A stretch of 64,000 nucleotides of DNA, taken from positions 1-64,000 of IMG/VR virus record IMGVR_UViG_3300010334_000023; one strand, written 5' to 3'. Of the stretch, positions 1 through 64,000 are shown one piece after another. Position numbers and translations under genes: made by a program. The notes under the pieces were generated by a model, which saw only the letters and a list, made by a program, of their open reading frames with translations, did not search any database and was not told the origin of the DNA. How positions within the stretch are numbered: position 1 is the stretch's first letter; every line of letters begins with the position of its first letter.

Positions 1-232
1 CTCCAAAGTATGCCTTCATATCATTCGCCAAAACATCTTGTAATGCTTGGATAGCGATATCAGTCTGTCCTGCTGCTTGGATAGTAGGTTGAGTGACACA
101 TCTAGCACATTCCCGCACAATCAGCTCGGCAAACTTTTGTTGAATTCTTTCTCCATCTGGAATAGCATTTGGATACTGTTCCCAATCCAATTTACAAGCC
201 TGATCATGTAGTTCTTTAATTCGCTTGTTCAT
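1..232 (-). CDS. hypothetical phage protein, runs off the window start (MNKRIKELHDQA...QKFAELIVREC)
   Basis: Translated by hand from the ATG at 232, which overlaps the upstream stop; open to the window edge. Confidence 0.6.
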   Translation of the reverse strand, partial: MNKRIKELHDQACKLDWEQYPNAIPDGERIQQKFAELIVRECARCVTQPTIQAAGQTDIAIQALQDVLANDMKAYFG

Positions 233-474
233 CACTCTGCTTCCCTGATCTTCAGTCCGCATCTTGGACAAAACACGCCATGTTGCTTGTAGCTGCCATA
301 GTTACTGTGATCACAGGTCGTGGGAACCAGTCGTTGGCTGCGCTCTAACATGTCGACGATACCCTGGGCTGTGCGCAGGCTATGGTGGCTAGGTCCTCCC
401 ATGTACACGCTGGGATGATCCAGCATCCCAGCGATCTGTTGCACGATCAAGTCACGTTCTTCTGCCTGCATCAC
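232..474 (-). CDS. hypothetical protein with C-terminal CxH...H..CPRC metal-binding-like motif
   Basis: ORF track; overlaps the RNA ligase stop codon. Confidence 0.6.
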   Translation of the reverse strand: MMQAEERDLIVQQIAGMLDHPSVYMGGPSHHSLRTAQGIVDMLERSQRLVPTTCDHSNYGSYKQHGVFCPRCGLKIREAE

Positions 475-1730
475 AGGTCTCCGTCAAACTGATAGCTCCA
501 ACGAGCACCGTCCCAGAGATCGCGCACACTGTCGATCTTGGTCTGGCTGCCAGTGTTCTTCTTGATAGCTTCCAGCAACATGGTACGGCTGTCCTTGCCA
601 TCAAACTTGCCAAACACAAACTGAGGAGCAAAGGGATCGTTTTCCTTGATGGTTGGCATCCAGTTCAGAGCATAGGTCTTGCGATCCAATCCGCTGCCCT
701 GTACCATTCCCCAATAGGCATCATACTTGCGCACGTTGGCGGCCACTCCGATCCAGAAGTCCGTCTCAAACTCTTCAACACGCCGGCGATCGTCGTCCAG
801 CATGAAGGCCTTGATGTCGTCCAGCTTGTCGTTGACCAGCATGTCTACCACGTTCTTCTCGTGGGTCAGCATGTCCTTGGCCTTGTGTATGCGCACGTAC
901 CAGTCGCCCTTGACCTTGACCATGTGGCCGTCAGCAAAGCGCATGATCCAACCCTCGATGCCTTCAGCAGCGCGAGTCTTTGCGATCAGATGCTGCATGC
1001 TTTCAACAGTGCCAGGATAAGCACGCACCACGTCCAAGGCATTGCCCTCAGCTTGTGCACGCATGTCAGCATAGCTCATGTAGGTACCTTCTACCGTGCG
1101 GCGCACAGCGATCAGCACCAGTCGATCGATCACGTAGTCTATCACGATGCGCTGCTTGCGGCTGCACCACTCAAAGATTGGCGTCCAACCCTGATCCAGC
1201 ATGCGAGCTGCCCAGCGTGCTATGTCAGGGCGAGTGGCAATGAATTCCTCGGCCTGCATGCTGACCTCGGTTATGCCCATCTTGGTGCCCCAGCGCAGGC
1301 CAGCAGCAGTCACCACGGGAGTGATCATGCTGCCGTCCAGCTTTTCCAGGATCACGTGAGGCTTGCTGAGATCGATCAGGGTGTGCTGCGTCTCATCACG
1401 CTCGTTCACGTTGAAGAACTTGTGCAGCCGGCGCGCCATGATGGTGCCGTCTGGGTGGAACAGCAGGCCGCGGCATTCGCGGCGCACAGCAGCCAAGTTG
1501 ATGAAGGGTGGGCAACGCTGAGACCCACAGCCCAGAGCCTGATCATAGGGCAGCTTGCAGCCTGGGCACCACCATTGGTCATCGGCTACCTCAGGAAAGG
1601 TGTCAGACATGCTGACCATGTAGTTGACCACATAGCCCCAGTCGCGCTCTGCGATGATGAACTCGTCGCGGCCCTCGATGGCTGCGAGGACGTCGTCCAA
1701 GTGGCGTATCTCGGGGAATTCGTACTGCAT
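471..1730 (-). CDS. rnlA: T4 Rnl1-like RNA ligase
   Basis: ECRGL, KFFN, EKLDGS (motif I), FEW, EGWI, KVKGDWY motifs; upstream RBS and promoter. Confidence 0.9.
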   Translation of the reverse strand: MQYEFPEIRHLDDVLAAIEGRDEFIIAERDWGYVVNYMVSMSDTFPEVADDQWWCPGCKLPYDQALGCGSQRCPPFINLAAVRRECRGLLFHPDGTIMARRLHKFFNVNERDETQHTLIDLSKPHVILEKLDGSMITPVVTAAGLRWGTKMGITEVSMQAEEFIATRPDIARWAARMLDQGWTPIFEWCSRKQRIVIDYVIDRLVLIAVRRTVEGTYMSYADMRAQAEGNALDVVRAYPGTVESMQHLIAKTRAAEGIEGWIMRFADGHMVKVKGDWYVRIHKAKDMLTHEKNVVDMLVNDKLDDIKAFMLDDDRRRVEEFETDFWIGVAANVRKYDAYWGMVQGSGLDRKTYALNWMPTIKENDPFAPQFVFGKFDGKDSRTMLLEAIKKNTGSQTKIDSVRDLWDGARWSYQFDGDL

Positions 1731-1750
1731 GATCAGCTCCTGTTACTGCT

Positions 1751-1781
1751 TATACTAGCATGGATGCGCAGGCTGTCAACC
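1751..1781 (-). promoter_or_regulatory. sigma70-type early promoter (GGTTGACA...TGCTAGTAT)
   Basis: Motif recurs upstream of at least 8 minus-strand genes. Confidence 0.75.
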
Positions 1782-1795
1782 GATTTTGCAGGCAG

Positions 1796-2065
1796 CTATT
1801 GTGCGAGAATCTTGAGCACAGCTGGATGGATTTGTGCTACGACGCGCAGGGCATTGCTTTGATCTTGCAGCTGGTCGATGACGTACTGCAGCTGAGACAG
1901 GCTAGCATTGGTGCTGACCTCGCGCATGTAGGCTGCGTTAGCAGAGGTGATAGGCTGGTGGAAAGCAGCAAGCACGCGCACAGCAACTGGTTGGTTGAGA
2001 GTGGGCGTTTTGCGCACGAAGGCTTTGACATACAGAGTGGAGATGCGGGGTGCGGTGTGGCGCAT
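1796..2065 (-). CDS. hypothetical protein
   Basis: AAGGAG RBS and promoter upstream. Confidence 0.7.
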   Translation of the reverse strand: MRHTAPRISTLYVKAFVRKTPTLNQPVAVRVLAAFHQPITSANAAYMREVSTNASLSQLQYVIDQLQDQSNALRVVAQIHPAVLKILAQ

Positions 2066-2093
2066 GTGCTGGCTCCTTGCTGGCTGTTAAAAC

Positions 2094-2125
2094 GTACAAT
2101 AGCACGTATGTCCAAGATGTCAACC
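2094..2125 (-). promoter_or_regulatory. sigma70-type early promoter (GGTTGACA...GTGCTATTGT)
   Basis: Same repeated motif. Confidence 0.75.
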
Positions 2126-2794
2126 GAGATTATATGCCTGAGCAAGCTCTGCTAAATCTTTGATCTTGCTGTCTCTTTGGCAAAGATTTAAGTAGGTTTT
2201 GCGGTCTGTGCTCCACTCACTGCCCGTCCACCACTCAAATCCTGGCAGATGAGCCTTGTATGCGCTGCTCTGCTCGTAGCCGCTGCCTATGTACAGATGT
2301 GCCAAGCCCCGGGTCTTGGACAGGGCTATCTCATGATCGATCATGATCCTGCCCAGGTTGATGTCGCAGTCTGTGTAGGCGTTGTATTGCGCCTCCAACC
2401 CGCCGTGATAGGCATGCAGCTTGGTAAAGCCCACTGCTCCCCCCGCAGCATCACGGGCCACCAACCATATAGCAGCATGGTCCAGATGCCCAGGATCATA
2501 GTGGGCAGAAAAGCCCTTGCGTTCTAGGTAATCGCACCATATGGCCTTAAGCTCGTGTTTGTAATCCGTACCCAGTTCAAAGGAATATCCCGGTGTTGCC
2601 AAGGGCCAATCGTAAGCATCACAACACAGTCGAGTGCTGCGGCTCTGATACCATCTGCCTTGGTGCTGTAACCAACCCAGTGCCAGTGCTGTTGATTGCT
2701 CCTGTGCCTCACACTCCAGCTCGGCCCTGTAGCAGCAGAGATCAAGATGTTCCTGAGAACCGTGGTAGTGACTGTAGGTGACGCGCATGGACAC
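2120..2794 (-). CDS. arginyl/leucyl-tRNA-protein transferase-like (ATE1/Bpt family)
   Basis: LALGW..., LG...IDHEI, HLYIGSGYEQSSAYK resemble the Bpt/ATE C-terminal YLYLG...MxYK signature. Confidence 0.65.
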   Translation of the reverse strand: MSMRVTYSHYHGSQEHLDLCCYRAELECEAQEQSTALALGWLQHQGRWYQSRSTRLCCDAYDWPLATPGYSFELGTDYKHELKAIWCDYLERKGFSAHYDPGHLDHAAIWLVARDAAGGAVGFTKLHAYHGGLEAQYNAYTDCDINLGRIMIDHEIALSKTRGLAHLYIGSGYEQSSAYKAHLPGFEWWTGSEWSTDRKTYLNLCQRDSKIKDLAELAQAYNLG

Positions 2795-2800
2795 AGCATA

Positions 2801-3298
2801 ATGTTAGACCTCGATACAGCCAAGAAACATGTCAGCACATGGATAGATACCGTGCTTACAGAACCCCAAGCTGAGCTCAACGGTATCAGCAGATGTCCTT
2901 TCGCAGCCACAGCGCTGGCCAAGGATCGAGTGGCCTGGGCACTGGGCTCAGACGTAGCATCTGACGTTGAGGCTGCCATAAACACCTGGCAGGACCACTC
3001 GGATATTGCTGTGATAGTTTATGATCCCAGCATTGACCCAGCGGCGTTTGCCACAGCTGTGGAATCTGCGAACCATCACATCTGCAAAGCCAGAAGCTTC
3101 GTCGCACTGGAGGATCATCCGGCGGTACCAGAACACGTGGCAGGACTGAGCATGAACCAAGGTCAGTATGCGTTGGTACTGCTAATGCCAGCTGCCAAGC
3201 TGCATCGTGCAAGCCAGATGTTGCGAGCCAGAGGCTATTATGACAACTGGAGCACAGAGGACATGGACGCTGTGGTTAATTGGAGATGGACATGCTGA
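2801..3298 (+). CDS. DUF1415-like protein
   Basis: WI...LNGISRCPFA motif and DHP; likely start is the ATG at 2801. Confidence 0.55.
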   Translation: MLDLDTAKKHVSTWIDTVLTEPQAELNGISRCPFAATALAKDRVAWALGSDVASDVEAAINTWQDHSDIAVIVYDPSIDPAAFATAVESANHHICKARSFVALEDHPAVPEHVAGLSMNQGQYALVLLMPAAKLHRASQMLRARGYYDNWSTEDMDAVVNWRWTC

Positions 3299-4428
3299 GC
3301 TCGCATCAACCCTGGGACACCCTGCGTGCATGCGCAGTTGGCATCAGCTATCCACCCGAATGGTACAGCTACATCGCCAACAGCCGTGTGCGCAAGGTCA
3401 TGGAGCGCATTGCTGTCGAGACCGAGGAAGACTACCAAAAGCTGATAGCCAAGCTCAGAGAGTTCAACGTTGATGTGGTGCGTCCTGTGCTGCCTCACAG
3501 CATGGAAGAGAGATTCCTGTCCATGGGCAGATACGCCATACCGCCCATGGTCCCCAGAGATCACATGGCCATGATCGGCAATAGGTTCTTCGCAGGACGC
3601 CAGGCTCAGACCAAGACCTATCTGGGTGCGCCCAGCGACTACATGAACATAGTCAACTACGTGGCTGAGCGAGGTAATAACATAGTCTGGGACAATCGTA
3701 TCAATGGCGCCATGGTCACTCGCATAGGCAGCGATATCTACATTGGCACCAACAACAGGCATCAATTCAGGTATACATATCTCGAGACTTGGCATCTAGA
3801 TCGAGAACCAACTTGGCCTGAGAAAGCACCACACGAATGGCACGAGCTCACAGTTGGGCAGCAGGAACAGTTCGTACACAACTATACTCGCAGGATCACT
3901 GACCTGTTCTCAGACTATCGCACTCACATAGTTGACACGCAGGGCCACACAGACGGGTCGTTCTCTCCGGTCTGCCCCGGGCTGATCGTGAGCTTGGTAG
4001 ATGTGCAGAACTATGCAGAGACCTTTCCTGGTTGGGAAGTGATATATCTACCAGAACAGAGCTGGAATGCCATAACTGATTTCACCAAACTCAAGCGCAA
4101 GAACAACGGAAAATGGTGGGTGCCGGGCGAGGAGCTCAATGACGACTTCACAGAGTTCGTTGAACTTTGGTTGAACCAGTGGGTTGGCTACGTGGAAGAA
4201 ACAGTGTTTGACGTGAACATGCTGGTCATAGATCGCAAGAACGTGCTGTGTAACAACTACAACAAAGCAGTGTTTGATGCTCTAGAGCGTCACGGCATGA
4301 CTCCTCACATCATCAACTTCCGACATCGCTATTTCTGGGACGGTGGCCTACACTGCATAACCAGCGACCTCGATCGCATCGGCGAACGACAGGACTGGTT
4401 CCCTGAAAGGTCGCAGAAGGCTATGTAG
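3280..4428 (+). CDS. amidinotransferase (glycine/inosamine-phosphate amidinotransferase family)
   Basis: W..L...VG, ETEED, PRD, GHTDG, FDVN.L, GGLHCIT catalytic Cys motif. Confidence 0.85.
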   Translation: MEMDMLSSHQPWDTLRACAVGISYPPEWYSYIANSRVRKVMERIAVETEEDYQKLIAKLREFNVDVVRPVLPHSMEERFLSMGRYAIPPMVPRDHMAMIGNRFFAGRQAQTKTYLGAPSDYMNIVNYVAERGNNIVWDNRINGAMVTRIGSDIYIGTNNRHQFRYTYLETWHLDREPTWPEKAPHEWHELTVGQQEQFVHNYTRRITDLFSDYRTHIVDTQGHTDGSFSPVCPGLIVSLVDVQNYAETFPGWEVIYLPEQSWNAITDFTKLKRKNNGKWWVPGEELNDDFTEFVELWLNQWVGYVEETVFDVNMLVIDRKNVLCNNYNKAVFDALERHGMTPHIINFRHRYFWDGGLHCITSDLDRIGERQDWFPERSQKAM

Positions 4429-4438
4429 CAGATTGCTG

Positions 4439-4903
4439 CTAAACCAACAGCGGATTTGCCTTGAACTGTGCATAGATTTCCTCGTAGGTCTTATCAAATA
4501 TGGAAATCTTGAGCAGTATACGTTCTTCTGGCCCATTGGTCACGCTGTGGCGTCGTTGCGTGTTAAGCAATGCTGACCGGTATAGATAATCTATGCCTTC
4601 AATGGTGATTGGCGCAGCATTTTCACTGATTATGAAATTCACTGAGCATTCCGTGCCATTGTCAGTGTGCTCTTTCAGACTGGCAAATGGCTTTAACCAA
4701 TAGAATCTTGGCCTGGCATTGATTCCCAGATCTGCGATGATCTTTTCGATATACTCGCTGGTATGCTTTTTTATCAACCAATCAGGCGTGCCCAATCCGG
4801 GTCTCGGATCAACATACACAGATGCTGATGATTTAATCTCAGCCGCTTGCTGCAGTAGTATTTCCTTGTCTACTGTGTATTTCAGATGCAGAATTGGTTC
4901 CAT
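4439..4903 (-). CDS. 2OG-Fe(II) oxygenase / Asp-Asn beta-hydroxylase-like cupin
   Basis: HxD (EHTD)...LLNT..HSV.N..R pattern. Confidence 0.65.
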   Translation of the reverse strand: MEPILHLKYTVDKEILLQQAAEIKSSASVYVDPRPGLGTPDWLIKKHTSEYIEKIIADLGINARPRFYWLKPFASLKEHTDNGTECSVNFIISENAAPITIEGIDYLYRSALLNTQRRHSVTNGPEERILLKISIFDKTYEEIYAQFKANPLLV

Positions 4904-4959
4904 GGTATTGATCCTTAGACTCTAAGCAATGATCCTATAATATCATATACGCGATCATT

Positions 4960-5976
4960 TCACAAGAATTCATCCAGTAGATGATCCACATCTTCGTGCT
5001 TGACCAGATTCCGTTTGAACTGCTGCCAAGCTGCGGGCCAATTATAGCGAGCCTGTGCTATCTCAGCACAGACGTTGCGATCCAAGGTCAGCGCAGATTG
5101 TATCGCAGCGCCGATGTCTCGGTCCATGGCTCCAGTCTGGGGCAATATCACGTCTACGGGACCCTGCACTGGATAGGCTGCCACCGGTGTGCCCAGCACT
5201 TGGCTCTCTATCATCACCAATCCAAACGTGTCAGATTGGCTGGTGAACACCATGCAGTCAGCCTTGGAATATTCGTTGGCCAGATCCGCGCCGCGCAGCA
5301 TGCCTAGGAACTGCACACCTGGGTAGCGAGATCTCAGTGCTGGCAGATGTGGGCCATCGCCTACCATGACTAGTTCATAGACAGTGCTGTCCAGCTCACA
5401 GAAAGCTTCTAGGTTCTTTTCCTTGCTGATGCGTCCAACGCTGAGCAACCTTGGTTTGTCATTGAATGTGTGGCTAACGTAGGGCGTTAGGTTGCTGAGA
5501 TCCACACCTCTGCCAAACAGCACTACTTCGGCCTTGATGCTCTGTGCGATCAGCTCGGCTCTGATGCTGGGTGTTGGTACCATGACCTTACCATGCTGAT
5601 GGAACCAGCGCAGGAATCTCCAAGTCACTGTCTCTGGTATGTGGAACAGTCGGTTGAAATACTGTGCCCACTGCGTGTGATAGGCCGTGGTCAGCGCCAA
5701 GCGTCGAAAGCTGATGCGTGCCATCAGTCCCAGTGGACCTTCTGTGGCAATATGCAGGTGATCAGGTGCGAAACTGCGCACCATCTTGCGCACGCCCCAG
5801 GGCCAACACAGCTGCACCTCTGGATACCCAGGAGCTGGCCGATTTGGAAACAGTCCCGGATGTATGACCAAGACTTCCCAGCCATCAGCCTTGGCCTCGC
5901 GCACCAGATTGGTCAGCGTGGTCACCACGCCGTTGATCTGAGGTCGCCATGCGTCTGTGACTATGCAGAGCTTCAA
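4960..5976 (-). CDS. agt: GT4 glycosyltransferase, Agt-like diacylglycerol glycosyl/glucuronosyltransferase
   Basis: TDAW.PQ.NGVV.TL, HIATEGPLG, YHT, GRGVD, VGR.SKEKN, DTFGLVMIES motifs; next to plcP. Confidence 0.75.
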   Translation of the reverse strand: MKLCIVTDAWRPQINGVVTTLTNLVREAKADGWEVLVIHPGLFPNRPAPGYPEVQLCWPWGVRKMVRSFAPDHLHIATEGPLGLMARISFRRLALTTAYHTQWAQYFNRLFHIPETVTWRFLRWFHQHGKVMVPTPSIRAELIAQSIKAEVVLFGRGVDLSNLTPYVSHTFNDKPRLLSVGRISKEKNLEAFCELDSTVYELVMVGDGPHLPALRSRYPGVQFLGMLRGADLANEYSKADCMVFTSQSDTFGLVMIESQVLGTPVAAYPVQGPVDVILPQTGAMDRDIGAAIQSALTLDRNVCAEIAQARYNWPAAWQQFKRNLVKHEDVDHLLDEFL

Positions 5977-6146
5977 CGCAGCCTCTCGCAGCTGCCCGTG
6001 ATCTTGAATCGATCAAACTTCAGCTGATAGGTCATGCTGTTCAGTGCTGTCCTGCAGGCTTCTTCCGTGCGGAATTCCAAGCGTATGCGCCCTGGCACGT
6101 CACTGGGGTCACTCACGTGTATCGCCAACAGAACCAGGACCCACAT
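5973..6146 (-). CDS. 57-aa protein with hydrophobic N-terminus and two Cys (MWVLVLLAIHVSDP...)
   Basis: Translated by hand; fills the gap between plcP and agt, overlapping both. Confidence 0.6.
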   Translation of the reverse strand: MWVLVLLAIHVSDPSDVPGRIRLEFRTEEACRTALNSMTYQLKFDRFKITGSCERLR

Positions 6147-6879
6147 CCCGTTCTCCCCATCGCACTATCTCCCAGCGTCCATCCTCATGCTCAACCAATG
6201 CGGTGCAGCTTTCCACCCAGTCTCCGCAGTTCATGTAGGCAATACCATCCACGTCTCGGATGTTGGCATGATGTATGTGCCCACAGATGATGCCATCGCA
6301 GCCATGTGTGCGAGCGTAGCCGCTGAGATTCTCTTCGTAGTCCCCTATGAAGTTCACAGCCTGCTTGACCTTGTACTTGGCCCAAGCTGACAGGCTCCAA
6401 GGTCTCAGTCCCAGCATGCGCCTTGAGCCACTTACTACCACGTTGAGGCCTATGAGCGCATCATAGGCCCAGCTGCCAAGATGTGCTAGCCACTTGGCAT
6501 GCTTGATCACCACGTCGAACTGATCACCATGCATGACCTTGTAGCGCTTGCCATTGGCACCTCTGTACACGCAGGTATCAACCAAGCGTATGTTGCCAAA
6601 GTCGTGATCGCCAAAGCTGCGCAGGAACTCGTCGTGGTTGCCAGGCAGATATGTGACGTTAGTGCCCTTGCGTGCCTGCCTCAGTATCTTCTGTATGACG
6701 TCGTTGTGCACCTGCGGCCACATGAAGCTCTTGCTCATGGCCCATCCGTCAATGATGTCACCCACTAGAAACAGGTTGTCAGTCTCGAATGTCTTGAAGA
6801 AATCTAACAGCGCAGCAGCGTTGCTCATCTTGGTGCCCAGGTGAACGTCACTGATCCAGACGCTCCTGTACTCCATCAT
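6109..6879 (-). CDS. plcP: PlcP-type phospholipase C (LpxH-like metallophosphoesterase)
   Basis: ISDVHLG, GDIIDGW, W.Q.HNDVIQK.LR.ARKG, GNHDE, HGDQFD, WS.SAWAK..VK.AVNFI, CGHIH, GDWVESCTA. Confidence 0.8.
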   Translation of the reverse strand: MMEYRSVWISDVHLGTKMSNAAALLDFFKTFETDNLFLVGDIIDGWAMSKSFMWPQVHNDVIQKILRQARKGTNVTYLPGNHDEFLRSFGDHDFGNIRLVDTCVYRGANGKRYKVMHGDQFDVVIKHAKWLAHLGSWAYDALIGLNVVVSGSRRMLGLRPWSLSAWAKYKVKQAVNFIGDYEENLSGYARTHGCDGIICGHIHHANIRDVDGIAYMNCGDWVESCTALVEHEDGRWEIVRWGERDVGPGSVGDTRE

Positions 6880-7904
6880 AGGTTAAACAGAGCCTTCACT
6901 GTGTCTAAGCCGTTCAACACTTTCTGTCGATCTGCTTCAGCACGGGCCTTGGCTTCTGCGGTCTCGGCCTTGTCACGCTTCTTGGCATTGACGTCTGTCA
7001 TGGCTTTCTGTTCGTAGCGATCCACGAACTTGGCCAAGAAGTCATGCGCATCTGCAAACCCAGCCAGGTCTTTCTTGCCGTACATGTGGTTAAGCTCAAA
7101 GCTGCGTGCCAAGCCTTTCACTGCGTTGACCAGCTTGGCGATCTTGACGTCACTGGGATCGTTGCCACGGAAACGGTTCAGCAAGGTATCCAGCTTGGCA
7201 GTGCTGGGCTCTCGTCCAGTGATCTGCTCATACTCGTTGACAAAGATGTCGTAGATAAAACTTTCTGGATCAGTGCTGATGGTCTTGATCACCGTGTTCT
7301 TCTGCTTGCTGAACGGCACATGCACATCATCCACGGTCTTGAGCTGCACGCCCGCATGCTGTATGCTCATATCCAACAGCTCGCCCAGCACGCTGAACAT
7401 GTTACCAGTGAGCAGGCCTTTGACCCCGCGCTCTGGTGTCACTCTGGCAGCACCCCAGGCCCTTAGCTGAGGTGGGTGCCACATGAAGTCCACCTGCACG
7501 TACTGATCGGGTCCTATCTGGAATATGGGATGGCCTGGCTTGCTCTCGCCCGTGTGTATGTAATCCGGCTGAGTGCTTTTCACGAACTGATCAGCCAGCT
7601 GGTTCCAGTGGTTGGTGTATTGACCGTAGCTGGCACCCATCACATCTGGCGCTATCATCTGCAGATCGATGTCACCGTAGATCTTGTCTGGATGCTCTTT
7701 GCTATCTATCTCATGATAGGTGCCAGATCCAGTGGGCCGACCCAGCTCTACCTGACCTTGATTCATAGCACTGAGCCAGCGATTGAAGTCTCGCACAAAC
7801 TGCTGCACCTTGGCCAGCGTGATCTTGACAGTGGCTGGTTTGATCACCGTGCCCTGTGTTACTGTGGTGTCCCAGCCACCTTCGAGGAGTTCTGTTATGC
7901 GCAT
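6876..7904 (-). CDS. putative pol-beta-type nucleotidyltransferase
   Basis: TGSG...YGDIDL and VQVD motifs; TAAATA upstream; MRITELLE N-terminus. Confidence 0.55.
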   Translation of the reverse strand: MRITELLEGGWDTTVTQGTVIKPATVKITLAKVQQFVRDFNRWLSAMNQGQVELGRPTGSGTYHEIDSKEHPDKIYGDIDLQMIAPDVMGASYGQYTNHWNQLADQFVKSTQPDYIHTGESKPGHPIFQIGPDQYVQVDFMWHPPQLRAWGAARVTPERGVKGLLTGNMFSVLGELLDMSIQHAGVQLKTVDDVHVPFSKQKNTVIKTISTDPESFIYDIFVNEYEQITGREPSTAKLDTLLNRFRGNDPSDVKIAKLVNAVKGLARSFELNHMYGKKDLAGFADAHDFLAKFVDRYEQKAMTDVNAKKRDKAETAEAKARAEADRQKVLNGLDTVKALFNL

Positions 7905-7911
7905 GAGCTAT

Positions 7912-8256
7912 TTACACACTGCCCCACTTGAGCAGATCAAACATCGTGGTGTATTCCCAGTGATCAAAGGATGGCGCAAACTCACGGCCCGGCCCAGCAT
8001 GATGGTCTATCACGCGCCTTCGCAGTATGCGCTTCAGCCACACGATCTTGCCCAGCTTGATCGGACAGTCTGTGCTGAACGGTGCTTGATCATGCCAATA
8101 CAACATCTGCACTGGTCGCCACGCAAACCATGATTCCCATCGCTGGCGTTCTGGCCTGATATAGAATCTATGACCGTAGAGGTTATCTAAATCGTAGCGA
8201 CTGTAGCAACTTGTCATGCAGCAGCATAGTGCAGACATGGCTAGGGCAGCAATCAA
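7912..8256 (-). CDS. hypothetical protein (true start probably downstream of the hairpin)
   Basis: ORF with W..WFAWRPV motif. Confidence 0.55.
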   Translation of the reverse strand: MIAALAMSALCCCMTSCYSRYDLDNLYGHRFYIRPERQRWESWFAWRPVQMLYWHDQAPFSTDCPIKLGKIVWLKRILRRRVIDHHAGPGREFAPSFDHWEYTTMFDLLKWGSV

Positions 8257-8273
8257 TCTGGTTGCTGCCCTAG
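8241..8273. terminator. 12-bp hairpin, probable terminator
   Basis: CTAGGGCAGCAA / TTGCTGCCCTAG inverted repeat just after the 8292 stop. Confidence 0.65.
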
Positions 8274-8291
8274 AATGTTATTAGCCTGCGA

Positions 8292-8633
8292 TTAGATCGC
8301 TTCGCGCATGCCCGCACGCTCTTCCATCTTTTGGATGCGTTCGGAAGTCTTGATCATGGTCTCGAGGTTCTTGGCGCGGATGGCAGCAATGTCCTTGACC
8401 TCAGCCACGGTCTCTGCCTGCGCTACAGCCTTGCCCTCTGCTTTGACAGCTGCCTTGCCTTCGATGAAAGCCAGCGCAGCTTCCTTGGACATGGCCTGCG
8501 GCAGCGCCTGCAGCTGGATGTCCGTATGTCCATTGCGTGCGAGGACCTTGACGCGATCCATAGAAGTAGCAAAGCGAGCCTTGGTCTCGCCGTTGAGAGT
8601 GCTGTAACCAGCGACCGTGAAAAGCTTTTCCAT
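8292..8633 (-). CDS. hypothetical early protein (MEKLFTVAGYS...K.RFA...VKVL..NGHTDI.L..LP..MSK)
   Basis: CAGGAG RBS, own promoter and terminator. Confidence 0.8.
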   Translation of the reverse strand: MEKLFTVAGYSTLNGETKARFATSMDRVKVLARNGHTDIQLQALPQAMSKEAALAFIEGKAAVKAEGKAVAQAETVAEVKDIAAIRAKNLETMIKTSERIQKMEERAGMREAI

Positions 8634-8680
8634 GTGTAACTCCTGTGTGTGTTGCGTTGTGTGTGTTTGCTTCAACATGT

Positions 8681-8712
8681 GTACAATAGCACGGTTATAC
8701 AGCACGTCAACC
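8681..8712 (-). promoter_or_regulatory. sigma70-type early promoter (GGTTGACG...GTGCTATTGT)
   Basis: Repeated motif. Confidence 0.75.
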
Positions 8713-8772
8713 ACTTTTTTCCAGTTTTTTCACCAAAGATCTCAGTAATTTAGCCCTAGCTGAACTGCGTTC

Positions 8773-9258
8773 TCAGCCCTTTTTAGCCACAGGGACGTGG
8801 TAGATCTCGTCGAAATCCTCGCCGGGACCCGGGGGTTCCAAGCTGGCGATCATGCTGGTCATGACCCCAGCAGGGATGGTCTTGCCCGCCCGGCCAGCCA
8901 AGCGCCGCTCCAATTCTGCCCCGTCCGGGGTAGGAAAGAACAACGCGATGCGCTCATAGCTCTTGGGCACCTGTCCCAGCTTGCCTCGGCGGGTCTTGGC
9001 CGTGAGGTTGGTCTGGTCCCAGATGATGTCTCGCCGGTCGCGCACGGCCTGCTTCACGGTTTCGCGCAGTGCTGCTGTAGCAGCCTTGATCTCAGTCTCA
9101 AAGACTTCGTTATAGGTCAGGCCCTGCGCAGCTGCCGCAGCTTCTATGTAGTCATCTGTGCTGGCTATCACAGCCTCATGGCTGTGCTCGCGTATCCATG
9201 TGCTCTTGCCCGAGCCAGGAACGCCTATGAGCATGAACAACTTTGGCATGTCATTCAC
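8773..9258 (-). CDS. AAA_33-type P-loop kinase (polynucleotide 5'-kinase-like)
   Basis: GVPGSGKST, STDD, IIWDQTNL, R...R, K.IP. Confidence 0.8.
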   Translation of the reverse strand: MNDMPKLFMLIGVPGSGKSTWIREHSHEAVIASTDDYIEAAAAAQGLTYNEVFETEIKAATAALRETVKQAVRDRRDIIWDQTNLTAKTRRGKLGQVPKSYERIALFFPTPDGAELERRLAGRAGKTIPAGVMTSMIASLEPPGPGEDFDEIYHVPVAKKG

Positions 9259-9379
9259 CGGTGCGCTGGGTGCGATTGCGCCACATGGCCTGCGGGATGC
9301 CCAAGCGCAGTGCCCAGAGCAGATCCATGACGATTGCCCCGATCACTGCACCCACGAACATGGCTGCTAGAGTGTACAT
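9251..9379 (-). CDS. small membrane protein
   Basis: AAGGAG RBS; hydrophobic stretch. Confidence 0.6.
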   Translation of the reverse strand: MYTLAAMFVGAVIGAIVMDLLWALRLGIPQAMWRNRTQRTGE

Positions 9380-9404
9380 GTCTGTGCTCCTTGTTTGCTT
9401 ATAT

Positions 9405-9437
9405 CGTACAATAGCACAGATCAAGTGCCTGTCAACC
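9405..9437 (-). promoter_or_regulatory. sigma70-type early promoter (GGTTGACA...GTGCTATTGT)
   Basis: Repeated motif. Confidence 0.75.
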
Positions 9438-9453
9438 AAGATTTTCTCACTGA

Positions 9454-9675
9454 TTAGCTCCAACGCAACACCCACATCATGCGAGTTTCGTGGTTGGGAA
9501 ACCACAGAACCACACCATGTCGCTCGGCTCCCAGATCTTGGAGATCAGCTTCCAGCTCTGTTTGATTCTGCATCCAGTAGCCAATATCACCAATTATCAC
9601 GGTGCTACCAGTCAGAGGTATCACGCTGCTCTGGGTGACCTCAGGTCCCAGCACCCAACGCTGAGAGCTCGGCAT
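9454..9675 (-). CDS. hypothetical protein (ends F.....MMWVLRWS)
   Basis: ORF coupled to the upstream gene. Confidence 0.65.
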   Translation of the reverse strand: MPSSQRWVLGPEVTQSSVIPLTGSTVIIGDIGYWMQNQTELEADLQDLGAERHGVVLWFPNHETRMMWVLRWS

Positions 9676-10298
9676 CAGATTGCGTCCAGCTCTTCTGGAG
9701 TGGGTAACCTGTCATTCCAGACCAGCATCCACATGATGCGATCCTGTTCATATGGTATGATGAGGCTTACGCTCTTGTCATCTGACCACAGATAGAACCC
9801 ATGGCTGAGATTGCGTTCACACCATGCTTCCAATGGACCAAAATATCCAAAGAACAGAGCCTCTTGTATGGCTCGCCCGTTCTTGGCTGTTAACTGTAGC
9901 CTGAGGCTATGGTCAGGCCACTGATCAAAGATCTCTTGCCATGTATTGGTCATGGGGCCAAAGCTCTGCCCACCAGCGCCGCAGAGATTGCCAGGTTTGT
10001 CCAGCTCGCCCACTGGGCCATGCACATGGCCACGCTGCATGGTGTAGCCCATGAGCTCGTGAGCTAGCCAACGGCGCAGCTTGCGTTTGAGGCTGCGCTG
10101 CCACCATTGCCAGCCAACTGTTCCTGCTATGACACCAAGCTGGATGGCATACATGGCCAGCACACCCCAGTCGATGTTTATGATAAACAGTGGTATCACG
10201 ATCAGCAATGCGATACCAAAGGCAGTGGCAGGCCAGGTCCATGGCGGAGCATGCCTTCCGTAGCACTTGTGTAACCATGCTCGCATCGTGCTAACCAT
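9675..10298 (-). CDS. hypothetical protein with two TM helices
   Basis: Hydrophobic N-terminal segments. Confidence 0.65.
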   Translation of the reverse strand: MVSTMRAWLHKCYGRHAPPWTWPATAFGIALLIVIPLFIINIDWGVLAMYAIQLGVIAGTVGWQWWQRSLKRKLRRWLAHELMGYTMQRGHVHGPVGELDKPGNLCGAGGQSFGPMTNTWQEIFDQWPDHSLRLQLTAKNGRAIQEALFFGYFGPLEAWCERNLSHGFYLWSDDKSVSLIIPYEQDRIMWMLVWNDRLPTPEELDAI

Positions 10299-10309
10299 TA
10301 AATAACATC

Positions 10310-10423
10310 ATGGAAACCTGGGAAGACTGGGAGAAGGTCATAGGCGGCACTGTGCTGGCTATAACCATCTCCGTGGCGGTCACCGTGGACGTGGTGCGCA
10401 GCATTTTCTTTCACGAGCACTGA
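10310..10423 (+). CDS. 37-aa single-TM protein (METWEDWEKVIGG...)
   Basis: Translated by hand; TAAATA 5 nt upstream; fills an intergenic gap. Confidence 0.5.
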   Translation: METWEDWEKVIGGTVLAITISVAVTVDVVRSIFFHEH

Positions 10424-11488
10424 TCAAAAGTCAATCCAATAGTTGGTCTTGGCCTTGGTGATGCGAGTCAGCACCAGCGTGCCATCCTCGTTGGTGAACT
10501 GGAACTTGCCTTCTCTGGGATCAACCTTGTTGAGGTCGCGCCCATTCCAGCTGTAGGTGACCCAACCGTCCTGCTCACCGGCATCGTCGTAGTCGCGCAC
10601 CTCCACTTCGATGTCACCGCCTAGGGGATTGCCGCTCCACTTGCTGTTGTTCTCCACGTCCTTGGCTTCCACTGGAGCATTGTCCACGATCAGCTGCACC
10701 ATGTACTCGTCGTTGTTGGCAAACTCCGGCTTGGTGTTCAGCATGCGCATGGCTTCCTGAGCAGTCTCACCATAGCGGTTCATTTCTTCGATCAGTGCTT
10801 TGAGCATGTCAAAGTTGAACGCGCTGAACAGGCTGGCGATCTTGCACACGCTGTCCTTGTGCTGTGGGCTAGCAAGGTTGTCATCGCAGTATTCCTCGAT
10901 GAACTCCATGGTCAGACCAGAGTAGTCCAAGCTGTAGTAGATGCGACCAGGACGATTGCGCATGTGGCTGTCAATTCGCCACTTGTCATTGCAGGTCAGC
11001 ACAAACAGCGTCTTGCTGGGAAACACCCCGTCCAACAGCGTCAGCATCTGTTCCTGTGACTCTCTGTCATAGACCTTTTCAAACTCGTCAAACACTACGA
11101 TGCAGGGCTGCTGGATGTCTTGGATCAGCTTGTTGAAAGCATCGCCCTTCCAGGGATGGTTGATCACAATGGTAGGGATGCCCTGCTCAGCGCCCTTGAT
11201 GCTCAGCATCTTGCTCAGCAGCGTCTTGCCTGAACCCTTCTCGCCCGTGAGCAGCACGCCTGTGGCAGCTGGGCGATCGTTGAAGGTATAGAGTATGCGA
11301 TCTGCGGTTTTCAGCGTGTCACCGTAGATCTTCTTGGGGGTGGTGAAAGCATCAATCTCTTCCAAGTAGAGGTTGCCAAACTGGTCAGCCTTGATGATGT
11401 AGTTGCCCGCAGGCAACACGCTATGCAGATCCATGGCAGCGTTGGCTGCCAATCGCCATGTGTTGCCATTGCGTATGAAATGTGTCAT
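10424..11488 (-). CDS. AAA+ ATPase
   Basis: GEKGSGKT Walker A, VVFDEFEK Walker B, LLDG, NRPGRI. Confidence 0.85.
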   Translation of the reverse strand: MTHFIRNGNTWRLAANAAMDLHSVLPAGNYIIKADQFGNLYLEEIDAFTTPKKIYGDTLKTADRILYTFNDRPAATGVLLTGEKGSGKTLLSKMLSIKGAEQGIPTIVINHPWKGDAFNKLIQDIQQPCIVVFDEFEKVYDRESQEQMLTLLDGVFPSKTLFVLTCNDKWRIDSHMRNRPGRIYYSLDYSGLTMEFIEEYCDDNLASPQHKDSVCKIASLFSAFNFDMLKALIEEMNRYGETAQEAMRMLNTKPEFANNDEYMVQLIVDNAPVEAKDVENNSKWSGNPLGGDIEVEVRDYDDAGEQDGWVTYSWNGRDLNKVDPREGKFQFTNEDGTLVLTRITKAKTNYWIDF

Positions 11489-11549
11489 TGCATCAGTCTC
11501 TCTGTTTTGATGGTTGAATGTATCACGATAGCGCGGAAATGTCAAGGCA

Positions 11550-11702
11550 CTACTGATGGTTCCATCCCTTGAGATGCAACACCAACAGCCATGCCAGATC
11601 TGCTATAACCAAGGCTACGATGGCATGCGTCTCATCTAAACCCACGGCGATGGATGCGATAGCGGCTATGATGCCACTCACGATCAGCATGTACCAGCTC
11701 AT
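11550..11702 (-). CDS. 50-aa membrane protein
   Basis: Translated by hand; two hydrophobic segments; overlaps the upstream stop. Confidence 0.55.
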   Translation of the reverse strand: MSWYMLIVSGIIAAIASIAVGLDETHAIVALVIADLAWLLVLHLKGWNHQ

Positions 11703-12085
11703 TCACGATCCTCCATCCACTTGGCCATGTGTTTGCGTATGTTCTCGGCACCGACTGGGTTCATGCTGTGCACGTAATATCCAAACCCGCTGGGTAGTTC
11801 CAGATCGTTATCAGCTACATGTTGGCAGAACCACTTGGCAAAATCATAACCATTGAACTCTCGCGGACGCAGCAGAGCGTTACCCAACAATAGGTGATCA
11901 TCTATAGCGCTAGGTATGCCTGGTACGGCAGCATAATGCTCAAAGGCTAGATCGTGGTCAAAGCTGATGAAGCGTGGTATGCCATAGTTGGTCACATACC
12001 ACACCGCATCATGATACCCGCGGGCAACCACCCAGCTGTTATCGGCTGGGTAACGCTCATCATCTAGGAACAACTTGTAATCCAT
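11699..12085 (-). CDS. cyclic-phosphate processing receiver-domain protein
   Basis: LFLDDER.P, ISFDHDL, GYD.AKW, VHSMNPVG. Confidence 0.8.
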   Translation of the reverse strand: MDYKLFLDDERYPADNSWVVARGYHDAVWYVTNYGIPRFISFDHDLAFEHYAAVPGIPSAIDDHLLLGNALLRPREFNGYDFAKWFCQHVADNDLELPSGFGYYVHSMNPVGAENIRKHMAKWMEDRE

Positions 12086-12086
12086 C

Positions 12087-12527
12087 TCAGAAATCTCCTG
12101 GGGCTACCTGCATGACGCGGACGCCCTGCGCACGTATTGCATCCACGACCTGGTTTCTATCGTCAAACCATAACCATGGTTCACCATGCTCCGCACGGAT
12201 ACGTTCCAATAGCTCGACCTTGACGATGCTGTCCTGCCTGTGGTCCCTGTGACCTCTCATGTAGAGATCATCAAAGAAGATACCGTTGGTGTTCAACCAT
12301 GTGTTGGTCACAGCACGGCTGTCTTCGCCGCGTCCACTGCAGAGTATTATAGTGTGACCCTGTGCGGCAAAGTTGGTGTTGATCCACTTGATGTCCTCGT
12401 ACACCGTGTCCAGTGACATGCCAGCATTGAACGCAGCCCAGTTCTTGGGCTTGCTGGCCACCCAATGTCGCCGATGCTCTATATTAGCGATGGTTCCATC
12501 GATGTCAAACACTATGATCTTGGTCAT
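12087..12527 (-). CDS. HAD polynucleotide 3'-phosphatase (PseT phosphatase-domain-like)
   Basis: FDIDGT, SGR, LYMR...D.R.D..VK, FDDR.QVV. Confidence 0.85.
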   Translation of the reverse strand: MTKIIVFDIDGTIANIEHRRHWVASKPKNWAAFNAGMSLDTVYEDIKWINTNFAAQGHTIILCSGRGEDSRAVTNTWLNTNGIFFDDLYMRGHRDHRQDSIVKVELLERIRAEHGEPWLWFDDRNQVVDAIRAQGVRVMQVAPGDF

Positions 12528-12544
12528 GATCTGCTCCTTGATCA

Positions 12545-12575
12545 CACGTTAGCACAGTTTGATCGGCTGTCAACC
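12545..12575 (-). promoter_or_regulatory. sigma70-type early promoter (GGTTGACA...GTGCTAACGT)
   Basis: Repeated motif. Confidence 0.7.
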
Positions 12576-12738
12576 GGATATTTTGTAACAATTGAAAATC
12601 GTTCGTGAGGTTTGTTGCGCCGCAAGATCTTGATTTCTCGTTCAGAATAGTTAAATATAGCTAGCCAGTCATGGCAAATGGTTAACCAGGCCGGTCGCAC
12701 GGATCCAAAGCGTCCCGCTCAAACATGAAGGAAATACT

Positions 12739-13386
12739 ATGAAGATCATCACCACAGCATTGGTTGCTCTCCTGGCCTCTGCCAGCATCGCAGCCGCTAC
12801 TGACCTACCAAACAAGAAGGCAGCTCCAGCTGCTCCAGTTGCTGCTATTGAAGCTGCTCCAGCAGCTAGCTCAGACAGCATCTCTGCCAGCTATGGCCAA
12901 GAGTTTGATCCTGCTGGCTACACCAGCAAGAAGAACGACACCTACGGCGTGAACTATACTCACACCATGGGCCAGTTCACTCTCGGTGGCGCAGCAAGCA
13001 CCACACAGGCCAGCGACAACAGCCTCAAGCAGACAATCGAAGCACAGGCTGGCTACAAGCTGCCAAGCGTTTACGGTGTGCTCGTGAGTGGCAAGGTTGG
13101 CGTCGGTGAGCGTTTCCAGAGCAGCGGTAACTTTGCTTACTATGCGCTCTATGGCAATGCTGACTACGCATTCAACGACAGCATCACTTGGAATGCGGTA
13201 CAGTATCGCTATCGCAATGCGTTCGACACGTCCAACAGCTTCGAGACGCATCGCATCGGCACTGGCGTGACCTTCAATGTCACCAAGAACATTGGTTTAG
13301 CTGCAACCGTCTACCGTGACTACGTTAGCGGTTTCAACACTGCTAGCTATAACGGCGTACAGCTTGGTGCTGTTGTTAAGTTCTGA
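12739..13386 (+). CDS. outer-membrane beta-barrel protein
   Basis: Signal peptide, TDLP.KKAAP linker like alphaproteobacterial Omp25/RopB, alternating aromatic strands, C-terminal F. Confidence 0.8.
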   Translation: MKIITTALVALLASASIAAATDLPNKKAAPAAPVAAIEAAPAASSDSISASYGQEFDPAGYTSKKNDTYGVNYTHTMGQFTLGGAASTTQASDNSLKQTIEAQAGYKLPSVYGVLVSGKVGVGERFQSSGNFAYYALYGNADYAFNDSITWNAVQYRYRNAFDTSNSFETHRIGTGVTFNVTKNIGLAATVYRDYVSGFNTASYNGVQLGAVVKF

Positions 13387-13400
13387 TATCCAACTAGGCG

Positions 13401-13434
13401 AAAAGAACCCGGGAGCAATCCCGGGTTTTCTTTT
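13401..13434. terminator. bidirectional rho-independent terminator
   Basis: AAAAGAACCCGGGA-GCAA-TCCCGGGTTTTCTTTT between convergent genes. Confidence 0.9.
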
Positions 13435-13437
13435 GAC

Positions 13438-13695
13438 CTAAATTCCCAGAGTCAGCTGTAGTTCCATCTGCTGTTCAACTGTGAGGTCAGCCCAGAACGT
13501 GGTGATTATCCAGCGCCCATCCGCATCCCTGTGTCGCACGTTTTCCACGCAGAGATGAAGCTGTCGATCAGCTAGCCAATCAGCCACTTCAGTGAGATCC
13601 TGTATGCCTATCCTAAGATCACGATGCTCTGCACTGTTGATGAACCGCCAATCATAGTCAGACTTGTACTTGTGCCTGCTGAGTATGATGCGCAT
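13438..13695 (-). CDS. hypothetical protein
   Basis: ORF coupled to the NUDIX gene. Confidence 0.65.
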   Translation of the reverse strand: MRIILSRHKYKSDYDWRFINSAEHRDLRIGIQDLTEVADWLADRQLHLCVENVRHRDADGRWIITTFWADLTVEQQMELQLTLGI

Positions 13696-14102
13696 CAGAG
13701 TCTGCTGAGCACGCGAGCCATGTCTGGGTTCATCTTGGCTATGGCATCTGGCCAGCCAATCAGCGCATAACCATCCATCTCAGGTATGAGCCTGCCCTCG
13801 TCATCCTCAAACTCACTGAAACACCAGCAGTCATCCAGCTTGGGCAAACTGGTGGTATGAAAGCGAAACAGTGCTAGATCCTTGTGTGGCTTGTAGTCAT
13901 GCACACCAAGGTCTTCCAGCAGGTCAGCGGTCAATCTTATGCCAGTCTCTTCTCTGAGCTCGCGCAGCGCGGTCTGCACATGCGTCTCACCTGGATCCTG
14001 TCGGCCCTTGGGTATGTCCCAGTAGCTTTGGCCAGTTGGATGGCAGATCAACAGCAGATTACCATCTGTTATCAGCACGCCGCAGGTTGTTTTCTTGCTC
14101 AT
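13695..14102 (-). CDS. NUDIX hydrolase
   Basis: PKG...GET...TALRELREETG Nudix box. Confidence 0.9.
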   Translation of the reverse strand: MSKKTTCGVLITDGNLLLICHPTGQSYWDIPKGRQDPGETHVQTALRELREETGIRLTADLLEDLGVHDYKPHKDLALFRFHTTSLPKLDDCWCFSEFEDDEGRLIPEMDGYALIGWPDAIAKMNPDMARVLSRL

Positions 14103-14114
14103 GGCCCTATTTAT

Positions 14115-14381
14115 CTAGGCCCAATGCAGCCAACAGGTCATGGCTGCCACATTATCTTCCAGCAGCACATCCAGCATGTACATGCCCTTTTCCACGCCCA
14201 AGGGCTTGACCCTGAACTTGCCGCCTCGGTAACCTGCCACGCCCACGCCCATGGTACCATCCCAGTGATAGTGCCCACCGTGCTCTTGGTGCAGCCATTC
14301 TATGACTTCTGGGATCACTGTATAGTCCATGGGTCCGAGGCGAACGATGGGACCACCTGACCACCTGGCAAAATCAGGCAC
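14115..14381 (-). CDS. hypothetical protein
   Basis: ORF in operon. Confidence 0.6.
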   Translation of the reverse strand: MPDFARWSGGPIVRLGPMDYTVIPEVIEWLHQEHGGHYHWDGTMGVGVAGYRGGKFRVKPLGVEKGMYMLDVLLEDNVAAMTCWLHWA

Positions 14382-14589
14382 GCTTGCTCTCGATACGAGC
14401 GATAATCATGAAGTTTATCCACTGCATGGCCAACCATGTCCAAAAGTTCATGGGAATGTTCAGCTGAGGGAACAGGGTGTTCAGGCTCCATATGGTCATG
14501 AATGGTGTGAATATAGCAGCTAGGATCAGTATGATCGCTACCAGCAACATTGTGTCTGCGCCAACCTTGGCTCCGGTGCTCATACCCAT
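14374..14589 (-). CDS. small membrane protein (IWSLNTLFP.LNIP..FWTW)
   Basis: Hydrophobic ORF. Confidence 0.65.
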   Translation of the reverse strand: MGMSTGAKVGADTMLLVAIILILAAIFTPFMTIWSLNTLFPQLNIPMNFWTWLAMQWINFMIIARIESKRA

Positions 14590-14765
14590 TCCTCCGCGAT
14601 GCCGATCAGTTCTGCCAGCAGCAGACCGCAGGCTAGTATGAGCGTGCCATCTGGCAGATCCAGCAGCACTCCGAGGCAGGCTGCGATGCGAGCTGCGCTC
14701 TTGGTGTAGCTTAATCTAGTGTGCCAAGTTCTGTACTTGGTCTCAAAGTCCTCGGGTCGTGGCAC
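14580..14765 (-). CDS. small membrane protein (SY.KS..RI...LAELIGIAEE)
   Basis: ORF with RBS. Confidence 0.6.
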   Translation of the reverse strand: MPRPEDFETKYRTWHTRLSYTKSAARIAACLGVLLDLPDGTLILACGLLLAELIGIAEEWV

Positions 14766-14895
14766 GCGGCTTTCCTTTCAGTTCAAGAATCCAGTCTCTG
14801 AAGATCATCCAGGGAAGGCATGCGATGCAGACTGCGTAGAGCAGTATCACGAATCCCACCATCCAGAGCTCTTCCTTTAGGTCGATTCGCTGCAT
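14743..14895 (-). CDS. 50-aa membrane protein
   Basis: Translated by hand; AAGGAG RBS. Confidence 0.55.
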   Translation of the reverse strand: MQRIDLKEELWMVGFVILLYAVCIACLPWMIFRDWILELKGKPRATTRGL

Positions 14896-15023
14896 AGTAT
14901 CTCCTTGATGCGAGCCTCCAGCACCGCTATCGCGGTGTGTATGTGCCCGGTGTCATGCGGCTGCAGGCGCGCCCTGAGTATTGCTATCTCCAGCTCTAAC
15001 GCCTTGACATGATCATGATCCAA
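14877..15023 (-). CDS. 48-aa protein (L.PHDTGHIHTAI.VLE.RI), TTG start
   Basis: Translated by hand; AGGAG RBS; fills the gap. Confidence 0.55.
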   Translation of the reverse strand: MDHDHVKALELEIAILRARLQPHDTGHIHTAIAVLEARIKEILCSEST

Positions 15024-15237
15024 TGTGAGCTCCTGCCATCATGATTTCTTCGAAAGTAAACTGATCATCAGTAAGCACGCCGTTGACCCAATTCATCCCA
15101 GCTTCTACCACGTATAGATAGCTGTAGCCTTGGAATGATCGCCTAGCCCAAGGCACGCCGTCTATGTTGAAATCTACCATGCAGTAGCCTTCCTTGCCCG
15201 GAGGCGCAGCTATCTCGTGGATTTCGTAGTCCTTCAT
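15013..15237 (-). CDS. hypothetical protein
   Basis: ORF with TTGACA upstream. Confidence 0.6.
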   Translation of the reverse strand: MKDYEIHEIAAPPGKEGYCMVDFNIDGVPWARRSFQGYSYLYVVEAGMNWVNGVLTDDQFTFEEIMMAGAHIGS

Positions 15238-15267
15238 AGTGCTAGGATAATGCTTTCTGCTGCATTG

Positions 15268-15936
15268 TCAAGTGGCACGGCGTATGGCAATGACCTTGCT
15301 GGCAGCGAACATGCTTACCCTGACGCTGTTGCTTTGGTTACCACCCAGCACCTTGTAATAGAGCTGACCATTGACCATGGCCGAACCAACCAGGAATCCC
15401 ACATGTGTGAGGCTACGCCGGCTCACGCCCTTGAGAACCACTATGTCACCCTGTGCTGGCTGTTTGACCGGCTGCCCATAGCGCATAAAGCTCATGGTTT
15501 CGATGCTGCCACTGAACGCATGTCCAGTCTGTACCAGTATGGCATTGGCAAATGCCGCACACCAAGCTGTGTGCTGCGGATTTATGCGGAGGTCAAGCTG
15601 CTCATTGAACAGCTTAGACAGAGCAGCTGCGTCCCTGTTTTGGTTCAAACCTTCATAGGCACTGGCAGCAGTGATCACTACAGCCATTGGTCCTTCTGGC
15701 AGATCAGACTCACTAGATATGAGCCAGTTGCCGTGATGCCCAACGGCATGACGTGTGTGGTGGTGTTTGGCGCAGGCCTTGCGTGATTTAGCCGCACAGG
15801 ATCTAGCGTGGTGGTGATGATGGTGCAGAGGGGCAATCTTGGCGCCGTGATGCTCTGTAGCATGTGCCACTTGGATGATCGCCGTAGCTGCCCATATCAG
15901 CACCGCTAGCGGTACCGAAACAGACCGATAAGCCAT
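15268..15936 (-). CDS. secreted TIGR02594/CHAP-like peptidoglycan hydrolase with His-rich linker
   Basis: Signal peptide, WCAAFAN, P..GDIVV, HVGF, VLGGNQ. Confidence 0.8.
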   Translation of the reverse strand: MAYRSVSVPLAVLIWAATAIIQVAHATEHHGAKIAPLHHHHHHARSCAAKSRKACAKHHHTRHAVGHHGNWLISSESDLPEGPMAVVITAASAYEGLNQNRDAAALSKLFNEQLDLRINPQHTAWCAAFANAILVQTGHAFSGSIETMSFMRYGQPVKQPAQGDIVVLKGVSRRSLTHVGFLVGSAMVNGQLYYKVLGGNQSNSVRVSMFAASKVIAIRRAT

Positions 15937-16154
15937 CTATTCTCCTCGTTGTGGTGCACTGGTATGCACGCATGTTATGGAGCACTCCTTACCGAGATGC
16001 TACACTAATTTATCTCCTGAGCACAATAATTACAAGTTAAGCAAGGTAGATTACGTAAAGTAATAAAATATAAGCTGTGCCAAGGCACAGCACGCGGATA
16101 TTGCTGAGATATCACGTTGATCCAATTGGATAATATACAGGATTTTTGTAGGTT

Positions 16155-16604
16155 TTAGCCCAACTCTCGGCAGCGTTTCTGGAACAGCCGCAGTCTCTCT
16201 GCTGCGCTGTCGTTGCTGATCAGCATGTTCACGTTCCAAGTCACTGGTTCTGGCATGCTGTCCAGCGCACACCACTTGTGATCAACGTTTTCCCAGTCCA
16301 AGCTGGGCGTGAACTGCTGAGGCACGCAGATCGCATAATCAACTGCCACGAACCTTGGTTCCTGGGTGATGCGCTTGCTGAGCATGATGTATGGTGCCGA
16401 ACCAAGTTCCCAGTCCATTTCTTCTGTCAGCTCTCTGCGCAGTGCTATGATGTGCTTCTCACCTGGCTCCACATGCCCACCCGGTAGATCCCACTGCAGC
16501 GGCCTGTCCACTAGGTCGCTGCGCAGCAGAAACAGATAGGTATCATCCAATCTGCTCCATATCAGGGCCTTGCTGCTGCCGTGGTTCAATTCAGAGATTC
16601 GCAT
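16155..16604 (-). CDS. NUDIX hydrolase
   Basis: PGGHVEPGE....ALRRELTEE. Confidence 0.85.
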   Translation of the reverse strand: MRISELNHGSSKALIWSRLDDTYLFLLRSDLVDRPLQWDLPGGHVEPGEKHIIALRRELTEEMDWELGSAPYIMLSKRITQEPRFVAVDYAICVPQQFTPSLDWENVDHKWCALDSMPEPVTWNVNMLISNDSAAERLRLFQKRCRELG

Positions 16605-16618
16605 GTGCTTAATTATTC

Positions 16619-17491
16619 CTAACGTGACAGCAACCTGTCGTAGTTTGCTAACATGATGCGATTGACCTCATGCTTCTGCCAGTTTCTATCAAGATTGCTA
16701 CCCATCAATGACTGTGCTCCAAGATCAACGATAATCCGCAGATTGCCCTCTACCCAAGACCGCAATGCTACCTGATCGTGCTCTGCGATGGGGCCGAGAT
16801 GTAGATGGTCCATCATACGCATGAATGGCGTCAACGACGTGTCTGTCAGCAGCTGGCCAGCACTGACCATGAGATCTGAGTTTGATTGTATGTGCTTGCG
16901 CTGATTCGCTGCTATGTAATGCCTGCCATCCAGCCAATGTTCGTATGACCAGTGGCAGTCTGTGCTGCTTATCAGCCAACCAGGCACCCAGCCAACTGCG
17001 TCAAAATGTGCCTTGATATGATCAGCATATAGGTAACTGTCGATGTTGTCTGGTAATTCCCAGTGGCGTCGCATGTATGACTTGGCAGAATGCATGATCT
17101 CTGCTAACCACCAGTCTTGCGGCTCATATAAGAGATCAACGATGATCGTATCAACGAAAACTTTCCTGAGATTGACGCTATTTGATATCCTGTAATGGCT
17201 AAGTCCTATGCGTTTATCAGTATTTTTATTCCTCATGATACGCACAAAAGTCGATAGGCTATCCTGATCCATCAGAGGCCAATCCTGACAGCGTATGCCA
17301 CAGAGATCAGCAAGCTGTTGATCTGGTCCATGTGTGATCATCGCGCGATCAAACTGATCACTGTAATGCCCTCGGTTATGATCATCCCAGGTGATACCAT
17401 CTGGTATCCTATCCATGTGTCTTGACAGCAACTGTGCCACGGTGTCACCACCGCATCCACCAGCTCGTCTCAGCAGCACATTATTAGTCAT
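16619..17491 (-). CDS. hypothetical protein, GGCGG paralog 2 (sulfotransferase-like?)
   Basis: Aligns by eye with the adjacent gene. Confidence 0.7.
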   Translation of the reverse strand: MTNNVLLRRAGGCGGDTVAQLLSRHMDRIPDGITWDDHNRGHYSDQFDRAMITHGPDQQLADLCGIRCQDWPLMDQDSLSTFVRIMRNKNTDKRIGLSHYRISNSVNLRKVFVDTIIVDLLYEPQDWWLAEIMHSAKSYMRRHWELPDNIDSYLYADHIKAHFDAVGWVPGWLISSTDCHWSYEHWLDGRHYIAANQRKHIQSNSDLMVSAGQLLTDTSLTPFMRMMDHLHLGPIAEHDQVALRSWVEGNLRIIVDLGAQSLMGSNLDRNWQKHEVNRIMLANYDRLLSR

Positions 17492-17496
17492 GGCTT

Positions 17497-18393
17497 CTAA
17501 AACCACGCATCTGGTCGTGCCATGAGCTGGTCGTACTGCGGCAAGAGTATGTCCTTGATCAGCTGCTTCTGCTCTGCCTTGGTCATGGCCATGCCAATGT
17601 ACCCGGTAGCTCCCAGTTGATCTATGATCCGCAGGTTTCCAGCTGCCCAGTTCTCTAGATTGATCCGATCGCTGTCATCCAGGCTGCCTGCCCCAACGAT
17701 GTGCAGTATCTGTTCAAATCCTCGCAGTGATCGATCAGACACTAGCTGGCCGCCATCCAGCATGAGATTGCTGGTTAGCCTTAGCTTCTCACGTCGCTGC
17801 TTGTCTGGGTAACCTCTGTTGTCGAGGAACTCACTGAAAGAGCCTATGGGAACGCAGTCGCTGAGCCACCAGTGCGGTATCCAACCATGTTCTGCGTGAT
17901 GTTGTACCATGATATCATAGCTGGGATATCTGGCATTGTCCCTGTCGCTGGGCAGATGCTTGGTCTTGCGTAGAGCACCTTTGAAAAGCTGCAGCAGCTG
18001 AATCAACCAGAAATTACCGTCGTCTGGTAGTATGTCAATGAACGTGGTATCAGGGCCAAAGGCTGCGCGCCAGTCTAGGTCCCAGCTGAAATTATAGTGG
18101 CACATGCCCACTCTGTGATCGGGCCACAGCTGTCGCATGCCATCCACGTAGGTCCTGATCTGCTCAGCAGTCATGGCTTCCCAGGGTCCCAATGGCAGTC
18201 CAAATGCTTCTGACTGTGCCACCGTGATGGTCTCATGCAGCATCTCGTACTCAAAGAGGTCTACTCGGCCCGATCCTGCCCTGTTGCGTGGGTCAACGCT
18301 GAGATCCTTGACCTGTCCATCTAGGTGTTTGCTGATCAATCTCACCACGGCTTCGCCGCCACAACCGCCTTTGAATCGCACCAGCACGTTCAT
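17497..18393 (-). CDS. hypothetical protein, GGCGG paralog 1 (sulfotransferase-like?)
   Basis: VLVRFKGGCGGE N-terminal glycine loop. Confidence 0.7.
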   Translation of the reverse strand: MNVLVRFKGGCGGEAVVRLISKHLDGQVKDLSVDPRNRAGSGRVDLFEYEMLHETITVAQSEAFGLPLGPWEAMTAEQIRTYVDGMRQLWPDHRVGMCHYNFSWDLDWRAAFGPDTTFIDILPDDGNFWLIQLLQLFKGALRKTKHLPSDRDNARYPSYDIMVQHHAEHGWIPHWWLSDCVPIGSFSEFLDNRGYPDKQRREKLRLTSNLMLDGGQLVSDRSLRGFEQILHIVGAGSLDDSDRINLENWAAGNLRIIDQLGATGYIGMAMTKAEQKQLIKDILLPQYDQLMARPDAWF

Positions 18394-18803
18394 TTTTCAG
18401 ACTTTCCCAGCTGTGGATAGCCAAGATGGCGACGCAGTTCCTTGTCCTGCGGCTCAAAGCGCTCACCCCGGAAGAATATCCTGTAGCTTTCTGATCCGTA
18501 TTGGCCAATGCCATACAGCTTGGTAGCATCTGCGCCGTCCCAGCCAAGGAAGTCTTGGCTCATGCGGCGGAAGGTATTCTCTCTGCGATTGTAGAAGCCC
18601 AGAGGTCGTATCACTGCCTTTACCTCATCCGGATCACTGGCAAGATATGCCTCGGGTGTGGGCCAGCGCTCAAGGAACTCTGGCAGCACCGTTTTCACAG
18701 GTTTGCGGCCCGTTTGATTGAGCATCACAACACCTATCATATGTTGCCATGGGCCGTTGATCTGCTGTTGGACCATGAGATCATCACGCAGTGGCTGTGC
18801 CAT
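18390..18803 (-). CDS. HhH-GPD DNA glycosylase (MBD4-like)
   Basis: PW..MI.V.MLNQT, PLG.Y..R, LYGIG.YG.ESYRIF, P.DK.L. Confidence 0.8.
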   Translation of the reverse strand: MAQPLRDDLMVQQQINGPWQHMIGVVMLNQTGRKPVKTVLPEFLERWPTPEAYLASDPDEVKAVIRPLGFYNRRENTFRRMSQDFLGWDGADATKLYGIGQYGSESYRIFFRGERFEPQDKELRRHLGYPQLGKSEK

Positions 18804-19026
18804 GTACCTTGCTCACGTCTATGCCTAGCAGATAGAATTGCTTGCGGTCTGGTGTGACGAACACGTATGTGTTTGGATCAGTTACTTTTTGATCGTTGAT
18901 GCGTATGCCACCCTGTGCGATCAGCCTGCGGCCTTCGCCCTTGCTCTTGGTCCAACCCATCTGTACCATGAGGTCAACCAACTCGTGCGCCGTGCACCAT
19001 TCAATGACTTCTTCAACGGTCATCAC
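18784..19026 (-). CDS. stand-alone S4 RNA-binding domain (TyrRS C-terminal-like)
   Basis: LVDL....G...SKGE.RRLI.QGG..IN..KV.D. Confidence 0.8.
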   Translation of the reverse strand: MMTVEEVIEWCTAHELVDLMVQMGWTKSKGEGRRLIAQGGIRINDQKVTDPNTYVFVTPDRKQFYLLGIDVSKVHGTATA

Positions 19027-19226
19027 GCGAACCTCGGCATGTTGGAGTAGATGCCCGTATATGCGAGCTGACCCAGGCTAGTCGCAAGAGAGTCTAGATA
19101 ACTCTCAGCGCACTTATGGACACGCAATCGTGGTTCCTTGCTGTGATCAGATACCATGTAGAACAGGTGGAGATAACCTGTGTCCAGCTGTGGTTTGAAT
19201 ATTTCCCGGAGTTCGTCTAAGGTCAT
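19023..19226 (-). CDS. hypothetical protein
   Basis: ORF in operon. Confidence 0.55.
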   Translation of the reverse strand: MTLDELREIFKPQLDTGYLHLFYMVSDHSKEPRLRVHKCAESYLDSLATSLGQLAYTGIYSNMPRFA

Positions 19227-19315
19227 GGCGCACCAAACAGTATGAACATGTCAGCTAGCAATCCAATCAGCGTCACGGCCACGCAGATCGCTAATACTCG
19301 GGTGGGAATCATCAT
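19223..19315 (-). CDS. 30-aa membrane peptide
   Basis: Translated by hand; RBS; fills the gap. Confidence 0.5.
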   Translation of the reverse strand: MMIPTRVLAICVAVTLIGLLADMFILFGAP

Positions 19316-19642
19316 TTATCCTTGTTTCTCAACAGTCATCATTTCACGAACCTCGACGAGGGTCTTGTCTACCTCTTTGAGGTCATCCAGATAGGGCAGC
19401 AGCGGTGATGGATAAGCGTATGGTTCAAAGCTGGTCTGCGAGCCGTCAAACCATCGCATGCGATAGAGCACACCAGCTGACTCCGTCTTGAGCACGCACA
19501 TGCGCGGATCGTTACACACGCCCCAGTCTTCACCTGCTACTAGATTCTCTCGCAGCCATTCCACTCGTTCCATGGCTTCCCAATCATCAAGCCGGCGCCA
19601 ATCCAACACCCAGATCTGTTCCCTGGTGGTATCGTCTATCAT
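19316..19642 (-). CDS. hypothetical protein
   Basis: ORF in operon. Confidence 0.65.
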   Translation of the reverse strand: MIDDTTREQIWVLDWRRLDDWEAMERVEWLRENLVAGEDWGVCNDPRMCVLKTESAGVLYRMRWFDGSQTSFEPYAYPSPLLPYLDDLKEVDKTLVEVREMMTVEKQG

Positions 19643-20277
19643 AGTAATCCGCTCAGTTCTCGCATCCTGCGTGTGCGGAAGAAGCTCAGCGTCTCCCCAA
19701 ACTTCTCAGTCTCGCTCAACACGAACTGATACCTCTTGTAGGCATCGTCATGGTGTTTGAAAAACTGATCCATCTCTGCCGCATCCGTGAATGTGGTGTA
19801 GCTGGTACCGGGTTCCTTGCGATCATACACTGATATCTTATGTCCCAGTGCGAACAGCTTCTTCCAAATCTTAAAACCATCGTCGCTGAGCTGCCTGTCG
19901 CTCATCACTCTGATGCTTACATCACTGTCCTTGAGTATGGCATCATAGAGATCAGCAGCCCACGGTGCCTTGCCCTTGTAGGCAGGGTTCTTGCCAATGG
20001 CATTGACCACCAAGGCCTGACGCTGTGCCGACAGTTCCGCAGCTAACACGATGTCTGTGCCCTGCTGGTACCAATAGAACTTGGTCTGGCTACCTTCGAT
20101 CTTCTTGAGATCGTTGGGCAGGTCAATCACAGTAGCACCCTGTGCGATGCGCTTGTTAATGCTAGCCACGATGAAATCGTACGTATCTATTTCTCCAATA
20201 CCACTAGGCATCTCGCTCAACCAGGATTCATGGAAATCTGTTCTGCTGTCGCCGATGGGCTCCCTGTGTGCTGTCAT
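19639..20277 (-). CDS. hypothetical protein (possible GNAT-like fold: LY......SD.QLS..G..IW..L)
   Basis: Motif recognition, weak. Confidence 0.6.
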   Translation of the reverse strand: MTAHREPIGDSRTDFHESWLSEMPSGIGEIDTYDFIVASINKRIAQGATVIDLPNDLKKIEGSQTKFYWYQQGTDIVLAAELSAQRQALVVNAIGKNPAYKGKAPWAADLYDAILKDSDVSIRVMSDRQLSDDGFKIWKKLFALGHKISVYDRKEPGTSYTTFTDAAEMDQFFKHHDDAYKRYQFVLSETEKFGETLSFFRTRRMRELSGLL

Positions 20278-20495
20278 CGCTTGACCTTCTTGGCACGTTC
20301 ATACCAATGCTTGCTGGCAACCCGCAGCTTGTCGTTGCTCTCTCGCACATGCTCCAGCAGTGCCTTGGCAGCCGTGGCCTGGCTCAGGCGATGTGCGCCA
20401 TTGTCCTGATCCACCATGTGATCCATGATCTCTATGATCATGTCAATGTATGGGCAGGTGTTCTCCGGTATCAGCGGTTTCAGTTCCGTGCTCAT
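20274..20495 (-). CDS. hypothetical protein (P..TCP.ID...LE.VR..N..LR)
   Basis: ORF with upstream promoter. Confidence 0.7.
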   Translation of the reverse strand: MSTELKPLIPENTCPYIDMIIEIMDHMVDQDNGAHRLSQATAAKALLEHVRESNDKLRVASKHWYERAKKVKR

Positions 20496-20521
20496 GCTGC
20501 TAACCTTTGCTTGATAGCCTC

Positions 20522-20552
20522 CAGCATAGCACAGGCTAGGGCAATGTCAACC
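20522..20552 (-). promoter_or_regulatory. sigma70-type early promoter (GGTTGACA...GTGCTATGCT)
   Basis: Repeated motif. Confidence 0.7.
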
Positions 20553-20565
20553 GTAGCGCCGTCCA

Positions 20566-20787
20566 TCAGGCATCCTTGCTGTCTGGGTACAGGGATTGCC
20601 TAGCCAGCTTGATGAAATGGTCACGCTGCAGGCGTATCTTGTCGTGGCTGAGCTCATAACCATCATGCGCGATGATGCCCAGATTATAACGATGGCGTGC
20701 CAATTCTGCCTCAGCAGCTGCCAGCTTGGTCCAAGCGTCTTCCAGCTTGGCCTGTGTTTCTGTTGCGGTTACCAACCAATCAGTCAT
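20566..20787 (-). CDS. hypothetical protein
   Basis: ORF in operon. Confidence 0.65.
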   Translation of the reverse strand: MTDWLVTATETQAKLEDAWTKLAAAEAELARHRYNLGIIAHDGYELSHDKIRLQRDHFIKLARQSLYPDSKDA

Positions 20788-20984
20788 TGCCCTAGCTCCT
20801 TGATCCTCTGGCTGAGATAGTCTCGCACCAAGAGCAGCAGCGTGAGTCGTTGATCTTCTTGGTATGTCCTGTCTTGTTTGTTTTGCAGCCGATCAACTTC
20901 AATGTCAAGGTGGTTGTTGATGTCATATTGGAAAGCAGTCTTCAGCATGTAGCTCACCGAGACGTTGTGCGTGTGATCAACCAT
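20784..20984 (-). CDS. hypothetical protein
   Basis: ORF in operon. Confidence 0.6.
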   Translation of the reverse strand: MVDHTHNVSVSYMLKTAFQYDINNHLDIEVDRLQNKQDRTYQEDQRLTLLLLVRDYLSQRIKELGQ

Positions 20985-20998
20985 TGGTGTTCCCGAGG

Positions 20999-22363
20999 TT
21001 ATCTGTCTACTTTTGGCAGCTTCTTCAGTGCCAGCACTTCCTTCTTATATATGTCTTTTTGCTTCACAGGATCTGATAATACTGCCATGTGCGATGCGAT
21101 CTCTGCTGATAGGTCGCTGATCTTGGCAGTGACTTCAGCCAGCGTGTCCTTGGCCCAACGATAGCTGGGAAGACCAGCCAGCCTATCGATCTGATCTTCG
21201 TCTACAGCTATGGCCTTGGATTCCACGATCTCCGTGACCTTGCTTACCACACCTGCTCGATCTGCTGCTTGCGGTAAGAAAGCTGGTAGCTGCCCTTCGA
21301 TGCAGGCCTTGATGGCTGAATTCCAGTTCAGCTGATAGGTCAGATCAGCTATCATCTTCTCATAGCGTGTCTTGTACCAACCCAGTCGCCAAGACACGAA
21401 CTCAGCAACTACCTGCTCAGCAGTCTCAAATTGGCGAACGCTGTTGCCATTCCAATCCAGCACCACGATGCGCTCTGTGGCCTTGCTGCGCAGCTTGAAG
21501 TAATCTATGGCAGTGTCTTCGGTCCAGTCCTTGATAGCACCGCGCTTGAATCGTATCTCGATGCGGATCTCCTTGGTGCTGCGATCTATGTAGGTCTGGA
21601 TCTTGTCCTCTTCCTCCATGGTGTTGAGCCGAGCCTTGAACTTTTCAAGGCTGAGATCCGGAGGCAGTTCTTCGATCCAAACCGTGCTACCGTCTATGCG
21701 GCAGCGCCCTGTGAACTCCCAGGTATTGCCAGCGATGTTGCGCACCTTGCAGCTGAGGTAGTCATAGCGAGGTACCATGGTCTTGATCGGTTTACCATCT
21801 ATGGCCGACACTGTGGCTTCAATGATGTCATCCAAGCCTCTGGGTAGGATGTCAGTGCTCCAACCAACTGCGATGCCTGAGATACCGTTGAGCAGAACCA
21901 TGGGAACCAGCGGTAGATAGTTCTTGGGCTCAAACACAGATCCGTCGTAGTTTTCTTTCAGAGGCACGATGTCATAGTCAGTGAACACCAGCGCATCAGT
22001 CTGGGCATTGCGCTTGAGATAGGTATAGCGTGCTGCTCCCCAGTCAGTGGGTCCAACCTTGGTGCCAAAAGCACCAATGCCCTGCAGCAGAGGCACGTTG
22101 TTACAGTAGGGTGCTGCCATGAGGCTCAGCGTCTCCGCAGCCGATGCGTCACCGTGCAGGTAGACGTTTTGGCTGATCATCTCACCTGCCAGCGAGATGG
22201 TCTTGATCTTGTCGCCCTTGGGTTTGATCACGAACAGTGCCTTGCGCTGTGCGTCCTTGAGCCCGTCGCACACGCTGGGTATGCCGCGTGTTTGGCACAC
22301 ATAGATCGAGTAATCTCGGCTGGTACCCTTGATATAATCAGTGGTGTTAGCGTATGTGCTCAT
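20999..22363 (-). CDS. type II DNA topoisomerase, GyrA/ParC-like subunit (T4 gp52-like)
   Basis: DGLK..QRK, Y.HGD.S, AARYT catalytic Tyr, LLNG..GIAVGW. Confidence 0.92.
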   Translation of the reverse strand: MSTYANTTDYIKGTSRDYSIYVCQTRGIPSVCDGLKDAQRKALFVIKPKGDKIKTISLAGEMISQNVYLHGDASAAETLSLMAAPYCNNVPLLQGIGAFGTKVGPTDWGAARYTYLKRNAQTDALVFTDYDIVPLKENYDGSVFEPKNYLPLVPMVLLNGISGIAVGWSTDILPRGLDDIIEATVSAIDGKPIKTMVPRYDYLSCKVRNIAGNTWEFTGRCRIDGSTVWIEELPPDLSLEKFKARLNTMEEEDKIQTYIDRSTKEIRIEIRFKRGAIKDWTEDTAIDYFKLRSKATERIVVLDWNGNSVRQFETAEQVVAEFVSWRLGWYKTRYEKMIADLTYQLNWNSAIKACIEGQLPAFLPQAADRAGVVSKVTEIVESKAIAVDEDQIDRLAGLPSYRWAKDTLAEVTAKISDLSAEIASHMAVLSDPVKQKDIYKKEVLALKKLPKVDR

Positions 22364-22441
22364 GAATCCCTATCCTATTCTAGATCTAGCTTAACACATG
22401 ATCTGGTTCTTGTAAATACCTAATAAACGCAGAGAGCAGGC

Positions 22442-23149
22442 ATGAGCGATCTCATAGTTACCAGCTATTTCACGGCCAAGAGCGATCGAGGCAAGGCCTT
22501 AGCTCCTCGTGATGATATCAGCTACATTGGATCTTGGTACCGCAGCGTGGTATCTCTGGGTTTGAACGGATTGATCCTGCATGATGGTCTCAGCGCAGAT
22601 TTCATGTCTGCTCACAGCACTGACAGGATCAGCTTCCAGTATCATGATAGCCATAGATGGAGCCCCAATGACGAGCGTTACATAGGGCTGTTGGATGTAT
22701 TAGAAACTACTTCTCATGATAGGATACTCCTGACCGATGGCAACGATGTCACGGTGAATCGCGATCCATTCGAGTTCATGACCGAACACAGGCTCTATTG
22801 CGGCACTGACATGCCCCAGGTTCATCGCCTGCGTGACAATGGCAGCTGCATGCAGAAGTGGCGCACGCTCAGACCATTGCTGGGTGTCAGTGATGAGGAA
22901 AGCGAACAATTCCTAGAGTTTGATCACGCGGCCGTGGGAATCTGCGGCGGACCCAGGGATCTCATGTTGTTACTGTTCAGATTGGTAGCCAGCGAGATGC
23001 GCAGGATCAACGACGATCGGAACCACAACTTCATGCTGATCAATTGGCTGCTGTGGAAGCACAGATTTTCGTTCTGGAAGGGTGCGCCATTTACCAGCCC
23101 GTTGTTTACCTTTGACAAATCCAGTGATTACTATCTCACTCACAAGTGA
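22442..23149 (+). CDS. putative glycosyltransferase-like protein
   Basis: NDERY, ILLTD..DV...RDPF, G..GG motifs; TAAATA upstream. Confidence 0.55.
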   Translation: MSDLIVTSYFTAKSDRGKALAPRDDISYIGSWYRSVVSLGLNGLILHDGLSADFMSAHSTDRISFQYHDSHRWSPNDERYIGLLDVLETTSHDRILLTDGNDVTVNRDPFEFMTEHRLYCGTDMPQVHRLRDNGSCMQKWRTLRPLLGVSDEESEQFLEFDHAAVGICGGPRDLMLLLFRLVASEMRRINDDRNHNFMLINWLLWKHRFSFWKGAPFTSPLFTFDKSSDYYLTHK

Positions 23150-23158
23150 GATATGATG

Positions 23159-23419
23159 CTAAGAAAACCTCAGGCGAGCAGCCACGGCTTCTGTTTGGCT
23201 TAGATTGCGCAGCTCTACCGTCCATTCTGTGTGATACCTACCCCACTCGTTGGGCCAGATGGACAGCTTGCGCTCGTCCAATGCAGCGAGGTTCGCAAGA
23301 CACCATTCCCTGATATCAGGATGGCTTCTGAAGAAGTGGTGCATCATGTCGCTGCTGTCCATGGTTTCAGCCATGTCTGCGTTGGTAAGCACGGTTCCCA
23401 GACGCACAGTGTCAGGCAT
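23159..23419 (-). CDS. hypothetical protein (EWC...AVAARLRFS)
   Basis: ORF overlapping the topoisomerase stop. Confidence 0.6.
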   Translation of the reverse strand: MPDTVRLGTVLTNADMAETMDSSDMMHHFFRSHPDIREWCLANLAALDERKLSIWPNEWGRYHTEWTVELRNLSQTEAVAARLRFS

Positions 23420-25298
23420 CGAGCGCGATCCAATCCTTGCGAGCGTCTGCGCCCTTGGGATCAAATATCAGCTTGAGAGCATCGCCGAGACCACCGTCGT
23501 CGTTGATAGCTATCAGCTTGGGCTTGACAAGGCTGTGGCCCCAATCTGCTTCTTCCAACGAACCCAGACCCTTGGCTCGCGTTGGCTTTGGAGCACCCTT
23601 CCAGTCCCGGGCATCATAGGTGTGATAGTCGTCGGCGTACCAATAGTGCCTGTTCTTGCCCTTTTCCTGGATGATGAACGGCGTCTGCAGAGCATAGAAG
23701 AACGTGGGCAACTTGGGATCAAACAGCTCGGGCCAATGCAGATAAAAGAAATTGACCAGCAGCGCAGTGATGTTGGCACCATCTGGATCTTGGTCAGCTG
23801 CCAACCATACCTGTCCATAGCGCAGCGCTGCCCGATCTGCGCGTTGCCCAAGCGCCACACCGATGCTGGTCATGAGGTCCATGAGGATCTGATTGTCCAG
23901 CAATGCTTTTGGAGCTTCGCCGCGAACATTGAGGATCTTGCCTCTGAGTGGCAGCGCACCATGAACTTCTGGATCGCGCACAGCACTGACCATGGTCTTG
24001 GCACTGTCACCTTCCGTGATCAGCAACACGCACTTGGTGCGATCCTTGCCGTTGGCATCCAGCAGCTTGGGCACCTTGGTGCGCATCATCTTGCGAGCCT
24101 GCTTGGCCAGCTCTGCATCGTCTTTCTTCTGCGTGCGTGCGGCACAGCGAGCATAGATCTCGTCAATCCAAGCCTTGTTGGTCTTGATGATGTTTTTCAG
24201 CGTGGCTTCATCTTCCAACACGGTCTTGATATAGCCATCAACATCGTCGTTGATCAGCCGCGTCTTTGATTGGCTGTCAAAGTTTGGTGCATGCATCACA
24301 GTTACATTGTAGATCAACAGTCCATCTGCGATGTCTGAACGATTGGGTGTCAGTCCTCGACGCTTGCTCTCACGTTCCAGCGCACGTATCAATCCACCGT
24401 AGAACAGCCGCTTGAAGGTGTCAATATGCTGGCCGCCGTTGAACGCAGGGATATCGTTCACTGTGGTGTGCAGGTATTCGCCATCTTCGGCAAAATTAGG
24501 TACTAGGTAAAAGCTGCTCTTGAAATGCTTGTCCTTGACGTCGATGTTTATCACGGTTTTTCCGTCAAAGAACGTGCGAGCCACGGTTGGCTTAACTGCC
24601 ACGCGCGACCCATTGAAACTAAAGCGAATCTTTGGATGATTTGCCGCTATTTCTGTCATGCGTGCCTTGACGAAGGCCAAGGGCAGGTTGGCTTTCTTGA
24701 AAACATCCTTGCTGAGCTTGAACTCAACCGTGGTCCCTGTCTTACCACCATTCTTGGTGATCTTTGGTTCACGGATGTCCAGCTCGTCAAACGCAGCATT
24801 GCCCTCGCGGAACGTCTGCTGGAATCTCTGCCCGTCTCTGATGATGTCTATGGTGAAATGCTCACTGCAGCTGACCACGGTGCTGGCACCAATGCCATTG
24901 GTTCCGCGCACCTCCTCGCGAGCACCAAAGTTGCGTCCAGCGCGTGCCTGTGTGAGTGCCAACGTGGCTTTGTGCATGTTCTCGTTGTCGTCCCAGTCAA
25001 TGGGAATGCCGCGTCCATCATCGCTGACGGTAAACAGCATTTCCTTGGGATCATAGCTGACTTCCACGCTGGTACCATGACCGTGTCCAACCACTTCATC
25101 CAACGCATTGTCAAGTATCTCACGGAAAGCGCAGTAGACAGCTGGTGTCCAAGTCATCTCCATGGGTTTCAGCGCCTTGCCGTCCCAGTTGACGATGGTC
25201 TGGCTATGCGGGCTACGACTGCCCAGATACATCTCGGTGCGCAACCGGTGATGTTGGTAGTCGGTCAGCTTTTGGATATCGTTTGACTGTTTTTTCAT
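23412..25298 (-). CDS. type II DNA topoisomerase, GyrB/ParE-like subunit (gp39 and gp60 regions in one ORF)
   Basis: EILDNA.DE, DDGRGIP, G.NGIG, EGDSA, PLRGKILN, D.D.DG, KGLGS. Confidence 0.93.
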   Translation of the reverse strand: MKKQSNDIQKLTDYQHHRLRTEMYLGSRSPHSQTIVNWDGKALKPMEMTWTPAVYCAFREILDNALDEVVGHGHGTSVEVSYDPKEMLFTVSDDGRGIPIDWDDNENMHKATLALTQARAGRNFGAREEVRGTNGIGASTVVSCSEHFTIDIIRDGQRFQQTFREGNAAFDELDIREPKITKNGGKTGTTVEFKLSKDVFKKANLPLAFVKARMTEIAANHPKIRFSFNGSRVAVKPTVARTFFDGKTVINIDVKDKHFKSSFYLVPNFAEDGEYLHTTVNDIPAFNGGQHIDTFKRLFYGGLIRALERESKRRGLTPNRSDIADGLLIYNVTVMHAPNFDSQSKTRLINDDVDGYIKTVLEDEATLKNIIKTNKAWIDEIYARCAARTQKKDDAELAKQARKMMRTKVPKLLDANGKDRTKCVLLITEGDSAKTMVSAVRDPEVHGALPLRGKILNVRGEAPKALLDNQILMDLMTSIGVALGQRADRAALRYGQVWLAADQDPDGANITALLVNFFYLHWPELFDPKLPTFFYALQTPFIIQEKGKNRHYWYADDYHTYDARDWKGAPKPTRAKGLGSLEEADWGHSLVKPKLIAINDDGGLGDALKLIFDPKGADARKDWIALDA

Positions 25299-25325
25299 CA
25301 GCTAGTTATAGCACAGTATCTGTGA

Positions 25326-25976
25326 TCACACAAGAGCCGGGTTCAGTACCGCCACTTTGATGTCACCTTTGGGGTAATTCTGCCTGTGAGCTGGCGGAGG
25401 AGTGATGCCCAATCGTTGGCACAGATGCAGGTTGTCCACCACGTCAAAGTCCACGTCTCGCTGTGCTGCGGCGTTGAGTATGCCGTTGTTCTGGAAATCT
25501 ATGTGCCACGCCATCCTGGTTAGGTCCTTGTACCAAACATAACTGGGATAGGTTATGTCAAACCCACCGCTGCGCATCCACCATCCCAGGCAGGCATCGT
25601 TGGATCTATGCACCATCACTATAGGGCAGTCGGGCCAGTTTACCTGCAGGAAGTCTATCTGAGTGGCGAACACATGGCTCTTGATTATCTTGATACCCCC
25701 ATTATTGCTGAAGATCCACGGGCGATCGAACTCAGCCTCGCATGCTTCCCTTGTATGCTGATCAAGCTGGTCGAACCAATCGCCAAATTCCATACCAGGA
25801 TCAAAATATGCGCCAAAGTGATTGAGTAGCTTGTTTCCGTTGCCGCTGCCAAAGTCGTAGTAGGTGCGATCTTCGCTGTAGTCTCCGCGATCTATGTCGG
25901 CGCCGTAGTAGATGTTCTTGACCACGCTGCTCCACTTGCTGCCGGGAGCGCCAGTGACGAATATGTATTTGGGCAT
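25326..25976 (-). CDS. P-loop/sulfotransferase-like protein (YIFVTGAPGSKWSSV)
   Basis: TGAPGS loop; IIKSH and VMVHR resemble sulfotransferase motifs. Confidence 0.6.
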   Translation of the reverse strand: MPKYIFVTGAPGSKWSSVVKNIYYGADIDRGDYSEDRTYYDFGSGNGNKLLNHFGAYFDPGMEFGDWFDQLDQHTREACEAEFDRPWIFSNNGGIKIIKSHVFATQIDFLQVNWPDCPIVMVHRSNDACLGWWMRSGGFDITYPSYVWYKDLTRMAWHIDFQNNGILNAAAQRDVDFDVVDNLHLCQRLGITPPPAHRQNYPKGDIKVAVLNPALV

Positions 25977-26179
25977 CAGACTCTCTTTATGGTACTGAGC
26001 CAAGCTCGCTCATGCAGATAGTATAGCATGATCTTGCTAAAGAACTCAACACCAGATATGGTCAATGCCAGCTGTGCTTGTCCAGTGACCCACCAACTCA
26101 CCACAAAGGTGTCAAGGGTACCCACTGCTCGCCAGCTGACAGCTTTGGCGATCAACAGCATGTCTCTGGAGATCTTCAT
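25976..26179 (-). CDS. DUF2061 small membrane protein
   Basis: KA.SWR..GT.DT...E...K...YY.HER.W. Confidence 0.85.
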   Translation of the reverse strand: MKISRDMLLIAKAVSWRAVGTLDTFVVSWWVTGQAQLALTISGVEFFSKIMLYYLHERAWLSTIKRV

Positions 26180-26859
26180 AGCGGGTAAATGGTGCCGTAG
26201 TTTGCGGCTGCCAACAGCTCACGTGTCTTGGCAGTCTTGCGTCCGGTTACCTGCAGGGCTGGACGTATCTTGCGGCTGGCATTGGCCGTGGCATGAGGCA
26301 CGTTAGGCCAATCAAACACATGCGCATCGCCTGCGCGCCACCTGTCATAGACCAAGTTGCCATACATGTAGAACTGTCCAGGTTCCCAGTCCTCTAGCAT
26401 CACCGTGAGCCTTATCACGTTGTCAGGTTCAGCATCCACGTCCCAGAGCTTGTCTATGTGCATGTTAAACATGTCACCCAGCTTCTGCACATGAACTCGT
26501 ATCTTTGGCTGCTCTATGGCAAAGAAATCAACCATCTTGCTGAGAACTGGATAGTCACTCAGCTGATCCCACATGTGAGTTATGGTCATCTTGGGATCAC
26601 CGCCTACCACAGCTATGTCTCTTTCCTCTTGGGCCAGCATGGGGCTATAACGCAGATCGTTTGGTCCGTAGAACTTGCGAGTCTCCCAGTTCATGGGCAG
26701 TGCTTTGGTCTTGATGTCGTCAATCTCAGCCTGCCAGTCCCCGGTAAATCTACCAAGCTTGGTGAACCAATCGCCCGGTCTGTCCTCGCGCCACTTGTCA
26801 AAATGGTAGTTGCTGCGCTCAACTGTCCAAGCCCAGCTGCTGTCATGTTCCTGTGTCAT
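26176..26859 (-). CDS. 2OG-Fe(II) oxygenase-like cupin protein
   Basis: H.Q..G.MFNMHID...W.AGD...FDW.N.PHATAN...R..LQ.TG. Confidence 0.7.
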   Translation of the reverse strand: MTQEHDSSWAWTVERSNYHFDKWREDRPGDWFTKLGRFTGDWQAEIDDIKTKALPMNWETRKFYGPNDLRYSPMLAQEERDIAVVGGDPKMTITHMWDQLSDYPVLSKMVDFFAIEQPKIRVHVQKLGDMFNMHIDKLWDVDAEPDNVIRLTVMLEDWEPGQFYMYGNLVYDRWRAGDAHVFDWPNVPHATANASRKIRPALQVTGRKTAKTRELLAAANYGTIYPL

Positions 26860-27866
26860 CTGTCTGTGTCTTTCTCTATGAACAATCTCTGTGCGTTCTT
26901 GTAGGCTATCTGCTCTGCCACATCAGCGTCAAGCTGTCCTAGTATCTCGCGCCAAGTGTCAATGATGATGTCATAGTGCTGCCAGCGCCAGTCCTTGTGG
27001 CAATCAGTGGCAAACAGCATGCGATCGGGCCACTTGGTCATGATGTGTCGCCACTGGTAATTTATCCTGCCATCGAGGTCTATCACCGGAGAACCCAGCT
27101 TGCTCTGTTTCTGCTTGCTGGTTGGTCCCGCGCCATTGGGCCAGAAACCTCGCCAAGTGTACCACCACCGCCCCACGTGTATGAGATCCTTCTTGCTCAG
27201 CAACAGATACACGTTGTCAAAGCGGTTAAGCAGCTCATTGCTGTAGACGGCACGTCCAAACCCACAGTGCGCGATCATAAAGTTGATGCGGGGGTATCGC
27301 TCGAACAGTGCGAAGAATCCAGGATGGTCTCGCTCCCAGTCATAGAACTCCCAGTGAAGCATCACCGGAATGCCCTTGCCGTCCAGTGCGTCCATGAGAT
27401 CAAGGAAGTTAGGCGACAAGGGATTGATGTAGCGTTCACCACGCAGCGTGGTTTCGTTGCCCCACTTGCCCGGATGCTTGTCGGCATGCACGCACTGCAG
27501 TTCGCCTATGAAGTGATAGAGGCCGCTGTCGCAGCCAGCTATGGCCTGCTCCACGAAACGCGCCCTGATATCATCCCTGTGATCAAAGCCTTTGGGTGCT
27601 CCCAGCACGAACATGTCAGGATATCGATTCTTGATATCTATCATGTGTTGCGTGCTGTCGTGTGGCTGCTGCTGCCTAGCAAAGATCATCATCTGGATGA
27701 CGTTGTGCTGGTGCATCTTGGCCACAACGTCCTCGCCGGATCTGGTAGCACTGAACTGCATCATGGCATCTATCAGAGGACCTTCATACTTCTTGCGCGG
27801 TCCACAGAAAAGACCGTTCAACTTGATCCTCAGATATTTCGCCGCGTTCTTGACGTCTGACCACAT
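26856..27866 (-). CDS. amidohydrolase_2/TatD-like TIM-barrel metallohydrolase
   Basis: LIDA, IGEL, PVMLH, IAHCG, PDRMLFATD, IAY.NA.RL. Confidence 0.75.
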   Translation of the reverse strand: MWSDVKNAAKYLRIKLNGLFCGPRKKYEGPLIDAMMQFSATRSGEDVVAKMHQHNVIQMMIFARQQQPHDSTQHMIDIKNRYPDMFVLGAPKGFDHRDDIRARFVEQAIAGCDSGLYHFIGELQCVHADKHPGKWGNETTLRGERYINPLSPNFLDLMDALDGKGIPVMLHWEFYDWERDHPGFFALFERYPRINFMIAHCGFGRAVYSNELLNRFDNVYLLLSKKDLIHVGRWWYTWRGFWPNGAGPTSKQKQSKLGSPVIDLDGRINYQWRHIMTKWPDRMLFATDCHKDWRWQHYDIIIDTWREILGQLDADVAEQIAYKNAQRLFIEKDTDR

Positions 27867-27888
27867 GTTAGCAGTTCCTATTTAAGGT

Positions 27889-29346
27889 TTATATAGCCAA
27901 GGCAGCTGGCCGCGGAGCAGTGAGATAGCTCACCACCACGTTGGCCGCCGCGCTGCCGATCACCTGCACTCCTGTGCCTATGACCATTATCACTGGTCCA
28001 CCACCGAACAGCAAACCATACACATAGATCGGGCTGCCAATGCAGATTCCAACGAATGCGCCAGCATAAAAGCCCCAGCGAGTGATGAAGTTGCGTGCCA
28101 GCAGTGCGATCACATAGTTGCCAGCCAGTGACAGTCCTATGGCCTTGCCAAACATGAAGAAAGTACCGATATCCAATCCGGGTATGTTTGCCATGGCGAT
28201 ACCAACCGCTGCCAGTATGAACATGGCAGCGAAACCCCAGCGCATTGGGTTGTCGGCCTTGGCCGCGTCGTGGAAATCATTGCTGCTGATGGTAGCACTG
28301 GTCATCAATATGGTATCGATCAAGCTAACCAAACCGCTGAAGACCACTGCTAGATACATCAGTGCCAACCAAGGGCCTACCACGGTGGCCATCATGATGA
28401 TGTTGATGAACTGTGTGTTTGGACCAGTGACACCAACATGCATGCCAGCAGCCAAGAATCCAAGACCGCCGCCAATGATAGGCAGTGGCAACCAATAAAA
28501 TGGAGCCAAGATGAAAGCAGGGATGATGGTGTTCTTTTTCTGGCTTAGAGCATTCTCATAGAACGCATGATCAGTCCATGGTCCCATGAAATGTCCTACC
28601 ACGGTTGGCACACCAAAGCCCATTAACACACCCAGGGCGAAGCTGTTGCCCCAGAGAGTGGTACCATTACCCGTGACGCCTCCCAGTCCTGCCCACACCG
28701 GCTCGAGACCAGTGGTTCCGAAAACCGTGATGGCTATGATAGCCATACCAATCCAGATAACACCAATCTTGACCATGTCAGTGATGAACGTAGCCTTGAT
28801 GCCGCCGCGCAAGGTATAAACCAGCGCTATGGCTACTAGGAACACGCTGGTGATCAGCGGGCTCAGCCCTGTCAAGAACTCCACGCTCTTGCTGCCCGCG
28901 AACAGGCTGAACGTGACCTGCTGCACAGTACTTACGGTTATCTGTGCAACTATGATGAACTGCACGATCTTGCCCAGACGTGTGCCCAGGAACTGGCTGA
29001 GTGTATAGCCATCTGGATACTTGTTGCGGAAGTAATTCACACCAAAAGCAAATATCATCAGCGTCAAGAAGTTACCGATGCTGAAATAGAACAGTCCAGT
29101 TAAACCATTGGTATATGCCTGTTGTGCTGCTACAAACAGCCCCGGAGCCTGTATCCATGCTGCTCCTGCTCCCATGCTGCCCTGCAGCCAGCCTATCTTG
29201 CGATTGGCCACAAGGAAGGATTCCTTGTCTTTGTTGTATCCCCTGCTGTACCAGCTGGTCACAGCAAATATGAACAGAGCATAGGCCGCAATGACAGTGA
29301 AACCTGTCATTGGACTGAACATTGGGAACATGTGCGCGATATCCAT
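27889..29346 (-). CDS. sodium:solute symporter (SSS family)
   Basis: About 13 hydrophobic segments, FLVANR, YTL.GG.KA...TD, S..D motifs. Confidence 0.85.
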   Translation of the reverse strand: MDIAHMFPMFSPMTGFTVIAAYALFIFAVTSWYSRGYNKDKESFLVANRKIGWLQGSMGAGAAWIQAPGLFVAAQQAYTNGLTGLFYFSIGNFLTLMIFAFGVNYFRNKYPDGYTLSQFLGTRLGKIVQFIIVAQITVSTVQQVTFSLFAGSKSVEFLTGLSPLITSVFLVAIALVYTLRGGIKATFITDMVKIGVIWIGMAIIAITVFGTTGLEPVWAGLGGVTGNGTTLWGNSFALGVLMGFGVPTVVGHFMGPWTDHAFYENALSQKKNTIIPAFILAPFYWLPLPIIGGGLGFLAAGMHVGVTGPNTQFINIIMMATVVGPWLALMYLAVVFSGLVSLIDTILMTSATISSNDFHDAAKADNPMRWGFAAMFILAAVGIAMANIPGLDIGTFFMFGKAIGLSLAGNYVIALLARNFITRWGFYAGAFVGICIGSPIYVYGLLFGGGPVIMVIGTGVQVIGSAAANVVVSYLTAPRPAALAI

Positions 29347-29429
29347 TCTTTTCTCCAGATTATTTGATCATCACCGAGATGATATATGCTATATATGTAA
29401 AAATATCGGCTCTAGTGGAAGAAATCAAT

Positions 29430-30203
29430 ATGAACAGAAGAATAAACGAGCATCTGGTGAAAAATCTCAAGGCCACGTTCAATTTAGAGCGCTGGCGCGA
29501 GATAAACGAGCAAATCAGCAGAGAAACGCTGCTGGAGAGACTGCCATGGACCAGCAAGCGCAGAGAGAAGTTCACTCAGATGCTAGCCAGCACCTTTGGT
29601 GTCGCTGCTGAGCTGCGCGGCACGGTGGCAGAACTGACCAACAGCCTGGATCAAGCCTACTGTGAGCATTTCTGGCAGAAAGTTTGGCAGCCGCGTACCG
29701 AGAATTACACCTATACTGGTTGGCAGGCAGTTGATGAGATACTGAGCAGGAATCCAAGGTCAGTGTTGGACGTTGGCTGCGGTTATAACCAGTTCAAGAC
29801 CAAGATACCAAACCTAGTCGGCATAGACAAGTACAACCCTGCTGCTGACTACATGGTCGACATCTTGGACTTTGATGTCGACCCTGAAAGCTATGATGCT
29901 GTCATGGTATTTGGTAGCATAAACTTTGGCGACTATGAGGATGTGGCCTGTAGGTTTGCCAAGGTCTTTGAGCTCACTGCGCCTGGTGGCAGGATATATG
30001 TACGAGCCAATCCCGGCTACAGCCACCCCACTGGCCCATGGATAGACATATTTGCCTGGGACTTTGCCACAGCTCATCGCGTGGCCAAGGACAACAATGC
30101 CACTATGTTGACGTTCAAGCATGACCAAGATCAGCCACAGGATAGCAGCGTTGATCCGGGTCACGGCCAAGGTAATCGTCTTTATTTTGTCTATGAGAAG
30201 TGA
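29430..30203 (+). CDS. class I SAM-dependent methyltransferase with N-terminal helical (ACP-like?) domain
   Basis: VLDVGCG, GID, YDAV..FGSINFG, PGGRI. Confidence 0.8.
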   Translation: MNRRINEHLVKNLKATFNLERWREINEQISRETLLERLPWTSKRREKFTQMLASTFGVAAELRGTVAELTNSLDQAYCEHFWQKVWQPRTENYTYTGWQAVDEILSRNPRSVLDVGCGYNQFKTKIPNLVGIDKYNPAADYMVDILDFDVDPESYDAVMVFGSINFGDYEDVACRFAKVFELTAPGGRIYVRANPGYSHPTGPWIDIFAWDFATAHRVAKDNNATMLTFKHDQDQPQDSSVDPGHGQGNRLYFVYEK

Positions 30204-30204
30204 G

Positions 30205-30535
30205 TGATGGGTTTATTCTGTTTCCAAGGAAACCCATCGAAAACTCATTGAGGTTACGCCGCTAGGCGAATCTCAGATGCAACGAAGTTGTCGTTTGCAG
30301 TTAGAAAATTGGACAATCCGGTTACCCGGAGGCGTGCCTAACCTGCTGACTCCTGCTACCCTTTACACGTCTGTCGATCCTATTTCGCCCCCATCAAAGA
30401 TACACACCTAAAGCTAGAATGCCTCATAGGGTCACGAAGCAACTAGGGACTTCAACCCTCGCATGTATCTATGGTGGAGGCGCCGGGTACCGCCCCCGGG
30501 TCCAGACCGCTTATTACGATGCTATCAACATCAAC
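30205..30535 (-). ncRNA. ssrA: circularly permuted two-piece tmRNA, tag ANDNFVASEIRLAA
   Basis: Acceptor piece ends GACCCGGGGGCGGTACCCGGCGCCTCCACCA (3' end at 30472); intervening segment about 80 nt; coding piece starts GGGGGCGAAATAGGATCGAC at 30392; tag ORF 30298-30254; terminal hairpin 30206-30238. Confidence 0.93.
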
Positions 30536-30759
30536 TAGGTATTTATAGCAGGTTTTTTGTACAAGTCAACCCTGGCCCACTCGCAGCTGCACTTAACATC
30601 GCAGAATCCCAGATTGCGCTGGGCGTTGTGGTACAGTGGTGCCCAATAGCTCCACTGCCGGTCACCACCCTGGAACTGGTGCAGTATGGCTTCGGTTGGC
30701 TTACCGCAATGGCTGCAGGGCTGTCCCTGGATCCAGGTCATAGTTGGAGTTGGCTGCAT
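30535..30759 (-). CDS. small Cys-rich protein (CxxC...FC...C)
   Basis: ORF in operon. Confidence 0.6.
   Translation of the reverse strand: MQPTPTMTWIQGQPCSHCGKPTEAILHQFQGGDRQWSYWAPLYHNAQRNLGFCDVKCSCEWARVDLYKKPAINT
30540..30547 (-). promoter_or_regulatory. T4-type late promoter TATAAATA driving the tmRNA
   Basis: Exact TATAAATA directly upstream of the acceptor piece. Confidence 0.7.
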
Positions 30760-30762
30760 CTA

Positions 30763-31101
30763 TCAAGCAAACTTGCTGGGAATGCCACCTGCGGGTATGC
30801 TCAAGCTGCTGGTCATGCTGAGATAGCTCTTCTTAACGCTGTCTTCTGTCAGAGTGATGAACAGCACATGGCTCAGGCTGACTTTGAGCTTGGCATCCAC
30901 GGTTACCGTGAGAGCGAAGCCAGGCATCAGCTGCATACCCATGCGGCCCGTGTTAGGGTCTACGCTGATCTGCACGCTAAGCGGCTTGTTCATGGTTATA
31001 GTGTTCTCGTCAGCTGCTGTGATCTTGGTGATTATCTCTTCTCCGCTGGTCATCTTGACCGTGCAGATGTCGTCTACCTTCCAGGATTTCTCTATGAGCA
31101 T
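30763..31101 (-). CDS. Sm-like fold phage protein
   Basis: TVKM.SGEEII.K...KPL motif; AGGAG RBS. Confidence 0.6.
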   Translation of the reverse strand: MLIEKSWKVDDICTVKMTSGEEIITKITAADENTITMNKPLSVQISVDPNTGRMGMQLMPGFALTVTVDAKLKVSLSHVLFITLTEDSVKKSYLSMTSSLSIPAGGIPSKFA

Positions 31102-31155
31102 GTTGGTTCTCCTATGCGTGCTTGATTTTACGGTGCAGCCAGCTGTCGCGCAATA

Positions 31156-32109
31156 TTAGCGCGTCTTGACATGGCCGCCACCTGTCAGCGAGCCAACTAT
31201 AGGCTTGTCAGCTTCTGGAGGTATGTCCCAGGCACGGCCCACGAACTTTCTGTATCGATAGTTGTTTAAGAAGTTAGTCTCTGTGAGGTCATGCCCTTGG
31301 TTGCCACCTAGCAGACGCACTCTTCCGGAACTTGGATCAACACCTCGCACAAATGCCACGTGATGGTTTCTGCCGTTCTCGCTGACGAAGATATCATTTC
31401 TACGCCACTGCGTTGGATCATTTATAGATATGGCTTTGGCTCCGCATTTACGTACCCAGTCAGTGGCATAGCTGTCAGCTGTTGCCGTTTTTAGAGCTGG
31501 TATACCCAGCGATTGTAGCACAGTACCAACAAAAGCAGCACACCATGGACACTTATCACCTGGTTCGATTCTCTTGGCATTGGCTATACCAATGGTGTGA
31601 GCATAGCAGTTGAGTATGTTGGGATTGCCGGGTTCAGTCCGCGTCGCTTTCCATTTGCCAGCTTCTCCTTCTGCTTTCAACTGATTGAGATAGCTTTCCA
31701 ACGAGCCCCACAGACCAGCAGCACCACTAGGCGGAGGTGTCACTCCAGATGATATTGGTTCCGGATCACCTGCATGGTCATTTGGATCGCTTGTGCGAGG
31801 TCCAGGAGGAGGAGCTTCTGCTTGTTTTGTTATCGTACCATCATCATTTTCAAGTTCATCTGGATTTGCGTCTGCATATGCCTGGGCAGCCTTATAGTTT
31901 TTGATCTGTTCTGGATTTGGGGCATAATCAGCAACTGGTGGTGGCACTGGTATGTTCAGTGCGGTGAGAAAGCTATTACCAAGCTGGGGCGGTAACCATA
32001 GTGCTGCCTGTACATTGTTGATGAACACGTTTGGGCTATAGTAAACGTCTTCAACACCTGCATCTATGAGGTCCAGTGCCTGTGGAAATCCGCGAGGTAG
32101 GTAAGGCAT
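31156..32109 (-). CDS. TIGR02594/CHAP-domain protein, probably a virion-associated lysin
   Basis: VYYSPNVFIN N-terminus, PWCAAFV, HVAF, LGGNQ. Confidence 0.75.
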   Translation of the reverse strand: MPYLPRGFPQALDLIDAGVEDVYYSPNVFINNVQAALWLPPQLGNSFLTALNIPVPPPVADYAPNPEQIKNYKAAQAYADANPDELENDDGTITKQAEAPPPGPRTSDPNDHAGDPEPISSGVTPPPSGAAGLWGSLESYLNQLKAEGEAGKWKATRTEPGNPNILNCYAHTIGIANAKRIEPGDKCPWCAAFVGTVLQSLGIPALKTATADSYATDWVRKCGAKAISINDPTQWRRNDIFVSENGRNHHVAFVRGVDPSSGRVRLLGGNQGHDLTETNFLNNYRYRKFVGRAWDIPPEADKPIVGSLTGGGHVKTR

Positions 32110-32116
32110 GTTGGTC

Positions 32117-32383
32117 TCACTTGCTCCCTAGATGCTTGACCAGATCATCATGGCCACCGATGTGCGTTCCGTCTAGCCATATCTGTGGCACGGTCTTAGC
32201 ATCTGGACAGACTGCCAGAAGTTCTGTGCGATCGCTCAGTGATTGGTTTGATTTCAGCTTGCGGTCATCACCATTAGTTACGCCGATGATCTTCTCGTCA
32301 TAGGTGATGCTGTGTTTGTCAAACAATGCTTTAGCTCTAGTGCAGTATGGGCAGTGATCTTTGGTGTAAATGATGGCATGCAT
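32117..32383 (-). CDS. glutaredoxin
   Basis: CPYC, TVPQI, IGG. Confidence 0.92.
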   Translation of the reverse strand: MHAIIYTKDHCPYCTRAKALFDKHSITYDEKIIGVTNGDDRKLKSNQSLSDRTELLAVCPDAKTVPQIWLDGTHIGGHDDLVKHLGSK

Positions 32384-32403
32384 CGGCGTATCCTCTGGAA
32401 TAT

Positions 32404-33093
32404 TTATTGGTGTATAACGTGGCTCAATGAACCATCAGCGTTGGTATGTATCCACACAGTACCATCGGGTATAGGCCAACCAGCATATTCATAATGCCAA
32501 GCCCAGCGTGTGACATAAACTACAGTAGGTTCATCACTGCGCACTATACCAAGTCCAAGATCCATCACTGCCTTAGCGAAATATCTATCGCTCCACAGTT
32601 GTTGTCCTGGTTCGACTATCCAGCCTGTCATGGCCGGCAGGGCCTTGCGGGTGAGGAACCAGCTGTTGGTATCCACCATGTTCTCACCGTTGCTTTCCAC
32701 ACGATCAACGTACATTTCACGATCGTCTTGGCTGTGTATGACCCTGGTGGCTATCACACCATCAGCACCGCTCTCAGACAAGATGTCTACCATGAGCTCA
32801 ACGTGATTGGGCTTGAGATAGCAATCAGCGTCGATGAATCCCACAGCATCGTAGCCTTGGCTAAATGCGCTGAGAGCTGCTACTGCCCGCGGTGTCGCGC
32901 CTGCATCGGCGTGAGTTTTAGGTAGCTTGATGTGGTCTACCGTATCAAGCTTGTCTACCATGGGATGAGGGTTACCATCACTTACCAAGATGTGTCGAAT
33001 GTTAGCATAGGTCTGAGCCTTTACGCTGCCATGACACCTGCGCAGAGTGGCAGCATCCTCGGCATGATAGGGTGTGATCATAGCAACACGCAT
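32404..33093 (-). CDS. GT2 glycosyltransferase
   Basis: ITPY, SV..QTY, V.DG, FIDAD. Confidence 0.8.
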   Translation of the reverse strand: MRVAMITPYHAEDAATLRRCHGSVKAQTYANIRHILVSDGNPHPMVDKLDTVDHIKLPKTHADAGATPRAVAALSAFSQGYDAVGFIDADCYLKPNHVELMVDILSESGADGVIATRVIHSQDDREMYVDRVESNGENMVDTNSWFLTRKALPAMTGWIVEPGQQLWSDRYFAKAVMDLGLGIVRSDEPTVVYVTRWAWHYEYAGWPIPDGTVWIHTNADGSLSHVIHQ

Positions 33094-34190
33094 CAGAGGC
33101 TAAATCCCTTGAAGCTGTCTGAGCCCACGTCCTGCTTGGTACCACCGCTCACATAGCTGCTGAGCTCCACTTCCTGAGGAGCAACCTGCACTTCTCCGCC
33201 AGCAATCCATTTCTGCGTCCATGGCAAAGGATTGGTACCTCCCTTGTACTTGCTGGGCAATCCCACGGCAGTCATGCGCTTGTTAGCGATCCATTCCACA
33301 TAATCGCTGAGCAGCTGATTGTTTAGGCCGATCATGCTGCCATCCTTGAACAGATAATCTGCCCAACGCTTCTCTTGATCCACAGCATCTTCAAACATCT
33401 TGATGGCTTCAGCTTGAAGCTCAACTTCAATCTTGGCATAGTCGGGATCATCCTTGGGTAGGATCTTCAGCAGCGTCTGTGTGCTGGCCAAGTGCAGATT
33501 CTCGTCACGTGCGATGAACTTGATGATCTTGGCATTGCCTTCCATCTTCTTGACTTCAGCAAACGCCCAGCTGCAGGCAAAGCTCACGTAGAAGCGCACA
33601 CCTTCGAGGATGTTCACGCTCATCATGCATAACCAGATCAGCTGCTTGTGGCGATAGACATCATAATCGCTGGCATTCACGGCCAGCTTGTTGTTCATGT
33701 CTATGAGCTCGTCATAATACTTACTGATATCACCTGCACAGTCAACGATCTCAGCGATGTCCATGAGTTCATCAAAGATCTTGCTGGGATTGCTGTAGAC
33801 GTTGCGTATGATGTGAGTGTAGCTGCGGCTGTGTATGGTCTCAGAAAACGTCCAAGTGGTGATCCAGTTCTCCAGCTCGGGCAAGCTGCAGATTGGGCCA
33901 AAAGCCACGCTGGGTGCGCGACCTTGCACGCTGTCTAGCAGTATCTGTCGCTTGAGATTGCTGGTGAAGATGTGCTGTTCGTGCGCAGTGAGATCCTTGA
34001 AGTCCTTGGCATCCTTGAAGATGTCAACCTCAGTGGGCAACCAAAAGAATCCCAGCTGCTTCTCTGTGAGCTTGTCCAGAGTCTTGTACTTCATGGTATC
34101 ATAGCGCTGGATGCTCACACCGCCGTTGGGATCAAGGAACGCTAGGCTCTTGGTGTGGTCCGATCGGTTAGCAACGTCAAAAACGCTCAT
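33093..34190 (-). CDS. nrdB: ribonucleotide reductase class Ia beta subunit
   Basis: FFW.P.EVD, LLDSVQGR, ETIHSRSY, EGVRFY.SF, RDE.LH. Confidence 0.96.
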   Translation of the reverse strand: MSVFDVANRSDHTKSLAFLDPNGGVSIQRYDTMKYKTLDKLTEKQLGFFWLPTEVDIFKDAKDFKDLTAHEQHIFTSNLKRQILLDSVQGRAPSVAFGPICSLPELENWITTWTFSETIHSRSYTHIIRNVYSNPSKIFDELMDIAEIVDCAGDISKYYDELIDMNNKLAVNASDYDVYRHKQLIWLCMMSVNILEGVRFYVSFACSWAFAEVKKMEGNAKIIKFIARDENLHLASTQTLLKILPKDDPDYAKIEVELQAEAIKMFEDAVDQEKRWADYLFKDGSMIGLNNQLLSDYVEWIANKRMTAVGLPSKYKGGTNPLPWTQKWIAGGEVQVAPQEVELSSYVSGGTKQDVGSDSFKGFSL

Positions 34191-34250
34191 GATTGTTTCC
34201 TCATCTGTATGTGTTAATTATAGAGCAGGTAGGTTTGGTTGCCAACCTGC

Positions 34251-36572
34251 TTAGATGGTGCAGCTATCGCAATCAGCTTCGTTGATGGGTGGCAACTCAG
34301 ACACGTCATCTGAGATCATCTTAGTGACGTTGATCTCACCCTGTCCATCATAGGTGTTGAAGTAATAAAGCTGCTTTCCACCATACTTGTAGAACATCAA
34401 CAAGTGGCCCAGCATCTCGCTAAGTGGGATCTTATCATCTTGATAATGCTGAGGATTGTAACTCGTATTCACCGATATGCCTTGGTCGATGTACTTCTGT
34501 AGCACTGCGCATATCTTGAGATAGCCTTCTGGGCTCTTCTGATCCCAGAGCAGCTCGTACTTGTTCTTTAAGCGGCGAAACTCTGGGACTACCTGCTTGA
34601 GCACACCATGCTTGCTTTGCTTGACGCTGATCAAGCTGCGTGGCGGCTCTATGCCGTTGGTAGCATTGGCTATCTGTGCTGAAGTTTCTGCTGGCATCAC
34701 TGCCATCAGCGTACTGTTGCGAATGCCTACTACCTGCAGATCTTCACGCAGCTCTGCCCAGGGCATGCGCTCAACATGCGGTACCAACTCATCGATGTCA
34801 CGCTTGCGTGTGTCAATTGGCACGATGCCATTGCCATACTTGGTCTCTTCGCTCTTGGCACAGGCACCCTTGGTACGTGCGAGATCTACGCTGGCCTTGA
34901 TCAGATAGTAGCTCATGGCCTCCATGTATTCATCTACCAGAGGCAGTGCCGTGGGATCGCTGTAGCTCACGCCATTCTTGGCCAGCCAGTAAGCAAAGTT
35001 GATTATGCCAACACCCAGAGGACGGCGGTTCATGGTGCTGAGATATGCTGCCTTCACTGGATAGGTCTGATAATCAAGCAGATTGTCCAGCGCCATCACT
35101 GCCAGCTTGCAGGGCTTTTCAAAGTCAGAAGGGCTGCGTATGTTACCCCAGTTGATGGCGCTCAGCGTGCAGAGGCTGATCTCGCCTTGCTCATCGTTGA
35201 GATCATTTAAGGGCTTGGTTGGCAAGTCAATCTCAGAACAGAGATTGCTCTGCTTGATGGGTGCAATGCTTTCGATGAACGCGCCATGTTGGTTGGCATT
35301 GTCCACGTTCTGTAGATAGATGCGGCCTGTGTCCTTGCGTTCCTGCATGAAGCTGCTGAACAGATCAATGGCCTTGACCGTCTTCTTGCGCAGCTTCTTG
35401 TTCTTTTCAGCTGCTTCGTACAGCACACGGAATCGGTCTTGATCAGCAAAGAACGCATCATACAATCCGGGTACATCGCTGGGTGAGAACAGCGTGATGT
35501 CTCCGCCTTGTATCAACCGCTCGTAGAACAGCTTGCTGAACTGCACGCCGTAATCCATGTGTCGCACTCTGTTGTCTTCGGTGCCTCGATTGTTCTTGAG
35601 CACCAGCATCTCTTCAACTTCTAGATGCCAGATTGGATAGTAAAGAGTAGCTGCTCCATTGCGCACACCGCCCTGTGAGCAAGAACGAGTGGCTGCCTGG
35701 AACAGCTTGTAGAAAGGTACCACGCCTGTGTGGCTGGCATCACCGTTCCTGATAGGACTGCCAATAGCACGAATAGACCCAGCACCGATGCCGATACCAG
35801 CCTTTTGGCTCACATACTTGACCACTGCGCTGGCAGTGGCATTGATGCTGTCTAAGCTGTCACCAGTCTCTATCAACACGCAGCTGCTGAACTGGCGCTG
35901 CGGCGTGCGCACGCCTGCCATGATAGGTGTGGGCAAGCTGATGTCATGCTTGCTGATGGCTTCATAATAATCGCGGATTACATTCAATCTAGCGGGCTTA
36001 TCGTGGCGTATGAACAGCGTGGCTGCTATCAGCGCATAGGCCATCTGCGGCGTCTCTTTGATATCACCGGTCACGCGATTCTGTACCAAGTATTTGCCGC
36101 GCATCTGTTCCATGGCCACATAGGTGAGGCTGGCATCGCGCTCGTGATCGATGAAACGATTGATCACGTCCCATTCGCCTTCGGTGTATTCTTCCAACAG
36201 CTGCGAATCGTAAAAGCCATCAGCTACGTTCTTCTTGATGAGATCAAGTATGTGCCATGGCTTATAATTGCCATAGACTTCCTTGCGCAGATGGTAATTG
36301 ACCAAGCGCCCGGCCACATACTGATAGTTGGGAGTCTCTTCGCTGATCAGATCAGCTGCAGCCTTGATCAGAGTTTCCTGTAGATCCTGCGTCTTGATAC
36401 CATTATAGAACTGTATCTGGCTGCGGATCTCGACTTCGCTGGCACTGACACCCTGGATACCCTCAGTTGCCCAGAAAACTACCTTGTGTAGCTTCTCGAT
36501 GTTCAGTGGCTCCTTGTTCCCGTTGCGCTTGGTTACTAGTATCTCGTTCTTGGGTGAAGTGGCCATGATCAT
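34251..36572 (-). CDS. nrdA: ribonucleotide reductase class Ia alpha subunit
   Basis: ATP cone, PTPIMAG, SSC, SNLCSEI, C-terminal YY and CDSC. Confidence 0.97.
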   Translation of the reverse strand: MIMATSPKNEILVTKRNGNKEPLNIEKLHKVVFWATEGIQGVSASEVEIRSQIQFYNGIKTQDLQETLIKAAADLISEETPNYQYVAGRLVNYHLRKEVYGNYKPWHILDLIKKNVADGFYDSQLLEEYTEGEWDVINRFIDHERDASLTYVAMEQMRGKYLVQNRVTGDIKETPQMAYALIAATLFIRHDKPARLNVIRDYYEAISKHDISLPTPIMAGVRTPQRQFSSCVLIETGDSLDSINATASAVVKYVSQKAGIGIGAGSIRAIGSPIRNGDASHTGVVPFYKLFQAATRSCSQGGVRNGAATLYYPIWHLEVEEMLVLKNNRGTEDNRVRHMDYGVQFSKLFYERLIQGGDITLFSPSDVPGLYDAFFADQDRFRVLYEAAEKNKKLRKKTVKAIDLFSSFMQERKDTGRIYLQNVDNANQHGAFIESIAPIKQSNLCSEIDLPTKPLNDLNDEQGEISLCTLSAINWGNIRSPSDFEKPCKLAVMALDNLLDYQTYPVKAAYLSTMNRRPLGVGIINFAYWLAKNGVSYSDPTALPLVDEYMEAMSYYLIKASVDLARTKGACAKSEETKYGNGIVPIDTRKRDIDELVPHVERMPWAELREDLQVVGIRNSTLMAVMPAETSAQIANATNGIEPPRSLISVKQSKHGVLKQVVPEFRRLKNKYELLWDQKSPEGYLKICAVLQKYIDQGISVNTSYNPQHYQDDKIPLSEMLGHLLMFYKYGGKQLYYFNTYDGQGEINVTKMISDDVSELPPINEADCDSCTI

Positions 36573-36807
36573 CTCTCTATCTTTCCCTGCTATTGTAAGG
36601 TGGACTGCTGCTTTCAGCAACAGGTATATTTAACCATTTGGACGGTGCCCAAAATGCTACGATCAAGCTTACATTTACATTGATTTTATTGATAAAATGG
36701 TAGAAAATGCCTGATAATACTGGTTTTCATTGGTATGGCAGAATACCAGCATTAACCATCAAAACGTCGGTACATCTCATTGAAATCATGTTTGCAATCT
36801 TGCGTTT

Positions 36808-37305
36808 TCACGCGCCTAGCTGCGACATATGGTAGTGATCAGTCTCTACGATCTTGCGCTTATGCCTATCATATTTGTAGGTATGCAAGCAGGTAATATT
36901 AGGCATTTCACTAGCATCGACCACAGCCTGCCTGTCATAGTTCAGCAGCCATCTGTCATCGACCATGCATACCAATCGTTCCCAGCATTGTTCTCCGTTC
37001 CTGATCAAAAACAGAGTGAGCCTATCTGCCGTCCAAGACCTGTCGTCGCTCAGCAACAGGGTATAAAACATGCCAAGTGCCACGGAATTGATGTCCAGGT
37101 GCTTGGCATCTATTAGGTTCCAGGGATCTGGCCATGATCCAGTGTCAAGATAATCTAGGAAAGGAGAGCCTATCGGTGCATGGTTCCAGAATTTCTGTAC
37201 CAATGACAGCTTTTGTGACAGCGACAGATCAGTCGATATCTCAGCCCGGAGGTCCTTCCAAGTCTTCTGTAGCTGCTGCGGATGCAGCAGGAATGGATTA
37301 TGCAT
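36808..37305 (-). CDS. hypothetical protein (WPDPW.L...ALGM.YTL)
   Basis: ORF following the structural gene. Confidence 0.7.
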   Translation of the reverse strand: MHNPFLLHPQQLQKTWKDLRAEISTDLSLSQKLSLVQKFWNHAPIGSPFLDYLDTGSWPDPWNLIDAKHLDINSVALGMFYTLLLSDDRSWTADRLTLFLIRNGEQCWERLVCMVDDRWLLNYDRQAVVDASEMPNITCLHTYKYDRHKRKIVETDHYHMSQLGA

Positions 37306-37314
37306 GGTGGATTT

Positions 37315-38853
37315 TCAGTACTGCCACGTTGTGTAGATGTATTTCATTATGCCTGTGCTAGCAGTGCCGCTAGTGGTATAGAACAGCTGTAGATCGGTTC
37401 CTACCAAACCCACTGACCAAACCACCGATGCAGCAGCATTGAGATCAGTGCTGGTATCAGTGAGCTTGGCGGTGTGACCGTCCGTTATGATCTGCATCTG
37501 ACCTGTCCGTACATAGGTTCCCATGCTTATGGTATACTGTATCTGCACAGTCAACAGGCTTACTATACCAAGTACGCTCCAGACAGCATTGCTACCGTAA
37601 TTGATCTGGTTGGGTCGTAGACTGAATGACAGGGGTGTTGGTTGATTAATTGGTATCTCAGTCTGTTGTGCGTCAATGACCAGCGAATTAGCTGGATTTC
37701 CGTTTCTGATCCTACCGTTCCTGTAGAGGTTGCTGAAGATGTCACCAACGCTGGTACATCCATCGGAGTTTACGCTCCAGTACAGCGCAGCATTGCTGTC
37801 AATATTGCTGCCGCAATCGTTATAGAAATTACCAAGGCTAGCCACACCTGTGTTGTAGGTCTCAACTCGGATTCCATGAGATGATATATTTTTGAATTCG
37901 CAGAGGTTGGCCTGCACGAAGCTTGGCCCATTGTAACCACCAGTGAGATTGATACCATAGTGACAGTTGCGTATCTGGCTCTGCGTGACGAATATGCGCT
38001 GCACCGGATCACCACAAGCTAGACCATAGCTTACGTGCTGTATGGTGCTATTTTCCACGGTTATGTCGGAGGTTACCACGGCATTTCCAAGGCTCTGGAT
38101 GTTCACACCACCCTTGTAGGTGTTTGGATTGTCACCAATTGTGTAAGCTCCGACTATATCACAGTATTGTAGGCTAACATTGTTGCACCTCTGTAGCAAT
38201 ACCACATCAGTGGTGTAATCAGCGCTGCCATCTATAGTCATGTATCGCAGGGTTATAGCTTCTGGCAGCACAGCACCATTAGTGCCTATGCTGGCGTCAG
38301 TCTGTCCAAGACTGTCTGCGGTGCGGAACACCGGTCCGGTTGACCCAGCCATCAGCCTTATCTCAGTGTGTGAGATACCTTCGCCCTGCAGAGTAATAAA
38401 CGGATACAGCAAGATTGACTGCGAAACCAAGTATGTTCCAGCAGGAAAATAGATGATGTTACGGCTGCTTAGGGCTGTTGCGGGAGGATTAGCGATGCGA
38501 GCCCATTCGTCTGCTATGGCATTCTGTATAGCTATGGTATCGTCTGTGAGCCCATCTCCTACCGCTCCGTAGTCCTTGACGTTCAGAGTGTCATCTAGTA
38601 TGCTGCCCAGCTGTCTAGGTATGGTACCTGTGGCATTGATACCCGTGTCACCTTGGTAAGCATGGGTGATGATCTGATCATTGGGGCTCCACTGGCTGAG
38701 TATCTGGCTATTACCAGTGAAAGTATTGCCGTTGCCTATGAATAGCTGGCGCGTGTCTAAGCACCAACCAAATTCACCCTCATATAGATTGGTTGGGAGA
38801 TCCGAGAATAGGCCTCGCCGTTGCTGTAACCTGCTGATTGATACGATCGCCAT
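37315..38853 (-). CDS. virion protein with pectate-lyase-3 beta-helix (tailspike/fibre-like)
   Basis: ISR.Q.RRG....LP.L..GE.GW..D...LFIG; NVKDYGAVGDG.TDDT.AIQ; FPAGTY; TAAATA upstream. Confidence 0.8.
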   Translation of the reverse strand: MAIVSISRLQQRRGLFSDLPTNLYEGEFGWCLDTRQLFIGNGNTFTGNSQILSQWSPNDQIITHAYQGDTGINATGTIPRQLGSILDDTLNVKDYGAVGDGLTDDTIAIQNAIADEWARIANPPATALSSRNIIYFPAGTYLVSQSILLYPFITLQGEGISHTEIRLMAGSTGPVFRTADSLGQTDASIGTNGAVLPEAITLRYMTIDGSADYTTDVVLLQRCNNVSLQYCDIVGAYTIGDNPNTYKGGVNIQSLGNAVVTSDITVENSTIQHVSYGLACGDPVQRIFVTQSQIRNCHYGINLTGGYNGPSFVQANLCEFKNISSHGIRVETYNTGVASLGNFYNDCGSNIDSNAALYWSVNSDGCTSVGDIFSNLYRNGRIRNGNPANSLVIDAQQTEIPINQPTPLSFSLRPNQINYGSNAVWSVLGIVSLLTVQIQYTISMGTYVRTGQMQIITDGHTAKLTDTSTDLNAAASVVWSVGLVGTDLQLFYTTSGTASTGIMKYIYTTWQY

Positions 38854-38911
38854 CCTGAGATCTACTCCGTGTATGCTGGATATTTATCGCAGCTCACGGA
38901 AGCAATCTGTC

Positions 38912-39595
38912 TTAGAACACGAAGCGCTCGTAATAGTCAGCCACTTTTTGGCTCCACAGCATGGTGCTTTCTTCAAACTCGTGCCCGCTCCACACGAACT
39001 TCTGGAACTCGCATTCTCGGCTGACCATGAACACCACGGTGGTATCAATGTTGGTGCTATGTATGTTATTGTGTGCCATGGCATAAGCTGCTAGCTGTAG
39101 TCGATAGTCTTCAACCCATTCGCGCTTCTTGGGCTTGATAGTGGTCTTGAAATCCATGATAGCCGGGCGACCCATGTACATGCCAACCAAGTCAGTGGTA
39201 CCAGCCCAGAGGTTCTCGTAGTACAGATGGCTTTCAACGCCCCATACCTCATCCACATCAATGAGACCTTCTGCGATCACGGTATCAGCCATGCGTTCTG
39301 CCATGAGCCTGCCATAGTTGTTGCCCCCAGGACGTGGCTCACCTAGCACATAAGCTTCTAGATGAGCATGCATGGTGGTTCCAAGTCCAGCTGATTCTTC
39401 AGTGATCTGCTTGGCTTTGTCCTCACCTATGCGCTTCTTCCACGCTATGAGATGTGTCATGTCCTTGGTCTTGCTGAGGATAGTCGTCACGCTGGGGATC
39501 TTGTTGCCCACATCATCCACATACACTCGGCCCTGTCCGCCGCCGTCTTGCCTGTCCAGTTTCTTGTAAGTGTATATGGGATTAAACTTGATCAT
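38912..39595 (-). CDS. PD-(D/E)XK exonuclease
   Basis: PSVTTIL, GT.MH..LE, AGT.D, DFKT, Q..AY. Confidence 0.85.
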   Translation of the reverse strand: MIKFNPIYTYKKLDRQDGGGQGRVYVDDVGNKIPSVTTILSKTKDMTHLIAWKKRIGEDKAKQITEESAGLGTTMHAHLEAYVLGEPRPGGNNYGRLMAERMADTVIAEGLIDVDEVWGVESHLYYENLWAGTTDLVGMYMGRPAIMDFKTTIKPKKREWVEDYRLQLAAYAMAHNNIHSTNIDTTVVFMVSRECEFQKFVWSGHEFEESTMLWSQKVADYYERFVF

Positions 39596-39634
39596 CTGAG
39601 CCTCTCCATTGGAAATAAAGTTTAGCAGCAAACA

Positions 39635-39886
39635 TCAACTTTGTCTAGCCAGCTCCGGATGATACTTGGCTATCATCATGTCGGCCAATAATTCAGCTCG
39701 AGCAGCTGACTGTGCTTGATCACCCTGTTTCTTGATGTTCTTGAGTCCAAGCTTGACATCTGATTTTTCTGGAAGCGCATCTATCTCTTCTATGCTCATG
39801 CTGTGAGCTCTGGCTACCAAGGCTTGTATGTGAGGTTTCTTGCTCTTGAGTAGGAACGCTTCTGGTCCATGTAGAGTGCTGCGCAT
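39635..39886 (-). CDS. hypothetical protein
   Basis: ORF in operon. Confidence 0.6.
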   Translation of the reverse strand: MRSTLHGPEAFLLKSKKPHIQALVARAHSMSIEEIDALPEKSDVKLGLKNIKKQGDQAQSAARAELLADMMIAKYHPELARQS

Positions 39887-39887
39887 C

Positions 39888-40721
39888 TTAAATCTTCTTC
39901 GGTGTAAACACGCCGTACATATGTTTGCTACTAGGTCCTTTGCTGCGGCGATTATCTATAGTTCCGGCTCGGTATATCTTACGATTAGCTGGTAATTTAG
40001 GTGCCACTCTTTGCCGATTTTTTTCCCAGTCTGCTCTAAGTTGTGCGTAATCTGGCTGTTTAACCATAGTTGCTAATACGGTGCGTGGTACCACAACATT
40101 ACCTAGCTTATCGCTTATGTCTGTTAAGCTTGTGCCTTGTTGATATAGATATCGCATTGTTTTTAGCATTTCCGGCGTGACCTTACCAGCTAAATGATCA
40201 GTACCGGGTTGTGATCGCTTTAATTCCACATCTTTCTTTACTGTACCTTGCCCTAGAATCTCATCTATCCATTGCTGTGCAGTGCTATGATCTATTTCGT
40301 ATTTCTTACCTATGTCGCGCAAGTTCATGCCCGACCTCCAGAGATCTGCCACCTCACGTTTGACATCAGGTGTACCCAGCGTGGTTTGCGGTTTCTGGAA
40401 TTGTTTATTGGGCCTGTTTGGATAGTATGCAGACAACAGATGATCAATTCTGCGCAGTTTCAGTCCCATTAGTTCAGCTATCTCTTCTCTGCGCCAACCT
40501 TCATCCCATAGGTTCTTGAGAGTTTCTATGGTATCAGGTGTCACAAAAGTGAATTTTTTCTCACGGTCAGGATAATGACGTTTGATGTCTGATCTAATCT
40601 TTTCTACAGGCTTATTGAATTTGTCTGCGATGTCATTGCTAGTGAAACCTTGGTCAACCAATGATCTTAGCTGATCAATGTAGGTTTGATCAGCTTCAAC
40701 AATGAATTCCCAGGCTCTCAT
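39888..40721 (-). CDS. protein with four tandem HTH-like repeats
   Basis: L...G....DI...F/L repeats; start MRAWEFIVEA. Confidence 0.65.
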   Translation of the reverse strand: MRAWEFIVEADQTYIDQLRSLVDQGFTSNDIADKFNKPVEKIRSDIKRHYPDREKKFTFVTPDTIETLKNLWDEGWRREEIAELMGLKLRRIDHLLSAYYPNRPNKQFQKPQTTLGTPDVKREVADLWRSGMNLRDIGKKYEIDHSTAQQWIDEILGQGTVKKDVELKRSQPGTDHLAGKVTPEMLKTMRYLYQQGTSLTDISDKLGNVVVPRTVLATMVKQPDYAQLRADWEKNRQRVAPKLPANRKIYRAGTIDNRRSKGPSSKHMYGVFTPKKI

Positions 40722-40725
40722 AGCG

Positions 40726-43236
40726 TCACCACTGCACGTTCCACTGGAACGTCCTATTGGTTTTGGGATTGGTCTGCTGCTGTATGGTATAACCAAGATT
40801 AGTGAAGTAATTGATTATAGTGCCCATCTGATCAGCATAGGGGCGTGTTTGGTTTGGATCCAGCGCATTGCCGCCTTGCCACACTTGGAAGTAATCATAG
40901 CTGGCAGGATAACCGATAACGCTCATGGTACCACTACCATAACCTATGGTAGCTGTTGCTGTAGCAATGTTACCCCCTAGGTTCTGAGGAGCGCTGACTG
41001 TGATAGTAGGTATGCTTTGGTATCCCTGACCTTGATCGGTGATTGCTATGGTGGCCAAGCTGTAACCAATCACAGTAGTAGTGCTTGGTTGAACCGGCTG
41101 CGTTGTCTCGCCTGCGCCAGCGATAACATTTACCTGCGGCACGTTGCTGTAGTCCTGTCCACCATTTGTGACCACGATCTGCTGTATGCCTGTGCTGTAT
41201 AGGCTCACGTTGGCAGTGGCTGATCCGCTCACGGTCACGTTTGGAATGCTGGTATAATTGATGCCTTGATTGGTGATGGTCAAGCTTGCTATCGCAGTTG
41301 GCATCAGCTGAGCTGTGGCTGTAGCTCCGGTACCATCGCCTGTGATCTGCACCTGCGGAGCGCTGGTATAGCCATAACCACCGTTGGTGACAATTATGTT
41401 GTTGATAGCACCACCAGATATCACAGCAGTGGCTTCTGCACCCATGCCGTATGTGCTGCTGAAGTTTACCTGTGCGGTAGTATAGCCGCTTCCTGCGTTG
41501 CCCACGTTGACAAACTGCACAGATGTAACTGCTAGGTTAGCAGATGCTGTAGCACCGCTGCCACTGGTTATGGTTACTTCTGGTGCCTGCACATATCCTA
41601 AGCCAGGAGAAGTAATCACTACGTTGCTCACGCTTCCATTGTCTAGCAGAGTATAGGCTGCTGCTCCTGTGCCAACGCCATCTTGAGCTGCTATCAGCAC
41701 CGTTGGTGGCTGCGTGTAATTTGACCCACCTGAACTTAGCACCACGCTGCTGAGCCCAGCTGTGAGATTGAAAGCTGCGGCCTGTCCGCTACCACCGTAT
41801 GCCGCGTTGCCCTGCATGGCGGGTAGTATGCTGTACAAACCGCTGGTCAGCAGCGTGAAGTTTACGATGCTACCAGCAGCATCAACTAGGTTAACTATGA
41901 TGGTGGCACTGGCCGAACCTTCGCCTCCAGACACTATCAACGTATCACCAACCACATATTGGCTGCCAGCACCACCTGTGGTCAGGGTCGCTGTGAGTAT
42001 CTGCATGAATACTCCGCTCACAGCCGCACCAGATCCCACTGCTGTGATGGTGATGCTTGGGGATTGTGTGTATGTACCGCTGTTGGTCAAAATATTGATG
42101 TCACCCACCCCGGTTGGCTGCAGATATGCTGTAGCCAAAGCTCCACTGCCGCTGGTGATTTCTATGGCAGGTTGGCTCACATATCCAGTGCCAGGTGCTG
42201 ACACGCCTATGGTACTGACCGTGCCAGCTGATAGTGTAGTGTAAGCCTGTGCTCCTGTGCCGCCTCCACCCGCTATGGTTACCAACGGCGGAGCTGTATA
42301 CTGCAGTCCAGTACTGGCCACAGCAATGGTGCCTATGCCCATGCTGAGATCAAGCGTACAACCAGTACCACCACCCGGTGACACAGTGGTCATCACGTTG
42401 CCAAGCTGCGGCAGTGTGCTGTACAGCCCAGGCATAGAAAGCGCCACTGCCTGCACTGATCCGTTGTTATCAGCACTTGTTATCGTGGCTTTGGTTGGCG
42501 AGCCCACACCTCCCACTATGCTGAGAACGTCACCTATGGCGTAGTTGATACCAGATTGATTAACTATGGCACTGACTGCAGCAAAAGATGCTGGTCCTGC
42601 CACAGCACCGCTGCCCTGCCCAACGATCTCTACAGTGGGAGGATAGTGATAACCGGTGCCATTGCTGCCGACCACGATGTAGCTCACGGCTCCATAGGGA
42701 GCTAGATATGCCTGTGCTGTGGCTGACACAGTAGCGTTGCCACCGGTAATGGTCACAGTTGGTGTTGCTGAATAACCGTTGCCCTCATCTGTGAGCACTA
42801 TGCTGGTCAATCCGCTGCTGATGGATATTGCTATCGGTCTAGCTGCTAGGGCTGCCTGCTTGCTAGCAGCCAACCTAATGTTGTTGGCATCCACGAAGAT
42901 TACATAGTATATGTTGTTTAGCTGTAGTGGGCTTGGTAGCTCACCTGTGCTGTTTACAAAAACCTCATCTCCGGTGTTCCAAGGATGATTTGGCACTTCA
43001 AAAGTGCTGGTGCTGTCGTTGATGTCGTATACTTGCTCGGTCACGCCATAGTTCTGCGTCATGGTAGTGCCGCCATTGATCAGAGCATTGTAGAAACCTG
43101 TGCGAACAGCTTCAAGTATTGCTGCGCTTATCGCTGTACCCTCATCAAAGACCACTCTCTCGCGTATGGGATTCTGCCTGGCATCAGCAGCTGTGATGAA
43201 GATGCTGCTGGCAGTTGTACCGAAATTAGTTGGCAT
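40726..43236 (-). CDS. Gly/Thr-rich repetitive virion structural protein
   Basis: Many G.GY...P.V.I.GG.G.GA.A repeats. Confidence 0.8.
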   Translation of the reverse strand: MPTNFGTTASSIFITAADARQNPIRERVVFDEGTAISAAILEAVRTGFYNALINGGTTMTQNYGVTEQVYDINDSTSTFEVPNHPWNTGDEVFVNSTGELPSPLQLNNIYYVIFVDANNIRLAASKQAALAARPIAISISSGLTSIVLTDEGNGYSATPTVTITGGNATVSATAQAYLAPYGAVSYIVVGSNGTGYHYPPTVEIVGQGSGAVAGPASFAAVSAIVNQSGINYAIGDVLSIVGGVGSPTKATITSADNNGSVQAVALSMPGLYSTLPQLGNVMTTVSPGGGTGCTLDLSMGIGTIAVASTGLQYTAPPLVTIAGGGGTGAQAYTTLSAGTVSTIGVSAPGTGYVSQPAIEITSGSGALATAYLQPTGVGDINILTNSGTYTQSPSITITAVGSGAAVSGVFMQILTATLTTGGAGSQYVVGDTLIVSGGEGSASATIIVNLVDAAGSIVNFTLLTSGLYSILPAMQGNAAYGGSGQAAAFNLTAGLSSVVLSSGGSNYTQPPTVLIAAQDGVGTGAAAYTLLDNGSVSNVVITSPGLGYVQAPEVTITSGSGATASANLAVTSVQFVNVGNAGSGYTTAQVNFSSTYGMGAEATAVISGGAINNIIVTNGGYGYTSAPQVQITGDGTGATATAQLMPTAIASLTITNQGINYTSIPNVTVSGSATANVSLYSTGIQQIVVTNGGQDYSNVPQVNVIAGAGETTQPVQPSTTTVIGYSLATIAITDQGQGYQSIPTITVSAPQNLGGNIATATATIGYGSGTMSVIGYPASYDYFQVWQGGNALDPNQTRPYADQMGTIINYFTNLGYTIQQQTNPKTNRTFQWNVQW

Positions 43237-43570
43237 CGTTCACGCCCTTCCTGGCTGCTTTGCTAGCCATCTTCTGGACTTTCTCTTGGCTCTTTTCCAG
43301 TTCATCACTGCCTGGCACCGATGATTCTATCTCGTCCTGTTCAAGCTCTACCCTGTCAGGCAATATACGCTTTACACCACTCTTGTCCTTGAGAGTATCC
43401 ATGACCCAGCGTGTATTAGCATCAAAGCCTTGGTTGTGCATGGCACTGAGGATCTCCTTCATGGGGATGCTTGCCTCATCCTTGCTGCGATAGATGCTCA
43501 CCATATCCATCAGGGAGTTCTGTGCCTCTTCTGGACTGCTAGGCAGGCTGGTGATCTCGCTGTATCGCAT
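43226..43570 (-). CDS. hypothetical (probable head) protein
   Basis: MRYSEI N-terminus; structural block. Confidence 0.65.
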   Translation of the reverse strand: MRYSEITSLPSSPEEAQNSLMDMVSIYRSKDEASIPMKEILSAMHNQGFDANTRWVMDTLKDKSGVKRILPDRVELEQDEIESSVPGSDELEKSQEKVQKMASKAARKGVNDAN

Positions 43571-43582
43571 GATATCACCTGC

Positions 43583-46219
43583 TCACTTGGAAGCTACAGC
43601 ATCGAGATGTTCTGGATTAATGAGTGCCACCTTGAGACTGTCATTCAACTGAGCCCAGTAATCGCGTGCCTTCTGATCTTCAAAGAACTTGGTCTTGCGC
43701 TTGCCCTGTGACTCGTACATCACACCCCATGGCTTGGTAGCTTTGGCCTTGTCAAAGCGTGCTGCCTTGCGCTCTTCCTTGATAGCTGCTAGCAGCTTGG
43801 CCTTGCTGTTGGATTCTAAAACACGTATCTGGTTCTTGAGGTTAGCTGTCATGGCTGTGACTTCTGCGATCTTCTTTTCAAGGAGATCACCTTCCAGTCC
43901 CTGTCCGCTCTTGAGAAGATCCTTGACCTTGCCTTCTGTCACACGCTGAGCAAACTGGCTGCGATGCTCTGCTAGGTCAGCTTCATACTTGCGCTTGCCA
44001 CGCAATGCTTTTTCTACCAGTCCATTCAGTCTCTTGATGCTCTCGTCCGTGCCTTCGATGCTAGCACCGATCTCATGCGCACGCTTTACTACCTTCTTCG
44101 GAAGATCATGTGCTGGCTTCTTGGGATCCATGCCAGCTTCCTTCTTGGCCTGATACATGCCTATCGCATACGGGCTCTTGCTCTTCTTAGCAGCTTCCTT
44201 GATAGCACCAAACCTGTCTTTCTGCTTGGCACGGATGGCAAAGTCAATCTGCTTCACTGTCTTTTGTTCAGCAGCGCTGCGTGATTCCTTGTCCATGAGT
44301 TTCTTCTTCTTGGCCTTGAGATCAGCTATGGTATAACCATCCCACTTGCCCTTGTCCTTTTCAGCAGTGTGCATCTCAGTGCCCCAGGCTTCTTCTAGCT
44401 CTACTTCTGGTTCTGCAGGGGCCTTCTTGGCACGACCCAGTGGTGCGCTGCCGCCTGCTGCAGCTGGCGAAGTACCTTGTCCGTCGCTCGGTGATGCCGT
44501 GGCACCAAGGCTGGGTTCCATGTCCATGTTTTCTATATCGCTAGTGCCCTGTCCAGGTATGCCGCCGCCCTGTAATGCCAGCACAGCATCATCGCTCTGA
44601 TCCTTGGCTTCTTGTGTGGCTGACAGCAATGACTCCAATTGGTTTTTCATCACTTCGTTGTAAGCATCTGCTGCTTCTGGACCAAACTGTGTCTTCATGG
44701 TATCAACCAGCGGCATGAGATCGTCGACACCCATGCGTGCCACCTTCTCTGCCATGCTCTGCAGATCATCACTGATGCTCTTGGCAGCGATCAGCGTCTG
44801 AGCATGCTGCAGATCCTGTTCTGGTGTTTCAGCGGCTTCGCGCAGCATGCGAGCAAACTGTCCATAGCGGCTTTCGTCTAGATCAAAATCTTCGCCCGCA
44901 TGCTTTTCAAATGCCTTGTAGTCTAAGAAGTGTTTAGCGCCGCTGATGGCACCGCTGGCGCGTGTGAGCTTCATAGCTACCCAGCCTTCGAGGTGGTCAC
45001 CTGGCTGTATCATGTGGAACAGCTTCATGCTGTCTTCTACGATTCCTAGCAGGTTCATGCGTGCGATGCTGCCGCTGGTCTCGCCTAGTACTTCATCACC
45101 ATCCATGCCTTCATCGTCCATGCTGTAGTCTGGCATTGGCGCATCTTCGTCAAGAACGCCTGGTTCTGCGTTCATGTAATAGTCCATGTAATGATAGATC
45201 TTGTCCAACATGGCAGCAGCGCTGGTTAGGTTAGCTGCGATCCAAGGTTCGACTTCGTCTTCCTTGCGGATCATCTTGAGCATGTCCATGCCGTACTTGA
45301 CATTGCGGTAGAGCTCACTGCGAGCCATGCTGGCTTGGTAATCATGATGCTGCATGTGATCTTCTGTCAGGGACCGGCTTTCTTTCACAGGATACTTCTT
45401 GCCGTCTACCTCAAATTCATCCTTGTGGGCAGCTTTGGCAGCTGCTAGTGCTCCGGTGAATTCGTTGCCTTCGTCTGTGATCTCTTCGTCCATTGAATGT
45501 CCAGCATCAACGCCATATTTCTTCATCAGCGCTGCTAGCTCTGGATCCATGCTGTGTGCTGCCGCACCTTTGTCTGCCATGTGTGCCACGCTTTGTTCCT
45601 CCACTGGTGCGCTCTCTTCGGTCTTTTTAGCATGATGCTTGTCATACATCTTGTGACCCATGCGCAGTGCCATGAGGTTTTCCTTGGCTTGCCTGCGGTC
45701 ATCTTCGTCGTCATTGGTATCGCCAATGCGAGCTTCATAATAGGACATCAATTCCTTCATGCTCTTTGGAGCAAATGGTTGTCCAAGCCGCACTAGGTCT
45801 TCACCGACACGACCAAAGCTGTTGAGCATGGCCAGCAGCTTGTCATCTTTGGTGTTGGCCTTTTCAGCAAAGTCCATCATCCAACGACCAACCTTGGTAG
45901 CATGGCTCTCACTGAGGTTAGTTTCTTCGCTCTCACGCAGATGCTTTGGACGGCGCCTTGGTGCTATCTCTGTGAGATATAGGCGTACCGCTTCCATGAT
46001 CAGCATGTGCTTGGTGTATGTGGGATTGCTGTGCCAGCTGTTGAAAGCACTCTCGCTGACGATGCTGTTCTTTACTATCTCGCTGCTGTCATGGATGGCT
46101 GCAAGCTCGTCAATGCTTGATTCATCTAGCGTTAGCTGTGTGTCATACACATGCTTCAATGTATGAATGATTTGGTTGAGCCTGTGCTCAGCGCTTGCTT
46201 TTACGTCGTCGACGAACAT
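43583..46219 (-). CDS. large acidic modular prohead core/internal protein
   Basis: Internal repeats, many LxE/EE motifs, TAAATA upstream. Confidence 0.65.
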   Translation of the reverse strand: MFVDDVKASAEHRLNQIIHTLKHVYDTQLTLDESSIDELAAIHDSSEIVKNSIVSESAFNSWHSNPTYTKHMLIMEAVRLYLTEIAPRRRPKHLRESEETNLSESHATKVGRWMMDFAEKANTKDDKLLAMLNSFGRVGEDLVRLGQPFAPKSMKELMSYYEARIGDTNDDEDDRRQAKENLMALRMGHKMYDKHHAKKTEESAPVEEQSVAHMADKGAAAHSMDPELAALMKKYGVDAGHSMDEEITDEGNEFTGALAAAKAAHKDEFEVDGKKYPVKESRSLTEDHMQHHDYQASMARSELYRNVKYGMDMLKMIRKEDEVEPWIAANLTSAAAMLDKIYHYMDYYMNAEPGVLDEDAPMPDYSMDDEGMDGDEVLGETSGSIARMNLLGIVEDSMKLFHMIQPGDHLEGWVAMKLTRASGAISGAKHFLDYKAFEKHAGEDFDLDESRYGQFARMLREAAETPEQDLQHAQTLIAAKSISDDLQSMAEKVARMGVDDLMPLVDTMKTQFGPEAADAYNEVMKNQLESLLSATQEAKDQSDDAVLALQGGGIPGQGTSDIENMDMEPSLGATASPSDGQGTSPAAAGGSAPLGRAKKAPAEPEVELEEAWGTEMHTAEKDKGKWDGYTIADLKAKKKKLMDKESRSAAEQKTVKQIDFAIRAKQKDRFGAIKEAAKKSKSPYAIGMYQAKKEAGMDPKKPAHDLPKKVVKRAHEIGASIEGTDESIKRLNGLVEKALRGKRKYEADLAEHRSQFAQRVTEGKVKDLLKSGQGLEGDLLEKKIAEVTAMTANLKNQIRVLESNSKAKLLAAIKEERKAARFDKAKATKPWGVMYESQGKRKTKFFEDQKARDYWAQLNDSLKVALINPEHLDAVASK

Positions 46220-46301
46220 GAGAACCTTCCCCGGCCAACAGGCCTTGATGCCTTTATTGTGGTATTTATTTAGCGATAGCAGTGATCACTGCTCATAGAC
46301 T

Positions 46302-46619
46302 TCATAGGCTGAAGCTTGTGCCACATCCACAGGTGCTAGCTGCTTCTGGTACGTCAATGGAGAAATAAGAGCCAGCAAGATCAGTCTTGTAATCAACCGT
46401 GGCATTGTCTAGAAGGTCATAGCTGATCTTGTCAATTACCACTGGACCTGTGGCCGTATCAATGATCATGTCGTCTACGTCCACTGCGTCAGTCCAGCCA
46501 AAATGCTTTTCAAATCCGTTGCATCCACCAGAACGGATTTCTATGCGCGGGTAGCAGGGATTGTCTACCCTCAGCTGGCCAAAACGTTCTATGGCTTTAT
46601 CTGTGAGCTTTACTGGCAT
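46302..46619 (-). CDS. iscA: HesB/IscA iron-sulfur cluster carrier
   Basis: GGCNG and CGCGTSF. Confidence 0.88.
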   Translation of the reverse strand: MPVKLTDKAIERFGQLRVDNPCYPRIEIRSGGCNGFEKHFGWTDAVDVDDMIIDTATGPVVIDKISYDLLDNATVDYKTDLAGSYFSIDVPEAASTCGCGTSFSL

Positions 46620-47256
46620 CTTCCAACAGCTTCTTGATGTCTCTCTTGATACCGCCCGCAGTGTCCAGCGCTTTCTGGAACTTTGTAGCGTAGATATCTT
46701 CCTTGATCATGTCACCACGCAGCTCAGCTTTGCGCTGTGCTTGCCTGCTGCTCATGGCGTCTATCTTGCAGCTGGTATAACGATCATCCAGCTCAAACAG
46801 CCTACGGACCTTGCTGTCGTTAACAAAACTGTTGTTGTTAAGCATCTTGACCACAGCCAACGCTACCTCATAAAGTGTGATGTCATTGGCTATCTTTATG
46901 CCAGTGACGCTGTGTTCGATGCTGTAGTACTGTTTGCCAGCCAACCTCTTTTCGCTGAGATGTATCTCAATCTTGTATTCACCCACGCTGACACTGCTGT
47001 CGTCCCTGTGAGTCCTAGCAGCAAGTTTTTCATCGGCATTGCTTTCCATGATAACTTCATTGGTGACCTTGTTGAGAGTCTTGAGAACGTTGGCCATGGC
47101 ATGTATCTCAGCTTGGCTAGGACTGCCAGGGCCGCCTTCCGTGCTGAGGCTTTCGGTCACTAACTGAGAGGTTGTAGAAGGCGGCGGTGTTTCTCCGCTC
47201 ATTATTGCCAACATGCGTGCCATTGCTTCACGTTCTGCGTCAGTTACCACTGTCAT
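46597..47256 (-). CDS. hypothetical protein
   Basis: ORF in operon. Confidence 0.7.
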   Translation of the reverse strand: MTVVTDAEREAMARMLAIMSGETPPPSTTSQLVTESLSTEGGPGSPSQAEIHAMANVLKTLNKVTNEVIMESNADEKLAARTHRDDSSVSVGEYKIEIHLSEKRLAGKQYYSIEHSVTGIKIANDITLYEVALAVVKMLNNNSFVNDSKVRRLFELDDRYTSCKIDAMSSRQAQRKAELRGDMIKEDIYATKFQKALDTAGGIKRDIKKLLEDASKAHR

Positions 47257-47486
47257 CAGTCTCTCTCCACGTACTCAACAGTATTGTAGGTATAATAAGT
47301 CCTACCGTCAATATGTGCTCTATCCAGTACCCCCCTGAACACCAACTGTCTAGCCAGCTCTTGTTCTCGCTCATTAAGCTCCCTGCGCGGTAATGGACCT
47401 TCGTGACCTCGCACTCGTTCAGCCACCAGCATCTCGTCATTGCTGACTGGTACCATGAGACCTGCGGTGACTTCAATGAATCGCAT
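47256..47486 (-). CDS. hypothetical protein (L.ERE..LA.QLV..GVL.R)
   Basis: ORF in operon. Confidence 0.7.
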   Translation of the reverse strand: MRFIEVTAGLMVPVSNDEMLVAERVRGHEGPLPRRELNEREQELARQLVFRGVLDRAHIDGRTYYTYNTVEYVERD

Positions 47487-47489
47487 CTA

Positions 47490-48170
47490 TCACTTGCCCT
47501 TGGTCATGTCTTGACTGCTCTTGATCAGATCAGCTCCGATCGTTGCCAACGGAGTCAGTTCCTGTTTCTTGCTCTGACCAACCACAGTCTGAGGTGGGTT
47601 AGCATTGACATTGCTGCCTATCGCGCTCAGTAGTGCTCCTATCACATAGAAACGCGCTGCTTCAGCATTGCCTTTGTAAGCTGGCAGCTGTTCTGCCTGT
47701 GCTATCATCTTGCCCAGCATGTCAGCGCCCATGTCTTCCATTATAGTCTGATTTTCTTCGACAACAACAGGACCACTCTCCAGCCCTGCCAGCTGCATCA
47801 TGCGGTTAATCGCGGGCATGGCCTGCACTCCGCCCAACACACCTTCTTCGACCTTGCGGGTCACCTTGCTCTCATGTACCATCTTTAGATTCCCTTCGTG
47901 TATGATTCCCACAGTAGCTCTTGGTCCTTGGGCTATCCGCACTTCTGCTTCTCGGCCTTCGTATATCACCATGTCTCCGATCTCCAGACCCAAGAGCATG
48001 CTAGCATTTATCTTTTCTTGTTGGCTGAGATGATGCTTGGCTTGACGACTGAAACGATCAGCTGTGGTCTCATAGAGACCTTCTGAGCCATTGAGATCTA
48101 CTTGTGCGAACTTCTTGAGACGTCTCATGTCATCATCCTCCGAGGTTATGGTACGTATGAATTCAAGCAT
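47490..48170 (-). CDS. hypothetical protein (RM.QLAGL motif)
   Basis: ORF in operon. Confidence 0.7.
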   Translation of the reverse strand: MLEFIRTITSEDDDMRRLKKFAQVDLNGSEGLYETTADRFSRQAKHHLSQQEKINASMLLGLEIGDMVIYEGREAEVRIAQGPRATVGIIHEGNLKMVHESKVTRKVEEGVLGGVQAMPAINRMMQLAGLESGPVVVEENQTIMEDMGADMLGKMIAQAEQLPAYKGNAEAARFYVIGALLSAIGSNVNANPPQTVVGQSKKQELTPLATIGADLIKSSQDMTKGK

Positions 48171-48336
48171 TGGGATCGGCGTACCTTGGTTTCTTTATGG
48201 GGAACATTGGCTTGGGAAGCTTGGGCAGATCTCGCTGTGGCCCTACCTCGCGATCAACCTTGACCAGCTGACCATCCTTGCGGACCCAGGCTCGCTTGAT
48301 GCGCTTAACGCTTTCAAATACTTCATCCAGCAGCAT
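48163..48336 (-). CDS. 57-aa basic protein (MLLDEVFESVKRIKRAW...)
   Basis: Translated by hand; GGAG RBS and TAAATA upstream. Confidence 0.6.
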   Translation of the reverse strand: MLLDEVFESVKRIKRAWVRKDGQLVKVDREVGPQRDLPKLPKPMFPIKKPRYADPNA

Positions 48337-48379
48337 CTCATGCTCTCCCCAGTGTGATATTTAGTTGCTATTCATGCGA

Positions 48380-48401
48380 AAGGGCACCCGGAGGTGCCCT
48401 T
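48380..48401 (-). terminator. rho-independent terminator
   Basis: AAGGGCACC-TCCG-GGTGCCCTTT after the 48432 stop. Confidence 0.75.
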
Positions 48402-48431
48402 CCTGTAGTTCTAAACCTGTGGTTTGATCTA

Positions 48432-49214
48432 TTAGATCAAGCCGCCTGGTAGGTTGCCAACCAGTGCAGCCATCGTGTTGGTGAGGCTTGCGCTGCTGGT
48501 GTTCCAGGTGTTGACATATGGCGCAACAGTGTTCGTGGTAGCGAAATAGTTGTTGGTAGCATATGCGCTGCTGTTGGTTGAACCGCTGAGAACCTGAGTG
48601 CTCTGCGTGTCGTAGCAGTAAAGTCCGTCTAGACCGCCGTACAGGGAGTTGTTGCTGAGAACTAGGTAACCCTGGTTGTTGGTGTTGTCTGCGGTGCCGG
48701 TGTTATAGTTGTTATAACCATAGGCTTCCCAAACGTTGTTCTTTTCAGTGCTCACGGTCACAATGGTAATTGTGTAACCAGTGGTGTAGCTGCTACCAAA
48801 CACGCTCGAAACTGATGCGTTGTTATTGTAGTAGCCAGCCTGAGCAAAGTAAACGCTGGTGTGTGCGTTGATGGTAGCACCGTTGATGCTGCTTGGCAGC
48901 GTGCTGATGCCAACCTGGACAGGATTACCACGTCCTGCGAATGTGCTCACGAGGATGTTGTAGTTCTGTTGCTGATAGAAAGCATCGAGGTAGGTGTTTA
49001 GGCTGCTGTAGGTGATAGCTGTGCCTGCACCGTTGGTCACGGTCACGTTGGTCCATGTGCCAAGGGTAGCATAGGTCTGGTAACCAGGAAGGTCAACAAC
49101 TGGAGTGTCAACATTGGTCTGAGAAACCGGTACCAGGGTGGCGAATGCCCACCACTGTGGCTGTCCACTGAGGAACGAACCAGCGCGTGCGTTACCATTT
49201 ACTTGATCGGTCAT
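48432..49214 (-). CDS. Asn/Thr/Tyr-rich virion structural protein
   Basis: Strong AAGGAG RBS, TAAATA, own terminator. Confidence 0.7.
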   Translation of the reverse strand: MTDQVNGNARAGSFLSGQPQWWAFATLVPVSQTNVDTPVVDLPGYQTYATLGTWTNVTVTNGAGTAITYSSLNTYLDAFYQQQNYNILVSTFAGRGNPVQVGISTLPSSINGATINAHTSVYFAQAGYYNNNASVSSVFGSSYTTGYTITIVTVSTEKNNVWEAYGYNNYNTGTADNTNNQGYLVLSNNSLYGGLDGLYCYDTQSTQVLSGSTNSSAYATNNYFATTNTVAPYVNTWNTSSASLTNTMAALVGNLPGGLI

Positions 49215-49277
49215 TTTCTCTCTCCTTAAGAGTTAATGCAAAACTGCTTTGCGATGATATTTATGCCGAAACGTCTG

Positions 49278-49487
49278 TTAGATGCGCTTGCGGCTTTTCT
49301 TGGGTTTTTCTTGCTCTTCCTCGGATTCATCGTAAGGTATGTAACCAAAGAGGCTGGGTCTGCGGTTGATATTACCCATGGGATTGGCCACGCTGGCCAC
49401 ATTACCTGCCACAGTACCGCCACTGGTGCCGCTCTCTACTAGATCGAGGAACTGATCTTCTGGTTTCAATATATCTCTGATCTTCAT
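49278..49487 (-). CDS. small protein (E....GT.AG.VASV.NP, basic tail)
   Basis: Start MKIRDIL overlaps the upstream stop. Confidence 0.65.
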   Translation of the reverse strand: MKIRDILKPEDQFLDLVESGTSGGTVAGNVASVANPMGNINRRPSLFGYIPYDESEEEQEKPKKSRKRI

Positions 49488-50245
49488 GTCTTTGCTGCCC
49501 TTTTGAGGAGATGATCGGCTGCTGCTAGTCCTGCTGCTATGGCCAAGCCTTTGATGAAAGTCATCTCTGGTTTCTTCTGAGCTATCTGAGGAGTGGTCAA
49601 GCAACCTTTGCCCGATTCTGGATCACACACATCTGACAGTTCGTAGTGATTCTCGTGTGCTAGTTTCTGGAACTGTTGTATGATGTCGCCTCGGCGTGCC
49701 TTGGCACGCAGAGCCTGTAGCAACCTAGTCACGGTCAGCTTCTTTTGCTCGGTGTCCAGATGTCCAGTGTCCCATTCGCTAGCCAAACGGCGCACGCTGC
49801 GATAGTTGCTGGTGGTGACATGCAGCTGCTGCTCTAGGTTCAACAGCAGCCTCTTGGCTGCGGCACCATCATAGCTGCTACGAGTCATCTGGTTCAACAG
49901 CTGCTTGACCGTGTTGGCATTAAAATGCACTTCATGCCAAAAGAGATCGTTGGCTTTTGGATTCTTGAGATCAAGTGCCATGCCGCTATCGTGATCGCGC
50001 AGCACTCTGAGAAATTGATAGAGATCAGTATTCTGTCGGTCGTCGCGGTCAAATCCGTTGTGGCTCATGGTACGACGAGCATATGCCTGCGCAAATGGTG
50101 CCGTGTCAAATTCGCAGCGCATGATATGCATGGCCAACAAGTAGAGAAAAGCAAGATCTGCCATCTCTTTGGCATTGTAATCGCTGGCATGGCTGGTCCT
50201 AAACAGGGTGTTTTCGCCCAGCATCCCTAGGAAAGCCAAGCTCAT
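49484..50245 (-). CDS. hypothetical protein
   Basis: ORF in operon. Confidence 0.7.
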   Translation of the reverse strand: MSLAFLGMLGENTLFRTSHASDYNAKEMADLAFLYLLAMHIMRCEFDTAPFAQAYARRTMSHNGFDRDDRQNTDLYQFLRVLRDHDSGMALDLKNPKANDLFWHEVHFNANTVKQLLNQMTRSSYDGAAAKRLLLNLEQQLHVTTSNYRSVRRLASEWDTGHLDTEQKKLTVTRLLQALRAKARRGDIIQQFQKLAHENHYELSDVCDPESGKGCLTTPQIAQKKPEMTFIKGLAIAAGLAAADHLLKRAAKT

Positions 50246-51396
50246 GGTTGATCTTCCTTCTTCATGAAGTGGGGACGGTTTACCAGCTTGATCTTGCCAC
50301 TTGGCGTGTCTGCTACATAACCCTCGTGACCTGGCACGTCTCGCAGATCTGCTCTGACCGTGCCACCAACCTGCCTATCCACATTGCTCTTCAATAGATC
50401 TTTGAGCTTGGTCAGCTGATCAGCAACCATCCATGTGGCACCATAACCTTTGGTATTCTCAGCAATCCAAGCCAGTAGATTTTCGCGTTTGCGGTCAGTG
50501 AGATCTTTGCTATTGGTCTTGGCCCATGCCAAGAAACCATTGGCAGCATCTTCCAAACCGTGAGTACCAGCATAGGCCCTGCTGTTCACATATTTCTTCA
50601 TTAGGTCTGGTAGATTAGTAAGCTGCCTTGCTGCCAAGCTAGCGGGATCTAAGAACTTATCTATACTAGCACTGTTGCTGTTGATGAAATTGCGCAGCGT
50701 TGTGATTGATTTGGTTGGCAGTGCAGTGCTTTCAAGATCTCGTATCTCTGGACCCATTATCACCAAACCCGGCGGCTCACGCAGACCACTGCTTTCAATA
50801 TCGCCAATTGCACGTGGTTCATCATCTTCTCTGCTGTCAAATCTACTGTGTACAGCAATACCAGCCCGGCTCTTGGCAATGCGCTTGCCTAAGGGGCTGT
50901 CCACAGGGATGCGATAGGTTATCTTGCTGGGCTTGAAAACATAATGACCATCTACCACTTCTGGGGTCTTGGTCCATAGCACGTCTCCCGTAAGGTATTC
51001 CTGCTTATCCTTGGGCATTGCTCGTTCCAGCATGCCATATAAACCTGCTATGCTACTTGCGTAATCTTGCCTGCCAGGATCATTTGGCTTGCGCATGAAC
51101 AGCATGGAGTTTAGATCACTGGCGCTACGAGGCATACCGCCTGGTTTCTTGCTGCCAAATCCGCTCTTGTCGGTGACTGTAAAACCGTCAGCATCGCGCC
51201 CAAATATCAGCGCAGGACTACCATCCCACTTGATGGTAACCGTGTGAGGTTGTTCAGCAGCTTGAATGAGAGCATTTAGAGCACGCTTGGCACCAGCAGA
51301 ACCTTCTTCAAACACTAGATCTTCTGGATGATCAATCCTAGCCTTGGCTTCTGTGATGAACCAACGCTGAGGTATCAGTATGTCATGATGTCTCAT
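50242..51396 (-). CDS. DUF6267-like protein with ligase/capping-type nucleotidyltransferase motifs
   Basis: RIDHPED, TIKWDG.PA..FG, GD.L, EGYV, KLVNR. Confidence 0.65.
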   Translation of the reverse strand: MRHHDILIPQRWFITEAKARIDHPEDLVFEEGSAGAKRALNALIQAAEQPHTVTIKWDGSPALIFGRDADGFTVTDKSGFGSKKPGGMPRSASDLNSMLFMRKPNDPGRQDYASSIAGLYGMLERAMPKDKQEYLTGDVLWTKTPEVVDGHYVFKPSKITYRIPVDSPLGKRIAKSRAGIAVHSRFDSREDDEPRAIGDIESSGLREPPGLVIMGPEIRDLESTALPTKSITTLRNFINSNSASIDKFLDPASLAARQLTNLPDLMKKYVNSRAYAGTHGLEDAANGFLAWAKTNSKDLTDRKRENLLAWIAENTKGYGATWMVADQLTKLKDLLKSNVDRQVGGTVRADLRDVPGHEGYVADTPSGKIKLVNRPHFMKKEDQP

Positions 51397-53246
51397 CTAG
51401 GGGCCTGCCTAACAGGTGGTGTCGTGACCTGCTTGGTTATGCTGGCTGCCAGAGTCTTGTAGCGCGGATCAGTGGGCATGATCTTCTCACCGTTAACCGT
51501 GATCGGTTCAGGTGTGCCTGTTGGTTGTGCTACAGGCGCAACAGGTTCTTTGTTGTCGGGCTGTGCCTGTGGAACATCAGTTGCCGGTTTGGCCAGCTTG
51601 GCTTTGAGATCCTCTAGATATTTGACCGCAGCATCAGGTCCTTGTGTGTGTAATATCTCATTGACCTTGGCATCTAGCTGGCTATTAGCTGTCTTGATGC
51701 CAGGTTGTGCCTTCTTGGCTGCTTTTACCATGGGAGCTGGTTTGCGAGGGGCAGGAACGGGAATCTTCTGTGTGCCAAAGGCAGAGTTGACCACATCAGC
51801 TGGTATGCCGATCTTGACCATCAGCGCATGTATAGCATCGCTATCTGTGGGAGATCCGCCATTCTTCCAAGCTTTTTCTAGCTTTGCTGCGGTGAACTGA
51901 TGCATAACTTCTTTGCTCTGCTTGGCAGCCCATGATCCGATCTTTCCCACTGCTCCCTTGATGTCAACTTCGCTGAGGTTGCGTGCGTCAGCAGCCACAG
52001 ATGCCGCGTTACCGCTCTGAGGTGCTGGTGGTTTCTCTCTGGCAGCAGGAGCTGCTGCTGCTCCGCCCTGTGTGGCTGCTTCCAATCCCTTGGAGATTGC
52101 CTGCACTTTGCGCATGAAGTCATCTTGGCTTTGCTCTATGGCCCTGTTAAACTCGTTGACATCAGCTAGATCCTTGCCTACGAAGTGACCCGACCATGAC
52201 AGCATCTTTGATTTGTCATCTTCGCTGGCATTCTGCAACACACTTTGATCCCAACCAATGTCCTTGTGCACGTTCCAATTTTGGTCTGCCACACCCTTGA
52301 GCAGGCTGTTGGCCTTGTCTATGTCACCGTCAGCCATGGCATCGTGTATCTTGTCCCAGGTGCTCTGCAGACGGTTTATGTCGGCAGGACTGCCCATGAC
52401 GTCAAGATAGAGATGTTTAACGAGGTCTTTGCCCGTCTCGGGATCGGTAGTCTTGATGTCCACCATCTCTCTGAAGCTGCTGAGCCAAACTTCCTTCTTG
52501 CCTGCGTCTGTGGTGACCACGAAATTGTGTATGACTGGATCGCCAAACAGATGTGCCAGCTCCTTGATGCCCATGCCTGCGATGTATGCCATAAGTCCTG
52601 ATGAAGCACCCTTGAGCAATGCCCCGCTAAGCTTTTCGCCCTTGAGCAGGCTGTTCAGCGTTCGTAGTATGAATCCTGCCACTGCGCCTGCACTGGCGCT
52701 CACTGCTGCCCCCGTGGCACTGCCACCGAGGAATGTGTAGCCAGCAGCTGTTAATCCAGTCGCAGCTGGTGCTGCTATCACGCTGACCAAGGCTGTGAGC
52801 GCTGCCAATACCAATGCCTGTTTGACTGGATTTTTCTTAGCCCATTCTGCGTATTTCTCGAGGCTGGTTACTGCCTGTGGGAATTTCTTGCCTATGGCTG
52901 TCTTGATCTGACCCATGGCCTTGTCAGCAGCGGCATCGAAGTTCTTGACTGGTTTGGTGTCCTGTGCTGCTGCTATTAGGCGATCCTTGTAGTCATTGAT
53001 GGTCTTGAGTCCCTTGGCACCAATGACAAGGCCCTTGCCGGCCGTGCCAAGCACCTTGCCAGCTGTGGTAGTGGCCTTGACCATCTTCTGCTCAAGATCA
53101 CCAAACAGGCTCTTGACTTGGTCTGGTGACAGTTCTGCTTCCCTGAGCACAGTGCTGTGTATGGCCAGTCCCTGCATCAACACTGCCATCTCCAGTATGG
53201 CTCTGTCGTTTGGCTCTATAAACGTGCGGAATTCTCTGGCTCTCAT
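51393..53246 (-). CDS. large Ala-rich protein with central hydrophobic segments (possible ejection protein)
   Basis: TM-like core; MRAREF N-terminus. Confidence 0.65.
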   Translation of the reverse strand: MRAREFRTFIEPNDRAILEMAVLMQGLAIHSTVLREAELSPDQVKSLFGDLEQKMVKATTTAGKVLGTAGKGLVIGAKGLKTINDYKDRLIAAAQDTKPVKNFDAAADKAMGQIKTAIGKKFPQAVTSLEKYAEWAKKNPVKQALVLAALTALVSVIAAPAATGLTAAGYTFLGGSATGAAVSASAGAVAGFILRTLNSLLKGEKLSGALLKGASSGLMAYIAGMGIKELAHLFGDPVIHNFVVTTDAGKKEVWLSSFREMVDIKTTDPETGKDLVKHLYLDVMGSPADINRLQSTWDKIHDAMADGDIDKANSLLKGVADQNWNVHKDIGWDQSVLQNASEDDKSKMLSWSGHFVGKDLADVNEFNRAIEQSQDDFMRKVQAISKGLEAATQGGAAAAPAAREKPPAPQSGNAASVAADARNLSEVDIKGAVGKIGSWAAKQSKEVMHQFTAAKLEKAWKNGGSPTDSDAIHALMVKIGIPADVVNSAFGTQKIPVPAPRKPAPMVKAAKKAQPGIKTANSQLDAKVNEILHTQGPDAAVKYLEDLKAKLAKPATDVPQAQPDNKEPVAPVAQPTGTPEPITVNGEKIMPTDPRYKTLAASITKQVTTPPVRQAPR

Positions 53247-53932
53247 TCTGCACCTCTGAGGGCTTGTATGGCTGCCATGGCAGCATCTATGTCAGTGGCA
53301 CTGGCTGTCATCTTTGGTTCCTCTGTGGCCGAGCCAGTTGATTTGGCCGAAGTTGATTTCTGTGTGGTGGTCCTGGGTTTGGATGCTGCTGGTGTTTCAG
53401 GCTGTGCTGTGCCACCGGCTGCATCGCCAAACTCCTCCATCTCCATCTTGCGAACAGCTGCTATTCCTATGAGCTTATCCAATATCATCTCAGCTGTCTT
53501 AGCGTCTGTGATCTGCCATACTCGTTCAATGGTATTACCAGCCGTGTTAAGCTGAGCAGGACTTAGCCTCGGCGGTGTCTTTACATTAGCACCCAGCAGT
53601 TTCTTGTTGGTGCTCAGTGCCTTGACTATGCCTGATATCTCAGAATCTGGTAAGCCCATGTTCTTGCGCATGTAGTAATAGATGGCTCTAGTCGGAAGCT
53701 GTTCTATGTTCTTGGTGCTGATAGGATTGTCATCCCCATCTTTGTAGCGTCCTGCTAGCTGCATCATCACAGCCAAATGCCGTGCGATGTTCTTGGTCAT
53801 CTCAGCTTCGCCACCTGCTGCCGACCTATCGTTTTTTGGAACTACTCCAACCAGCCACTGGCGCAGCCCAGCCCATACTTCATCTAGCTCTTCGGCTTCC
53901 AGTGGCACGAATGTAAATTCGCTGACTCTCAT
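53243..53932 (-). CDS. hypothetical (probable internal head) protein
   Basis: MRVSEF...EELDE N-terminus. Confidence 0.65.
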   Translation of the reverse strand: MRVSEFTFVPLEAEELDEVWAGLRQWLVGVVPKNDRSAAGGEAEMTKNIARHLAVMMQLAGRYKDGDDNPISTKNIEQLPTRAIYYYMRKNMGLPDSEISGIVKALSTNKKLLGANVKTPPRLSPAQLNTAGNTIERVWQITDAKTAEMILDKLIGIAAVRKMEMEEFGDAAGGTAQPETPAASKPRTTTQKSTSAKSTGSATEEPKMTASATDIDAAMAAIQALRGAE

Positions 53933-54180
53933 CGTTCCGTACCTCTTAGATCCTTGATCTTCCTCGAGAACTTGCGCTGATCCTCGCTGATTATGCTGCG
54001 ATGTAGTCTCTTGATCAGATCCTGCGCATCTTCTTCGCTGTAACTCTCACGAATCAGCTGCACCAGGTTGATAGCACTGGCAATGATGTGGCTAGCACGG
54101 CTTTCTATAACCGTGTGTTTGCTCTTGGCAGGGACGAACCTATCAAGTTCGTCAATGAAGCTGTTGATCTTGTCTGCCAT
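53929..54180 (-). CDS. hypothetical protein (IESRA.HII.SAINL)
   Basis: TAAATA upstream. Confidence 0.7.
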   Translation of the reverse strand: MADKINSFIDELDRFVPAKSKHTVIESRASHIIASAINLVQLIRESYSEEDAQDLIKRLHRSIISEDQRKFSRKIKDLRGTER

Positions 54181-54261
54181 GCTGACCCTCTGTAAACGCC
54201 GATTATTTAGCGATGTCACAGTAACAGATAAATACCATTTAGCACATGCAAGGAAAGAACC

Positions 54262-54729
54262 ATGAACATTACCCTAGACTCAGATGCCATGCGCGAGCTG
54301 ATGAGACGCCTTGCTGTGGTCAATGAAGCTGACGACAATCCCAGCATATTGAATAACGAACCTCAGACAGACAACGCTGTGCCCGATGATGGCAACAGCG
54401 AAGCCATGCCAGCTGAACCAGAAACAGGCAGCGAGGATCAAACCAAAGATGATAGCGAGATCACTGACGTGATGACTGAACCACGCAGCGATAAATCTGC
54501 GAAATTCAGCGTGGGTAGCCTAGCAGGTGATCTTGGCATACAAAACACAGAACTATTCAAAGCTGCTTTCAATCAGCTGCGCAGCGGAACCGAGCCAACT
54601 GATCAAGATCAGATCAAAGAGCTGGCTGCAGCATTTACCAAGTTAATGAGCACAGACACCAGCACTGCTCAGAAAGTTGTGAACCGCCTGCGCTCTATCT
54701 ACAATCGCCCTGTGAAAGCTAGCGCCTAA
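54262..54729 (+). CDS. acidic hypothetical protein
   Basis: TAAATA and AAGGA upstream. Confidence 0.7.
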   Translation: MNITLDSDAMRELMRRLAVVNEADDNPSILNNEPQTDNAVPDDGNSEAMPAEPETGSEDQTKDDSEITDVMTEPRSDKSAKFSVGSLAGDLGIQNTELFKAAFNQLRSGTEPTDQDQIKELAAAFTKLMSTDTSTAQKVVNRLRSIYNRPVKASA

Positions 54730-56164
54730 TAAGGCTGGTCAAGCTGCTGAGCTGTCCTAGGCTCTTGCTGACATCTACCTGAGGTCTTGCAGCACCAGGA
54801 GTGTCTGTCATGCCCTTGGGCGGAGGATTTAGATTCTTCCTGCGCAGATCATTGAACACGTCAGCACCAGCTCCGCCGCCACCCTGCAGCATGTTCTGCT
54901 GTTCCTCATCTAAGTCAAAAATCTTCAGCGTGTTCTGATCAAAGCCCAGATAGACTTTGCTGCCAACACCGCTAGAACTGCGTGTTTTTAGAAACTGTAT
55001 CTGATACTGTCCGCGCTCTTTCATTGCCGCGCTGGCAAAGATGGATATCACGTTATCAGCTGTCTGGATCTTGGAGATACCACCACTGATCATGCTGTGA
55101 TCATGTTCCTGTTCCTGCGTGGCACTTCTGTTCAACTGACTGGCTGTCACACAGACCATGTTGCGTTCAACCGCAAGTCCACGAAGTTCTTCAGTGACAA
55201 ACTTGTCCTTGATGAACAGGTCACTGGGATTGATCTTCTTGTTGTTGGGATAGAGCAGATCCAAGTAATCCACTACGATCACGTCACAGCGTTTCTGCGT
55301 TTCAATCTCATAGTTCTTGAGATAGGCTTTGATATCGTTCACAGTGCTACCCTGTGGTAGCTGTCGTACATGTAACAGCCCACTCTTGCGCTGTGCTGCT
55401 TTGACCTTGAGCTCAACCGTGTCTAGATTGCGGAAGATCTCTTTGCTACCAACCTCAGTGAGCATGCTATCCATGCGCATGGATGTGAGCTCTTCACTAA
55501 GTTCTAGCGTGATGTATACCACGTTCAGACCCTGCTTGACCATGTTCAAGCTCATGTTCTGCAGGAACAAGCTCTTGCCCACACCAGAACCTGCGCACCA
55601 GATGGTTATCTCACCTCTGTTGATGCCACCATACAGCTTGTCATCCACAGTCTTCCAACCAGTGGTACACTGCCCATTCTTGTCCTTGATCTTCAGCAAT
55701 CTGGCGCGCGGATCTTCAAAGTAGTTGGTACCGAGATCGCTCTGCAGGCTGACCAATATGGCTTCCCTGACCAGCTTCTCTACTTCGCCATAGTTGCCCT
55801 TGTCTATGAGATCAGCACTGCTCAGCACCGCGTCTGCCAGTGCTCTGTTCTTGCAGAACCCTTCAATCTCATCCAAGAACGCATCCTGATGTCCAGGACT
55901 GATGTCACCTATGTGTGCGAAATCCAGCCCAGTCTCGGCATTGACCTGTTCTATCTTAGGAAGCACACGATATTCTTCTGCGTGCTTGACCATGTAGCGC
56001 ACAGCTGGTCGCAGCTTGTTAATGAAGTACTTGGGATTGACGATGTTCACACAGCGCGTGAAGATGTCTTCGCTGCTTAACAGCACGTTGATCAGCAGCT
56101 TCTGCTTGTCTTCGTTGTAGTCAGTGACAGTCTCTTGCTCTTCGTTACCAAATCTATCAGCCAT
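54719..56164 (-). CDS. replicative DnaB/gp41-like helicase
   Basis: AGSGVGKS, YITLEL, VVDYLD, TASQLNR, KTR. Confidence 0.92.
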   Translation of the reverse strand: MADRFGNEEQETVTDYNEDKQKLLINVLLSSEDIFTRCVNIVNPKYFINKLRPAVRYMVKHAEEYRVLPKIEQVNAETGLDFAHIGDISPGHQDAFLDEIEGFCKNRALADAVLSSADLIDKGNYGEVEKLVREAILVSLQSDLGTNYFEDPRARLLKIKDKNGQCTTGWKTVDDKLYGGINRGEITIWCAGSGVGKSLFLQNMSLNMVKQGLNVVYITLELSEELTSMRMDSMLTEVGSKEIFRNLDTVELKVKAAQRKSGLLHVRQLPQGSTVNDIKAYLKNYEIETQKRCDVIVVDYLDLLYPNNKKINPSDLFIKDKFVTEELRGLAVERNMVCVTASQLNRSATQEQEHDHSMISGGISKIQTADNVISIFASAAMKERGQYQIQFLKTRSSSGVGSKVYLGFDQNTLKIFDLDEEQQNMLQGGGGAGADVFNDLRRKNLNPPPKGMTDTPGAARPQVDVSKSLGQLSSLTSLIRR

Positions 56165-56507
56165 TTATATCCATCCTCACGATGTCATCTTCCGCACAGT
56201 CAGTTCCATACTGTATCTCTATCATGCGCAGTTCTTGGTCACTGGTATTGCAGAGCTGATGCCAAGATTCTCTGTGTATCCACAAGTGTTGATGTCTACC
56301 AAAAACCCCAACTAGTTCTGAGTTGTTGCTGTCATTTAAGCTGTACACAGTGGCTTGCCCATGAGACACGAACCAAAGCTCAGATCGCAGAGCATGTTTC
56401 TGCATGCTCAGTCGCTTGCCAGGTTCCACTACTAGTTCCTTGAGCTTGACCCCACAACCGTCAGTGTGCAGAACCGTGTAATGTCCCCATGTTCTGTCAA
56501 CCCTCAT
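56157..56507 (-). CDS. mannose-6-phosphate isomerase type II C-terminal cupin
   Basis: R.WG.Y, V.PG..LS.QKH..RSE.W, IEIQ.G....EDDI.R. Confidence 0.85.
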   Translation of the reverse strand: MRVDRTWGHYTVLHTDGCGVKLKELVVEPGKRLSMQKHALRSELWFVSHGQATVYSLNDSNNSELVGVFGRHQHLWIHRESWHQLCNTSDQELRMIEIQYGTDCAEDDIVRMDING

Positions 56508-57523
56508 CTAAACATCTTCCTCTTGGTACCAATCTGCAGTGCGCTCTGCGTCTTGCTGTCTATTATTGTACGCAGGGTAAACAGTTTTCCATAGCGGCAA
56601 CTGGCATCTGCTGCGTCTTTTATGTCGTCTTCCCAGTCAGGAAAGCTCACGCTCCAACCCTGGTCAAGAGCCACGTCTATCAGACCTTGGTTATTCTTCT
56701 GCCTGTCTGGTACCACTATGATCTCACGGTCTGTGCTGTTGAGCCAGCTTAGCTGCTGCTTGCTGAGCTTGCTGCCCAGTGCTGCCACACCATCTACAGC
56801 AATAGCATCAAATGGTCCCTCAACTAGTATGATGTATTTACGAGTGCCTTTGGTTATGGCATCACAGTTGAAAAGATAGCCAGTCTGTAGATCGCTGTTG
56901 TAATATCTAGGTGTCCCACTGGGAGGTGTGCCAGCATATCTGGCAGTCCAACCCACTATCTTGTCACGATAGTAGAAAGGTATGATGATGCGCTGATCCA
57001 AGTTCCACTTGGTACTGGGCGTCCAATGATAGTCCCAGCCCTCACCAACTGCTGTGCCTCTGCTGATCAGATACTCCACGCAGACACCAAACTCTGCGCT
57101 GAGGTCATCATCTTCCATGATTGTTTGGATGGGCCTTGCGTTTTCTGGCAGTGACACTTCCTTGAAGTCATGCAGGAAGTTTAGCTCGTTGTGATCATTC
57201 ACGGTAGTCACACCGTTGAGCTTGTTCTGCAGGACTTCCAGCTTGACCTTACGTATGTCCTCGCTGGGCATGCCCATCCAGTCCATGAGGTTCTCAAAAT
57301 TCCTGCTGATGTTGACGTTGTCAAACACAGTCTTGAAACCACAGTTGTAGCAGTTATAGGCTATGTGTCCGTCTGGTAGTATCAGCATGTTACCACGCAT
57401 GCGCGTGTCGTGCTTATGTCCGCGATGGCTGCAGCAAGGTGCGTTGAACATCAACCAGCCGCGCGGACTGGTCTTGCGCTTCTGTGGTAGGTTTTCAGCT
57501 ACTAATTGATGCATCAGGGCCAT
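56504..57523 (-). CDS. DNA primase (gp61-like)
   Basis: PCC.H...YNCYNCG Zn motif, RIIIPF, G.TAR, VEGPFDA, PD.......G, KD. Confidence 0.9.
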   Translation of the reverse strand: MALMHQLVAENLPQKRKTSPRGWLMFNAPCCSHRGHKHDTRMRGNMLILPDGHIAYNCYNCGFKTVFDNVNISRNFENLMDWMGMPSEDIRKVKLEVLQNKLNGVTTVNDHNELNFLHDFKEVSLPENARPIQTIMEDDDLSAEFGVCVEYLISRGTAVGEGWDYHWTPSTKWNLDQRIIIPFYYRDKIVGWTARYAGTPPSGTPRYYNSDLQTGYLFNCDAITKGTRKYIILVEGPFDAIAVDGVAALGSKLSKQQLSWLNSTDREIIVVPDRQKNNQGLIDVALDQGWSVSFPDWEDDIKDAADASCRYGKLFTLRTIIDSKTQSALQIGTKRKMFR

Positions 57524-57543
57524 GCCTGATTATAGCATCAGTG

Positions 57544-58437
57544 TCAGTTCTTGTATAGCACTGATATGAATTGGCCATCATTGACCACCAGTTGTGCTAC
57601 CTCATCTAGGGTGATAGGATAATATTCACCGCTGCTGCCAACCAAACCACTCCAGATTGGTATGTAACCAAAGCGCACCCAGTAGGCATTGAGGTTAAAA
57701 TTGAACAAGGTTGGTCCCGGACCTTGGTTGTTTGAGCTATCAAAGGTGTACATGGGATCTGGCCCAGGTTGTAGCGGCACGAAGAACCATTCACTGGGCA
57801 TTGGATTGCTGTTGGTGAGGCTGGCCTGTATCCAGAACTTGCCAAGGAAGCGGCTCTGATACACAGCTACCGTGTGCATGCCATTGGCACGCTGTGTCTG
57901 AGCATCGCCGGGAAAGCTACCAGTGACGAACATGATGTCATTGTTGTTGCCTATGGGAGTCTGCGTAAACTGTGCCGCTGTGATCTCAGTGGCTGGGATC
58001 ATGGTGCTAAGCACACCATCGATCAGCTCAAAGCTGCCGATGCCGCTTTGGTTCACGTCAGTGTAAAATACCTGACTGATGCCATTGATGTCAGTGTTCT
58101 GTATGGTGTAGTTATAGTAGCCAGCATCTAGATCCTGTGTCTCGCCGGGGTCCAATGTCAGTCGTGCCTTGCCCTGTATGGCCACCGTGATTTCCACAGA
58201 TTTGGTCAAGACCACTTCGCCTGTGAGCTGGTTCTGTATGGTAGCCGTCATGGTGATTCCAACCAAGTTGATTGGCCGGCGCTCGTTGTTGCGCACCACG
58301 AAATCTATGTTGTTGGTCACACCTTTATAGAGCTTGGTATCATAGATTGTCATTGGCCAGTTCACCAGTTGTGGGTTGTCTTGGAACTGCAGTAGCTGCA
58401 CGTATTCCTTGAAGCTGTAGAGAAATACAGTAGGCAT
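57544..58437 (-). CDS. probable virion structural protein
   Basis: LYKGV.N.I.F...N Ig-like pattern; late promoter. Confidence 0.65.
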   Translation of the reverse strand: MPTVFLYSFKEYVQLLQFQDNPQLVNWPMTIYDTKLYKGVTNNIDFVVRNNERRPINLVGITMTATIQNQLTGEVVLTKSVEITVAIQGKARLTLDPGETQDLDAGYYNYTIQNTDINGISQVFYTDVNQSGIGSFELIDGVLSTMIPATEITAAQFTQTPIGNNNDIMFVTGSFPGDAQTQRANGMHTVAVYQSRFLGKFWIQASLTNSNPMPSEWFFVPLQPGPDPMYTFDSSNNQGPGPTLFNFNLNAYWVRFGYIPIWSGLVGSSGEYYPITLDEVAQLVVNDGQFISVLYKN

Positions 58438-58472
58438 CTGTTCCTATCATTTTGTTCCATCAACACTTGGTA

Positions 58473-58484
58473 TATTTATAAATA
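58473..58484. promoter_or_regulatory. palindromic bidirectional late promoter TATTTATAAATA
   Basis: TATAAATA on both strands between divergent genes. Confidence 0.7.
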
Positions 58485-58508
58485 CCCCCACACGCAAATA
58501 GGAACGTT

Positions 58509-58880
58509 ATGTCAGATACCAAACAGGTGCTACAGGAAAAATTCCCGTTCCTCACTGTTATCAGCCATCTAGACAGGGAATATCTTGGCATAGTTCAGCA
58601 CGCAGACAACGCATTCGTGCATCTCTACGTGATGGACAACACCTTCAACGATCCCATGAAGCGAGAGTTCCTAGATTGCGGTGAGATATGGTGGTGGGAA
58701 AGCAACCGCCAGATACCAATCAACATGTTTATTAAGGACAGGTTCGCCAAGTTCAAGAGCTGCTTGCGCATATTCAGCATGAAAGAAACAGTGATACTAC
58801 AGGGACCTGTGCTGAATCTCAAGGATCTCATGAACAAGCGAGTGAAGCGCAGGACCATACAGCTGGTCAAGCACGCTTAG
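58509..58880 (+). CDS. hypothetical protein (FPFL...EYLGIVQ...WWWESNR.IPIN.F)
   Basis: Late promoter and RBS. Confidence 0.75.
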   Translation: MSDTKQVLQEKFPFLTVISHLDREYLGIVQHADNAFVHLYVMDNTFNDPMKREFLDCGEIWWWESNRQIPINMFIKDRFAKFKSCLRIFSMKETVILQGPVLNLKDLMNKRVKRRTIQLVKHA

Positions 58881-59350
58881 TCTCCCAGCGTGGTTACCGT
58901 AACCCTAGCACGGATACGACCATCCTTGGTCACATGAACCTTGAGAGGCTTGTTAGCTGCCTTGCGTGCCTTGGCATCAGCTTTTTCCTTGTCGTCGTCC
59001 CACTTCTCAAACTCGTTGTGACTGAACGCAAACATGGTAGCATCGCCTGCTTCTGCGATTCGCACATAGCTGATGAGCTGAGAATCCTTGTTTTCTTCAC
59101 GCTCTACTTCGGTCCATACGTTAACGGCACCAGTGAAACTCTCTACCGTGTCCCATATGGTAGCAATCAACTCAGGTGTGGCTTTTGGATTGCGGAACAG
59201 ATAGCCTTTCTTGAGCTTGGTGTTCAGCTTGGCAATGGGATCATATTGTAGATCGGTTCCAGCATTGAGGATCTCATCGCCATCGATGATCTGAACTGAT
59301 TTGCCGAACATATCGCCAATTACCTGGAATGCTAGCTTGGTACGTGCCAT
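58877..59350 (-). CDS. hypothetical early protein
   Basis: GAGGAG RBS and promoter. Confidence 0.75.
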   Translation of the reverse strand: MARTKLAFQVIGDMFGKSVQIIDGDEILNAGTDLQYDPIAKLNTKLKKGYLFRNPKATPELIATIWDTVESFTGAVNVWTEVEREENKDSQLISYVRIAEAGDATMFAFSHNEFEKWDDDKEKADAKARKAANKPLKVHVTKDGRIRARVTVTTLGD

Positions 59351-59370
59351 GTGAGTGCTCCTCTGATTGC

Positions 59371-59402
59371 TTATACTAGCACAGATCTGCGTCATGTCAA
59401 GG
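59371..59402 (-). promoter_or_regulatory. sigma70-type early promoter (CTTGACA...GTGCTAGTAT)
   Basis: Repeated motif. Confidence 0.75.
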
Positions 59403-59492
59403 TGAAAATAACAGATCATATGCTATCACACCTGCGATGCAGATCACAGGAATCAGCACACCTGGTGTAGCCAACACTCGTAACCAGATCAT
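59397..59492 (-). CDS. 31-aa membrane peptide
   Basis: Translated by hand; ATGA overlap with the upstream gene. Confidence 0.45.
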   Translation of the reverse strand: MIWLRVLATPGVLIPVICIAGVIAYDLLFSP

Positions 59493-60076
59493 AGCCTGGC
59501 CTCTAACAGTAGATTAGCGTGTACATACACCAAAACTGCGTATGAAATCGCGTGTGCCTTCTTGAAGCTGTAGGTATCCTCATCAGATTTGGTCCAGATC
59601 GAGTCTGCGATGCTGTGAAATCCCTGTGTTTCACATTTGGTTTGTAAATGCTTCTTGCCTGGGCGGATCAGCGCCAAGATCATGGCGATGTGTTCAATGC
59701 TGGTTGGACGCAATCTAGCACAGAGGTCGCCATAGTTGCCCAAATGGAACAGCTTAGCCACGAAGCTTGGATCTGTAAACACTACCCAATCCAGCGGGCG
59801 TTCCATGAGATCTCTGAGATGCGCTTCATCACGCACATGCTCATAAACGCCAACGTTTAGCATGTCTATCTTGAAGAATCCTCGATCTTCTGCGGCATTG
59901 TAGTCCAAGCTAGACAACCCAGTGATTGGATCCTTGGGCACAGCATGGAAGTACACACCCGTGTTATGTCGAGCGATCTTGCCATCTCTGATGATGCTGG
60001 CAGGTGTGTGCCAGAGGCCAGACAGTGCCTGTTCTCTGTTCGCAAAATCTATGTCAATGTCGCCGCGGTTTAACAT
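59489..60076 (-). CDS. miniature DnaE-like (family C DNA polymerase) catalytic protein
   Basis: DIDIDF, H..GVY, KIDML, LFHL, ALIRPG, YSFKKAHA.SYA in DnaE order. Confidence 0.8.
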   Translation of the reverse strand: MLNRGDIDIDFANREQALSGLWHTPASIIRDGKIARHNTGVYFHAVPKDPITGLSSLDYNAAEDRGFFKIDMLNVGVYEHVRDEAHLRDLMERPLDWVVFTDPSFVAKLFHLGNYGDLCARLRPTSIEHIAMILALIRPGKKHLQTKCETQGFHSIADSIWTKSDEDTYSFKKAHAISYAVLVYVHANLLLEARL

Positions 60077-60084
60077 TGCTAATC

Positions 60085-60384
60085 CTACTGCCTGTCAATC
60101 TTGCCGTCAAGCTGCCGTTGTAAAACACTCATCTCGGTCCTGCGCTGGCGCATGCTGTTGCCAAGCTGTCTCAGCTCATTGCGCATCTCAGATATCGTCT
60201 GTTCGCTCTGAATTAATCTTCTTTCAAGCTGCAGCACATAACCCGGATCGATGCTGCGTATCTTGGTGCCATCTATCTCAAACTCGGTTATAGCCCCCTG
60301 TGATACAATCGGTCTCTTGATATCAGCAGCAGCAATAGCTTCATCATCACTGGCACCGTACATGTCTGTGATCTCTGCCATCAT
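60085..60384 (-). CDS. coiled-coil hypothetical protein
   Basis: ATGA-coupled ORF. Confidence 0.65.
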   Translation of the reverse strand: MMAEITDMYGASDDEAIAAADIKRPIVSQGAITEFEIDGTKIRSIDPGYVLQLERRLIQSEQTISEMRNELRQLGNSMRQRRTEMSVLQRQLDGKIDRQ

Positions 60385-61091
60385 AGTCCTGCTTTCTTGA
60401 GAGTGTCCTTGACGAAGGTAGTGCTCTCTTTGTCTCTGTTGAACTTCAGCGACCACTGTGGTGCTGGTGCTATGCCTGCTATCATACCGATCTGCTCCGG
60501 TGAGCAACGCTTGAGCGCCGACTCTGCGCTGCTAGCATTATATAGCACCCAGGGGCTGATGCGACCTGTGGTCACCCAGCGTGTCATCTGGTTTGCGTTC
60601 ACTTCCCTGAAGAAGTCGTACCATGCCAGCTCATGCTGCTGTGCCCATTCTCGCATCAGCACGATGCCACGCTCCAGTGCCTGTTCTGGGCTTTCATTGC
60701 GTATGAGGTCCTTGACATATTCCTCATAGACCACGTCATGCGTCCACTTGTCAATGGGCAGATTATTCTTCAGCACGTAGTCTATGAAGCGTGCGGGTTC
60801 GGGTGCTGCTGTGTCCAGCAGATGCCTAGCAAACTTGCTGAATGCCAGATAGTACTTGCTGTCTATGAATTCCTTGTAGGTCTTCTTGTGCTTCTTGCCA
60901 GCCACAGCACTGTTCATCTCATAGAAGCGCGACCAGGCCATGAAGGCTATGCGGCCCTGAGGTTGGTCCTTCTGAAACCACCGCCGCTTCTTCTCACACA
61001 CATGATTGATCAACCTCAGCTCGTCGCTGAATTCTTTCTTACAGAACTCACAGCGGCACTGCTTAGGAATCACGCTCCAGCTTTTTGCCAT
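60381..61091 (-). CDS. Zn-finger (CxxC...H.C) protein in the replication cluster
   Basis: CEFCKKEF......H.C; GRISPW. Confidence 0.7.
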   Translation of the reverse strand: MAKSWSVIPKQCRCEFCKKEFSDELRLINHVCEKKRRWFQKDQPQGRIAFMAWSRFYEMNSAVAGKKHKKTYKEFIDSKYYLAFSKFARHLLDTAAPEPARFIDYVLKNNLPIDKWTHDVVYEEYVKDLIRNESPEQALERGIVLMREWAQQHELAWYDFFREVNANQMTRWVTTGRISPWVLYNASSAESALKRCSPEQIGMIAGIAPAPQWSLKFNRDKESTTFVKDTLKKAGL

Positions 61092-61575
61092 CCTCGACCA
61101 ATTCTTTCAGTTCGCTGTCACTCAATCCGGCATCCTTGCCCAGCTGGCGCAGGCTTTCTTTGTCCAGCTGCGATTTCAGCAAGCTCAGTTCTTCTGCGTT
61201 GATGCTAGGGTATAGGCCCAGCAGGAACTCGTCAACCACCTTGGTCTTGCTCTTGGCGTTCTTGGCACCCACGTAGGGCCTGTACTGCTTGCGCCCTGTG
61301 CCAGCCAAGCACATCAGCTTGTGCTGCAGCTCTGGATGCTTGCCCAAGCTGAAGAATCCCAGGTTCACCAAGTCGTTGGTTGCCAGCACGGCATAGCTCT
61401 GCATGGGGCTCTGTGGGCTGAGGCTGCTCATGTAGCGCATCAGCAAGAATGGACTGTAGCCCTTGCGTTCCTCGTCAGTGAGGCGTTCATAGAAACCAAA
61501 GTCTCGGTTATCCAGCGCCTGTAGCACTGCGTCCAAGCTCAGCTTCTGCCCCTGTGTGTTTGCTTTCTTTGCCAT
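61063..61575 (-). CDS. putative clamp-loader small subunit (gp62-like)
   Basis: YSPFLLMRYMS resembles the gp62 motif; replication context. Confidence 0.5.
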   Translation of the reverse strand: MAKKANTQGQKLSLDAVLQALDNRDFGFYERLTDEERKGYSPFLLMRYMSSLSPQSPMQSYAVLATNDLVNLGFFSLGKHPELQHKLMCLAGTGRKQYRPYVGAKNAKSKTKVVDEFLLGLYPSINAEELSLLKSQLDKESLRQLGKDAGLSDSELKELVEDGKKLERDS

Positions 61576-61638
61576 GTGCTTAGTATACGCTGATCAAACT
61601 GTTTCATCAACTGTGTCATACTGTGATATAATAATACC

Positions 61639-62004
61639 ATGGGCCGCCCTTTAACAGACCGATGGATTGGTATTCCCACAGGTGAATCACCAGTGCTGAT
61701 GCCAGTGATCAACAATCAAGGCCGTGTGGGTCGAGGTTGGATCATCAAGCAGGTTGGCAGCGATAGATTCTTGGTACAGGACTGTGATACTGACGAGATA
61801 GGCAGCTACAGGCTCTGTGAATCAGCCGAACCACCCATGTCAGGACTGATGAGCATCAGATTCACTGGTATGGCCTCGGGATTCGCCATGCGCATCACCA
61901 GCAGCAAGATCAAGGACTGGCATGGCAACCATCTGGAGTGGAGCATCTGGGGCCCAGAGCCCAACAGGGTACATGTGGTAGACAGCAGCTTGGTTGCTAA
62001 ATAA
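61639..62004 (+). CDS. MGRP-family protein, short paralog
   Basis: MGRPL...WIIKQ.GS..F.V. Confidence 0.7.
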   Translation: MGRPLTDRWIGIPTGESPVLMPVINNQGRVGRGWIIKQVGSDRFLVQDCDTDEIGSYRLCESAEPPMSGLMSIRFTGMASGFAMRITSSKIKDWHGNHLEWSIWGPEPNRVHVVDSSLVAK

Positions 62005-62054
62005 ATGCTCATAATTAGGAGTCATCTACATGGCAAAAACACCTGCCGCAGAGG

Positions 62055-62084
62055 CACCCAGGGCATGACATGCCCTGGGTGTTT
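62055..62084 (+). terminator. perfect 13-bp inverted repeat followed by TTT
   Basis: CACCCAGGGCATG-A-CATGCCCTGGGTG. Confidence 0.55.
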
Positions 62085-62226
62085 GGCAGTGGATACGATC
62101 CCGGCTTGGCAATTGGCTGGGCTAGCATATGGACCAACGCATTAAACATCGGACCATGATAAATAGGTATTGAAATGATTATGGGGCAACGGTGCCCCGT
62201 AGGCTTAGAACGCCAAGGAGTTTACA

Positions 62227-63339
62227 ATGGGACGTCCCCTCAAGAAGAAATATTTTGGCAATGTCACTGCCAGCGGACAGGCAATCATAGGCAACGCATG
62301 GATACAGGGCGACACAGTCGCACGTCCAAGCTGGATAGTAAAGCAGCTGACCAGCAGCAGCTATCAGTGGCTCAGTGTCAACGGACAGGGTCCAGCAACG
62401 CCAGGCCAGTGCTATCTAGTCAACGGACCAATCACGGGTCCAGGACAGGCCAACATCGCAGTTTACCCATATGGCGGCGAAGGCGGCGGCGCAGTTGCTG
62501 CCAATGCTAACCTAGGTGTGTACGCTGGCACTGTCATAGTGGCCAACACGGGTTCTGTCACACAGGATTACGGCGTGGGCAACGTGCTCAGCTTGACAGG
62601 CGGCACATACACTGGCAACCAACAGGCCAACGTCACTGTAACCAGCGTCAAGGTCGCAGCTGACAACATATCCACAGCGGGCACACGTTACAGCGTGGGC
62701 GACACACTGACCTTCAGTGGAGCAGGTTACAGCACTCCTGTGGTTTTGACAGTTAGCTCAGCCAATGGCACAGGTGGTATCACAGGCGTGAACATCACCA
62801 ACGGCGGAGTTTACACCAGTGCTGCCTTGCCCGCAGATCCAGTGGCATCAACTTCCAACGTAGCAGCCAACGTGGATGCCAACGGTGCCACGTTCAATTT
62901 TGTCTGGGGCATCAACGCATTCAGCGTGGCAAACATAGGCGACTACACCACACTGCCTGCCAATCCGGTCAGCCTCAGCGGTGGTGGTGGTACAGGCGCA
63001 ACCATCAACGTGACTTACCAAGTCAGCAGCGTACAGGTCACCAACGGTGGCAGCGGATTTGATCCCGGCAACGAAGCCAGCGTGACATTTGGCACAGGCA
63101 ACGCCACAGCAGTGGGTGTGGTCAACGCAGCCGGTTCTGTGACCAGTGTGACTGTGACCAGTGGCGGCAGCGGCTATGTGGCATGCCCCACAGTGTCTCT
63201 GAATCCAATCAGCACACCCACACTGGCTGCGGAGATATATGACAACACTGTCAAGAACTTCATTGGTCAGACTTGGAGTTGGTTGCCAAACGGCTATCAG
63301 TTGCCTGGTCCAACCTGGGCACACTTGAACACACAATAA
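62227..63339 (+). CDS. MGRP-family Gly/Thr-rich virion structural protein
   Basis: MGRPLKKKYFG, G.GY repeats, TAAATA, AAGGAG RBS. Confidence 0.8.
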   Translation: MGRPLKKKYFGNVTASGQAIIGNAWIQGDTVARPSWIVKQLTSSSYQWLSVNGQGPATPGQCYLVNGPITGPGQANIAVYPYGGEGGGAVAANANLGVYAGTVIVANTGSVTQDYGVGNVLSLTGGTYTGNQQANVTVTSVKVAADNISTAGTRYSVGDTLTFSGAGYSTPVVLTVSSANGTGGITGVNITNGGVYTSAALPADPVASTSNVAANVDANGATFNFVWGINAFSVANIGDYTTLPANPVSLSGGGGTGATINVTYQVSSVQVTNGGSGFDPGNEASVTFGTGNATAVGVVNAAGSVTSVTVTSGGSGYVACPTVSLNPISTPTLAAEIYDNTVKNFIGQTWSWLPNGYQLPGPTWAHLNTQ

Positions 63340-63377
63340 CCCTTGCCTGCTGTTGTAGCTGGCAGACTCAGGCGATG

Positions 63378-63413
63378 CCCCCGGAGAACCTTAGCGATCC
63401 GGGGGTTTCGTTT
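63378..63413 (+). terminator. rho-independent terminator
   Basis: CCCCCGGA...TCCGGGGG followed by TTTCGTTT. Confidence 0.75.
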
Positions 63414-63451
63414 GGCTAAATATCGCACGCATAGCCACTAGGAGATATCAC

Positions 63452-64000
63452 ATGGGCCGTCCCGTAAAGAAATCATACATGGGTCCGTATACCCTGCCAA
63501 ACGTAGTGCCTCAGAGCCAGGGATCGCTGATACAGGGCACAGCATGGTTCCCTGATCTCAACGGCACGGCACTGGCATTCCTTGACAAGCAAGTTGGACC
63601 AACCAGCTACCTGTTCCGCAACGCAGCCGACTACACCATGCTCAGTGGTCCTTGTGAACTGGTACCAGGTGACGTTACTGGACCAGGACAGGCCAGCGTG
63701 TTAGTGTACCCTTACCTTTACACCGATGCGTACGGCGCAGAAGCCTACGTGGCCAACATCAGCATCGCTTCAGTGACCGTGGACAATCCGGGCACTAGTG
63801 GATTCCTTGCTGGGAACTTCCTGGCCATCAACACGGGCATATATGCTGGGGGCGAAGGCATCGTGGAAGTGCTGAGATTCACAGGCACAAACTTCGCTGT
63901 GAGCGGTGGCAGCAGCTTTACCACCAGCAGCACCATAAGTTTCAATCTGGGCACAGGTGGCACCAATCCTCTACAGGCACAGGTAGACGTGACCACGGTT
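63452..64000 (+). CDS. MGRP-family structural protein, runs off the window end (MGRPVKKSYMG...)
   Basis: TAAATA, AGGAG RBS, clear paralog of 62227; no stop seen. Confidence 0.75.
   Translation, partial: MGRPVKKSYMGPYTLPNVVPQSQGSLIQGTAWFPDLNGTALAFLDKQVGPTSYLFRNAADYTMLSGPCELVPGDVTGPGQASVLVYPYLYTDAYGAEAYVANISIASVTVDNPGTSGFLAGNFLAINTGIYAGGEGIVEVLRFTGTNFAVSGGSSFTTSSTISFNLGTGGTNPLQAQVDVTTV

What the first reader, a model, noticed from the sequence alone, without database searches (positions are those of the whole stretch)
25326..30203. Candidate undescribed uptake-and-modify pathway: SSS transporter, amidohydrolase, oxygenase, DUF2061, sulfotransferase-like protein and divergent methyltransferase
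Seen: five co-oriented genes, the last four overlapping at start/stop, plus a divergent methyltransferase sharing an 83-nt spacer. A full multi-TM sodium:solute symporter is unusual in a phage. Inference: the phage imports a small molecule and then hydrolyses, hydroxylates, methylates and transfers it, for DNA/virion modification or nutrient scavenging. The substrate cannot be read from the sequence.
Basis: partly seen in the sequence, partly recalled or inferred. Interest (0 to 1): 0.75.

Follow-up and report, generated by a model that had tools for sequence, protein, structure and literature searches.

The report
Phage transporter-linked sulfation-type gene cassette
A giant freshwater phage carries a membrane transporter that, across hundreds of uncultured phages, stays linked to sulfotransferase-like enzymes, a methyltransferase and an oxygenase; this looks like an undescribed viral pathway for sulfating and tailoring a still unknown target, probably a sugar chain.

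Summary
The gene layout is exactly as described. The window is the first 64 kb of a 216-kb record of a jumbo T4-like phage from lake metagenomes. The transporter belongs to one phage-only clade of sodium:solute symporters, with 457 matches in IMG/VR. In 84 loci it is linked to a methyltransferase (76), a sulfotransferase-like family that this locus lacks (77), a 2OG-Fe(II) oxygenase (47) and the window's sulfotransferase-fold protein (38). In 25 loci an APS-kinase-like gene and a small NMNAT-like nucleotidyltransferase follow it directly. This phage keeps those two genes 135 kb away. Its copy of the missing sulfotransferase-like family sits inside a glycosyltransferase operon. The amidohydrolase is a lineage-specific insert, not part of the conserved set. 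Best reading (about 0.5): a PAPS-type sulfation and tailoring cassette, probably acting on a glycan, with the transporter supplying sulfate or a precursor. The substrate is not known. I found no description of this cassette. It is a new variant of a known kind.

The parts
27889..29346 (-). Sodium:solute symporter family transporter (485 aa), member of a phage-only clade; substrate unknown
   Evidence: PF00474 49 bits, cut-off 22.8. phrog_20720 E 6e-57. Multiple hydropathy peaks. The nearest solved structure is the DUR3 urea-H+ symporter, E 2e-43. 82 viral sequences form one clade with SH-aLRT 100.
26856..27866 (-). Divergent Amidohydro_2 (TIM-barrel hydrolase/decarboxylase superfamily) protein; a lineage-specific insert, not part of the conserved cassette
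   Evidence: PF04909 40.4 bits. It is a singleton among 85 SSS loci. Its homologues lie in other contexts. The strand-1 HxH motif is replaced by IDAMMQ. The only PDB hit is 3cjp, E 2e-4.
26176..26859 (-). 2OG-Fe(II) dioxygenase (double-stranded beta-helix), the 'downstream' paralogue of the cassette's oxygenase family
25976..26179 (-). DUF2061 small membrane protein, always directly upstream of the sulfotransferase-like gene in phages
   Evidence: PF09834 72.5 bits. The same position is seen in L051 and L015. Bacterial relatives lie in cysI/H/D/N and cysK/J/I operons and in a nodH/nodPQ locus. None of 30 Pseudomonadota loci shows this.
25326..25976 (-). Sulfotransferase-fold protein (216 aa) with a non-canonical P-loop, GAPGSKWSS
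29430..30203 (+). Class I SAM-dependent methyltransferase-like protein (257 aa), divergently transcribed
   Evidence: Motif I DVGCGYN is conserved. The profile hits cyclopropane-fatty-acid synthase (E 1e-4) and TehB (E 2e-3). The Pfam match is below cut-off. The family is present in 76 of 84 SSS loci.
29347..29429 (.). 83-nt A+T-rich divergent intergenic spacer between the SSS and the methyltransferase
   Evidence: Sequence read directly. No sigma-70-like site was found there.

Best explanation
This locus is one rearranged copy of a conserved phage cassette for sulfate-type group activation and transfer plus tailoring. The cassette is built around a phage-specific SSS transporter. In its fullest form (for example L009) it is one translationally coupled operon: 2OG oxygenase, SSS, APS-kinase-like kinase, small NMNAT-like adenylyltransferase, sulfotransferase-like family C, sulfotransferase-like family S, methyltransferase.

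Proposed working (inferred, not shown): the transporter brings in sulfate, or another small polar precursor. The nucleotidyltransferase and the APS-kinase-like enzyme make or top up a 3'-phosphoadenylyl donor, PAPS or a PAPS-like compound. The two sulfotransferase-fold enzymes pass the group to an acceptor. The methyltransferase and the oxygenase also modify that acceptor.

In this phage the kinase and nucleotidyltransferase lie 135 kb away, next to thyX. Family C lies inside a glycosyltransferase operon, so the acceptor is most likely a glycan. That glycan could be on the host envelope, on the virion, or conceivably on DNA. The amidohydrolase occupies the slot that family C holds in L051 and is an add-on of this lineage.

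Shown: the gene families, the folds, the linkage, and the presence of the minus-strand genes in a lake RNA library. Inferred: the donor, the acceptor and the transported substrate.
For: Linkage. 457 IMG/VR matches. In 84 loci, family C occurs in 77, the methyltransferase in 76, the oxygenase in 47 and family S in 38. The APS-kinase-like gene (25 loci, at +1 in 23) and the nucleotidyltransferase (25 loci, at +2 in 23) follow the transporter. These links hold in 3 to 5 of 6 transporter clusters defined at 60% identity and in all three subclades of one viral clade. In L009 the genes overlap by 4-8 nt.

Folds. Family S is a sulfotransferase fold. Family C resembles sulfotransferases by Atlas features. 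The kinase profile hits APS kinases at E 1e-10 to 1e-11 and keeps the LGFS..DR..RR stretch.

Own genome. The kinase and nucleotidyltransferase are at 163866-165141. Family C is at 105333-106022, overlapping three glycosyltransferase genes. Both SSS-bearing records that are at least 90% complete also carry the kinase.

Sulfur context elsewhere. Two of the two nearest bacterial DUF2061 genes examined lie in cys operons, and one sits in a nodH/nodPQ locus. The related Bacillota prophage transporters are followed by two PAPS-reductase-family genes.

Expression hint. Lake metatranscriptome contigs at 100% identity cover the sulfotransferase-like gene, the oxygenase, the amidohydrolase and the SSS.
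Against: No sulfotransferase-like member reaches Pfam's cut-off. Both P-loops are non-canonical (PGSKWS and GPQGSGNH in place of PKSGTT/PRSGTT).

The 216 kb held contain no ATP sulfurylase, CysD/CysH or CysQ. The nucleotidyltransferase looks like NadM-type NMNAT and not like a sulfurylase. The kinase has NAD where APS kinases have DGD.

The transporter's nearest characterised relatives carry urea, choline or sugars, not sulfate. No SSS member is known to me to carry sulfate.

The kinase and nucleotidyltransferase are adjacent in only 25 of 84 loci. Here they lie beside thyX, which would also fit nucleotide metabolism.

The DUF2061-sulfur link is absent in 30 of 30 Pseudomonadota loci, where the neighbours are redox-stress genes.

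Many of the 84 loci are close kin. DNA carry-over into the RNA library is not excluded.
Confidence: 0.5

Rival explanations
1. A Lic-like decoration pathway without sulfate. The transporter imports a small polar head group. The P-loop kinase phosphorylates it and the small cytidylyltransferase-superfamily enzyme makes a nucleotide-activated form. The P-loop transferase-like proteins then attach it to a glycan. The methyltransferase and oxygenase tailor it.
For: The gene order transporter, kinase, nucleotidyltransferase, transferases mirrors the licB/licA/licC/licD logic known from the literature. The nucleotidyltransferase has HxGH and ISxTxxR motifs and is 121-129 aa long. The choline transporter CHT1 is the second-best solved relative of the SSS. 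Family C sits among glycosyltransferases.
Against: The kinase is specifically APS-kinase-like and keeps the adenine-nucleotide-binding stretch. It is not a choline or sugar kinase. The transferases have the sulfotransferase fold, not a LicD or glycosyltransferase fold. The nucleotidyltransferase's best matches are adenylyltransferases (NMNAT).
Confidence: 0.15
2. A nucleotide, cofactor or DNA-modification module. The transporter salvages a nucleobase, nucleoside or vitamin such as a nicotinamide derivative. The kinase and the NMNAT-like enzyme rebuild a dinucleotide such as NAD+. Alternatively, the oxygenase, the amidohydrolase (as a decarboxylase) and the methyltransferase modify bases, as in thymine-7-hydroxylase/iso-orotate decarboxylase chemistry or phage DNA hypermodification.
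For: The NMNAT-type profile hit has E 3e-6. The locus abuts topoisomerase II. The kinase and nucleotidyltransferase abut thyX. Amidohydrolase relatives sit beside ribonucleotide reductase, and in a marine virus near thyX. The amidohydrolase and oxygenase are translationally coupled here. Cellular relatives of the transporter occur in CPR and DPANN genomes, which depend on salvage (my own knowledge).
Against: No TGT/DpdA, QueC or ThyA-like hydroxymethylase was found in the 216 kb. The most constant partners are two sulfotransferase-like families and a small-molecule-type methyltransferase. The amidohydrolase is not conserved with the cassette. The nucleotidyltransferase lacks the C-terminal part of NMNATs: it is 121-129 aa, against 168-181 aa for the single-domain solved NMNAT chains. 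The oxygenase resembles prolyl and aspartyl hydroxylases, not TET/JBP.
Confidence: 0.12
3. The transporter is a stand-alone nutrient-scavenging or host-takeover gene, for example for uptake of urea or polyamines, or for membrane effects. Its neighbours are unrelated accessory genes that happen to share a variable genome region.
For: DUR3 is the nearest solved homologue. Automatic source names call relatives urea-proton or proline symporters. The region is mosaic: the amidohydrolase insert, the relocated family C and kinase, and duplicated methyltransferase and sulfotransferase-like paralogues in L003.
Against: The same families recur beside the transporter over 36-100% transporter identity, often with overlapping stop and start codons. 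The viral clade lies far from eukaryotic DUR3 in the tree. PutP and PanF equivalog scores are far below their cut-offs.
Confidence: 0.1

Closest known systems
NodP/NodQ/NodH (rhizobial Nod-factor sulfation) and RaxP/RaxQ/RaxST (Xanthomonas peptide sulfation)
   Same: A dedicated PAPS supply (APS kinase) is encoded together with a sulfotransferase that decorates a glycan or peptide. DUF2061 accompanies nodH/nodPQ in Mesorhizobium. The fold of the window's sulfotransferase-like protein is closest to tyrosylprotein sulfotransferases.
   Different: No CysD/CysN-type or Sat-type ATP sulfurylase was found. An NMNAT-like mini nucleotidyltransferase stands in that position. An SSS transporter, a 2OG oxygenase and a methyltransferase are core parts. 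The system is encoded by lytic-type jumbo and T4-like phages.
Viral cysC and sulfotransferase 'auxiliary metabolic genes' listed in virome surveys
   Same: APS kinase and sulfotransferase genes on viral contigs. Adenylylsulfate kinase appears together with auxiliary metabolic genes in several virome papers found.
   Different: Those surveys list single genes and treat them as sulfur assimilation. In four searches I found no description of a conserved operon with a transporter, two sulfotransferase-like families, a methyltransferase and an oxygenase.
DUR3 urea-H+ symporter (SSS family, TC 2.A.21)
   Same: It is the best solved-structure match of the transporter profile: E 2e-43 against 4e-22 for the next family.
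   Different: Identity is about 25% over about half the length. The eukaryotic DUR3 sequences are separated from the viral clade by very long branches. The substrate cannot be transferred from DUR3.
LicABCD phosphocholine decoration pathway
   Same: The logic and gene order: transporter, kinase, nucleotidyltransferase, transferase, acting on a surface glycan.
   Different: All four enzyme families differ: an APS-kinase-like kinase instead of a choline kinase, an NMNAT-like enzyme instead of a LicC fold, and a sulfotransferase fold instead of LicD.

Membership tests
Sodium:solute symporter family (Pfam PF00474 / TC 2.A.21) | Full-length match to the family model above the curated threshold | tested here: met
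   PF00474 49.1 bits against a cut-off of 22.8, covering model positions 1-406. The NCBIfam superfamily model TIGR00813 scores 71 bits, below its cut-off of 184.
Sodium:solute symporter family (Pfam PF00474 / TC 2.A.21) | Orthology to a characterised subfamily (PutP, PanF, DUR3) that would give the substrate | tested here: not met
   PutP scores 31 against 515 and PanF 22.6 against 328. DUR3 is the best solved match but lies across very long branches, and the viral sequences form their own clade.
PAPS-dependent sulfotransferases | Sulfotransferase fold | tested here: met
PAPS-dependent sulfotransferases | Sequence-family membership (Pfam Sulfotransfer_1/_3 above threshold) and a canonical 5'-PSB loop (PKSGTT/PRSGTT) | tested here: not met
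   The window protein has no Pfam hit. 9 of 22 relatives hit Sulfotransfer_3 below the cut-off, best E 2.8e-4. The loop reads GAPGSKWSS. K99, H101 and R124 are invariant.
PAPS-dependent sulfotransferases | PAPS binding and sulfuryl transfer | not testable with these tools
   This needs biochemistry.
APS kinase (CysC; gene outside the window, G000 163866-164339) | Match to PF01583 above threshold and the APS-binding motifs | tested here: inconclusive
   55.1 bits against 21.1, but only model positions 5-91 of 152 are covered. The profile hits solved APS kinases at E 1e-10 to 1e-11. LGFS..DR..RR is kept, while DGD is NAD.
Complete sulfate-activation system (ATP sulfurylase plus APS kinase) | An ATP sulfurylase (Sat, PF01747, or CysD, PF01507) | tested here: not met
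   None found in the 216 kb held, which is 42% of the genome. The partner gene is NMNAT-like.
2OG-Fe(II) dioxygenases | Double-stranded beta-helix fold with an HxD...H triad and a 2OG-binding Arg | tested here: met
Amidohydro_2 (PF04909; ACMSD/LigI/IDCase-type) | Family model above threshold | tested here: met
   40.4 bits against 26.4, covering only residues 146-329.
Amidohydro_2 (PF04909; ACMSD/LigI/IDCase-type) | Strand-1 HxH metal-binding pair | tested here: not met
   The family reads IDAMMQ with D33, M35 and Q37 invariant. H171, H200 and D288 are kept.
Class I SAM-dependent methyltransferases | Motif I (D/E-x-G-x-G-x-G-like) and a family-model match | tested here: inconclusive
   DVGCGYN is conserved. 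Pfam Methyltransf_25 scores 17.6, below 27. The profile hits CFA synthase at E 1e-4.
DUF2061 (PF09834) | Family model above threshold | tested here: met
   72.5 bits against 23.1.

The most novel reading that the evidence does not exclude
The cassette is a self-contained viral route from outside the cell to a sulfated product, built from non-canonical parts. An SSS-family transporter would import sulfate or another sulfur oxyanion, a substrate I do not know to be carried by any member of this family. A 121-129-aa NMNAT-like enzyme would act as a minimal ATP sulfurylase. A divergent APS kinase would make PAPS. Two unusual sulfotransferase families would then sulfate a phage-made or host glycan.
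Probability: 0.2. Interest if true: 0.85.

Novelty: new variant of a known kind. Interest (0 to 1): 0.62.

Why it matters
If the cassette works as proposed, large freshwater and marine phages would carry their own machinery to take up a precursor, activate it and sulfate, methylate and hydroxylate a target during infection. That would add a new class of virus-directed surface or virion modification. It would also assign functions to several large 'hypothetical' viral protein families; one Atlas neighbour cluster of family C alone has 9,886 members. It might reveal a new substrate class for SSS transporters and a new kind of sulfate-activating enzyme. In addition, it gives a concrete, testable operon for viral 'sulfur' auxiliary genes, which surveys so far list only one by one.

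Tried and rejected
- Megablast of the locus against 50,697 phage records found nothing.
- tblastn of each protein found only one gut phage contig and 'Marine virus AG-345-D19' fragments.
- A 7-deazaguanine or hydroxymethyl-pyrimidine DNA modification was considered, because of the Amidohydro_2 plus methyltransferase pair and the PAPS-reductase/ParB neighbours in prophages. No TGT, QueC or ThyA-like gene lies in the 216 kb.
- A TauD/AtsK-type sulfate-releasing oxygenase was considered after a weak AtsK hit (E 0.008). The fold searches favour prolyl and aspartyl hydroxylase types.
- A profile-profile comparison of the two sulfotransferase-like families aligned only the P-loop, probability 12%.
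- Complex prediction of SSS, sulfotransferase-like protein and DUF2061 gave 'no answer'. This is not evidence either way.
- DUF2061 as a general marker of sulfate assimilation was rejected. 0 of 30 Pseudomonadota loci have cys neighbours, and their neighbours are LysR regulators, peroxidases and disulfide oxidoreductases.
- The nucleotidyltransferase family gave only one weak match (E 1e-8) in 401 Pseudomonadota genomes, so no cellular context could be read.
- The cellular contexts of transporter relatives were too varied to give a substrate: AsnB-like plus TPR plus Toprim, TrmB, and YcaO.
- PADLOC gave nothing telling.
- No sigma-70-like promoter was found in the spacer.
- The literature searches found no description of the cassette.


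Full report
WHAT IS THERE. The window is the first 64 kb of a 216,498-bp IMG/VR virus record that CheckV rates 42% complete. Its topoisomerase II large subunit is 55% identical to that of Sinorhizobium phage Phosso and 51% identical to that of Agrobacterium phage Atu_ph07, both jumbo phages of 470-490 kb. A 492,753-bp metagenome contig carries a 91%-identical copy of the amidohydrolase. DNA runs holding the locus are freshwater and lake metagenomes.

The junctions are as described: ATGA overlaps at amidohydrolase/oxygenase and at oxygenase/DUF2061, a TGATG overlap at DUF2061/sulfotransferase-like, 22 nt between SSS and amidohydrolase, and an 83-nt spacer to the divergent methyltransferase. The topoisomerase gene follows 27 nt downstream on the same strand.

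WHAT EACH GENE IS.
- The transporter is a full-length SSS-family protein (PF00474; phrog_20720).
- The 'oxygenase' has no Pfam hit, but it models confidently (pLDDT 87) as a 2OG-Fe(II) dioxygenase. It is closest to prolyl, aspartyl and PHD-type hydroxylases. It has an invariant HxD...H triad and an invariant Arg.
- The methyltransferase has a class I motif I and weak profile hits.
- DUF2061 is a clear family member.
- The amidohydrolase passes the PF04909 threshold. Its whole family lacks the strand-1 HxH pair and has no characterised close relative.

CONSERVED LINKAGE. A close-relative scan showed first that loci with 88-90%-identical transporters lack the amidohydrolase and DUF2061. Those loci have an oxygenase upstream of the transporter, two methyltransferase paralogues and extra P-loop proteins. 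Distant transporter homologues (48-56% identity) on phage contigs of 150-345 kb are followed directly by an APS-kinase-like gene, a 121-122-aa ORF and ~210-aa ORFs.

An alignment-based scan found 457 matches in IMG/VR. I clustered all ORFs of 85 loci (84 with the transporter called) and counted partners:
- a ~213-aa P-loop family ('C', GPQGSGNH) in 77 loci;
- the methyltransferase family in 76;
- the oxygenase family in 47;
- the window's sulfotransferase-like family ('S') in 38;
- the APS-kinase-like gene in 25, at +1 in 23 of them;
- the small nucleotidyltransferase in 25, at +2 in 23 of them.

Many loci are truncated, so these counts are lower bounds. Many loci are also kin, so I counted clusters as well: the links hold in 3-5 of 6 transporter clusters at 60% identity. 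In a tree, 82 viral transporters form one clade (SH-aLRT 100, long stem), and all three of its subclades carry C and the methyltransferase. The window's amidohydrolase is a singleton in this set. Its relatives lie next to ribonucleotide reductase, next to other accessory genes, or in a bacterial curli locus at 73% identity.

THE MISSING PARTS ARE ELSEWHERE IN THIS GENOME. The APS-kinase-like gene is 75% identical to L011's copy, and the nucleotidyltransferase is 66% identical to L011's. Both lie at G000 163866-165141, separated by a 139-aa ORF and flanked by thyX and two radical SAM/SPASM genes. Family C lies at 105333-106022, overlapping start-to-stop with three glycosyltransferase genes: Mannosyl_trans3, GT92/GT2 and GT4.

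L051 has the order SSS, C, oxygenase, DUF2061, S. Its oxygenase is 78% identical and its DUF2061 64% identical to the window's copies. The window therefore differs from L051 by having the amidohydrolase where L051 has C.

THE ACTIVATION PAIR. The kinase profile hits solved APS kinases at E 1e-10 to 1e-11. It keeps the LGFS..DR..RR stretch that binds APS in those enzymes, but has NAD in place of DGD. The nucleotidyltransferase has GRxQPWHxGH and ISATKIR motifs, and its best solved matches are NadM-type NMN adenylyltransferases (E 3e-6). It is only 121-129 aa long. I found no ATP sulfurylase, CysD/H or CysQ in the 216 kb.

An adenylyltransferase paired with a 3'-kinase, and followed by sulfotransferase-fold enzymes, fits a scheme that makes a 3'-phosphoadenylyl donor and then transfers the group. 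Whether the donor is PAPS itself is not shown.

THE TRANSPORTER'S SUBSTRATE. The profile's best solved match is the DUR3 urea-H+ symporter (E 2e-43). CHT1 and the SGLTs follow at E 1e-22 to 1e-20. PutP and PanF models score far below their cut-offs. In the tree, eukaryotic DUR3 is very distant.

Cellular relatives at 27-35% identity occur in many phyla, including CPR and DPANN. Their contexts differ:
- Bacillota prophages: transporter, two PAPS-reductase-family genes, ParB, small terminase;
- seven taxonomic groups: Toprim/Top6A-like, TPR, asparagine-synthase-like, transporter;
- CPR, DPANN and others: a divergent TrmB regulator.

None of these contexts gives a substrate.

DUF2061. In phages it always sits directly upstream of family S (window, L051, L015). 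I examined two of its nearest bacterial relatives, chosen only for contig length. One lies between cysI and siroheme synthase, with cysJ and cysK nearby. The other overlaps the stop of cysN, after cysI-cysH-cysD. A preprint places DUF2061 in a nodH/nodPQ nod locus. Against this, none of 30 Pseudomonadota DUF2061 loci has a cys or APS-kinase neighbour within 1.5 kb. Those sampled have LysR regulators, peroxidases and disulfide oxidoreductases, and papers list the gene as iron/Fur-regulated. The sulfur link therefore holds for some lineages only and is weak support.

EXPRESSION. One lake metatranscriptome holds 100%-identical contigs over the sulfotransferase-like gene, the oxygenase, the amidohydrolase, the amidohydrolase/SSS junction and most of the SSS. 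It holds none over the methyltransferase body (29484-30056). These are assembler contigs from an RNA library. DNA carry-over is not excluded, and no strand is given.

VERDICT. The best reading is a sulfation-type activation, transfer and tailoring cassette built around a phage-specific SSS transporter, probably acting on a glycan (confidence about 0.5). The main rivals are a Lic-like non-sulfate decoration pathway, a nucleotide/cofactor/DNA-modification module, and a stand-alone scavenging transporter. The amidohydrolase is an add-on of this lineage. I found no published description of the cassette. It ranks as a new variant of known sulfation systems, with a 0.2 chance of the more novel reading: an SSS sulfate importer plus a minimal sulfurylase.

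Noticed in passing
window 30372-30503: The intergenic stretch between the methyltransferase and the next ORF shows many loose read ends, 2-5 times higher contig depth, and in one lake sample a 79-nt segment replaced by 28 other letters. It looks like a short repeat or a hot spot for rearrangement.
   Followed up: no
window 3280-4428 (+): An ORF 33% identical to a ~360-aa family that sits beside the transporter in 11 other phage loci. That family gives a weak arginine-deiminase (guanidino-modifying fold) Pfam hit. It may be a further, dispersed cassette member.
   Followed up: partly
G000 160246-162743 (outside the window; L183 2746-5243): Two radical SAM/SPASM genes lie just upstream of thyX and the kinase/nucleotidyltransferase pair. 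The same radical SAM family lies near the transporter in 10 other loci.
   Followed up: partly
L114, L131, L136 and about 20 other Bacillota loci; L018: Prophage-type relatives of the transporter are followed by two PAPS-reductase-family genes, a ParB-like gene and the small terminase. This is a second, different transporter-plus-'sulfur nucleotide' linkage of unknown function.
   Followed up: partly
L107, L109, L113, L115, L122, L129, L141, L162: A four-gene set (Top6A/Spo11-type Toprim protein, TPR protein, asparagine-synthase-like amidotransferase, SSS transporter) recurs in seven taxonomic groups (Clostridia, Proteobacteria, Phycisphaeraceae, Spirochaetota, Electrothrix, Armatimonadia, Caldilineaceae). 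Its function is unknown.
   Followed up: no
L100 6798-7793: A homologue 73% identical to the phage amidohydrolase lies in what looks like a bacterial locus with curli genes csgF/csgG. This suggests recent exchange with a possible host lineage.
   Followed up: no
L002 (MH319720.1 5000-22000): A marine single-cell-derived virus contig has a family S homologue, an Amidohydro_2 homologue and thyX within 5 kb, without the transporter.
   Followed up: partly
window 31156-32109 (-) and 22442-23149 (+): Flanking genes: a CHAP-domain protein with similarity to the tail lysozyme / baseplate hub, and a 235-aa ORF with a weak glycosyltransferase PHROG hit.
   Followed up: no
L003 5663-7185 and 10080-11338: The closest relatives carry tandem paralogues of the methyltransferase (59% and 44% identical to the window's) and of family S (71% and 46%). 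The cassette therefore diversifies by duplication.
   Followed up: partly

What the first reader, a model, noticed from the sequence alone, without database searches (positions are those of the whole stretch)
30205..30547. Phage-encoded permuted two-piece tmRNA under a late promoter
Seen: acceptor piece first, then an intervening segment closed by an AGATACA/TGTATCT stem, then the coding piece with tag ANDNFVASEIRLAA; TATAAATA upstream; a terminal hairpin shared with the convergent methyltransferase gene. Known: permuted ssrA with ANDN...AA tags is typical of Alphaproteobacteria. Inference: the phage supplies its own ribosome rescue. The gene is intact and internal, so it does not look like an attachment-site remnant. 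No smpB is present in this window.
Basis: partly seen in the sequence, partly recalled or inferred. Interest (0 to 1): 0.65.

Follow-up and report, generated by a model that had tools for sequence, protein, structure and literature searches.

The report
Phage-encoded two-piece tmRNA gene
A large T4-like freshwater phage carries a complete, structurally sound copy of the split "alpha-type" ribosome-rescue RNA (tmRNA); this kind of phage gene was described in 2022, so it is a new member of a known kind, with two unexplained details in its promoter and its spacer.

Summary
A permuted (two-piece) alpha-type tmRNA gene lies on the minus strand at 30573-30206. It scores 129.8 bits on Rfam alpha_tmRNA and 112.8 bits on tmRNA_permuted, and ARAGORN reads the tag ANDNFVASEIRLAA.

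The acceptor stem has the G3:U70 pair, and ACCA is encoded. Thirteen phage tmRNA genes show strong covariation in the helices.

The contig is a 216-kb fragment (about 42% complete) of a jumbo T4-like phage. It is related to Sinorhizobium phage Phosso and Agrobacterium phage Atu_ph07. Phage genes lie on both sides. No integrase, SmpB or tRNA gene was found.

The gene is not a recent host capture. In 401 Alphaproteobacteria only the two universally conserved blocks match. Relatives keep a tmRNA at the same place.

The promoter is a hybrid. It has a sigma-70 type -35 and an extended -10 that also reads as the T4 late box TATAAATA. This hybrid appears in 15 of 15 related phage genes. A late-type box appears in 85 of 115 viral loci and in 0 of 103 bacterial loci.

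Phage two-piece tmRNAs are already published (Buchholz 2022), so this is a new member of a known kind.

One thing is unexplained. The 79-nt spacer that should be discarded is 96-99% identical across otherwise divergent phages.

The parts
30564..30569 (-). -35-like hexamer TTGACT of the tmRNA promoter
   Evidence: Read. It lies 16 nt upstream of TATAAA. TTGAC lies 16-21 nt upstream of the late-type box in 12 of 15 related phage tmRNA genes. It has the same layout as the 5 other sigma-70-like sites of the genome.
30540..30547 (-). TATAAATA box. It serves as an extended -10 (TGCTATAAA) and also matches the T4-type late promoter consensus.
   Evidence: NTAAATA 7-mers are the most enriched words upstream of genes in the 216-kb record. 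They precede portal, sheath, tube, adaptor and virion protein genes. The box is present in 15 of 15 kin tmRNA genes. It is in 85 of 115 viral and 0 of 103 bacterial tmRNA loci.
30472..30535 (-). Acceptor piece: P2 5' strands, T-arm, acceptor 3' strand CGCCUCC, discriminator A and encoded CCA (30474-30472)
   Evidence: cmscan alignments and sequence. T-arm and P2 pairs show compensatory changes among 13 phage genes.
30393..30471 (-). Intervening segment (79 nt) removed on maturation. It has a 10-bp closing stem (30470-30461 / 30407-30398) and two hairpins.
   Evidence: Fold: -26.5 kcal/mol, z -2.9. With the acceptor stem: -45.3 kcal/mol, z -5.4. All 10 closing-stem pairs covary across kin. The segment is 96-99% identical in five otherwise divergent phage tmRNA genes. 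Those identity figures were computed on 30472-30394, one base off.
30206..30392 (-). Coding piece: acceptor 5' strand GGGGGCG (G3 at 30390 opposite U 30478), SmpB/D-loop-like block, P2 3' strands, tag frame and 3' hairpin
   Evidence: The acceptor stem and the G:U pair are invariant in 13 of 13 kin.
30254..30298 (-). Tag reading frame: resume codon GCA, ANDNFVASEIRLAA, stop UAA
   Evidence: ARAGORN. The identical tag occurs in the same phage from other samples (L022, L272, L277, L283).
30201..30247 (-). 3'-terminal stem-loop of the coding piece. The inner 9-bp stem is 30238-30230 / 30214-30206. No U-run follows. It abuts the stop codon (30201-30203) of the convergent ORF.
   Evidence: Fold: -16.6 kcal/mol, z -2.65. 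No terminator was found by the scan. Relatives and the Rfam consensus keep the loop UUGG(A/C)AACAGAA and compensated stems.
29322..30203 (+). Convergent ORF (293 aa) of unclear function.
   Evidence: Pfam Methyltransf_25 is below its cut-off. No PHROG or NCBIfam hit. The ORF is 99.7-100% conserved in other samples.
30535..30759 (-). Upstream 74-aa Cys-rich ORF whose 3' end contains the tmRNA promoter
   Evidence: No family assignment.

Best explanation
This is a functional, phage-owned ssrA gene for an alpha-type two-piece tmRNA, in a jumbo T4-like freshwater phage.

Inferred mechanism:
1. A precursor of about 330 nt starts near 30534. That is 6 nt after the TATAAATA box, at the first base of helix P2. 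It ends after the 3' hairpin, near 30206.
2. The promoter combines a sigma-70 -35/extended -10 with a T4 late box. The RNA could therefore be made both early, by host holoenzyme, and late, by gp55-RNA polymerase.
3. The precursor folds so that the acceptor stem is continued by the closing stem of the 79-nt intervening segment.
4. RNase P cuts 5' of G30392, and 3' trimming stops at the encoded CCA (30472). This leaves two RNAs held together by the acceptor stem and P2.
5. Host AlaRS charges the RNA through G3:U70. Host SmpB and EF-Tu deliver it to stalled ribosomes.
6. Translation resumes at GCA and adds ANDNFVASEIRLAA, a tag ending in LAA that marks proteins for Clp proteases.
7. The phage also encodes a ClpA-like unfoldase with an IGF loop, but no ClpP.

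Likely benefit: ribosomes stay free, and amino acids are recycled, while host mRNA is being destroyed.

Shown here: gene identity, structural integrity, covariation, phage context, conservation among phages and promoter motifs. Inferred: transcription timing, processing, charging, tagging and benefit.
For: - Covariance models score far above threshold at full length. ARAGORN reads the tag.
- Identity elements were read directly.
- RNAalifold on 13 phage genes recovers P2, the T-arm, the acceptor stem and the closing stem. It finds 31 pairs, 16 of them with double changes.
- 97.5% of cells are paired, against 33-48% when the 3' partners are slid. 0 of 500 shuffles reach the observed values.
- The context is phage on both sides and across the record. 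The nearest isolates are Phosso and Atu_ph07.
- Phosso has its own unannotated permuted tmRNA.
- Relative L131 keeps the tmRNA between topoisomerase II and the CHAP-grx-GT2-nrdB block. Many T4-like contigs keep it near nrdAB-grx or PhoH-exonuclease.
- No bacterial genome among 401 sampled Alphaproteobacteria, or among 120 named loci, matches beyond the two universal blocks.
- The promoter type is phage-specific.
- No integrase was found.
- A ClpA-like gene is present.
- The kind is published: Buchholz et al. 2022, PMC9004378.
Against: - There is no direct evidence of transcription, processing, charging or tagging.
- The only RNA data are Logan contigs of one lake metatranscriptome. A 233-nt contig (30211-30443) covers the coding piece plus 50 nt of the spacer. 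Its depth is like that of neighbouring genes, so DNA carry-over or unprocessed precursor cannot be told apart.
- No SmpB was found in the record or in Phosso, so the rescue system is not self-sufficient.
- Helix P2b has one non-canonical pair.
- The record is only about 42% complete.
- The host is unknown. An alpha-type tmRNA does not prove an alphaproteobacterial host: Melnitz infects OM43.
Confidence: 0.8

Rival explanations
1. Interference rather than rescue. The phage tmRNA competes with host tmRNA for host SmpB and ribosomes. It replaces the host tag with a phage-specific one, or titrates SmpB. This would redirect the fate of tagged proteins, for example towards the phage ClpA-like unfoldase, or blunt a host response that senses stalled ribosomes.
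For: - No phage SmpB exists, so the RNA must draw on the host pool.
- The middle of the tag (FVASEIR) differs from all 120 bacterial tags sampled. Tags vary widely among phages.
- The phage has a ClpA-like gene with an IGF loop.
- Hudson et al. 2014 note that a TLD-only molecule can inhibit tmRNA.
Against: The gene keeps every element needed for full trans-translation: resume codon, open tag frame, stop codon and an LAA end. A decoy would need only the tRNA-like domain. The two readings are not mutually exclusive.
Confidence: 0.1
2. Neutral passenger. A host ssrA gene was picked up recently, for example through a temperate phage, and is carried without function.
For: Buchholz et al. raise exchange with a temperate phage as a possible origin. 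The sequence family is bacterial in origin.
Against: - No close bacterial donor was found in 401 + 120 genomes.
- The gene is conserved with compensatory changes across divergent phages and at syntenic positions.
- The promoter type is phage-specific and was not seen in 103 bacterial loci.
- The gene is 100% identical in the same phage from several lakes and years.
Confidence: 0.05
3. Attachment-site sequence (attP) or remnant of integration into a host ssrA gene.
For: tmRNA genes are common integration targets (Islander paper listed).
Against: - The gene is full length with both pieces.
- It lies 30 kb inside a T4-like lytic-type genome with phage genes on both flanks.
- No tyrosine integrase was found in 216 kb.
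Confidence: 0.01

Closest known systems
Two-piece tmRNA (ssrA) of marine T4-like myophages: OM43 phage Melnitz and pelagimyophages (Buchholz et al. 2022, PMC9004378)
   Same: - Permuted alpha-type tmRNA in a lytic T4-like phage without integrase or SmpB.
- It sits among nucleotide-metabolism genes (nrdAB, thyX, PhoH).
- A sigma-70-like promoter lies directly upstream.
- Many IMG/VR contigs with that layout carry the same kind of gene.
   Different: - This phage is a freshwater jumbo phage of the Phosso/Atu_ph07 lineage. Shared proteins are about 30-50% identical to the marine group.
- No glutamine riboswitch reached Rfam's gathering threshold in the window.
- No tRNA genes were found in 216 kb.
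- A ClpA-like gene is present.
Bacterial alpha-type two-piece tmRNA (Caulobacter; Keiler, Shapiro and Williams 2000, cited; Rfam RF01849)
   Same: Gene order is acceptor piece, spacer, coding piece. It shares G3:U70, the T-loop GGCGGUA, the block GAAAUAGGAUCGAC, an ANDN... tag ending in AA, and the 3' hairpin loop.
   Different: - The promoter carries TATAAATA (0 of 103 bacterial loci).
- The spacer is 79 nt, against a bacterial median of 35.
- The tag middle is not seen in the sampled bacteria.
- No adjacent or linked smpB.
One-piece tmRNAs of mycobacteriophages (Bxz1 group) and Bacillus phage G (Hudson et al. 2014, PMC4131195)
   Same: Large lytic phages carrying their own ssrA without smpB.
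   Different: Those are standard one-piece tmRNAs from Gram-positive lineages.
Unannotated tmRNA of Sinorhizobium phage Phosso (PV764938, 349553-350242)
   Same: This is the nearest cultured relative (topoisomerase II 55% identical). It has a permuted alpha-type gene with TTGACT-N16-TGTAAATA upstream and the same 3' loop motif. Phosso has no smpB.
   Different: Its spacer is 410 nt and its tag is ANDNVSTKVALAA. Its neighbours differ (PAAR protein, small hypotheticals), and it is not annotated in the record.

Membership tests
Alpha-type permuted (two-piece) tmRNA | Scores above the curated threshold of the family covariance models over their full length | tested here: met
   RF01849: 129.8 bits against 50, model 1-355/355. 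RF04321: 112.8 bits against 47, model 1-213/213.
Alpha-type permuted (two-piece) tmRNA | Permuted gene order: acceptor (3') piece, intervening segment, coding (5') piece | tested here: met
   ARAGORN marks the gene as permuted. The order was read on the minus strand.
Alpha-type permuted (two-piece) tmRNA | tRNA-Ala-like domain: 7-bp acceptor stem with G3:U70, discriminator A, CCA end and T-arm | tested here: met
   GGGGGCG pairs with CGCCUCC, with G30390 opposite U30478. ACCA is encoded. The T-arm has a 5-bp stem and a 7-nt loop. The stem is invariant in 13 of 13 kin.
Alpha-type permuted (two-piece) tmRNA | Tag frame starting at an Ala resume codon, ending in a stop, with a tag C-terminus of the (A/L)AA type | tested here: met
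   GCA ... UAA, giving ANDNFVASEIRLAA.
Alpha-type permuted (two-piece) tmRNA | Helices joining the two pieces are kept by compensatory change | tested here: met
   16 of 31 pairs have double changes. 97.5% of cells are paired, against 33-48% in slid controls. 0 of 500 shuffles reach this. The alignment holds phage genes only.
Alpha-type permuted (two-piece) tmRNA | Precursor is cut into two RNAs that stay associated | not testable with these tools
   Only contigs of one metatranscriptome were available, and they cannot show RNA ends.
Alpha-type permuted (two-piece) tmRNA | Alanylation, SmpB binding and trans-translation activity | not testable with these tools
   No assay was possible. SmpB is absent from the phage record.
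T4-type late promoter (gp55-dependent) | TATAAATA box about 6 nt before the start, recurrent before late (virion) genes of the same phage | tested here: met
   The exact box is at 30547-30540. With at most 1 mismatch, 33 of 92 genome-wide sites fall in the 3.7% of sequence space upstream of genes. These sites precede portal, sheath, tube and adaptor genes.
T4-type late promoter (gp55-dependent) | Phage encodes a gp55-like late sigma factor | tested here: met
   ORF 125788-126645(-): phrog_12791 'sigma factor for late transcription', E 3e-84. phmmer with T4 gp55: E 2e-5.
T4-type late promoter (gp55-dependent) | No -35 element; activity depends on gp55/gp33/clamp, late in infection | tested here: not met
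   TTGACT lies 16 nt upstream. None of the genome's 27 late-type sites has TTGAC there. Timing could not be tested.
Sigma-70-type (early) promoter | -35 TTGACA-like and -10 TATAAT-like hexamers 16-18 nt apart | tested here: met
   TTGACT-N16-TATAAA with TG at the extended -10 position. The layout matches 5 other sites of the genome and 12 of 15 kin genes. The generic scanner missed it because it requires T at position 6.
Integration-site (attP) fragment of ssrA | Partial ssrA 3' fragment next to an integrase | tested here: not met
   The gene is full length. No PF00589 hit in 216 kb.

The most novel reading that the evidence does not exclude
The 79-nt intervening segment may not be disposable spacer. 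It may be a separately selected RNA module, either a released small RNA or a processing/regulatory element, that moves between co-occurring freshwater T4-like phages as a cassette.

The segment is 96-99% identical in tmRNA genes whose mature parts are only 57-90% identical. Those genes have different tags, and their phages share only 30-38% protein identity with this one. All 11 further carrier contigs recovered (6 IMG/VR, 5 JGI metagenome) look phage-like.

Together with the hybrid early/late promoter found only in phage copies, this would make the phage ssrA locus a two-product gene.
Probability: 0.15. Interest if true: 0.7.

Novelty: new member of a known kind. Interest (0 to 1): 0.4.

Why it matters
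The gene extends phage-borne two-piece tmRNAs from marine pelagimyophage-like phages to a freshwater jumbo phage lineage with cultured relatives on Sinorhizobium and Agrobacterium. One of these, Phosso, carries an unannotated copy. That gives a tractable laboratory system to ask what a phage gains from its own ssrA.

The phage-specific hybrid promoter and the conserved spacer are concrete, testable features. They separate phage copies from bacterial ones. They could improve annotation, since ARAGORN missed several copies, and help tell phage contigs from host contigs.

The specific claim 'a phage encodes a permuted tmRNA' is no longer surprising to specialists.

Tried and rejected
1. I first judged the late-promoter claim unsupported. 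TATAAATA occurs only 3 times in the window and 8 times in 216 kb, against about 6 expected. Looking at where the sites lie reversed that view. Five of the 8 are intergenic, 20-35 nt before genes, and NTAAATA words are the most enriched upstream 7-mers.
2. The generic promoter/terminator scan found nothing. It demands T at -10 position 6 and a U-run after the hairpin.
3. blastn of the gene against isolate phages gave only two short hits, so it was not informative.
4. The donor search was negative. A 20-mer from the tag start has no match in 185,579 species genomes. The 120 named alphaproteobacterial loci and the 401 sampled genomes match only the two conserved blocks.
5. The expression evidence was inconclusive: contigs only, patchy, with depth like the neighbours.
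6. An Rfam E-value scan of the spacer found no family. The best other match was Atu_Ti4 at E 6.7.
7. Linked ClpX/ClpP: window ORF 10424-11545 is a generic AAA ATPase. No ClpP was found. A ClpA-like gene lies far away, at 194.6 kb.
8. ARAGORN failed on L131, L016, L042, L050, L025 and Phosso, although Infernal finds full-length genes there.
9. I did not pass the long dot-bracket string to the count of structure pairs. The same controls were computed in Python instead.
Full report
**1. What is there**

The window carries one tmRNA gene, on the minus strand. Infernal against Rfam 15 gives alpha_tmRNA (RF01849) at 30573..30206. The score is 129.8 bits against a gathering score of 50, E 4e-35, and the whole 355-position model is matched. 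It also gives tmRNA_permuted (RF04321) at 30535..30254 with 112.8 bits. ARAGORN calls a permuted tmRNA with the tag ANDNFVASEIRLAA.

Reading the minus strand gives these features:
- Helix P2 5' strand from 30535.
- T-arm 30499-30483.
- Acceptor 3' strand CGCCUCC at 30482-30476, discriminator A, and encoded CCA at 30474-30472.
- A 79-nt intervening segment at 30471-30393.
- The coding piece, starting with GGGGGCG at 30392-30386. The third pair is G:U, the alanine identity element.
- The conserved block GAAAUAGGAUCGAC.
- The resume codon GCA at 30298, 14 tag codons, and UAA at 30256-30254.
- A 3' stem-loop with arms at 30238-30230 and 30214-30206.

**2. Is the structure under selection?**

I aligned the window's gene with 12 tmRNA genes from other viral contigs. 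All 12 are full-length Rfam hits of 82-139 bits.

RNAalifold recovers the P2 helix, the T-arm, the acceptor stem and the stem that closes the intervening segment. It predicts 31 pairs, and 16 of them show changes on both sides that keep the pair.

My own controls on the same alignment give the following:
- 97.5% of cells are paired. When the 3' partners are slid by 1-3 columns this falls to 33-48%.
- 16 pairs have double changes, against 3-6 in the slid versions.
- 0 of 500 column shuffles reach the observed values.
- The acceptor stem, with its G:U pair, is invariant.
- All 10 pairs of the closing stem covary.

The precursor helix formed by the acceptor stem plus the closing stem folds at -45.3 kcal/mol, z -5.4.

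**3. What the contig is**

The window is bases 1-64000 of an IMG/VR virus record of 216,498 bp. CheckV estimates it to be 42% complete.

The genes around the tmRNA are phage-like on both sides:
- Upstream, in the tmRNA's orientation: a 74-aa Cys-rich ORF, a 112-aa ORF (phrog_527), a CHAP-domain protein, glutaredoxin, a GT2 glycosyltransferase, and the small and large subunits of ribonucleotide reductase.
- Downstream: a convergent 293-aa ORF, a sodium:solute symporter-like gene, an amidohydrolase, both subunits of topoisomerase II, and T4 RNA ligase 1.
- Further on in the window: tail fibre-like and virion protein genes and a DnaB-like helicase.

The rest of the record holds a gp23-type capsid gene. 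It also holds genes for a portal, tail sheath, tail tube, head-tail adaptor, UvsX, ThyX, PhoH and a gp55-like late sigma factor.

By topoisomerase II, the nearest isolates are Sinorhizobium phage Phosso (469 kb, 55% identity) and Agrobacterium phage Atu_ph07 (490 kb, 51%). A genome of that size fits the 42% completeness estimate.

The 216 kb contain no tRNA gene, no SmpB, no tyrosine integrase and no ClpP.

The same phage, at 99-100% identity, appears on other IMG/VR and JGI contigs. It also appears in freshwater and lake metagenome runs from 14 studies.

**4. Is it a phage gene or a stray host gene?**

Three lines of evidence say it is a long-standing phage gene.

(a) Position is conserved.
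- Contig L131 is a diverged relative. Its topoisomerase II is 86% identical, glutaredoxin 74%, GT2 59% and CHAP protein 36%. It has a full-length tmRNA (126 bits) at the same place, between topoisomerase II and the CHAP gene.
- A wider set of contigs has exonuclease, tail-fibre-like gene, nrdA, nrdB, glutaredoxin and then tmRNA.
- About 60 short contigs have PhoH, PD-(D/E)XK exonuclease, tmRNA and then ThyX, DnaB and UvsX. This matches the gene content described for Melnitz-like marine myophages.
- Phosso carries an unannotated permuted tmRNA at 349553-350242, scoring 108 bits, with the tag ANDNVSTKVALAA. Atu_ph07 has none.

(b) No donor was found.
- A 20-mer from the tag start has no match in one genome each of 185,579 species.
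- In 120 named alphaproteobacterial tmRNA loci, and in 401 evenly sampled Alphaproteobacteria, only two blocks match. These are the universally conserved stretches of about 47 nt (T-arm and acceptor strand) and about 40 nt (start of the coding piece).
- These are samples, so a closer bacterial gene may exist among genomes not searched.

(c) The promoter is phage-specific (section 5).

**5. The promoter**

I first thought the late-promoter claim failed, because TATAAATA is not over-represented: 8 copies in 216 kb against about 6 expected. Position changes the picture.
- Five of the 8 copies are intergenic, 20-35 nt before a same-strand gene.
- The most enriched 7-mers in the 70 nt upstream of ORFs are all NTAAATA variants. 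ATAAATA, for example, is seen 21 times against 1.1 expected.
- With at most one mismatch, 33 of the 92 genome-wide sites lie in the 3.7% of sequence space that is upstream of genes.
- The genes behind these boxes encode the portal, tail sheath, sheath stabiliser, tail tube, head-tail adaptor and several virion proteins.
- ORF 125788-126645 is a gp55-type late sigma factor (phrog_12791, E 3e-84) and matches T4 gp55 by phmmer.

So T4-type late promoters are real in this phage, and the tmRNA box matches them exactly.

The tmRNA box also has a TTGACT hexamer 16 nt upstream, and TG at the extended -10 position. None of the 27 late-type sites has TTGAC in that place. The layout instead equals the genome's five other sigma-70-like sites, TTGACA-N14-GCTAnTAT.

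The combination is conserved. All 15 related phage tmRNA genes have an [A/T/G]TAAATA box 5-12 nt before P2, and 12 of them have TTGAC 16-21 nt upstream of it. Among IMG/VR loci with the alpha-tmRNA core, 85 of 115 have NTAAATA in the promoter zone and 77 have the exact TATAAATA. Among bacterial loci analysed in the same way, 0 of 103 have it.

My reading is a hybrid promoter that could work with host sigma-70 early and with gp55 late. Buchholz et al. classed the Melnitz tmRNA promoter as early. Timing cannot be settled from sequence alone.

A start 6 nt after the box would fall at about 30534, the first base of helix P2. This is inference from established knowledge of T4 late promoters.

**6. 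The 3' end**

The terminal hairpin is real, at -16.6 kcal/mol and z -2.65. No U-run follows it, and the terminator scan found nothing.

Its loop, UUGGAAACAGAA, is shared with the Rfam consensus, with Phosso and with other phage genes. The stems differ in a compensated way. It is therefore a conserved element of alpha tmRNAs themselves, not simply a terminator shared with the neighbouring gene.

The convergent ORF stops at 30201-30203, inside the outer stem. Calling that ORF a methyltransferase rests on a sub-threshold Pfam hit only.

**7. Expression**

One lake metatranscriptome holds 45% of the sampled words of 28000-33000. When laid on the region, it gives a 233-nt contig at 30211-30443 with no differences. 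This is the coding piece plus 50 nt of the spacer.

Contigs over neighbouring genes have similar depth. Nothing covers 30505-30838.

Contigs cannot show RNA ends, and DNA carry-over is possible. Transcription and processing therefore remain unshown.

The DNA runs show joints between about 30392 and 30472 with other letters in between. These come from other organisms' tmRNA genes, which share the two conserved blocks.

**8. Mechanism**

The best-supported reading is a working tmRNA that depends on host AlaRS, SmpB, EF-Tu, RNase P and Clp proteases.

The complete genome of Phosso has a tmRNA and no SmpB, so dependence on host SmpB seems to be the rule in this lineage.

The record encodes a ClpA-type unfoldase at 194647-196935. 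Its domains are Clp_N, two AAA modules and the D2-small domain. It matches TIGR02639 ClpA over the full length at 879 bits, below the equivalog cut-off of 993. It has an IGF tripeptide at residue 611, and an IGF loop is what ClpA uses to dock on ClpP. The role of the IGF loop, and the fact that ClpAP degrades ssrA-tagged proteins in E. coli, come from my own knowledge. A functional link between this gene and the tmRNA is inference.

The rivals (competition for SmpB or tag replacement, neutral passenger, attP) are weighed in their own sections.

**9. An unexplained detail**

The intervening segment should be discarded, yet it is the best conserved part of the gene. This holds between the window and at least five other phage tmRNA genes (L025, L274, L276, L278, L279).

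| Part of the gene | Identity to the window |
|---|---|
| Spacer | 96-99% |
| P2 5' strand | 61-64% |
| T-arm and acceptor strand | 83-90% |
| Start of the coding piece | 57-72% |
| Tag region | 67-73% |
| Upstream region | 51-57% |

The tags differ, and the shared proteins are only 30-38% identical.

All 11 further contigs that hold the spacer's 26-mer (6 IMG/VR, 5 JGI metagenome) look phage-like. They have tRNA genes alongside, or PhoH, exonuclease and ThyX neighbours.

Of the four variable positions in the spacer, three keep the predicted pairs through wobble changes and one breaks a pair.

Viral spacers are longer than bacterial ones, with a median of 79 nt against 35 nt.

Two explanations are open. 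One is cassette exchange by recombination through the two universal blocks. The other is selection on the spacer as an RNA with a function of its own. I cannot separate them. The identity figures were computed on 30472-30394, one base off the boundaries given above.

**10. Novelty**

Phage tmRNAs have been known since the Bxz1-type mycobacteriophages and Bacillus phage G.

Two-piece tmRNAs in phages were described by Buchholz et al. 2022. They counted 402 of 18,146 phage genomes with a tmRNA, 53 of them two-piece, and 50 of those from marine or aquatic samples. Of the contigs that cluster with Melnitz, 17 of 47 had one.

This is therefore a new member of a known kind, in a freshwater jumbo-phage lineage. 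No paper in the searched library mentions Phosso.

The phage-specific hybrid promoter and the conserved spacer are modest new observations, and they need experiments.

**Housekeeping**

Noticed in passing
L014:1501-2190 (PV764938.1 349553-350242, minus strand): Sinorhizobium phage Phosso has a full-length permuted tmRNA (RF01849 108 bits, RF04321 113 bits, tag ANDNVSTKVALAA). It lies in a 750-bp gap of its GenBank annotation. Its intervening segment is 410 nt, the longest stop-free stretch inside it is 87 codons, and it has no Rfam hit. ARAGORN misses the gene.
   Followed up: partly
window 30393-30471 (minus); L025, L274, L276, L278, L279, L281-L286: The 79-nt tmRNA spacer is 96-99% identical across phages whose mature tmRNA parts, tags and proteins are much more diverged. 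All carriers found look like phages.
   Followed up: partly
G000 194647-196935 (minus) = L008:10647-12935: The phage encodes a ClpA-like Hsp100 unfoldase of 762 aa. It matches TIGR02639 at 879 bits and has Clp_N, two AAA modules and an IGF tripeptide at residue 611. The 216-kb record has no ClpP. It may act on ssrA-tagged proteins together with host ClpP.
   Followed up: partly
window 26856-29346 (minus): Next to the tmRNA, the phage carries a sodium:solute symporter-family gene (PF00474, phrog_20720) and an amidohydrolase (PF04909). This is unusual cargo for a phage.
   Followed up: no
window 58473-58484: Two overlapping TATAAATA boxes on opposite strands (TATTTATAAATA) sit between divergent genes. 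One is a virion structural protein gene (57544-58437, minus) and the other is 58509-58880 (plus). This looks like a bidirectional late promoter.
   Followed up: partly
G000 whole record; L025, L071, L128, L130, L274, L278, L279: There are no tRNA genes in 216 kb of this phage. Related contigs carry one to three tRNA genes (Arg-TCT, Gln-TTG, Ile-TAT) within a few hundred to about 1,300 bases downstream of their tmRNA.
   Followed up: no
L042:9309-9674: One related phage tmRNA, next to nrdA-nrdB-glutaredoxin, scores as beta_tmRNA (RF01850, 106.9 bits) rather than alpha. Phages with this gene layout may therefore carry tmRNAs of more than one permuted lineage.
   Followed up: no
window 1752, 12481, 47283, 59373; G000 97791 (all minus strand): There is a small family of sigma-70-like sites of the form TTGACA-N14-GCTAnTAT. 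Three lie 19-26 nt before genes, including the RNA ligase gene. They are probably the phage's early promoters.
   Followed up: partly
window 30535-30759 (minus): A 74-aa ORF with CxxC and CxxxCxC motifs ends inside the tmRNA promoter. The -35 and -10 elements lie in its last codons.
   Followed up: no

What the first reader, a model, noticed from the sequence alone, without database searches (positions are those of the whole stretch)
59489..60076. A 195-aa DnaE: catalytic core kept through internal deletions
Seen: DIDIDF, H..GV, KIDML, LFHL, ALIRPG and YSFKKAHA.SYA in DnaE order within 195 aa, with a clean start and stop. Known: in DnaE these motifs, including the three catalytic Asp, span several hundred residues of a protein over 1000 aa. 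Inference: this is not a truncation but a miniaturised family C polymerase lacking PHP, OB and much of the thumb and fingers. Neighbouring genes (coiled-coil, Zn-finger, gp62-like) may supply missing parts in trans, or it may be a primer or repair nucleotidyltransferase.
Basis: partly seen in the sequence, partly recalled or inferred. Interest (0 to 1): 0.75.

Follow-up and report, generated by a model that had tools for sequence, protein, structure and literature searches.

The report
Half of a split mini-DnaE
This 195-residue phage protein is a real, conserved relative of the bacterial replicative polymerase DnaE, but it is only the metal- and template-binding half of a two-gene "minimal Pol III" described in giant phages in 2021, so this copy is a new member of a known, biochemically untested family.

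Summary
It is under strong purifying selection (dN/dS 0.06-0.09). Its confident model (pLDDT 89.6) matches only family C polymerases (Z up to 10.3, next unrelated 3.7). D6/D8 align with E. coli DnaE D401/D403 and K69/D71 with K553/D555; all are invariant.

It is not a self-sufficient miniature DnaE. It begins exactly at the D-x-D strand and lacks the NTP-binding G-R-G-S half of the palm. In every near-complete relative that half is a separate ~173-aa protein (phrog_11127, Pfam PF07733) encoded 31-274 kb away, alongside a family B polymerase.

A cognate pair is predicted to bind (score 0.88, best control 0.00). Rare natural 375-aa fusions join the two halves in DnaE order.

This split minimal Pol III alpha of "group 2.2" jumbo phages was described computationally by Iyer et al. 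2021 (PMC7824862). PHROGs (phrog_11778) and GenBank already annotate it.

The window's record is a 216-kb fragment (about 42% of the genome). The partner and PolB are absent from it, as expected for a fragment.

The conserved neighbours do not resemble missing DnaE domains. Verdict: new member of a known kind; activity untested.

The parts
59489..60076 (-). Gene for the C-terminal (Mg2+- and template-binding) unit of the split minimal Pol III alpha; 195 aa, stop codon at 59489-59491
   Evidence: ORF and translation; phrog_11778 E 1.2e-59; own profile E 3e-100, the only hit in the 216-kb record; AF2 model pLDDT 89.6; family C polymerase fold, Z up to 10.3
60047..60061 (-). Codons for D6-I-D8-I-D10, the first metal-binding strand; D6/D8/D10 align with E. 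coli DnaE D401/D403/D405
   Evidence: Invariant in 47 and 63 homologs; alignment to 2hnh/5lew; E. coli residues checked on the MG1655 sequence
59864..59872 (-). Codons for K69-I-D71 (KIDML strand), aligned with E. coli K553-F-D555, the third catalytic carboxylate
   Evidence: K69 and D71 invariant; Mtb DnaE1 alignment 'LLKMDFLG'; E. coli D555 context VKFDFLGL. D58 of 'SLDY' is not conserved
59657..59674 (-). Codons for A135-LIRPG140, a fingers motif equal to E. coli ALFRPG (to residue 641)
   Evidence: I137, R138, P139 invariant; aligned to E. coli 597-641
59537..59572 (-). Codons for Y169-SFKKAHAISYA180, a fingers motif equal to E. coli YGFNKSHSAAYA (751-767)
   Evidence: H175 invariant; aligned to E. 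coli 751-767; phrog_405 (1190-aa DnaE) positions 762-809
60083..60086 (-). AGGA Shine-Dalgarno-like sequence 6 nt before the ATG, overlapping the upstream gene's TAG stop
   Evidence: Read directly from the sequence
60381..61091 (-). Context: 236-aa C2H2/C2HC zinc-finger plus helical protein (phrog_11058), same operon, always linked to the C-unit; function unknown
   Evidence: 42/42 loci; phrog_11058 E 4e-66; zinc finger only; model pLDDT 90.7 with no structural relative
61063..61575 (-). Context: 170-aa protein (phrog_11758), first gene of the conserved block; possibly a gp62-like clamp-loader subunit (unconfirmed)
   Evidence: 41/42 loci; atlas lead to PF16790; not confirmed by HMMs
56504..57523 (-). 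Context: DnaG/T4 gp61-type primase (zinc finger plus Toprim)
   Evidence: phrog_47 E 8e-35; next to the C-unit in 35/42 loci; same order in phage Phosso
54719..56164 (-). Context: DnaB-like replicative helicase
   Evidence: phrog_19 E 1.8e-70; same order in Phosso

Best explanation
The ORF encodes the C-terminal subunit of a two-chain, roughly 370-residue 'minimal Pol III alpha' typical of T4-related ('group 2.2') jumbo phages. It supplies all three metal-binding carboxylates (D6, D8, D71), the adjacent lysine (K69) and a pared-down fingers core (RPG and KxHA motifs). It lacks the other half of the Pol-beta-type nucleotidyltransferase palm. That half is the G-R-G-S triphosphate-binding loop and its helices, made as a separate ~173-aa protein (phrog_11127) from a gene tens to hundreds of kb away, beside the clamp-loader genes. 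The two chains are inferred to assemble non-covalently (there is no intein) and rebuild one active site, so neither is catalytic alone. The enzyme most likely acts as a DNA-templated polymerase auxiliary to the phage's family B replicase, in repair, one strand or a special step; that last part is inferred, not shown. In this window the gene sits in a tight same-strand operon next to primase and DnaB helicase. Its partner is not in the 216-kb fragment held.
For: Family membership:
- phrog_11778 E 1.2e-59.
- 96 jumbo-phage records at 31-49% identity, all about 190 aa.
- At least 585 IMG/VR loci and 568 clusters at 50% identity.

Functional constraint:
- 80/80 homologs are intact and start 2-12 aa before DxDxD.
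- dN/dS is 0.064-0.093 against the nearest relatives, median 0.136.
- D6, D8, D10, K69, D71, R138, H175 are invariant.

DnaE homology:
- Foldseek's top 15 PDB hits are all Pol III alpha.
- An independent aligner gives Z 10.3 (Taq 458-837), 9.8 (Mtb DnaE1), 8.4 (PolC) and 8.3 (E. coli 397-781), then 3.7.
- Residue map checked on E. coli DnaE.

Partner:
- Atu_ph07 ASV44743.1 is phrog_11127 and matches PF07733 at 36.7 bits, above the cut-off.
- The N-unit profile aligns to E. coli 322-392 at E 6e-9 and ends where the C-unit begins.
- There are 396 N-unit clusters of about 173 aa, with invariant WGVGRGSSVxS.
- Both units and PolB are present in every near-complete relative: G001 (100% complete), G002 and Phosso.
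- Genus tallies for the two units in 'phages' match almost exactly.

Assembly:
- Complex prediction on the cognate G001 pair scored 0.88; best of 3 controls 0.00. The mark was reached by 58 of 80 solved complexes and 2 of 110 mismatched pairs.
- The predicted interface joins N-unit 130-147 (G-R-G-S loop) to C-unit 6-15 (DxDxD strand).
- Natural single-chain fusions of 375-376 aa run N then C.

Prior description: Iyer et al. 2021, PMC7824862.
Against: - The partner gene and PolB are not in this phage's held record. The record is about 42% complete, so absence cannot be distinguished from loss.
- No biochemical evidence exists for any member. Polymerase activity, template dependence and heterodimer formation are all inferred.
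- The complex score may partly reflect the model's memory of intramolecular DnaE contacts (caveat).
- The enzyme has no thumb, clamp-binding motif or exonuclease, which is unusual for a processive templated polymerase.
- Sequence similarity to DnaE is weak (E 0.009). Homology rests mainly on structure prediction plus motifs.
Confidence: 0.72

Rival explanations
1. The two-chain enzyme exists but is not a DNA-templated replicative or repair polymerase. It could be a non-templated or specialised nucleotidyltransferase (tailing, priming or protein-priming, or nucleotide-signal synthesis), or a non-catalytic replisome scaffold that keeps the fold.
For: There is no thumb, clamp-binding region, OB or exonuclease: the model covers only E. 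coli 397-781 with about half the residues. These phages already have a complete T4-type replisome with PolB, primase and DnaB. The Pol-beta-type fold is used by many non-polymerase nucleotidyltransferases (general knowledge).
Against: The retained fingers motifs (ALxRPG, YxFxKxHA) are invariant. In DnaE they lie in the template/dNTP-binding fingers, and a tailing enzyme or cyclase would not need them. All three carboxylates and the G-R-G-S loop are invariant, which argues against a mere scaffold. A DnaG-type primase is already present.
Confidence: 0.2
2. One reading: a self-sufficient miniaturised DnaE in one 195-aa chain, with adjacent genes (coiled-coil, Zn-finger, gp62-like) supplying missing parts in trans.
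For: All three catalytic Asp residues and two fingers motifs are in this chain. The Zn-finger and 170-aa neighbours are almost perfectly syntenic with it, 42/42 and 41/42 loci.
Against: The chain starts at the DxD strand and lacks the NTP-binding half of the palm. That half exists as a dedicated, co-occurring protein family and is fused to the C-unit in rare single-chain forms. The Zn-finger protein's confident model matches no DnaE domain. The coiled-coil ORF is present in only 8/42 loci.
Confidence: 0.05
3. A decaying remnant or pseudogene fragment of a full-length phage DnaE.
For: It matches only a fraction of DnaE, and curated DnaE models score far below their cut-offs (TIGR00594 18 bits against 434).
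Against: dN/dS is 0.06-0.14. Length is constant at 185-214 aa across hundreds of lineages. Catalytic residues are invariant and there are no frameshifts.
Confidence: 0.01

Closest known systems
Split minimal DNA Pol III alpha of group 2.2 jumbo phages, C-terminal unit (Iyer et al. 2021, Viruses 13:63, PMC7824862; phrog_11778; GenBank 'DnaE-like DNA polymerase III alpha', e.g. Sinorhizobium phage Phosso XYS97594.1)
   Same: Full-length profile match, same length and same start at the DxD strand. Same invariant residues. Same genome type (T4-like jumbo phage with DnaB and primase). Same synteny as Phosso.
   Different: Only 31-49% identical to any cultured-phage member; it comes from an uncultivated freshwater lineage. 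Its partner N-unit has not been recovered because the record is a fragment.
Bacterial replicative family C polymerases, DnaE / PolC (E. coli Pol III alpha 2HNH/5M1S, Taq 2HPI, Mtb DnaE1 5LEW, PolC 3F2B)
   Same: Pol-beta-type palm strands with the same three carboxylates and lysine. Fingers motifs RPG and KSHA. Co-linear structural alignment, Z 8-10.
   Different: 195 aa against 1160. No PHP, thumb, distal fingers, beta-clamp-binding region, HhH, OB or tau-binding domain. The NTP-binding half of the palm is on another polypeptide. It fails the curated DnaE thresholds.
Cyanobacterial split DnaE joined by a split intein (e.g. Synechocystis / Nostoc dnaE-n and dnaE-c; from general knowledge)
   Same: A family C polymerase encoded by two distant genes.
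   Different: There is no room for intein halves. The N-unit ends a few residues after FxEWL(K), and C-units start 2-12 residues before DxDxD. Assembly must therefore be non-covalent. The split site lies inside the palm rather than the fingers, and the protein is minimal rather than full-length.
Split family B polymerases of jumbo phages (chimallivirus split PolB, bioRxiv 2026, PMC13648687, seen; two-ORF PolB of Atu_ph07 gp276/gp277)
   Same: Precedent for phage replicases working as separately encoded pieces.
   Different: Unrelated fold (family B RRM-type palm). The pieces are adjacent genes rather than loci tens to hundreds of kb apart.

Membership tests
Split minimal Pol III alpha, C-terminal unit (phrog_11778; Iyer et al. 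2021) | End-to-end profile match at about 190 aa | tested here: met
   phrog_11778 E 1.2e-59, residues 3-194 on profile 5-195/197; E 7e-61 in the genome search
Split minimal Pol III alpha, C-terminal unit (phrog_11778; Iyer et al. 2021) | Polypeptide begins at the Mg2+-binding DxD strand, at the conserved split point | tested here: met
   The window protein starts 5 residues before D6. All 80 homologs start 2-12 residues before it. The N-unit profile ends at E. coli 392 and the C-unit starts at about 396-400
Split minimal Pol III alpha, C-terminal unit (phrog_11778; Iyer et al. 2021) | Catalytic carboxylates and template/dNTP-binding fingers motifs conserved | tested here: met
   D6, D8, D10, K69, D71, R138, P139, H175 invariant; mapped to E. 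coli D401/D403/D405, K553/D555
Split minimal Pol III alpha, C-terminal unit (phrog_11778; Iyer et al. 2021) | Separately encoded N-terminal NTP-binding unit (phrog_11127 / PF07733) in the same genome | tested here: inconclusive
   Absent from the 216-kb record, but the record is about 42% complete. Present at distant loci in G001 (100% complete), G002, Phosso and Atu_ph07
Split minimal Pol III alpha, C-terminal unit (phrog_11778; Iyer et al. 2021) | Accompanied by a family B polymerase in a T4-like (group 2.2) jumbo phage | tested here: inconclusive
   No PF00136 hit in the fragment; PolB present in all near-complete relatives. T4-type DnaB, primase and terminase are present in the record
Split minimal Pol III alpha, C-terminal unit (phrog_11778; Iyer et al. 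2021) | The two units assemble into one enzyme | tested here: met
   Prediction only, on the cognate G001 pair rather than the window protein. Score 0.88, best of 3 controls 0.00; the mark was reached by 58 of 80 solved complexes and 2 of 110 mismatched pairs. Natural fusions P0157/P0274/P0275 exist. Physical binding is not testable here
Canonical DnaE / PolC (family C replicative polymerase) | PHP domain at the N-terminus | tested here: not met
   The protein starts at the equivalent of E. coli about 396. The only PF02811 hit in the record is weak and antisense to the terminase gene
Canonical DnaE / PolC (family C replicative polymerase) | Complete palm including the G-S NTP-binding loop in one chain; curated model thresholds | tested here: not met
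   No PF07733 hit; PF17657 14 bits against 22; TIGR00594 18 bits against 434. The G-R-G-S loop is on the N-unit
Canonical DnaE / PolC (family C replicative polymerase) | Thumb, full fingers, beta-clamp-binding region and OB domains | tested here: not met
   195 residues align across E. coli 397-781 only. About 14 residues stand in for E. coli 420-510 (thumb), and nothing lies beyond about 781
Canonical DnaE / PolC (family C replicative polymerase) | Template-directed DNA polymerase activity | not testable with these tools
   No biochemical report was found in the searched library
Split-intein DnaE (cyanobacterial type) | Intein halves flanking the split site | tested here: not met
   Only 2-12 residues precede DxDxD in C-units, and N-units end right after FxEWLK. 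There is no space for intein fragments of about 100 and 35 aa (sizes from general knowledge)

The most novel reading that the evidence does not exclude
The roughly 370-residue two-chain enzyme could be an active, template-directed DNA polymerase, the smallest family C polymerase known. Its missing thumb and processivity functions might be supplied by the invariably co-located Zn-finger protein (phrog_11058) and the 170-aa, possibly gp62-like, protein (phrog_11758). That would make a modular second replicase tied to the primase-helicase and clamp-loader modules. The rare 375-aa single-chain forms would then be a ready-made minimal model of Pol III catalysis.
Probability: 0.12. Interest if true: 0.7.

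Novelty: new member of a known kind. Interest (0 to 1): 0.3.

Why it matters
Family C polymerases are the main bacterial replicases and a drug target, and they are normally over 1000 residues long. A natural, strongly conserved version stripped to about 370 residues in two chains marks the minimum needed for the fold. Iyer et al. suggested it may model an ancestral form.

For this window the practical gain is correct annotation: the gene is one half of a split enzyme, not a stand-alone mini-polymerase, and its partner should be sought in the missing part of the genome.

Three results here add modestly to the 2021 description:
- the scale of the family (hundreds of 50%-identity clusters, strong purifying selection);
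- a passing complex prediction, backed by natural single-chain fusions;
- each half lies in a different replisome gene module (C-unit with primase/DnaB and a Zn-finger protein; N-unit with Cpn10 and the clamp loader).

No member has been tested biochemically, so the function remains open.

Tried and rejected
1. PHP domain in the genome. The only hit (G000 75736-75957, E 0.001) lies antisense to the 528-aa terminase large subunit gene and is spurious.

2. N-unit, PolB and other DnaE pieces in the 216-kb record. None were found with a single sequence, PHROG/Pfam profiles, my own unfiltered six-frame HMMs, the fused protein or E. coli DnaE. This is uninformative because the record is a fragment.

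3. This phage's own partner on other contigs.
- The exact C-unit occurs on 21 lake-metagenome contigs, none longer than the record.
- Candidate N-units P0020 and P0049 come from other samples.
- No cognate was assigned, so the complex test used the G001 pair.

4. Near-identical DNA in the phage collection: none.

5. Zn-finger neighbour as a missing DnaE part or a gp59 helicase loader.
- The model is confident (pLDDT 90.7), but the best PDB Z is 5.2, Foldseek probability is at most 0.11, and Swiss-Prot models give TM below 0.25.
- Pfam finds only the C2H2/C2HC finger. Rejected for lack of support.

6. 170-aa neighbour as gp62-like. There is an atlas lead to PF16790. Only 1 of 43 orthologs touches it, at E 0.05, and there is no PDB hit. 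Left as a lead.

7. D58 ('SLDY') as the third catalytic Asp. Rejected: it is not conserved, and D71 aligns with E. coli D555.

8. Split-intein mechanism. Rejected because there is no room for inteins.

9. Transcription evidence. RNA-library contigs identical to the operon exist, one of them inside the gene, but DNA carry-over cannot be excluded, so this counts only as a hint.

10. Later literature on the split minimal Pol III: only the 2021 paper was found.

Full report
OBSERVATION

The window holds an ATG-to-TGA ORF of 195 codons at 59489-60076 on the minus strand. The start codon lies 8 nt after the upstream gene's stop, with an AGGA 6 nt upstream, so the gene is part of a tight same-strand operon. 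Public DNA runs show no indel or joint over the region.

WHAT GENOME THIS IS

The window is the first 64 kb of a 216,498-bp linear viral record that CheckV rates about 42% complete. The record encodes a terminase large subunit, a DnaB-like helicase (54719-56164) and a DnaG/gp61-type primase (56504-57523).

The nearest cultured relatives of the ORF are the 470-490-kb Sinorhizobium phage Phosso (49% identity) and Agrobacterium phage Atu_ph07 (41.5%). PA5oct/MIJ3-type, XacN1 and RaK2/121Q-type jumbo phages follow. The exact protein occurs on 21 contigs from freshwater lake metagenomes. This is therefore an uncultivated freshwater jumbo phage of the T4-related 'group 2.2' kind.

IS THE GENE FUNCTIONAL AND DnaE-LIKE? 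YES

- The protein matches phrog_11778 ('DNA polymerase', 197 positions) end to end at E 1.2e-59.
- Relatives occur in 96 phage records, all covering about 97% of the query. They also occur in at least 585 IMG/VR loci and in 568 clusters at 50% identity, nearly all 185-215 aa long.
- All 80 fetched homologs are intact ORFs that begin 2-12 residues before the DxDxD motif.
- dN/dS against the three nearest relatives is 0.064-0.093, and the median over 59 pairs is 0.136.
- Invariant residues include D6, D8, D10, K69, D71, R138, P139, K141 and H175.
- Sequence similarity to full-length DnaE is weak but co-linear. The family profile's best seven PDB hits are all Pol III alpha (best E 0.009), aligning DIDIDF, the K-x-D strand, ALxRPG and YxFxKSHA in order.
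- Structure is decisive. The AlphaFold2 model is confident (pLDDT 89.6, pTM 0.79). Foldseek's top 15 PDB matches are all Pol III alpha.
- A Foldseek-independent all-against-all aligner gives Z 10.3 (Taq Pol III alpha 458-837), 9.8 (Mtb DnaE1 416-807), 8.4 (PolC 968-1295) and 8.3 (E. coli 397-781). Each covers about 190 of 195 residues, and the next unrelated chain scores Z 3.7.
- AFDB and BFVD searches agree.

On the MG1655 DnaE sequence, D401, D403 and D405 lie in PDFDVDF and D555 in VKFDFLGL. The alignment pairs window D6/D8/D10 with 401/403/405. The K-x-D strand pairs K69/D71 with K553/D555. That D401, D403 and D555 are the catalytic residues comes from the literature on E. coli Pol III (Lamers et al. 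2006, cited within PMC7824862) and from general knowledge. D58 of 'SLDY', a tempting candidate, is not conserved.

WHAT IS MISSING, AND WHERE IT IS

The 195 residues span about 385 residues of E. coli DnaE (397-781):
- About 14 residues replace E. coli 420-510, the thumb region.
- About 25 residues replace E. coli 642-750.
- Nothing corresponds to PHP (1-270) or to anything beyond about 781.

More importantly, the chain starts at the DxD strand. It therefore lacks the N-terminal half of the Pol-beta-type palm, including the glycine/serine loop that binds the incoming nucleotide's triphosphate.

Iyer et al. 2021 (Viruses 13:63, PMC7824862) reported exactly this situation. Group 2.2 jumbo phages carry, beside a family B polymerase, 'a phage-specific minimal version' of Pol III alpha. 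[quoted passage not shown]

I verified the partner independently:
- Atu_ph07 ASV44743.1 (177 aa) ends in GVGRGSCVSSYILYIIGV...FSEFLE.
- It matches phrog_11127 at E 1.7e-70, and Pfam DNA_pol3_alpha (NTPase domain) at 36.7 bits, above the cut-off.
- A profile of 50 such proteins has an invariant W-G-V-G-R-G-S-S-V-x-S. It aligns to E. coli DnaE 322-392 (E 6e-9) and ends at FERFL392, a few residues before the point where the C-unit begins.
- The N-unit family is as large and as constant in length as the C-unit family: 396 clusters of about 173 aa, all with PF07733.

CO-OCCURRENCE

The two units hit near-identical sets of phage genomes. Each hits 96 records; four of the N-unit hits are full-length DnaE genes of Clostridium phages. 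Genus tallies match almost one for one.

Among relatives with long records, both units and PolB are present in G001 (452.8 kb, 100% complete), G002 (73%) and Phosso. They are absent only from the two fragments, G003 (35%) and this record (42%).

The genes lie 31-44 kb apart in RaK2-, CBB-, 121Q- and PA5oct-type phages, and 174-274 kb apart in Atu_ph07, Phosso, G001 and G002 (coordinates).

In this record I found no N-unit, PolB or other DnaE piece by any method, including an unfiltered six-frame HMM search. If gene order follows Atu_ph07 (C-unit at 58 kb, N-unit at 241 kb), the partner would fall beyond the record's end at 216 kb. That last point is an inference.

DO THE HALVES WORK TOGETHER?

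Two lines of evidence say they do.

1. Complex prediction on the cognate pair from G001, using my alignments, gave a score of 0.88 in all three runs; the best of 3 controls was 0.00. That mark was reached by 58 of 80 solved complexes and 2 of 110 mismatched pairs. The predicted interface places N-unit residues 130-147 (the G-R-G-S loop) against C-unit residues 6-15 (the DxDxD strand) and the neighbouring strands. The tool's caveat applies: the score may reflect memory of intramolecular DnaE contacts, and it shows likeness rather than binding.

2. Rosetta-stone fusions exist. P0157 (375 aa) has an N-unit at residues 6-182 (hhalign probability 99.6%, E 3e-24), a short linker and a full C-unit at 189-372. 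Two further fused proteins of 376 aa (81% and 78% identical) come from independent assemblies. They are known only from short scaffolds.

No intein can be involved, because there is no room at either end.

MECHANISM (INFERRED)

In Pol-beta-type nucleotidyltransferases the G-S loop and the carboxylate strands together form one active site (general knowledge of the superfamily). Cutting between them, as here, should leave neither half active alone.

The C-unit would contribute the metal ligands, K69 and the minimal fingers. The N-unit would contribute triphosphate binding.

Retention of invariant fingers motifs argues for template-directed synthesis. The lack of a thumb, clamp-binding region and proofreading domain argues for a short-patch or auxiliary role beside PolB, as Iyer et al. 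also suggested. I put about 0.7 on 'obligate two-chain, template-directed polymerase' and about 0.2 on 'two-chain enzyme with another nucleotidyl-transfer or non-catalytic role'.

THE NEIGHBOURS

Among 42 related loci with at least 2.5 kb on both sides of the C-unit:
- 236-aa Zn-finger protein (phrog_11058): 42/42.
- 170-aa protein (phrog_11758): 41/42.
- Opposite-strand 123-aa ORF (phrog_11637): 40/42.
- Primase: 35/42.
- Coiled-coil ORF upstream: 8/42.

The Zn-finger protein folds confidently (pLDDT 90.7). It has no convincing structural relative and no resemblance to any DnaE domain or to T4 gp59; only its C2H2/C2HC finger is recognisable.

The 170-aa protein has an embedding-based lead to the gp62 clamp-loader family, which HMM searches do not confirm.

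The idea that neighbours supply missing DnaE parts is therefore unsupported. The tight linkage itself remains unexplained and is worth testing. Elsewhere, the N-unit lies in its own conserved block: an overlapping upstream 185-227-aa ORF, the N-unit, a ~131-aa ORF, Cpn10 and a clamp-loader AAA+ protein.

EXPRESSION

A lake metatranscriptome library holds short contigs identical to the operon, one of them inside the gene at 59723-59907. DNA carry-over is not excluded, so this is only a hint.

VERDICT

It is wrong in treating the protein as a complete core helped by its neighbours.

The gene is the C-terminal half of a known, computationally described split minimal Pol III alpha, which PHROGs and several GenBank records already annotate. 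It is a new, divergent member from an uncultivated freshwater jumbo phage. No member of the family has been characterised biochemically in the literature I could search, so the function remains an open and testable question.

Noticed in passing
P0157, P0274, P0275 (L129:1066-2193 for P0157): Natural single-chain fusions (375-376 aa) of the N-unit and C-unit of the minimal Pol III alpha, joined by a short linker in DnaE order. The three proteins are 78-81% identical to each other and come from independent assemblies, but are known only from short scaffolds. I did not see them mentioned in the passages of Iyer et al. 2021 that I read.
   Followed up: partly
window 60381-61091 (-), 61063-61575 (-), 58509-58880 (+): Three genes of unknown function accompany the C-unit in 42/42, 41/42 and 40/42 related loci: a 236-aa C2H2/C2HC Zn-finger helical protein (phrog_11058), a 170-aa protein (phrog_11758) and an opposite-strand 123-aa protein (phrog_11637). 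The Zn-finger protein has a confident model but no structural relative. The 170-aa protein has a weak lead to the gp62 clamp-loader family.
   Followed up: partly
L109:3343-8334; L119-L128; L088:846-2019; L003:1148-2232: The N-unit gene sits in its own conserved block: an upstream 185-227-aa ORF that overlaps its start, the N-unit, a ~131-aa ORF, Cpn10/GroES and a gp44-like clamp-loader AAA+ protein. The two halves of the enzyme are thus embedded in different replisome modules (clamp loader versus primase-helicase).
   Followed up: partly
L002:16878-19847 (Atu_ph07 gp276/gp277); G001 294678-297558 (L093, L095): The family B polymerase of these relatives is also encoded in two separate ORFs (for example 565 + 417 aa in Atu_ph07, and 755- and 351-aa frames in G001). 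Split replicases seem to be a habit of this phage group.
   Followed up: no
window 56157-56507 (-): A 116-aa cupin-like ORF (phrog_7851, 'cysteine dioxygenase', E 1e-5) is wedged between the DnaB helicase and primase genes. It was found only in the closest relatives (3 of 81 loci).
   Followed up: no
G000 75736-75957 (+) = L001: A weak PHP-domain hit lies on the strand opposite the 528-aa terminase large subunit gene. It is an antisense artefact, not a DnaE PHP remnant.
   Followed up: yes
Escherichia phage CMSTMSU MH494197.1 260417-260701: In this one jumbo phage the C-unit match covers only residues 32-124 (48%). The gene may be disrupted or interrupted there.
   Followed up: no
window 59003-61575: A lake-water metatranscriptome library contains short contigs 100% identical to several genes of the operon, including the C-unit gene (59723-59907). 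This hints at expression in nature, but DNA carry-over is not excluded.
   Followed up: partly
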